NCBI GenBank assembly: GCA_014728035.1
Contig: WJMJ01000015.1
Span: 1 to 10,695 of the forward strand
DNA length: 10,695 nucleotides
Source of the DNA: Promethearchaeota archaeon
GTDB taxonomy: Archaea; Asgardarchaeota; Thorarchaeia; Thorarchaeales; Thorarchaeaceae
Direction of reading: 5' to 3'
In this document: one piece after another, positions 1 through 10,695 of the stretch
Layout: every line of letters begins with the position of its first letter
How positions within the stretch are numbered: the stretch's first letter is position 1
Notes under the pieces: model-generated
What the model was told of the DNA's origin: nothing
Databases searched by the model: none
Seen by the model: the letters and a program-made list of their open reading frames with translations, nothing else
Position numbers and translations under genes: made by a program

Positions 1-40
1 CACGGTTCTACGAGAGGTTAGGACTTTGACTTTCGAAGAT

Positions 41-80
41 ATTAGTTGAGTCGTGTATGTATTAGTTGAGTCGTGTATGT
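41..80. repeat. Exact 20-bp tandem duplication (ATTAGTTGAGTCGTGTATGT x2)
   Basis: Bases 41-60 and 61-80 are identical; the periodicity extends over 40-82. Confidence 0.95.
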
Positions 81-93
81 ATCGGAGAATATT

Positions 94-244
94 ATGTCAT
101 TTGACAAATTTGTGATGATTACTTGTGATAAATGCGAGGAACAAATAGACACCAGACAGGAGAGAGATACGTGTCTTCGGATGGACAAACCGATCTGGTA
201 ATGATTATTGCGACAAATGTTCTCCCACCAAACGACGACGATAG
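94..244 (+). pseudogene. Small CxxC...CxxC zinc-ribbon protein split by an apparent frameshift
   Basis: GGAG at 84-87 precedes ATG94, giving MSFDKFVMITCDKCEEQID...W* (stop 199-201). The +1 frame from about 152 reads PDRREIRVFGWTNRSGNDYCDKCSPTKRRR* (TAG 242-244) and supplies the second CxxC. Confidence 0.5.
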
Positions 245-245
245 G

Positions 246-322
246 GGGTCTGTAGCTCAGTTGGTAAGAGCATGCGGCTCATAACCGCACGGTCGGGGGT
301 TCGAGTCCCTCCAGACCCACCA
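246..322 (+). tRNA. tRNA with CAT anticodon, most likely tRNA-Ile2 (lysidine type, reads AUA)
   Basis: Acceptor stem GGGTCTG/CAGACCC, discriminator A, encoded CCA at 320-322. Anticodon arm TGCGG-CTCATAA-CCGCA (CAT at 280-282); T-loop TTCGAGT. G1-C72 is paired and the anticodon stem lacks the three G-C pairs, so it is not an initiator. The acceptor stem and arm resemble bacterial Ile tRNAs. Confidence 0.93.
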
Positions 323-364
323 CTGTATTTAATATCTTATTTTTGGTGCGAGGGAGATTATTTG

Positions 365-808
365 ATGTACATGAGAATGCTGAGATGTCGTGCTGGTAGA
401 TTTCTGGAAAGGTATTGTGGTATCCATTATATCAACCGTCAACACCCATTCAAATGGCACGAAAAGGTAGCTATATGGCTTGTGGACAGGATAACACCAG
501 TAAGTATCGGTACCAATCCAGAAACGCTTCGCATCGCAGAAGATTTCAACAGCACACCTGGGAGAACCAGTACATGTAATCCACATCATTTCGGAGACAT
601 CATAGAGCCATCACTCGATACTTTGGAACAACTTGATAAACAGCATAGAATGGAAAGATGCAAAAACCTACATCATGACGGAGATGCAGAAGTGGTGTCA
701 GAAAACAACAGAAGAAAAATAGAATACAAAATTAACAAACATAAATCACAAGCCGCAGAACCAGACGAAGAATGCGATAATGTTTTTGGTGGATACAAAA
801 AATCATGA
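365..808 (+). CDS. Hypothetical protein (147 aa)
   Basis: The track start at 272 lies inside the tRNA. AGGGAG at 351-356 precedes ATG365. The stop overlaps the next ATG (ATGA). Confidence 0.7.
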   Translation: MYMRMLRCRAGRFLERYCGIHYINRQHPFKWHEKVAIWLVDRITPVSIGTNPETLRIAEDFNSTPGRTSTCNPHHFGDIIEPSLDTLEQLDKQHRMERCKNLHHDGDAEVVSENNRRKIEYKINKHKSQAAEPDEECDNVFGGYKKS

Positions 809-972
809 AGTGTGATATTTGCGGCGTGAAATTAACAGAACCAGTGGATAAGGTAATTTGGGCAGGTTATCGTGTCCTTGAACATTATGAATATGATGGA
901 AAGAGTTATTGTGTCAAATGCTTTCAAGATAAACGCCCAACAGATCCTATCTCACGTAACAAGGCCCGGTAG
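805..972 (+). CDS. Small zinc-ribbon protein (55 aa, CDIC...CVKC)
   Basis: Not in the ORF track; translated by hand as MKCDICGVKLTEPVDKVIWAGYRVLEHYEYDGKSYCVKCFQDKRPTDPISRNKAR*. It is ATGA-coupled to the upstream gene, and its last 10 nt overlap the tRNA-Leu. Confidence 0.75.
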   Translation: MKCDICGVKLTEPVDKVIWAGYRVLEHYEYDGKSYCVKCFQDKRPTDPISRNKAR

Positions 973-1040
973 CCCAATCAGGCAGAGGCAACGGCTTTAA
1001 AAGCCGTACAGTGTGGGTTCGAATCCCATCCGGGCTACCA
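963..1040 (+). tRNA. tRNA-Leu(TAA) with short variable loop
   Basis: Acceptor stem GGCCCGG/CCGGGCT, A73, CCA at 1038-1040. Anticodon arm ACGGC-TTTAAAA-GCCGT (TAA at 998-1000); variable loop ACAGT; T-arm GTGGG-TTCGAAT-CCCAT. Confidence 0.93.
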
Positions 1041-1091
1041 ACCCTGAAACTTGACCATCACAATATAATAAATTATGAAAGGAGTATTCGT

Positions 1092-1556
1092 ATGCCACTC
1101 TTAGACGTGACCTATGGTGATCCGTGCTTGGTTGAACCGGATTATGTGGAGAATCTAAAGCTAATCCAGGCTTTGAAGATCAAGATGAATGGTCGCAGGT
1201 TCAATAGAATCATCAAAACAATCGATGAGGCTGTTGATTCCATTGTGAAGCATCCAAATGGGAAGATTACTACCGATGGGCTTTCTTGGGCAAAGACCGG
1301 ATCATTATTTGGACACCAGTCGATGCAACCAAAGAAACGAGTTGATCATTTATGGTCTTCTGTTGCACGTATCACAGGATACACAAAGGAATTGCTTATG
1401 GCAGTTGGTAGCCTGTTACGATGGAGAATTGCACTCAGAGATGAGATGTGGCTTTTGTACCGCAGAGACACGGATCTGACAGATCCAGACACAAATAAAG
1501 TTGTGACTGTGAGCGAATATTGGATTACAGATAAAGATATGAGCAAATATCTATGA
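1092..1556 (+). CDS. Hypothetical protein (154 aa)
   Basis: AAGGAG at 1079-1084 precedes ATG1092 (the track start at 1011 is inside the tRNA). ATGA overlap with the next gene. Confidence 0.85.
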   Translation: MPLLDVTYGDPCLVEPDYVENLKLIQALKIKMNGRRFNRIIKTIDEAVDSIVKHPNGKITTDGLSWAKTGSLFGHQSMQPKKRVDHLWSSVARITGYTKELLMAVGSLLRWRIALRDEMWLLYRRDTDLTDPDTNKVVTVSEYWITDKDMSKYL

Positions 1557-1936
1557 TTGGAAAGAAGCTGGCATCTCATCACAACAATATGGGAATTAGC
1601 ACACATGCATTGACTAGATTTCTTGAGCATTTATGTCTAAAAGAAAGAGGAACGTCACGTGAAGAGGTGATATCCATATTTTACAATTCGAGGAGAATAT
1701 CGCACAAGGAATTGTGCAAGATGGGGTTCAAGACCGCCTTTAATTATAGGCGCAATAGGGGAAAGTACACTTGGTATTTCAGGACATCCGTGCTGGGGAA
1801 AACTTTGATATTCGTAGTTGCAGAAGACAAACACGATAATTCAAATTTGGTTATCATAACCATCCTGGCGCACAACCAACAGAGTCTTATATATCAAGAA
1901 AGAGGTAGGGAACGTATACGCAGCATGTCGTCATGA
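1553..1936 (+). CDS. DUF4258-like / BECR-fold putative ribonuclease
   Basis: The N-terminal ISTHALTRFLE helix and the C-terminal LIFVVAED...NLVIITIL strands match the S-x-HA-x-x-R...VVITV pattern of DUF4258/RelE-like folds. Confidence 0.5.
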   Translation: MIGKKLASHHNNMGISTHALTRFLEHLCLKERGTSREEVISIFYNSRRISHKELCKMGFKTAFNYRRNRGKYTWYFRTSVLGKTLIFVVAEDKHDNSNLVIITILAHNQQSLIYQERGRERIRSMSS

Positions 1937-1964
1937 TATGATAGGACTACTCCACCCCTATACA

Positions 1965-2013
1965 CCACTACCGGTAGTATGTATACGTCAACTGACACCA
2001 CAATCGGTAGTGG
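1965..2013. promoter_or_regulatory. Pair of 16-bp palindromic boxes, cassette 1
   Basis: CCACTACCGGTAGTAT (1965-1980) and CCACAATCGGTAGTGG (1998-2013), 33 bp apart. Confidence 0.8.
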
Positions 2014-2019
2014 TGTATC

Positions 2020-2036
2020 TGGCACGATAGTTGCTA
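2020..2036 (+). promoter_or_regulatory. Sigma54-type (-24/-12) promoter P1
   Basis: TGGCACG-ATAG-TTGCTA, with GG at 2021-22 and GC at 2033-34 (canonical spacing). It is intergenic and upstream of AAGGAG and ATG2081. Confidence 0.85.
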
Positions 2037-2080
2037 TATAAGATATGTAGAATTTTCTACCCCCATAAAGGAGATTACCC

Positions 2081-2710
2081 ATGGCACGAAAGACAAAAGA
2101 TCCGCTTGCAGACCTTGGCAAATTGGCAGATACCCAGAAACAGCCAGAAAAGCCCAAAAATGGCAAGAAGACAGTAAATCTCGATCCAGCACCAGTCAAA
2201 GAGATGGTTGATGCTTGGGTCACAGCAGACAGACAACTCAAGGAAGCCAAGGCGGTCAAGGAGCAAGCTGAGGGAGAAATTAAGGATTACGCAGAGCCTC
2301 GTTGGAAGGAAGAATGCCGGAAAGATGGTACAGTCAAAAAGAGCATTCATGTGGGTGTGGTCACCATCTCCTACAAAAGCGGGAGTCAGATGTACAGTAG
2401 GGCATCGCTCAACGCAGATGCACTTTGTGAAGCCCTTGGTGAAAAAGAATACGACAAGCATTTTGTGGAAAAGGAAGGGCCATTCCAACTCACGGATGCG
2501 GCAACCAACGACAGCGCTTTTGTTGCTGATCTGGTCAAGCTGGTCCAAAAACATAATGGTGCCGGATATCTGACCCGATCCAAGACAGTCGTGCCCAAGG
2601 AAACCCTCTACGACATGCGTGTGCTGGAGCCGGATAATTATGCCAAGATCGAGAAAAAGCTTCACGAAGCAGGTGTCCGGGACCAGAAACCTACTTTCTC
2701 AGCACGATAA
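2081..2710 (+). CDS. Hypothetical protein (209 aa) with N-terminal coiled coil; first gene of the P1 operon
   Basis: Strong RBS (AAGGAG); contains no ATA or TTA codons; K/E/A-rich helix DRQLKEAKAVKEQAEGEIKDY. Confidence 0.9.
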   Translation: MARKTKDPLADLGKLADTQKQPEKPKNGKKTVNLDPAPVKEMVDAWVTADRQLKEAKAVKEQAEGEIKDYAEPRWKEECRKDGTVKKSIHVGVVTISYKSGSQMYSRASLNADALCEALGEKEYDKHFVEKEGPFQLTDAATNDSAFVADLVKLVQKHNGAGYLTRSKTVVPKETLYDMRVLEPDNYAKIEKKLHEAGVRDQKPTFSAR

Positions 2711-2719
2711 GGTGGATTT

Positions 2720-2998
2720 ATGAACAGCAAGCACAGCAAGCAAAGAGCGGTTGAGGCGCAAGAAATTATCCGCGACTTTTCCAATGATATGAACCAAGAC
2801 CTCCAAACGTTCATTGAATCAATGGCAAATGAGCACAGAACAATCCAACAGGCGTTCACGAATCTGTGTTTTGAATGGATAAAAAGATGCGCCAAGATGC
2901 ACAGTGAAAAGCAATTCGACCTTCGCAATGAATATTCGGTAAAAACCTGTGCTGAAATTGTCGAAAAGGTTGATGTGGGAAGATGCCCATTCATATAG
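2720..2998 (+). CDS. Conserved phage hypothetical protein (HRTxQQ...DxRNE...PFI type, 92 aa)
   Basis: RBS AAGGTGGA. The motifs EHRTIQQAF, FDLRNEYS and terminal PFI resemble a recurring phage hypothetical family (from memory). Confidence 0.85.
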   Translation: MNSKHSKQRAVEAQEIIRDFSNDMNQDLQTFIESMANEHRTIQQAFTNLCFEWIKRCAKMHSEKQFDLRNEYSVKTCAEIVEKVDVGRCPFI

Positions 2999-3010
2999 AT
3001 TGGGGGTTCC

Positions 3011-3643
3011 ATGGATATCCGGTTTGCCGACAAGCCCACCAGATCACAGAAGATATGCTTGCCCATGTTCGACAACGGCAAGCATATCGGATTATCAAAA
3101 TTAGATGGGTGGAGATGTCGCACCACAATCTATGCTGACGGAACGATCGACTTTCTTTCTAGCTCTGGTAAACGTCTCCCAGTATCTGAAAAAGTCAGAA
3201 ACGCCGTCCGTGCCATCCGTGACGCCGGGAGAGTACCTCTCGCCAGCCAGTTAGATGGCGAATGGATGAAACGAAGACCCGATTATGATGGTCCCGAATG
3301 CATCTATCTATTTGCACCAATGGTATTGGCCGGTGAATGGGTAGGTCATCTGCCATTTAAAGAAAGATGGGAGTGGATAAATAAATTGGAATTGCCAGTT
3401 GATGATTTGTCCATCAAGAAATCGGATCACATGCCAAATGAACCATTACTATTACCAGCATCAGCAAATTGTGAGTTAACCGAATTCTTTGACATCCATA
3501 TCAACGTGCCCAGAACAGAAGGTGTTGTGATCTATAAGGCAGAGGGCAAGATGTATGGCAATCCCAGAGAACCAAAGAAAAGCAGAGATATGTACAAGAT
3601 AAAATATCGGGAAGGCCATGATGGCAGAACAAAGATTGAATAG
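3011..3643 (+). CDS. Stand-alone ATP-dependent ligase adenylation (nucleotidyltransferase) domain, no OB fold
   Basis: Motif I KLDGWR, III LDGEW, IIIa YLFA, IV EGVVI and V MYKIK are present. The protein ends 12 aa after motif V. Confidence 0.85.
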   Translation: MDIRFADKPTRSQKICLPMFDNGKHIGLSKLDGWRCRTTIYADGTIDFLSSSGKRLPVSEKVRNAVRAIRDAGRVPLASQLDGEWMKRRPDYDGPECIYLFAPMVLAGEWVGHLPFKERWEWINKLELPVDDLSIKKSDHMPNEPLLLPASANCELTEFFDIHINVPRTEGVVIYKAEGKMYGNPREPKKSRDMYKIKYREGHDGRTKIE

Positions 3644-3660
3644 CTCAGCAGGAGAAGACA

Positions 3661-4107
3661 ATGAAAAATAATTATGACAAGTTTACTTGCCCAATTTGTG
3701 GAGATAAGGTCAGTAATGCCGGTGCTGCACGCACATCCCACCTAAGAAAGCACGTTAGAGAGGGAAAAGTCAAGGAATTCAGTGATGATGGGCATCTGTA
3801 CTTCGTATCGGTAAAGGATAACGAGATAATCCGCGTGGGCGAACCGACAAAATCATCCTCTCCCCATCAATGGATGTCATTTCACACTACAATGAAATGT
3901 GACCCACGCAAACGAATCACTGCCAAATTCTGTGATGAAAATGTATTTATCGAATGCAGAAATTGTGGCAAGAGCCACAAAGCTATACCAGCTACGTTCG
4001 AGGAAAGGGACAAACACAGATTCTACAAGATTAATTGTCCTGATTGTGATTCTTTGACTCTATTTCCAACAAGATTTGTCAAGAAGACTGGTACAGTAAC
4101 CGTGTAA
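3661..4107 (+). CDS. Zinc-finger protein (N-terminal C2H2 plus C-terminal C4 ribbon)
   Basis: CPIC-x13-HLRKH near the N-terminus, then CRNC...CPDC. RBS AGGAG. Confidence 0.85.
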   Translation: MKNNYDKFTCPICGDKVSNAGAARTSHLRKHVREGKVKEFSDDGHLYFVSVKDNEIIRVGEPTKSSSPHQWMSFHTTMKCDPRKRITAKFCDENVFIECRNCGKSHKAIPATFEERDKHRFYKINCPDCDSLTLFPTRFVKKTGTVTV

Positions 4108-4173
4108 TTCCCCCCTATTCTATGCTATCGACATATATCGTGATGATAGGATTCTTTGTATCGTCGCCGCATA

Positions 4174-4221
4174 TACCCACCAGTAGTATAATTTTCAAAG
4201 ATCCCATACAACCGGTAGTAT
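4174..4221. promoter_or_regulatory. Pair of 16-bp palindromic boxes, cassette 2
   Basis: TACCCACCAGTAGTAT (4174-4189) and ATACAACCGGTAGTAT (4206-4221), 32 bp apart. Confidence 0.8.
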
Positions 4222-4227
4222 TATTGG

Positions 4228-4244
4228 TGGCACGCTAGTTGCTA
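4228..4244 (+). promoter_or_regulatory. Sigma54-type (-24/-12) promoter P2
   Basis: TGGCACG-CTAG-TTGCTA, with GG at 4229-30 and GC at 4241-42, upstream of GGGAGGA and ATG4269. Confidence 0.85.
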
Positions 4245-4268
4245 GAAAACAGAAGATGGGAGGACTCT

Positions 4269-4643
4269 ATGGGAATGTATGAAGAAAAATTGAACGAGGT
4301 TTTGCAAGAGATCAAATTCGAGTTTGGCACTGGGTTGTGGATAGAGCCACAGGGCAAAGTGCACAAACTTCCCAATGATCAAATCCATGCCAAATGGGCC
4401 AAAACGCATAATATGAATATGGACAAGATGCTCAAAGATGGGTGGGCAAGAGTGAGGGTTGTGGCTGACAGTACAATAGGCGAAAGCTACGACAAAGACC
4501 AGATCTTCAACGTTCATGAAATCGCCAAACGATATGGGACTACATACATCACATTTGTTTGGTACCGAGATAATATGCCAAAGAAATATGAGTATACTCT
4601 TGGAGATCCAGTGCCGGTTTTGGAAGACAAGGAGGACGCATGA
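4269..4643 (+). CDS. Hypothetical protein, FGTG...H..WA...GW.R family (124 aa); paralog of 8215-8676
   Basis: GGGAGGA at 4258-4264 precedes ATG4269; the track TTG start at 4239 lies inside the promoter. ATGA overlap with the AAA gene. Confidence 0.85.
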   Translation: MGMYEEKLNEVLQEIKFEFGTGLWIEPQGKVHKLPNDQIHAKWAKTHNMNMDKMLKDGWARVRVVADSTIGESYDKDQIFNVHEIAKRYGTTYITFVWYRDNMPKKYEYTLGDPVPVLEDKEDA

Positions 4644-7024
4644 ACAACTTTTTGGTGCCTTATCTGAAAGCAGGATATCCAGTTATCTACCTGCTCACTG
4701 CCGAAGAAAACAGGGCGGAATTGACAACGCTCAAGGCAGCACAGGAATGTGGCCGCAATCTGAAGATCTGGTCGCACACAGATGGGTTTTTCGGTGTAGG
4801 CGAAGACGACGATGAAGATTCCACGGAAGATCCTGTCGATGCACTTGAGGTTATCAAGGCATCCCCAGATAAGCAGATGTTTGTATTCCGTGATTTTCAT
4901 CATTTCCTCAAAGTGCCCAAGATTCAGCGTCTTGTTAGGGACATTGCCAAGAAATTCCGACAAACACAATGTTGTATGGTCATCATAAGCCCTATCAACC
5001 AAATCCCACCAGAACTGGAGAGAGAAATCACGCTGGTCGAATTTGAGTTGCCAACGAGGAAAGAAATCGAGCAGACATTCGACAACCTATATAAAGCAAA
5101 CAAGAAATCAATCGGCACAATCGACGACAGCGAAAAAGAGCGCATCATCCAAGCTGCAATGGGACTCACCACCGATGAAGCCGAGGCCGCTTTTGCTAAA
5201 GCCATTGTGGAACGGAACATGAACCAATTGGATACCCCAATATCCAAGATGGTGCTCGGAGAGAAAGCTGCAGCAGTCAGAAAGTCAGGTATTCTTGAAT
5301 ATTTTGAGGCCAAGGAAACAATGGGTGATATTGGTGGCCTTGAAAATCTCAAGAAATGGCTACAAATGAGAAGCAAGGCATTCAGCACCAAGGCACGTGA
5401 ATTTGGATTGCCAATGCCTCGCGGTATTCTACTTGCGGGGATTCCTGGTTGCGTTGCGGCGGGTACGAAAATCATATATAAAAGGGGAAAGAGGCACGGC
5501 GGTCGCACTCTCAATATTGAAGAATTATATGCAAAATTTAATAACATTAGAAAAGGATATGATGGTGGTCCTTCGTGGGATCATACAATACCAACATTTG
5601 CACAATCATGGGATCAAGAGACTGGAAGGATGATATTCGCTGAAATCAGTCATGTTTTGAAAAAGGGTGAAAAAACTTGTATTAGAATCACAACTGATGA
5701 TGCTGGTTACGTCGAGGTCACCAAAGATCATCCTATACTAATGGCAGATGGAGAATTTTGCGAGGCAAGTGATATTATTATTGGTGACAAACTTCTGGTT
5801 CGAGGTTCAATGCTACCAAAACCCAAAAAGAATAGAAAGCAAAAGAAAAAAGCAAAAAGAGCCAGCATTGATAGTCTACCAATTTGGTATAAATCTGGAT
5901 CTGTTAAAAAGGTCAATACGTCATCTGGTGTTTATGAATACAAAAGACAACGACGATCAAGGTTGGTGATCGAAGCGCACATGAATGGGTTATCTTTTGA
6001 TGAATATGTCGAGATACTTCGTAATTGTCCAAAAGAATCAGAATCTATGCGTGTTCTTGGTCCCGAATTTGATGTGCATCATATAGATGAAGATGCAATG
6101 AATGATAACATTTCCAATCTAATGGTAATGCTATCTGAAAAGCACAAAGATCTGCATCACCATCATGATGAAAGCAAATTCGATATCGAATACACCAGAG
6201 AATCTACCGTGGTCAAAATAGAAGATGTTGGCGTACACGAAACTTTTGATATCTCCATAAAAGAGCCAGGACCACACAATTTTTCTACTAGTAATGGTAT
6301 TATTTTGCATAATTGTGGAAAGAGCCTAAGTGCAAAAGCCACAAGTAATATTCTTGGTATCCCTCTTATTCGTTTTGATGTAGGACGGATTTTTGGTGGT
6401 TTGGTGGGACAGAGTGAGGAAAATATGAGATCCGCCATCCAGACAATTGAAGCAATCGGGAATTGCGTCTGCTGGGTGGACGAAATGGACAAGGCATTTG
6501 CTGGTATGGGTGGTGGTTCTACTGATGGAGGAACAAGCCAGCGTGTATTTGGTAATTTCATCACATGGATGCAGGAAAAAACAGCGCCAGTATTCATCGT
6601 TGCCACAGTAAACCGCATCGATGCTCTACCACCAGAACTATTGCGCAAGGGAAGATTTGATGAAATTTTCTTTGTTGGCCTACCATCAGATGACGAGAGG
6701 GAGGATATTCTCAAGATTCATGTCAACAAATATGGACGTGATGCCGATAAATTCAAGCTCGATGAATGTGTGAATAAATCAACGGATTTCAGTGGTGCAG
6801 AGCTTGAGGAAGCTGTGATCAGTGGTCTATACCATGCATTCTACGAGGATAGGGATCTTGAATCCAAGGATATTTTAAAAGCAATTAAGACCACCAACCC
6901 CCTTGCCAAGAGTCGATCACGCCAGCTTGAGGATATGGCAAAATGGGCAACCGGGAATGCAGTAAATGCAAGTGTGGTCAAGAAGGAAACCAAGACGAGT
7001 GCCGGAAGGCAACTGGATATCTAA
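4640..7024 (+). CDS. Ycf46-like AAA+ ATPase (794-aa precursor; 506 aa after intein removal)
   Basis: Degenerate N-terminal AAA-like domain (YPVIYLLTAEENR, FRDFH, IPPELER). Also IGGLENLKKWL, spliced Walker A GIPGCGKS, Walker B WVDEMDK and the SRH region ATVN...LPPELLRKGRFDEIFFVGLP. Confidence 0.93.
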   Translation: MNNFLVPYLKAGYPVIYLLTAEENRAELTTLKAAQECGRNLKIWSHTDGFFGVGEDDDEDSTEDPVDALEVIKASPDKQMFVFRDFHHFLKVPKIQRLVRDIAKKFRQTQCCMVIISPINQIPPELEREITLVEFELPTRKEIEQTFDNLYKANKKSIGTIDDSEKERIIQAAMGLTTDEAEAAFAKAIVERNMNQLDTPISKMVLGEKAAAVRKSGILEYFEAKETMGDIGGLENLKKWLQMRSKAFSTKAREFGLPMPRGILLAGIPGCVAAGTKIIYKRGKRHGGRTLNIEELYAKFNNIRKGYDGGPSWDHTIPTFAQSWDQETGRMIFAEISHVLKKGEKTCIRITTDDAGYVEVTKDHPILMADGEFCEASDIIIGDKLLVRGSMLPKPKKNRKQKKKAKRASIDSLPIWYKSGSVKKVNTSSGVYEYKRQRRSRLVIEAHMNGLSFDEYVEILRNCPKESESMRVLGPEFDVHHIDEDAMNDNISNLMVMLSEKHKDLHHHHDESKFDIEYTRESTVVKIEDVGVHETFDISIKEPGPHNFSTSNGIILHNCGKSLSAKATSNILGIPLIRFDVGRIFGGLVGQSEENMRSAIQTIEAIGNCVCWVDEMDKAFAGMGGGSTDGGTSQRVFGNFITWMQEKTAPVFIVATVNRIDALPPELLRKGRFDEIFFVGLPSDDEREDILKIHVNKYGRDADKFKLDECVNKSTDFSGAELEEAVISGLYHAFYEDRDLESKDILKAIKTTNPLAKSRSRQLEDMAKWATGNAVNASVVKKETKTSAGRQLDI
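5450..6313 (+). mobile_element. Intein (288 aa) with HNH-type homing endonuclease, inserted in the Walker A motif
   Basis: Starts CVAAGTKI after GIPG; block B VTKDHPIL; block F ETFDISI; ends GIILHN followed by +1 Cys (CGKS). The internal DVHHIDEDAMNDNISNL...H...HH segment is an HNH motif. Confidence 0.93.
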
Positions 7025-7036
7025 AAGGAGGACAAC

Positions 7037-7498
7037 ATGAGTCATGTCGCTGTGGTAGATGTGGAAATCAAGGATCTCAAGGCGTTGGAAAAGGCGTGCG
7101 AGAATCTCAATTTGAAATTCAATTGGAACCAGCAGACCTACAAATGGTATGGGCGAAGTGTGGGTGATTACCCTCTACCCAATGGCTTCAAGAAGGAAGA
7201 TTTGGGCAAATGTGACCACGCCATTTCTATACCCAATAACAGCAAGGCATATGAGATTGGCGTCTGCGAGAGCAGGACCAGCAAGAAAGATTCCCATTGC
7301 CTTTTGTGGGATTTCTGGCAGGGTGGTTTTGGGATGCAGAAGATCGTGGGAGACAACTGCAGCAATCTGACCCACGAATATGCCAAGGAAGTTGCGAGGA
7401 AGGAAGTTTCAAAATTGGCTCAGGCGCAAAACTGGACAGTGACAGAGGATTACAACGAGCAAACCGGCGAAACCACAATCAGGCTTCGCAAGTACTAG
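7037..7498 (+). CDS. DUF1257 (Ycf35-like) family protein
   Basis: MSHVAVVDVEIKDLKALEKAC, YEIGV and LLWDFW; typical position next to a Ycf46-like ATPase; RBS AGGAGG. Confidence 0.85.
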   Translation: MSHVAVVDVEIKDLKALEKACENLNLKFNWNQQTYKWYGRSVGDYPLPNGFKKEDLGKCDHAISIPNNSKAYEIGVCESRTSKKDSHCLLWDFWQGGFGMQKIVGDNCSNLTHEYAKEVARKEVSKLAQAQNWTVTEDYNEQTGETTIRLRKY

Positions 7499-7506
7499 GA
7501 GATGGT

Positions 7507-7791
7507 GTGGATATTACGATCAGAATAGACAAATCCGAAAGAGACTATCTGCATCTTTCAATATCACGAGGCACCGAAGTTAAGGCGACCGTCGTGGTAA
7601 GCCTAAAAAGAGATGGGTGGTATGTGCGTAGCGTAAAGGGTCGTGGTATCCTACACCAACAGATACTCCAAACGGCATTGTGGGAGTTAGAAAGCAACCA
7701 GAAATACCGTGATGCCGTTGAATTGATGTCAAAATCAGACACTCTTTATGTTTCCACCAAGGAAAGAGGAGAAGAGTCATGCAAGAAATGA
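7507..7791 (+). CDS. Hypothetical protein (94 aa, GTG start)
   Basis: AGGAG at 7497-7501 precedes GTG7507 (MDITIRIDK...). It fills the gap between DUF1257 and DUF2997. Confidence 0.7.
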   Translation: MDITIRIDKSERDYLHLSISRGTEVKATVVVSLKRDGWYVRSVKGRGILHQQILQTALWELESNQKYRDAVELMSKSDTLYVSTKERGEESCKK

Positions 7792-7973
7792 AGGTCATTA
7801 TTTCTAAAAATGGGCAAGTCACCATTGATGTAGATGGGATCAAGGGTTCCTCATGCAAGACTATGACAAAAGCACTCGAAAAGAGTCTTGGAATCACAGT
7901 CAGTGATAAGAAAAAGACCGAATTCTATGAGGAACAGCAAGTCGATAACCAACAGAATCTGGGGAACTACTAA
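7779..7973 (+). CDS. DUF2997 family protein
   Basis: KVIISKNGQVTIDVDGIKGSSC...TKALEKSLG...KKTEFYE matches the family pattern; RBS GAGGAG. Confidence 0.88.
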   Translation: MQEMKVIISKNGQVTIDVDGIKGSSCKTMTKALEKSLGITVSDKKKTEFYEEQQVDNQQNLGNY

Positions 7974-8218
7974 TGGATATCATCATATCTGGAGATCAAA
8001 TCAGATATATTTATTCTGATGATTTACTTGGTCTCACCAATCATGGCACATCAACGGTAAAAAGAGCAAGCCATGTTGAACCAGATGACAATGGCGGGTG
8101 GAAAGCAGATTTGGGGCCAGTTGGTGGCCCTATTCTGGGGCCATTTAAAAAGAGGTCAGATGCACTGGAAGGGGAGTTAACATGGCTAACGAATCATGGA
8201 GTTCCAACGCCAAAATGA
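7973..8218 (+). CDS. Conserved small protein (RASHVEP...WxADL.PVGGP.LGPF..RS.AL), a neighbour of AAA-DUF1257-DUF2997 clusters
   Basis: TAATG-coupled to DUF2997. The motif is recalled from similar clusters, e.g. in Planctomycetota (from memory, unverified). Confidence 0.85.
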   Translation: MDIIISGDQIRYIYSDDLLGLTNHGTSTVKRASHVEPDDNGGWKADLGPVGGPILGPFKKRSDALEGELTWLTNHGVPTPK

Positions 8219-8676
8219 ACATTGATCATAATACAAAGATCATGCTCCAAAATAGTCAGTTGAGAGAAGCACAGGGCAAATCAGGGGATGATCTTATCAA
8301 TGCATTTGGAACTGGATACTTTGTCGATAGAGATGGTCAATTATATAATATTGGTAAAGCCAAAACACACGAGGAGTGGGCAAATCAACGAGATACAACT
8401 ACCAATGATCTTCTTGATCGTGGTTGGACTAGGATAAGAAATTTTGGTGCATTTGATTACATACAGGGCGATTCACGCACACTGGACAACATATGGTATC
8501 TCATTGAAATTGCTGACAAAGTAAACAAAAACCGAATTATTTACACATATGACAGAAATCGTATTGAATTAATAAAACATGATGATGACAAATGGAGAGC
8601 AATAAATGGCAAAGAGATCAAAGACATCATCGAGTGTAAAATCATTCCTGAGAGCTTTACCAGCAAGATTTACTAA
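8215..8676 (+). CDS. Hypothetical protein, FGTG...H..WA...GW.R family (153 aa); paralog of 4269-4643
   Basis: ATGA overlap at 8215-8218; aligns without gaps to the 4269 protein over 45 aa. Confidence 0.85.
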   Translation: MNIDHNTKIMLQNSQLREAQGKSGDDLINAFGTGYFVDRDGQLYNIGKAKTHEEWANQRDTTTNDLLDRGWTRIRNFGAFDYIQGDSRTLDNIWYLIEIADKVNKNRIIYTYDRNRIELIKHDDDKWRAINGKEIKDIIECKIIPESFTSKIY

Positions 8677-8803
8677 GCATGAATTCGGCCCAGAAGCAGC
8701 GACGCATGGTTATGCGATCAAAGATGATGGCAAAATGGTCGGTTTGATCTTGATTGATGATGGAATAATCCATAAATTTGGTGATATATGGACGTGCAAA
8801 TAA
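8606..8803 (+). CDS. Hypothetical protein (65 aa)
   Basis: GGAG at 8594-8597 precedes ATG8606, and the stop abuts the next RBS. It overlaps the upstream gene by 71 nt, so the start is uncertain. Confidence 0.5.
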   Translation: MAKRSKTSSSVKSFLRALPARFTKHEFGPEAATHGYAIKDDGKMVGLILIDDGIIHKFGDIWTCK

Positions 8804-8812
8804 GGAATTGAA

Positions 8813-9517
8813 ATGAAATATTTATGCAATGACGATCAGTCAAACAAATTCTGGGAATATAAGATCAATGGCACATCAGTAACCGTGAAATGGGGCAGAG
8901 TGGGCCTATCGGGGCAGTCCAAAGTACATAATTTCAGTTCTTCTGATGATATGCAAAAATTCATCAATAAAAAAGTCGCAGAAAAAATGCGCAAGAATTA
9001 TGCACCAGTTGATGACAAAAAGCTAAAGGAAGAGGTGAAAACCGCACAACAGTTGGGTCATCAATATAAAATATCACGTATGTTGTTTGTGAATCAGAAG
9101 GACAATAAACTCACCCATCTAGCCAAATATGATCCAAAGAAGTGGGTCTATGTTGAGATCCTAAATTCATGGAAGAAAGACATCACAAGGCTTCTGTTAT
9201 CCAAGAATGAATCATACGAGATTACTGGTGGGGTGACAGAAGGATACAAATCCATCACCTATGGGCAGAAATCCCCAACATCTGGTAATTTTGTTAATGC
9301 CGTCCGTGGTATATTGCGCCGATTGTCAGAACAGGTGGTTGAAGTGGTTAAGGCAAGAATCACATTATCTGGTGCAAGAAAATTGGATATGGGAGGCGAC
9401 GAACAAGAATATGCAACTGCTGCTTTGGATGCCTTAGAATCCATGAATATTACCAACATGGACAAGAGTGTGGTGTCAAAATTCGCCACCATGGGAACAC
9501 GAGTGTTGGATTTATGA
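8813..9517 (+). CDS. WGR-domain protein (234 aa)
   Basis: N-terminal SNKFWEY...VTVKWGRVGLSGQ...KKVAEKMRKNY is a WGR domain; the C-terminal part is unassigned. Confidence 0.9.
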   Translation: MKYLCNDDQSNKFWEYKINGTSVTVKWGRVGLSGQSKVHNFSSSDDMQKFINKKVAEKMRKNYAPVDDKKLKEEVKTAQQLGHQYKISRMLFVNQKDNKLTHLAKYDPKKWVYVEILNSWKKDITRLLLSKNESYEITGGVTEGYKSITYGQKSPTSGNFVNAVRGILRRLSEQVVEVVKARITLSGARKLDMGGDEQEYATAALDALESMNITNMDKSVVSKFATMGTRVLDL

Positions 9518-9657
9518 AGTGCCTAATGTGCCAAAACACAATCGACGTAGGACAAGGACATTATTTATTACTGGGACCAAAGCCCACATATCATGATGAC
9601 ACCATGAAAAGATCACGCCCACACATTACCCATCCGTCGTATATTACGCCCAAATAA
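9514..9657 (+). CDS. Small MKCxxC ORF (47 aa), possibly a truncated zinc ribbon
   Basis: ATGA-coupled. MKCLMCQNTIDVGQGHYLLLGPKPTYHDDT... has only one CxxC, and its 3' end runs over the distal box of cassette 3. Confidence 0.4.
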   Translation: MKCLMCQNTIDVGQGHYLLLGPKPTYHDDTMKRSRPHITHPSYITPK

Positions 9658-9675
9658 CCATACTACCCATGGTAT
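9627..9675. promoter_or_regulatory. Pair of 16-bp palindromic boxes, cassette 3
   Basis: TACCCATCCGTCGTAT (9627-9642) and ATACTACCCATGGTAT (9660-9675), 33 bp apart. Confidence 0.75.
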
Positions 9676-9681
9676 ATCTTC

Positions 9682-9702
9682 TGGAACGCAATTTGCTATA
9701 AT
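9682..9702 (+). promoter_or_regulatory. Sigma54-type promoter P3, overlapping a sigma70 extended -10
   Basis: TGGAACG-CAAT-TTGCTA (GG at 9683-84, GC at 9695-96). TG-C-TATAAT lies at 9694-9702. Confidence 0.8.
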
Positions 9703-9734
9703 AGAGGTATCTTCCCCCCATATTAGGAGAAAAT

Positions 9735-10628
9735 ATGAGTCAACAGACAAAACAATCACTCATCGCAACGCTCACAGAAGATAGCAAAGATTTCGAGGTC
9801 TTGGGTATGGTGGCATGGTGGAACGTGAGATCGGTTGAAATCAGCACTGAAAACCTATCCAGTCTTCTCACTTCGTGTGGATTGGACCCTAAACATGCCC
9901 GTGAACATAATTATCGGTCATCTTTCATCCGGGCGCTTCGCAATATGGAAGAAAAACGCATTATCAGGATGGTGGAGGAAGATAAGAATCGAATCGTCTA
10001 CCAGTTCACGGCAGAAAACAAGACAGACGGCAATGAATTCAAGTTGTCATATGATCCGGAAACGCTGGTGTCAATTAACAAAGAAGCATATAGGTCTACT
10101 GGTGATATCGATCAGGCCACGACGGGGAGAGATGATATTCGATCGAAGTTGGTTGCGTCTTTCAATATGGAGAAGAATACATACCGATCTGGTGACATCA
10201 CAAGAATGCTCAAGCGGATTTTTGATAAGGAAGCTGACCTCGTGTGTTTGCGCGAGAATGGTGGGGTATATTTCATTCCATCAACCCATGCCCATGTGGT
10301 ACAGAAAGTATCACAAATGATGGATGAATTGGGTAATTCATCCTTCGAATATTTACCATTGCCAAATGTATCTTCATGCCGTTCGCTGCTTAAAAATGCA
10401 GTGACTGATGAAATGGAACTGGCCATGCAAAAGCTGCATGACGAACTACAGAATTCTGACCAGATGACAGACAAGAAGGCAAAACATCGATTGTCGAAAA
10501 TCCGTGAAATGCAAAAACGAATCAACCAATACGAAGAGGTGTTGGATCAAAAGGTCACAAAACACCTCCAGGGTGGATTCAAAAAGATGGAACAGCATAT
10601 CATGTCATCTCGTGTGCTAGATATCTAG
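9735..10628 (+). CDS. DUF6744/DUF3150-like protein (297 aa)
   Basis: LGMVAWWNV near the N-terminus, LRENGGVYFIP motif and a helical C-terminal coiled coil; RBS AGGAG. The family assignment is from memory. Confidence 0.7.
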   Translation: MSQQTKQSLIATLTEDSKDFEVLGMVAWWNVRSVEISTENLSSLLTSCGLDPKHAREHNYRSSFIRALRNMEEKRIIRMVEEDKNRIVYQFTAENKTDGNEFKLSYDPETLVSINKEAYRSTGDIDQATTGRDDIRSKLVASFNMEKNTYRSGDITRMLKRIFDKEADLVCLRENGGVYFIPSTHAHVVQKVSQMMDELGNSSFEYLPLPNVSSCRSLLKNAVTDEMELAMQKLHDELQNSDQMTDKKAKHRLSKIREMQKRINQYEEVLDQKVTKHLQGGFKKMEQHIMSSRVLDI

Positions 10629-10636
10629 GAGATTTT

Positions 10637-10695
10637 ATGACGGAACAGCCTATGTTCCCAATGATCAGTGGTAGTTTATCGGAATCGCCACTACA
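10637..10695 (+). CDS. Start of next gene (partial, MTEQPMFPMISGSLSESPL...)
   Basis: AGGAG at 10627-10631 precedes ATG10637; the frame stays open to the window edge. Confidence 0.65.
   Translation, partial: MTEQPMFPMISGSLSESPL

Follow-up and report, generated by a model that had tools for sequence, protein, structure and literature searches.

A sigma-54-type promoter cassette with twin phased palindromes heads six units of a tailed phage binned with a Thorarchaeota genome

Known systems and the present locus

Closed complexes of sigma-54 polymerase remain silent until an AAA+ ATPase activator opens the promoter, and classical enhancers are located at about -80 to -150. In the NtrC-type enhancer of Escherichia coli glnAp2, two dimer sites, at about -140 and -108, are separated by about 32 bp, and CRP class III promoters, which belong to the sigma-70 type, carry sites at -41.5 and about -72.5. 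To our knowledge, the use of sigma-54 promoters by phages is documented for essentially one phage, YuA, in which the mechanism is unstudied, and the regulator sites described here lie closer to the core than in any enhancer known to us.

According to Ceyssens et al. (2008; cited in PMC5053324 and PMC10914365), the Pseudomonas aeruginosa phage YuA depends strictly on the sigma-54 of its host. Proteins placed inside sigma-54 enhancer loops were found to act in a helical-phase-dependent manner, with quenching-like repression (Brunwasser-Meirom et al. 2016, PMC4740811).

The phage studied here resembles YuA in having, in the DNA recovered, no sigma-54 of its own, no activator of its own (for YuA, as far as reported), and sigma-54-like beside sigma-70 promoters. 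The two differ in that the citing papers tie one YuA promoter (P015) to a sigma-54-like region, whereas the present phage has six units under a single cassette in which a pair of phased palindromes adjoins the core, and in that the need for host sigma-54 is reported for YuA, whereas we infer it here from sequence. The original prediction for this DNA knew of no described phage programme with this layout; YuA, with its reported strict sigma-54 dependence, qualifies this, although that dependence is not reported with the present layout. A shared sigma-54-type cassette is a rarely described way of running phage genes.

The locus has in common with glnAp2 that twin palindromes, three helical turns apart, stand upstream of a TGGCAC-N5-TTGC promoter; unlike glnAp2, its sites lie at about -73 and -41, right next to the holoenzyme footprint, and no NtrC-family protein is encoded in the phage DNA recovered. 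The box sequence resembles no enhancer-binding-protein site that we know of. Relative to the predicted start, the two dimer sites occupy positions identical to those of CRP class III promoters, although most of the phage cores lack a usable -10 hexamer and carry the sigma-54 signature instead.

Layout, occurrence and conservation of the cassette

Three cassettes, P1 to P3, are located in the window, by which we mean the whole stretch of DNA that was analysed (10,695 nt). Their features are as follows.

1930..1937, +: P1 distal element GTCATGAT, 90 nt ahead of TGG and at about -112 from the predicted start; 7/8 match to ATCATGAT
1965..1980, +: P1 box A CCACTACCGGTAGTAT, centred at about -73, matching the palindrome at 14/16
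1998..2013, +: P1 box B CCACAATCGGTAGTGG, centred at about -40.5 and separated from TGG by 6 nt
2020..2036, +: P1 core TGGCACGATAGTTGCTA, sigma-54-type -24/-12 element, predicted start near 2046
2070-2073, +: P1 SD GGAG, with ATG at 2081
2081..4107, +: P1 unit, 209-aa protein, then 92-aa protein, ligase-like protein and zinc-finger protein
3011-3643, +: OB-less ligase-like nucleotidyltransferase of the P1 unit
3661-4107, +: 148-aa zinc-finger protein of the P1 unit
4137..4144, +: P2 distal element ATCGTGAT, 7/8 of ATCATGAT, 91 nt upstream of TGG
4174..4189, +: P2 box A TACCCACCAGTAGTAT
4206..4221, +: P2 box B ATACAACCGGTAGTAT, 15/16 to the palindrome
4228..4244, +: P2 core TGGCACGCTAGTTGCTA, predicted start near 4254, SD GGGAGGA, ATG 4269
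4269..9517, +: P2 unit, 124-aa protein, AAA ATPase, DUF1257-like, DUF2997, others, WGR-domain protein
4640-7024, +: Ycf46-like AAA ATPase with HNH intein of the P2 unit
8813-9517, +: WGR-domain protein of the P2 unit
9590..9597, +: P3 distal element, the perfect 8-bp palindrome ATCATGAT, 92 nt ahead of TGG
9627..9642, +: P3 box A TACCCATCCGTCGTAT
9660..9675, +: P3 box B ATACTACCCATGGTAT, 13/16 to the palindrome
9682..9698, +: P3 core TGGAACGCAATTTGCTA, predicted start near 9708, ATG 9735
9735..10695, +: beginning of the P3 unit, DUF6744 protein at 9735-10628; the remainder lies on contig C97 (NAD-dependent DNA ligase) and the C70 tail, as far as cassette P4

The arrangement given in the original prediction was reproduced throughout: TGG(C/A)ACG-N4-TTGCTA cores at 2020, 4228 and 9682, box B at 1998, 4206 and 9660 with an offset to the core of 22 each time, and box A 33, 32 and 33 bp upstream of box B (starts 1965, 4174 and 9627). 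The identities to ATACTACCGGTAGTAT (14/16 at 1965, 15/16 at 4206, 13/16 at 9660) were confirmed by hand, as was the 13/16 match between box A of P2 and box A of P3. When symmetrised, the box consensus is identical to ATACTACCGGTAGTAT, a 16-bp palindrome.

A motif scan for further copies, which had been proposed as a check, enlarged the regulon from three to six cassettes, and the idea that the cassettes form a regulon is borne out by these six units. A fourth full cassette (P4) and two diverged ones (P5 and P6) lie outside the window. P1-P4 head consecutive units that together span about 17 kb, from 2.0 kb in the window to 19.4 kb in the joined genome, and P5 and P6 are located in the structural region of the phage.

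All six cores keep TGG.A at -24 and TTGC at -12 (TGG.A-N6-TTGC), which is the exact sigma-54 spacing, under the consensus cTGG(C/A)A(C/T)-N5-TTGC; two are perfect TGGCACG-N4-TTGCT, and in three A replaces C at -22. The proximal box (box B) is centred about -40.5 from the predicted start, with a constant offset from TGG in P1-P4, and the diverged proximal boxes of P5 and P6 align by eye in the same register. The distal box (box A) is usually centred at about -73. The distance between box centres is 33, 32, 33 and 33 bp in P1-P4, about 32 in P6 and 22 in P5; the twin dimer-type sites, spaced by 32-33 bp in five of the six cassettes, are ~3 helical turns apart on one helical face. Every cassette is intergenic and co-oriented with the downstream gene, with 25-52 nt from TTGC to ATG and the SD inside the predicted leader (6/6 in each respect).

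Both the arrangement and the occurrence of the cassette are far above chance. The pattern TGGMACG-N4-TTGCW occurs three times in the window against 0.01 expected (200 shuffles), and all four matches of the whole-cassette pattern in the 4.33-Mb assembly fall on this virus. With a matrix built from the same six sites, these score at least 21 bits and the runner-up in 134.8 kb scores 12.9. The cassette was absent both from 400 genomes belonging to the same phylum, scanned with one mismatch, and from 2.9 million IMG/VR contigs, scanned for exact matches; the former gave only chance-like pattern matches and the latter only chance-like matches inside coding sequence. Among P1-P4, identity is 76% in the core, 69% in box B and 73% in box A, and falls to 38% in the inter-box spacer and 43% in the 5 bases upstream of the core, while the lengths are fixed. 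Conserved motifs between dissimilar spacers of fixed length indicate selection on the motifs and not recent duplication.

A related metagenomic contig (L069) has a downstream gene that is 77% identical to that of the phage. Relative to the P5 region, it retains box B' at 13/13, CTGGCATG at 8/8 and TTGC at 4/4, whereas the 6-nt gap retains 2/6, and the single change in the core sits in the N spacer. The predicted sigma-54-type core is upheld: the consensus is matched at precisely those positions that are invariant in the six cores and conserved in the relative. Such cassettes are lacking, however, where the AAA/DUF6744/WGR/LigA module is more distantly related, at 37-49% identity.

A third upstream element at classical enhancer distance had been missed by the original prediction. 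P1-P4 share this ATCATGAT-type element, which precedes TGG by 89-92 nt and lies at about -112 relative to the predicted start; ATCATGAT is an 8-bp palindrome, perfect in P3 and 7/8 in P1 and P2. From its position, it may be the real enhancer, and an element at this distance changes the likely role of the two boxes.

The phage and its place in the bin

The window is a complete contig, which exact 141-bp overlaps connect with two other contigs into the genome of a tailed phage, at least 134.8 kb long and open at both ends. A T4-like portal, terminase and baseplate are present, together with bacterial-type genes encoding DnaB, PolA, LigA, peptide deformylase (Pep_deformylase), a GT9 heptosyltransferase, Capsule_synth and DksA/TraR; this gene content bears out the earlier identification of the element as a phage. 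The recombinase is RecA, not RadA (E 2.6e-114 against E. coli RecA). One 323-bp intergenic region holds three tandem sigma-70 promoters, two of them perfect TTGACA-17-TATAAT and one TTGACA-17-TAAAAT, and two of the three are visible in L069, where the spacers differ.

The surrounding MAG is archaeal (Thorarchaeota), with four TBP loci and without sigma factors; the original prediction was made without knowledge of this archaeal bin. The contamination of the bin is 8.5%, fragments of a second, related phage are found in it, and a search for a CRISPR-like match or a physical link between the phage and the archaeal contigs gave none. Because of its bacterial gene content and consensus sigma-70 promoters, the virus is a bacteriophage, most likely co-binned with the Thorarchaeota MAG by mistake. 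The presence of a 135-kb bacteriophage and fragments of a second one inside an Asgard MAG is a practical lesson for binning, and claims of an 'Asgard virus' or 'Asgard gene' drawn from these contigs would be wrong.

How the six promoters may be read

The motif evidence tips the balance slightly towards promoters that depend on sigma-54. As neither rpoN nor an AAA+ activator was recovered, we infer this dependence from the promoters themselves. The domains Sigma54_DBD and Sigma54_CBD are absent from the 134.8 kb of phage DNA and from the MAG, which is very probably not the host, and the search for rpoN and GAFTGA-type activators that had been suggested found no rpoN, GAFTGA motif or RpoN box in either; the phage-encoded sigma-54 that had been considered is therefore unsupported. 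No AAA+ enhancer-binding activator is present in the 134.8 kb, whose ends are open, and the only AAA signals were weak cross-matches to a RarA/MgsA-like protein. It also speaks against sigma-54 that the sole genome associated by binning is archaeal, that three cores have A at -22 and that the more distantly related modules lack the cassette. The box centres, at about -41 and -73 and not 80-150 bp or more upstream, speak against sigma-54 too, and against an NtrC-type tandem enhancer.

The overall explanation that we favour, by a little over even chances, is a co-binned phage with six sigma-54-class promoters that are gated through the boxes. The promoters would most likely be read by the sigma-54 holoenzyme of a bacterial host, while a phage-specific dimeric DNA-binding protein would sit on both boxes, on one helix face, and gate the promoter. 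The dedicated dimeric regulator of the original prediction stands to the extent that the boxes resemble the sites of such a protein and keep a strict register with the core; its identity and its sign, like the activator, are putative. The box-bound protein might touch the holoenzyme-activator complex directly, or it might shape or block the short loop between an upstream ATPase activator and the closed complex, with the activator bound further upstream, possibly at ATCATGAT. In the latter case, the boxes at -41/-73 would resemble the sites of loop-bound factors, as at IHF-assisted promoters and in the quenching-like repression of PMC4740811, lying between ATCATGAT (about -112, its enhancer role guessed) and the core, although the natural examples in that work are host qrr genes and here they are phage operons. 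The outcome would be a tightly off, switch-like gene class that comes after the sigma-70 early promoters of the phage.

Alternatively, a phage-specific factor, either an unrecognised sigma-like protein or a T4 MotA/AsiA-like appropriation of sigma-70, could read the core while the boxes bind a partner activator, so that the likeness to sigma-54 would be convergent. We consider this unlikely. In its favour, no rpoN or activator gene was found in the recovered phage DNA or the MAG, the motif is confined to the phage and a single close relative, many phage ORFs belong to no known family, the genome is incomplete at both ends, and a relative with the same gene module (L068) encodes its own Sigma70_r4 protein. 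However, convergence is very unlikely for ten conserved positions at the exact sigma-54 spacing; additionally, a sigma-70-family domain is not detectable in the phage, the sigma-like protein of L068 has no homologue in it, and no RNA polymerase family was found among its ORFs of at least 70 aa.

Within the sigma-54 reading, it is rather improbable that the box-binding protein is itself a phage-encoded promoter-proximal activator, possibly not a GAFTGA-AAA+ protein, which acts from -41/-73 without long-range looping. If true, such a proximal activator would be a new way to activate or hijack an enhancer-dependent sigma factor and would provide a large phage with its middle/late switch.

Extended -10 promoters of the sigma-70 type (TGC plus a TATAAT-like hexamer, with no -35), served by a dimeric activator bound at the class II position (-41.5) and the class I position (-72.5), would fit the box centres (-40.5 and -72.5), which agree with classical sigma-70 activator positions, the P3 sequence TGCTATAAT and the clear use of host sigma-70 elsewhere in the phage. 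We nevertheless consider this very unlikely. The would-be hexamers are TATATA, TAGAAA, TATAAT, TATACA, GATACA and AGTGTG, with T at -7 in one of six and no hexamer in P6; in the relative, GATACA has become GGTACA, which removes the crucial -11 A but leaves TGG and TTGC intact. The cores cannot be placed in this class on account of the -7 and -11 positions, and the invariant TGG.A (-26 to -22) would have no role in it.

Highly improbable is a virus that truly infects the Thorarchaeota archaeon of the bin, with TTGCTATA as BRE/TATA and the boxes as a UAS like the two-site Ptr2 UAS of Methanocaldococcus. The TBP loci of the sigma-less MAG, the second related phage in the same bin and a TATA-like sequence immediately after TTGC in P1-P4 are in its favour. 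However, P5 and P6 have no TATA at that position, and a start about 25 nt past the TATA would coincide with the ATG in P2 and P4, leaving their strong GGAGGA upstream of the transcript. An archaeal BRE/TATA assignment fails on these two points and on the bacterial gene content (RecA, peptide deformylase, DnaB, heptosyltransferase); the conserved sigma-70 promoters, the missing CRISPR-like or physical link and the contamination of the bin also stand against it.

That the cassettes are not promoters but partition, replication or recombination sites, or remnants of a duplicated segment, is scarcely credible: palindromes repeated at fixed spacing are known in iteron and partition regions too, and one extra box pair (joined 68165 and 68184) has no core, but all six cassettes are intergenic, on the coding strand and at promoter distance from SD and ATG, the spacers are unrelated in sequence and fixed in length, and the sites are scattered over operon heads instead of forming a cluster.

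Returning to the sigma-54 reading, activator-gated sigma-54 promoters are ideal tight switches, and here one cassette serves a whole regulon of six units, which includes a gene beside the portal and a 17-kb accessory/ligase/AAA+ block. If confirmed, this would show how a phage couples some of its programme to a signalling pathway of the host, and the cassette would provide a compact, well-phased natural template for studies of short-range sigma-54 control.

Twin-box cassettes in the window and beyond it

The original prediction described three cassettes in the window, and all of them were recovered: each has a core (TGG...TTGC) read as a sigma-54-type -24/-12 element, a proximal 16-bp box (box B) that ends 6 nt before TGG, and a distal box (box A) lying 33, 32 and 33 bp above the proximal box in P1, P2 and P3, respectively. 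Symmetrising the matrix of the boxes yields the consensus ATACTACCGGTAGTAT. The pattern TGGMACG-N4-TTGCW matched three times in the window, where shuffles gave an expectation of 0.01, and the window cassettes are all intergenic, each ahead of a gene with a Shine-Dalgarno (SD) sequence. The palindromes were ruled out as terminator hairpins, having neither a loop nor a T-run and lying upstream of the start. A scan of the window for sigma-70 promoters and terminators gave no enrichment.

The scan beyond the window that had been proposed with those sites found cassettes at further loci, raising the number from three to six, all on this virus. The joined coordinates used here refer to a phage sequence of 134,769 bp with open ends, in which the contigs C122(+) (the window), C97(+) and C70(-) are chained by exact 141-bp end overlaps. 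The whole-cassette pattern has four matches in the assembly, three of which are the window sites.

Cassettes of the phage (P1 to P3 in window coordinates, P4 to P6 in joined coordinates)
P1: box A at 1965, box B at 1998, core TGGCACGATAGTTGCTA at 2020
P2: box A at 4174, box B at 4206, core TGGCACGCTAGTTGCTA at 4228
P3: box A at 9627, box B at 9660, core TGGAACGCAATTTGCTA at 9682
P4: 15931, tail of C70, same strand as the window sites; matches the whole-cassette pattern and precedes a DksA/TraR-type gene
P5: 95324 (-), structural region; diverged copy CTGGCATGGTGCTTGC, 39 nt before an ATG
P6: 91522 (-), structural region; diverged copy CTGGAATACTACTTGC, ahead of a small zinc-ribbon gene

P5 heads the gene following the portal gene and lies directly downstream of three sigma-70 promoters. 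With a matrix built from the same six sites, their scores are 21-25 bits, against 12.9 for the best remaining site in 134.8 kb. The elements TGG.A and TTGC are invariant in all six, at sigma-54 spacing. The offset of the proximal box from TGG is identical in P1-P4, and by our reading the diverged proximal boxes of P5 and P6 fall in the same register; the distal box lies 32-33 bp from the proximal one in five of the six cassettes and 22 bp from it in P5. P1-P4 share an 8-bp palindrome, ATCATGAT, located 89-92 nt ahead of TGG, which corresponds to about -112 relative to the predicted start (12 nt after the GC of the core). It is perfect in P3 and P4 and matches at 7/8 in P1 and P2; P5 has CATGAT, nearer to the core than this palindrome.

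Among the four best cassettes, identity is 76% in the core, 69% in box B and 73% in box A. It drops to 38% in the inter-box spacer and to 43% in the 5 bases preceding the core, two segments of fixed length. Since the motifs are alike and the spacers are unlike but fixed in length, the likeness is maintained for each motif and does not stem from recent duplication.

A seventh box pair, ATACAACTCATAGTAT and TTACAACTCGTAGTAG, was found 19 bp apart at joined 68165 and 68184 (+) without a sigma-54-type core (L058:14100-14270 on a phage stretch, given as joined 68165-68199). The pair precedes a gene encoding a lipoprotein-like signal peptide, and here the box-binding regulator might work on a sigma-70 promoter as well.

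Provenance of the phage DNA

The window is one contig of 173 in a 4.33-Mb Thorarchaeota MAG, which is archaeal (four TBP loci) and has no Sigma70_r2 by domain search. The joined sequence carries tailed-virus genes, namely a terminase large subunit with inteins, a baseplate wedge protein, collagen-like tail fibres, NrdD and a DnaB-type helicase. Its portal is gp20-type, with best matches in Microcystis phage Mel-JY01 (35%) and Flavobacterium phage immuto (32%); portal relatives were absent from genome contigs, those in IMG/VR were too distant (26-29% identity), and megablast of the window against INPHARED gave no match.

Genes of bacterial kind include a family A polymerase, a 5'-3' exonuclease, UDG, an NAD-dependent ligase, a peptide deformylase, a GT9 heptosyltransferase and a capsule-synthesis protein; the phage also encodes two CheY-like receiver proteins, an XRE-type HTH protein, a DksA/TraR zinc finger and an NrdR-like zinc ribbon. 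Its RecA is genuine (E 2.6e-114 to E. coli RecA versus 1e-13 to phage UvsX), and the nearest cellular homologues, at 55-60% identity, are scattered across many bacterial phyla; therefore, the host phylum cannot be named from RecA. As a host hint, a 31-nt stretch of the phage's tRNA-Met was scanned against genomes and had no match. Most telling among the features of bacterial kind are the three sigma-70 promoters arranged in tandem within one 323-bp intergenic region at joined 95321-95643 (-), which is L057:3180-3500 (+) on a phage stretch; two are perfect TTGACA-17-TATAAT and the third is TTGACA-17-TAAAAT.

No contig links or CRISPR-spacer-type matches were found between the virus and the rest of the MAG. 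The bin has a contamination of 8.5% and also holds fragments of another, related phage, at 35-60% protein identity, on C152, C140, C27, C74 and C131. We conclude that a bacteriophage was co-binned with the archaeon here and that its host is a bacterium using canonical sigma-70 promoters. The genes on C122, C97, C70 and the contigs of the second phage are not to be read as Asgard genes.

Several other loci were observed. Both window tRNA genes carry an encoded CCA. The one at 963-1040, Leu(UAA) according to ARAGORN, has a 5-nt variable arm (type I) and a G1-U72 wobble, is unusual for a leucine tRNA, and may be a phage tRNA with changed identity; the other, tRNA-Met/Ile(CAU) at 246-322, shares 81% identity over 65 nt with a tRNA on archaeal contig C25, which we took as general tRNA likeness. 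A Ycf46-like AAA ATPase (window 4640-7024) is interrupted by an HNH-type intein. In the terminase large subunit (L056:14928-19082 on a phage stretch, 1384 aa), the N-terminal and the C-terminal portion each match terminase families and an endonuclease-type match falls in the middle, a pattern we read as intein insertions; another terminase/endonuclease-like ORF, of 683 aa, occupies L056:11476-13527. Long poly-serine tracts mark two large proteins (476 and 763 aa), encoded at L006:4685-8423 (+) on another phage stretch, that adjoin a phage block of glycosyl-, sulfo- and methyltransferases.

Relatives and readings of the core

None of 400 genomes from the MAG's phylum carried the cassette, the matches there being chance-like one-mismatch ones, and it was absent from IMG/VR, where all 13 pattern matches are coincidences inside coding sequence; the strict box-plus-core pattern had no match in JGI metagenome contigs. 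Relatives sharing the RecA module (L062-L064) lack cassettes, but so does the same module in the studied phage, which makes this comparison uninformative; distant relatives sharing the DUF6744 module (L065-L068) also lack them. The second phage of the bin was rejected as a carrier, its two TGGCAY-N5-TTGC matches falling inside coding sequence. L068, a metagenomic phage sharing an AAA/DUF6744/WGR/LigA module, encodes a 390-aa protein (5041-6213) that combines a Sigma70_r4 domain with internal zinc-ribbon motifs and has no homologue in the studied phage.

A closer relative is the 1.7-kb Logan contig L069, with a gene 77% identical to that downstream of P5 and an upstream region 80% identical to the P5 region. 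Conservation in a relative was seen here: box B' is kept at 13/13, CTGGCATG at 8/8 and TTGC at 4/4, the 6-nt gap before TGG is kept at just 2/6, and the sole change within the core lands in the N spacer. Two of the three tandem promoters are visible, with their sigma-70 hexamers kept and the 17-nt spacer rewritten.

Sigma-54 dependence of these promoters, judged from the sequence, leaves one serious gap: the proposed search for rpoN and an enhancer-binding ATPase found neither encoded in the recovered phage DNA, and the Sigma54 DNA-binding and core-binding domains were likewise absent from the MAG. Because of this gap, we regard sigma-54 dependence as probable to a modest degree only. Recognition of the core by a phage-specific factor appears improbable, since ten conserved positions match the sigma-54 consensus spacing exactly and convergence is unlikely. 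All other readings, taken jointly, are less likely still. The reading as sigma-70 extended -10 promoters fails: T at -7 occurs in one of six cassettes, P6 has no hexamer, the A of -11 is lost in L069 (G in the hexamer GATACA), and the invariant TGG.A would be left without a role. The archaeal reading of TTGCTATATAAG as a BRE/TATA box, first prompted by the archaeal MAG (TBP, no sigma domains), also fails and was abandoned, as P5 and P6 do not conserve the TATA-like bases that follow TTGC, and the SD position in P2 and P4 and the phage gene content speak against it.

Possible modes of control and precedent

The fixed register of the proximal box points to a protein obliged to face the polymerase or an activator; for a simple occluding repressor, a site over -24/-12 would be expected instead. 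At Pseudomonas sigma-54 promoters, ppGpp and DksA favour sigma-54 transcription via shifted sigma competition. A tie of the TraR/DksA-type first gene of P4 to the balance of sigma-54 and sigma-70 is a lead, not a result.

Under sigma-54 dependence, the box protein might itself be an activator or co-activator at short range. Alternatively, an activator, perhaps the host's, could bind farther upstream, where ATCATGAT near -112 is a possible site, and the box protein at -73 and -41, on one helix face, would bend or stiffen the short loop. It would then work like IHF or like the 'quenchers' whose effect depends on helical phase, described for both synthetic and natural sigma-54 enhancers (PMC4740811).

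As for the regulator, a weak candidate is the 148-aa protein encoded by the last gene before P2 (window 3661-4107), which has an N-terminal C2H2-like zinc finger (CPIC...HLRKH) and could be DNA-binding; further searches with it gave nothing clear. No Pfam or PHROG family matched the gene directly upstream of P1 or the leading gene of either P1 or P2; by eye, the upstream gene resembles a toxin gene and the leading gene of P1 resembles Gam.

The use of sigma-54 by phages is described as rare yet precedented, YuA being the example (PMC5053324), and one promoter of that phage is sigma-54-like (PMC10914365). What sets the present case apart is a regulon of six units that share one cassette, in which phased twin operators sit close to the promoter and a third element lies as far upstream as an enhancer would, in a large phage that has consensus sigma-70 promoters besides.

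Follow-up and report, generated by a model that had tools for sequence, protein, structure and literature searches.

Three unrelated proteins encoded on a virus-like contig, a Ycf46/SpoVK-type AAA+ ATPase, a WGR-domain protein and a DUF6744 protein, end in the same short peptide, R-x-L-D-[IL]. The sharing of this tail is far beyond chance. Since it is the conserved ending both of a widespread Cdc48-like ATPase and of proteins encoded by adjacent genes, it is most likely a common docking handle for this machine. We found no published description of the shared tail. Phages, plasmids, cyanobacteria and plastids commonly carry Ycf46-type ATPases, for which our search of the literature found no mechanism or function. 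With a five-residue handle common to the motor and its neighbours, partners could be listed from sequence alone.

A shared C-terminal tail and its conservation

The window, i.e. the whole 10,695-nucleotide contig analysed here, encodes the module on the forward strand. The 794-aa ATPase (4640..7024; Pfam AAA 9.9e-22, phrog_8638 3.7e-137) ends in A-G-R-Q-L-D-I (7001..7021; RQLDI-stop at 7007-7024); about 12 variable linker residues separate this tail from a conserved N-A-V-N-A-S. The 234-aa WGR protein (8813..9517; Pfam WGR 8.8e-18) carries two copies: an extended C-terminal tail, F-A-x-M-G-x-R-V-L-D-L (9479..9514; RVLDL-stop at 9500-9517), and an internal S-G-A-R-K-L-D-M (9368..9391), whose RKLDM at 9377-9391 corresponds to residues 189-193. 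Its WGR domain (PF05406, residues 7-69) scores 64.6 bits against a cut-off of 22. The 297-aa DUF6744 protein (9735..10628; Pfam 1.6e-18), which scores 67.2 bits for PF20529 against a cut-off of 27, ends in R-V-L-D-I (10611..10625; RVLDI-stop at 10611-10628). Re-reading the sequence confirmed the positions of the three tails and the internal copy given in the original prediction, together with its statement that the tail is absent from the remaining complete genes of the window. As it had also claimed, the codons differ between the tails, so the match lies at the peptide level.

A count over the whole 4.33-Mb assembly excludes chance. Among its ORFs of at least 80 aa only 5 of 5,273 end in R-x-L-D-[ILMVF]; this 10.7-kb contig accounts for three of the five, and virus-like contigs C74 and C26 for the rest. 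The tail is likewise conserved in homologues, compared down to about 35-40% identity. It is present in 40/40 WGR homologues (at the exact C-terminus in 38), within the last 30 residues of 106/120 ATPases (exact C-terminus in 79) and in 20/22 DUF6744 homologues, where R and L are conserved and 12 copies sit at the exact C-terminus. Six of the eight DUF6744 homologues with non-terminal tails have D or E no more than two residues after the motif. ATPase tails take the form G-R-Q-L-[DEQ]-[LIF]. In WGR tails F, A, G, R and L vary little or not at all (36 to 40 homologues), and the internal copy reads F-A-A-x-G-x-R-K-L-F followed by a run of Asp. The motif core is R-x-[LIM]-[DE]-hydrophobic, mostly at the extreme C-terminus, and its extended form is F-A-x-x-G-x-R-x-L-[DE]-L. 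WGR proteins carry two copies and family f1 three, pointing to multivalency. The tail has the features of a short linear motif: it is a conserved island behind variable linkers, has a pLDDT below 50 in the model and occurs in unrelated families.

The neighbourhood of the ATPase is where the tail is concentrated. On 80 viral contigs, 817 same-strand genes lie within 5 kb of ATPase homologues and 16 of them have the strict tail, an approximately 11-fold enrichment over shuffling (mean 1.45, maximum 6 in 200 shuffles). On the same contigs it is found on 4/476 genes beyond 5 kb and on 0/670 opposite-strand ORFs. At least eight families unrelated by profile bear it: WGR, DUF6744, DUF3150, f1 (Corndog gp95-like), HhH_3, ParB-like, 2-TM and small orphans; the DUF6744 protein itself shows no profile similarity to DUF3150 or f1. 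The tail is also present in mycobacteriophage Corndog (gp96 and gp95) and in an IncC plasmid. Its flavour shifts by lineage, jointly on the ATPase and its neighbours: R-x-L-D-[LI] in the clade of this contig, R-x-I-D-[AIV] in L014, L037 and L048, R-R-R-I-M, R-R-R-x-I or K-R-x-I-R-V in a cyanophage-like clade, and R-K-L-A-I-E-D versus K-R-K-I-I-L-D in the IncC plasmid. A motif of only five residues could arise by coincidence or as a composition effect with no function, but tail conservation, neighbour enrichment and lineage covariation contradict this and leave it a negligible chance.

The spread of the motif also bears on a possible host hub for the tail, for instance the DNA sliding clamp. 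The tail resembles the bacterial clamp motif Q-L-[SD]-L-F in being a C-terminal pentapeptide common to many DNA-acting proteins, the ATPase R-Q-L-D-L contains Q-L-D-L, and DNA-binding proteins from replication or recombination neighbourhoods make up many of the partners. The clamp analogy of the original prediction is apt only for the ATPase's own Q-L-D-L and fails for the partner tails, where Q is not conserved (V, K, A or T instead). Q is found only in the ATPase (70/106); its position holds V, K, T, S or A in WGR proteins and K, V, A or E in DUF6744 proteins. Moreover, the clamp motif has no counterpart of the invariant R, and most tails end in L or I and lack the final aromatic. The motif accompanies the ATPase into mycobacteriophages, cyanophage-like phages, enterobacterial plasmids and membrane proteins. 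As it travels with the ATPase across such hosts, its link is with the module and not with the clamp of any one host, and clamp binding is very improbable.

The ATPase and the other genes of the module

The ATPase is the constant member of the module. No other gene occurs in every tail-bearing neighbourhood, which speaks for the ATPase as the receptor. Its homologues are annotated at source as SpoVK/Ycf46/Vps4. The Pfam AAA match covers residues 558-680, and the protein belongs to the classical AAA+ clade (PF00004), with a Walker A motif, G-I-P-G-C-G-K-S, rebuilt across an intein and with G274, G276, K277, S278 and D330 invariant in 114 homologues. The intein occupies the Walker A loop (residues 271-558; 5450..6313) and contains an HNH homing-endonuclease domain (Pfam Intein_splicing and HNH_3, PHROG HNH families). 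Its junctions are ...GIPG|C and HN|CGKS, and homologues of about 510 aa lack it. It plays no part in the tail story.

For an intein-less homologue a structure was predicted with a pLDDT of 87.5. Foldseek aligned about 520-560 columns of it with D1-D2 of Cdc48/p97, NVL/Rix7 and Pex1/6 (TMq 0.65-0.70). In the model two AAA domains are stacked as in Cdc48/p97, a degenerate D1 and a predicted active D2. The D1-like domain has no P-loop and carries a conserved [ST]-x-E-E-x-R in its place; the conserved pseudo-nucleotide pocket of this domain shows no variation with tail flavour. The N-terminal double-psi-barrel cofactor-binding domain is absent, as the first D1-like strand of the model starts at residue 14 with no extra N-terminal residues. 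Residues 498-509, equivalent to the tail, are disordered (pLDDT <50), and docking of the tail in cis was not seen in the monomer model.

Downstream of the ATPase lie three genes for tail-less proteins. The first encodes a 153-aa probable DUF1257 (Ycf35-like) protein (7037..7498; Pfam 0.0016), which at 19.0 bits stays below the Pfam cut-off of 22.2 for PF06868. A profile of our own, built from phage members above that cut-off (L012, 37.7 bits), matched it at 2.6e-49, and its Atlas neighbours are DUF1257 clusters. Its model (pLDDT 86.8) has no clear match in the PDB (best Z 5.5). The second is a 64-aa DUF2997 protein with one invariant Cys (7779..7973; Pfam 2.7e-15). Both are frequent partners of the ATPase and are candidate tail receptors. 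The third, an 81-aa 'RASHVEP' protein (7973..8218), has no Pfam match; relatives keep it immediately upstream of the WGR gene, L001 having a member of the same family and L085 and L088 equally long genes at the same place.

Proposed docking on the ATPase and its alternatives

We propose that the Ycf46-type, Cdc48-like AAA+ module uses the tail as a portable short linear docking motif and that partners dock on the ATPase hexamer; we give this reading about an even chance. Tail-bearing proteins would act as adaptors or clients, their tails plugging into one receptor site on the hexamer itself. Many of them resemble DNA binders (WGR, helix-hairpin-helix, ParB-like) or membrane anchors, and docking may bring the unfoldase to DNA or membrane, much as cofactors do for p97/Cdc48 and Vps4 via short motifs. 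The ATPase's own tail could act as an intrinsic pseudo-ligand, keeping the ring auto-inhibited or linking rings to one another until displaced by partners. The original prediction of a docking tag on unrelated proteins is well supported, the tail being conserved, enriched next to the ATPase, set behind variable linkers, disordered in the ATPase model, repeated in some partners and covarying by lineage; for the common hub that it also predicted there are candidates. Its list of hubs, the ATPase ring included, was reasonable, and the gene context shifts weight towards the ATPase itself.

Two phages carry much of this shift. The ATPases of L091 and L092 have lost their tails, and the sequence covered (21.5 of 73.5 kb in L091, 14.4 of 17 kb in L092) contains neither a DUF1257 nor a DUF2997 nor a WGR gene. 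The divergent neighbour there, a 2-TM protein, has a Cys/Pro-rich spacer and the extended tail at its end. Since these phages keep an adjacent tailed membrane protein without DUF1257, DUF2997 or WGR, the ATPase hexamer is favoured as the receptor. Against the ATPase as receptor stand the undocked tail of the monomer model and the constancy of the D1-like pocket across tail flavours, and it would be odd for a receptor to bear its own ligand.

A separate receptor naturally explains a tail on the ATPase itself. DUF1257 and/or DUF2997 may fill this role as a third module protein on which ATPase and partners all dock, as Hsp70/Hsp90 EEVD tails do on TPR co-chaperones and the GQYL tails of Mpa, Bpa and Cpa on the 20S proteasome. 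Both genes come after the ATPase gene on this contig, as they do in many phages and plasmids, and the tail-less ATPases of L091 and L092 are also those without either gene nearby. However, the DUF1257 and DUF2997 profiles find matches at only about 38 of 88 loci. Neither is detectable within 10 kb at about half of the loci, including a Corndog-like clade with canonical tails on ATPase and f1, whereas in L010, L036 and L070 an ATPase without a canonical tail still adjoins both. The DUF1257 model, moreover, has no recognisable peptide-binding fold. We consider this receptor improbable, although a third-party receptor is conceivable, since the small conserved f7 of an actinophage-like clade might be a cryptic DUF1257/DUF2997 equivalent.

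The tail might instead be a degron or engagement tag, the C-terminus of a tagged substrate being threaded into the ATPase pore and the substrate unfolded or extracted from DNA or membrane, as with ssrA-type tags for ClpX. In favour, the tail is an exposed, flexible terminus, the ATPase is similar to unfoldases that thread their substrates, and the DNA- or membrane-bound partners could be extracted by a segregase. Yet the ATPase itself has the best-conserved copy, and a threading start site agrees less well than multivalent docking with the internal and repeated copies and the acidic linkers behind them. Pfam also detects no peptidase family in the window. This makes threading unlikely.

Relation to known docking systems

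The handle proposed here would enlarge a small set of shared docking tails (HbYX, GQYL, EEVD and p97 cofactor motifs). Cdc48/p97 is bound on its N domain by SHP box (F-x-G-x-G-x-x-h), VIM and VBM motifs, and its C-terminal tail by PUB and PUL domains. The extended tail F-A-x-x-G-x-R-x-L-D presumably resembles an SHP box. As with Cdc48/p97 cofactor motifs and Vps4 MIT-MIM, short peptides on many unrelated adaptors would recruit one classical-clade AAA+ hexamer, and like p97 the ATPase has a flexible, conserved C-terminal tail. Unlike both, it has no N or MIT domain to receive the peptide, its D1 is degenerate, and ATPase and partners carry the same motif.

The last three tail residues, L-[DE]-[LI], match the class II PDZ ligand pattern; Pfam finds no PDZ domain in the window, and internal copies also exist. 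In HbYX/GQYL systems (PAN/Rpt, archaeal Cdc48 and Blm10; Mpa, Bpa and Cpa in mycobacteria) unrelated proteins including an AAA+ ring likewise share a C-terminal peptide for one receptor ring. The tails described here, R-x-L-[DE]-[LIF], are not of this class, as they lack Tyr and the window has no proteasome-like or other peptidase. The EEVD tails of Hsp70/Hsp90 are similar in placing the same acidic-hydrophobic C-terminal peptide on unrelated ATP-driven machines. EEVD is recognised with its carboxylate; here D or E often follows non-terminal copies. Unlike the EEVD system, the window encodes no TPR protein and the invariant residue is Arg.

Cyanobacterial and plastid Ycf46 is a close cellular counterpart, being the same ATPase family by source annotation with the same partners, Ycf35 (DUF1257) and DUF2997, whereas the ATPase here is phage-borne, intein-bearing and in a replication/repair gene context. 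More tentatively, and with the chances rather against it, R-x-L-[DE]-hydrophobic could be a universal recruitment code of an ancient N-domain-less Cdc48-like Ycf46 family. Acquiring a tail would plug a protein into the hexamer, with the ATPase tail gating the same site; phages, plasmids and cells would retarget one unfoldase to DNA, membranes or elsewhere by swapping tailed adaptors, and plastid and cyanobacterial ycf46/ycf35 would use the same code. Tractable systems for the proposed docking tail include gp96/gp95 of mycobacteriophage Corndog in M. smegmatis and the IncC plasmid module in E. coli.

Terminal motifs in the window and in homologues

The window is a complete contig of 10,695 bp, one of 173 in the 4.33-Mb assembly, and encodes three proteins that end with the R-x-L-D-[I/L] motif. 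The AAA+ ATPase (794 aa, 4640-7024) has the C-terminus G-R-Q-L-D-I, the WGR protein (234 aa, 8813-9517) T-R-V-L-D-L and the DUF6744 protein (297 aa, 9735-10628) S-R-V-L-D-I. The WGR protein contains an additional internal copy, R-K-L-D-M, at 9377-9391, and no further complete gene of the window has such a C-terminus. All of these copies are present as originally predicted. The tail codons differ among the three genes, so the likeness is one of peptides and not the result of a DNA duplication.

Throughout the assembly, R-x-L-D-[ILMVF] C-termini were found on only 5 of 5,273 ORFs of at least 80 aa, three of them in the window and the rest on contigs C74 and C26. The tailed ORFs on the latter two, all on the minus strand and without Pfam match, end with G-S-R-K-L-D-L (C74, 7775-8218), L-R-E-L-D-I (C26, 9889-10635) and D-R-N-L-D-I (C26, 11379-11738) and probably represent additional clients, belonging either to this element or to a second one. 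Both contigs are virus-like, C74 containing genes for an RNA ligase, RlaP and HsdM and C26 one for a PD-(D/E)XK nuclease.

Homologues from public metagenomes retain the motif. R-x-L-[DEQ]-L occurs in all WGR relatives (40 of 40), the most distant of which are 38% identical, and is exactly terminal in 38. Among the 120 best ATPase relatives, 106 have R-x-[LIV]-x-hydrophobic within the last 30 residues; in 79 the motif is exactly terminal, typically as G-R-Q-L-[DE]-[LI]. DUF6744 relatives contain it in 20 of 22 cases (12 exactly terminal). The original prediction took the motif for a short tag recruiting these proteins to a common hub, and both the genome-wide count and the conservation agree with its being a tag. 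The motif extends past five residues, as F-A-x-[ML]-G-x-R-x-L-[DE]-L is conserved in WGR proteins and their internal repeat reads F-A-A-x-G-x-R-K-L-F followed by an Asp run. Non-terminal motifs are often followed by an acidic residue (6 of 8 DUF6744 and 11 of 27 ATPase cases), which would fit a receptor site that reads the carboxylate or its mimic.

Tailed neighbours of the ATPase in other elements

The spread of the tail was analyzed on 80 viral contigs that encode ATPase homologues, together with contigs from close relatives. Of 73 distinct ATPases, 31 carry a strict tail. Among the 817 same-strand genes located no more than 5 kb from the ATPase, 16 do so, compared with a mean of 1.45 and a maximum of 6 for shuffled sequences. 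Genes more distant from the ATPase yielded 4 out of 476, and opposite-strand ORFs of the viral contigs around ATPase homologues none out of 670. The tailed neighbours belong to families without detectable mutual relationship: WGR, DUF6744, DUF3150, the f1 family, two helix-hairpin-helix (HhH) proteins and orphans of 128, 195 and 262 aa. The f1 protein (~280 aa), encoded immediately 3' of the ATPase gene in actinophage-like contigs, carries three motif copies. We rejected one hidden superfamily as an explanation, since hhalign probabilities between DUF6744, DUF3150 and f1 were below 1%. Scanning the viral contigs with single DUF6744 and WGR proteins gave no match, and the WGR alignment as query detected one locus. 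Our literature search found no paper on DUF6744, none connecting a tail motif with DUF1257, DUF2997 or Ycf46, and no description of the tail motif or of the module's function.

Cultured and tractable bearers of the tail are available. Mycobacteriophage Corndog gp96 ends with V-R-V-L-D-L, and gp95 contains G-R-A-I-D-F-E and Y-A-L-D-F-E-E-V-V. On an E. coli IncC plasmid the ATPase ends with R-K-L-A-I-E-D and three proteins encoded downstream with K-R-K-I-I-L-D, a flavour of its own.

Qualitative comparison revealed that the tail flavour shifts between lineages jointly on the ATPase and its neighbours. ATPases of the cyanophage-like clade end with R-R-R-I-M-[SN], and two genes upstream encode a 370-aa orphan ending R-R-R-R-x-I... 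and a ParB-like protein with K-R-x-I-R-V-G-E. At three further loci (L014, L037 and L048), I or M replaces Leu in every copy (R-A-I-D-A, R-R-I-D-A, R-V-M-D-V, R-K-M-D-I, R-V-I-D-I). Such joint change, here qualitative and phylogenetically uncorrected, would be expected if one co-evolving site reads all copies of an element.

ATPase architecture and candidate receptors

The window's ATPase is interrupted in its Walker A loop by a 288-residue intein (residues 271-558; window 5450-6313) with an HNH homing-endonuclease domain and the junctions G-I-P-G / C ... H-N / C-G-K-S. Most ATPase homologues (~510 aa) are without it; inteins, some with LAGLIDADG-type domains, are present in a few longer relatives (800-1000 aa). 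We therefore modelled the intein-less homologue P0064, which shows 80% identity across the C-terminal stretch used as query (residues 560-794). The model (pLDDT 87.5) consists of an alpha/beta domain and a helical lid (residues 1-218) followed by an active AAA domain. Foldseek matched the whole chain to the D1-D2 tandem of Cdc48/p97, NVL/Rix7 and Pex1/6 (~530 aligned columns, TMq up to 0.70), and the model accordingly describes a two-tier, Cdc48-like ATPase which, unlike Cdc48/p97, has no N domain. The first tier has a conserved [ST]-x-E-E-x-R in place of a P-loop, and the conserved pseudo-nucleotide pocket of this D1-like domain does not co-vary with tail flavour. Docking of the ATPase tail in cis was discarded, as the last 12 residues of the monomer model have a pLDDT below 50.

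Since the ATPase alone accompanies the tail consistently, we favour its hexamer as the receptor, at about even odds. The most telling context case is provided by two independent assemblies, L091 and L092, whose ATPases are 73-74% identical to that of the window over the C-terminal part and end directly after the conserved N-A-I-N-A-S, without a tail. In both, the divergent neighbour of this gene specifies a 2-TM protein (two transmembrane segments; minus strand, L091 9518-9940 and L092 2404-2835) with a ~60-residue Cys/Pro-rich spacer of C-P-x-P repeats. Its C-terminus, F-G-S-M-G-G-R-V-L-E-L, is the extended WGR-type tail on a protein unrelated to WGR. No DUF1257, DUF2997 or WGR gene was found in the fetched DNA of L091 (21.5 of 73.5 kb) and L092 (14.4 of 17 kb).

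DUF1257 and DUF2997 rank second as a separate receptor, by analogy with EEVD-TPR or GQYL-20S recognition, and we consider this role unlikely. Their genes lie downstream of the ATPase in the window and in close relatives, and also adjoin some ATPases without canonical tail. Their profiles match only ~38 of 88 loci, and neither was found by sequence in the Corndog-like clade despite its canonical ATPase and f1 tails. That clade encodes f7, a 110-aa Cys/His protein, in 27 loci. In hhalign comparisons with DUF2997 or DUF1257, f7 scored 10.7% (19 columns) and 0.1%, and the M-P-C start common to f7 and short DUF1257 forms is only suggestive of kinship. Complex prediction, a single run without controls on P0064 residues 1-494, DUF1257, DUF2997 and WGR segment 176-234, yielded ipSAE values of 0.01-0.02, which speak neither for nor against any of these interactions.

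For the DUF1257 model (pLDDT 86.8), structural comparison revealed no clear relative, the best match reaching Z 5.5. The DUF1257 N-terminus (window 7037-7045; alignment A10) is an invariant M-S-H, or M-P-C in short forms. An N-terminal-nucleophile peptidase, an idea derived from the M-S-H, was dismissed as the fold search revealed no such match, its best hits (Z up to 5.5) being alpha/beta sandwiches of a generic kind. In DUF2997 one Cys is invariant, replaced in some phages by a His-rich C-terminus, and actinophage f7 starts with M-P-C and ends with H-S-H-D-G-G. These Cys/His features suggest that all three proteins may bind metal.

With the receptor on the hexamer, the tailed proteins would be adaptors or clients that dock via one to three motif copies. 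Many of them resemble DNA binders (WGR, HhH, ParB-like) or membrane anchors, and would thereby direct the unfoldase to targets bound to DNA or membranes. The tail of the ATPase itself may compete for the same site, resulting in auto-inhibition of the ring or bridging between rings. That the tail is instead a degron engaging the ATPase pore appears improbable. Still less probable is binding to a host clamp: Q-L-D-L resembles a clamp motif in the ATPase tail only, and the partner tails are missing both the Q and the aromatic residue.

Identity and surroundings of the element

The window contig is virus-like, with PHROG matches and genes for tRNA-Met (CAT, 246-322) and tRNA-Leu (TAA, 963-1040), and is a tetranucleotide outlier within the assembly. 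Its last 141 nt (10555-10695) are 100% identical to positions 1-141 of contig C97, indicating that the element continues there; a search of the window against the rest of the assembly for CRISPR-type exact matches returned only this overlap. At positions 591-2606, C97 carries the gene for a BRCT-containing, NAD-dependent DNA ligase. The element represents either an Asgard virus or a giant phage assigned to the wrong bin. Sequences closely related to the module occur in metagenomes, on contigs between 0.13 and 0.94 Mb in size, as well as in entries designated bacterial MAGs. Contigs of 0.3-0.5 Mb with close module relatives also encode zf-PARP, SET and Prok-RING proteins (L085 19071-20330; L088 66-1175 and 5872-6258), a eukaryote-like set that is unusual in a phage-like genome.

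A radical-SAM/4Fe-4S gene is often part of the DUF1257/DUF2997 cluster (L011, L017 and a Treponema plasmid). In the window, the ATPase/DUF1257/DUF2997 core is flanked by tail-less paralogous orphans of 134 and 164 aa (4239-4643 and 8182-8676), which form one BLAST family. Finally, a 210-aa protein (3011-3643) is weakly similar to the adenylation domain of ATP-dependent DNA ligases (Pfam 0.0042; PHROG 114 3.9e-05) and is kept in three related giant-phage loci.
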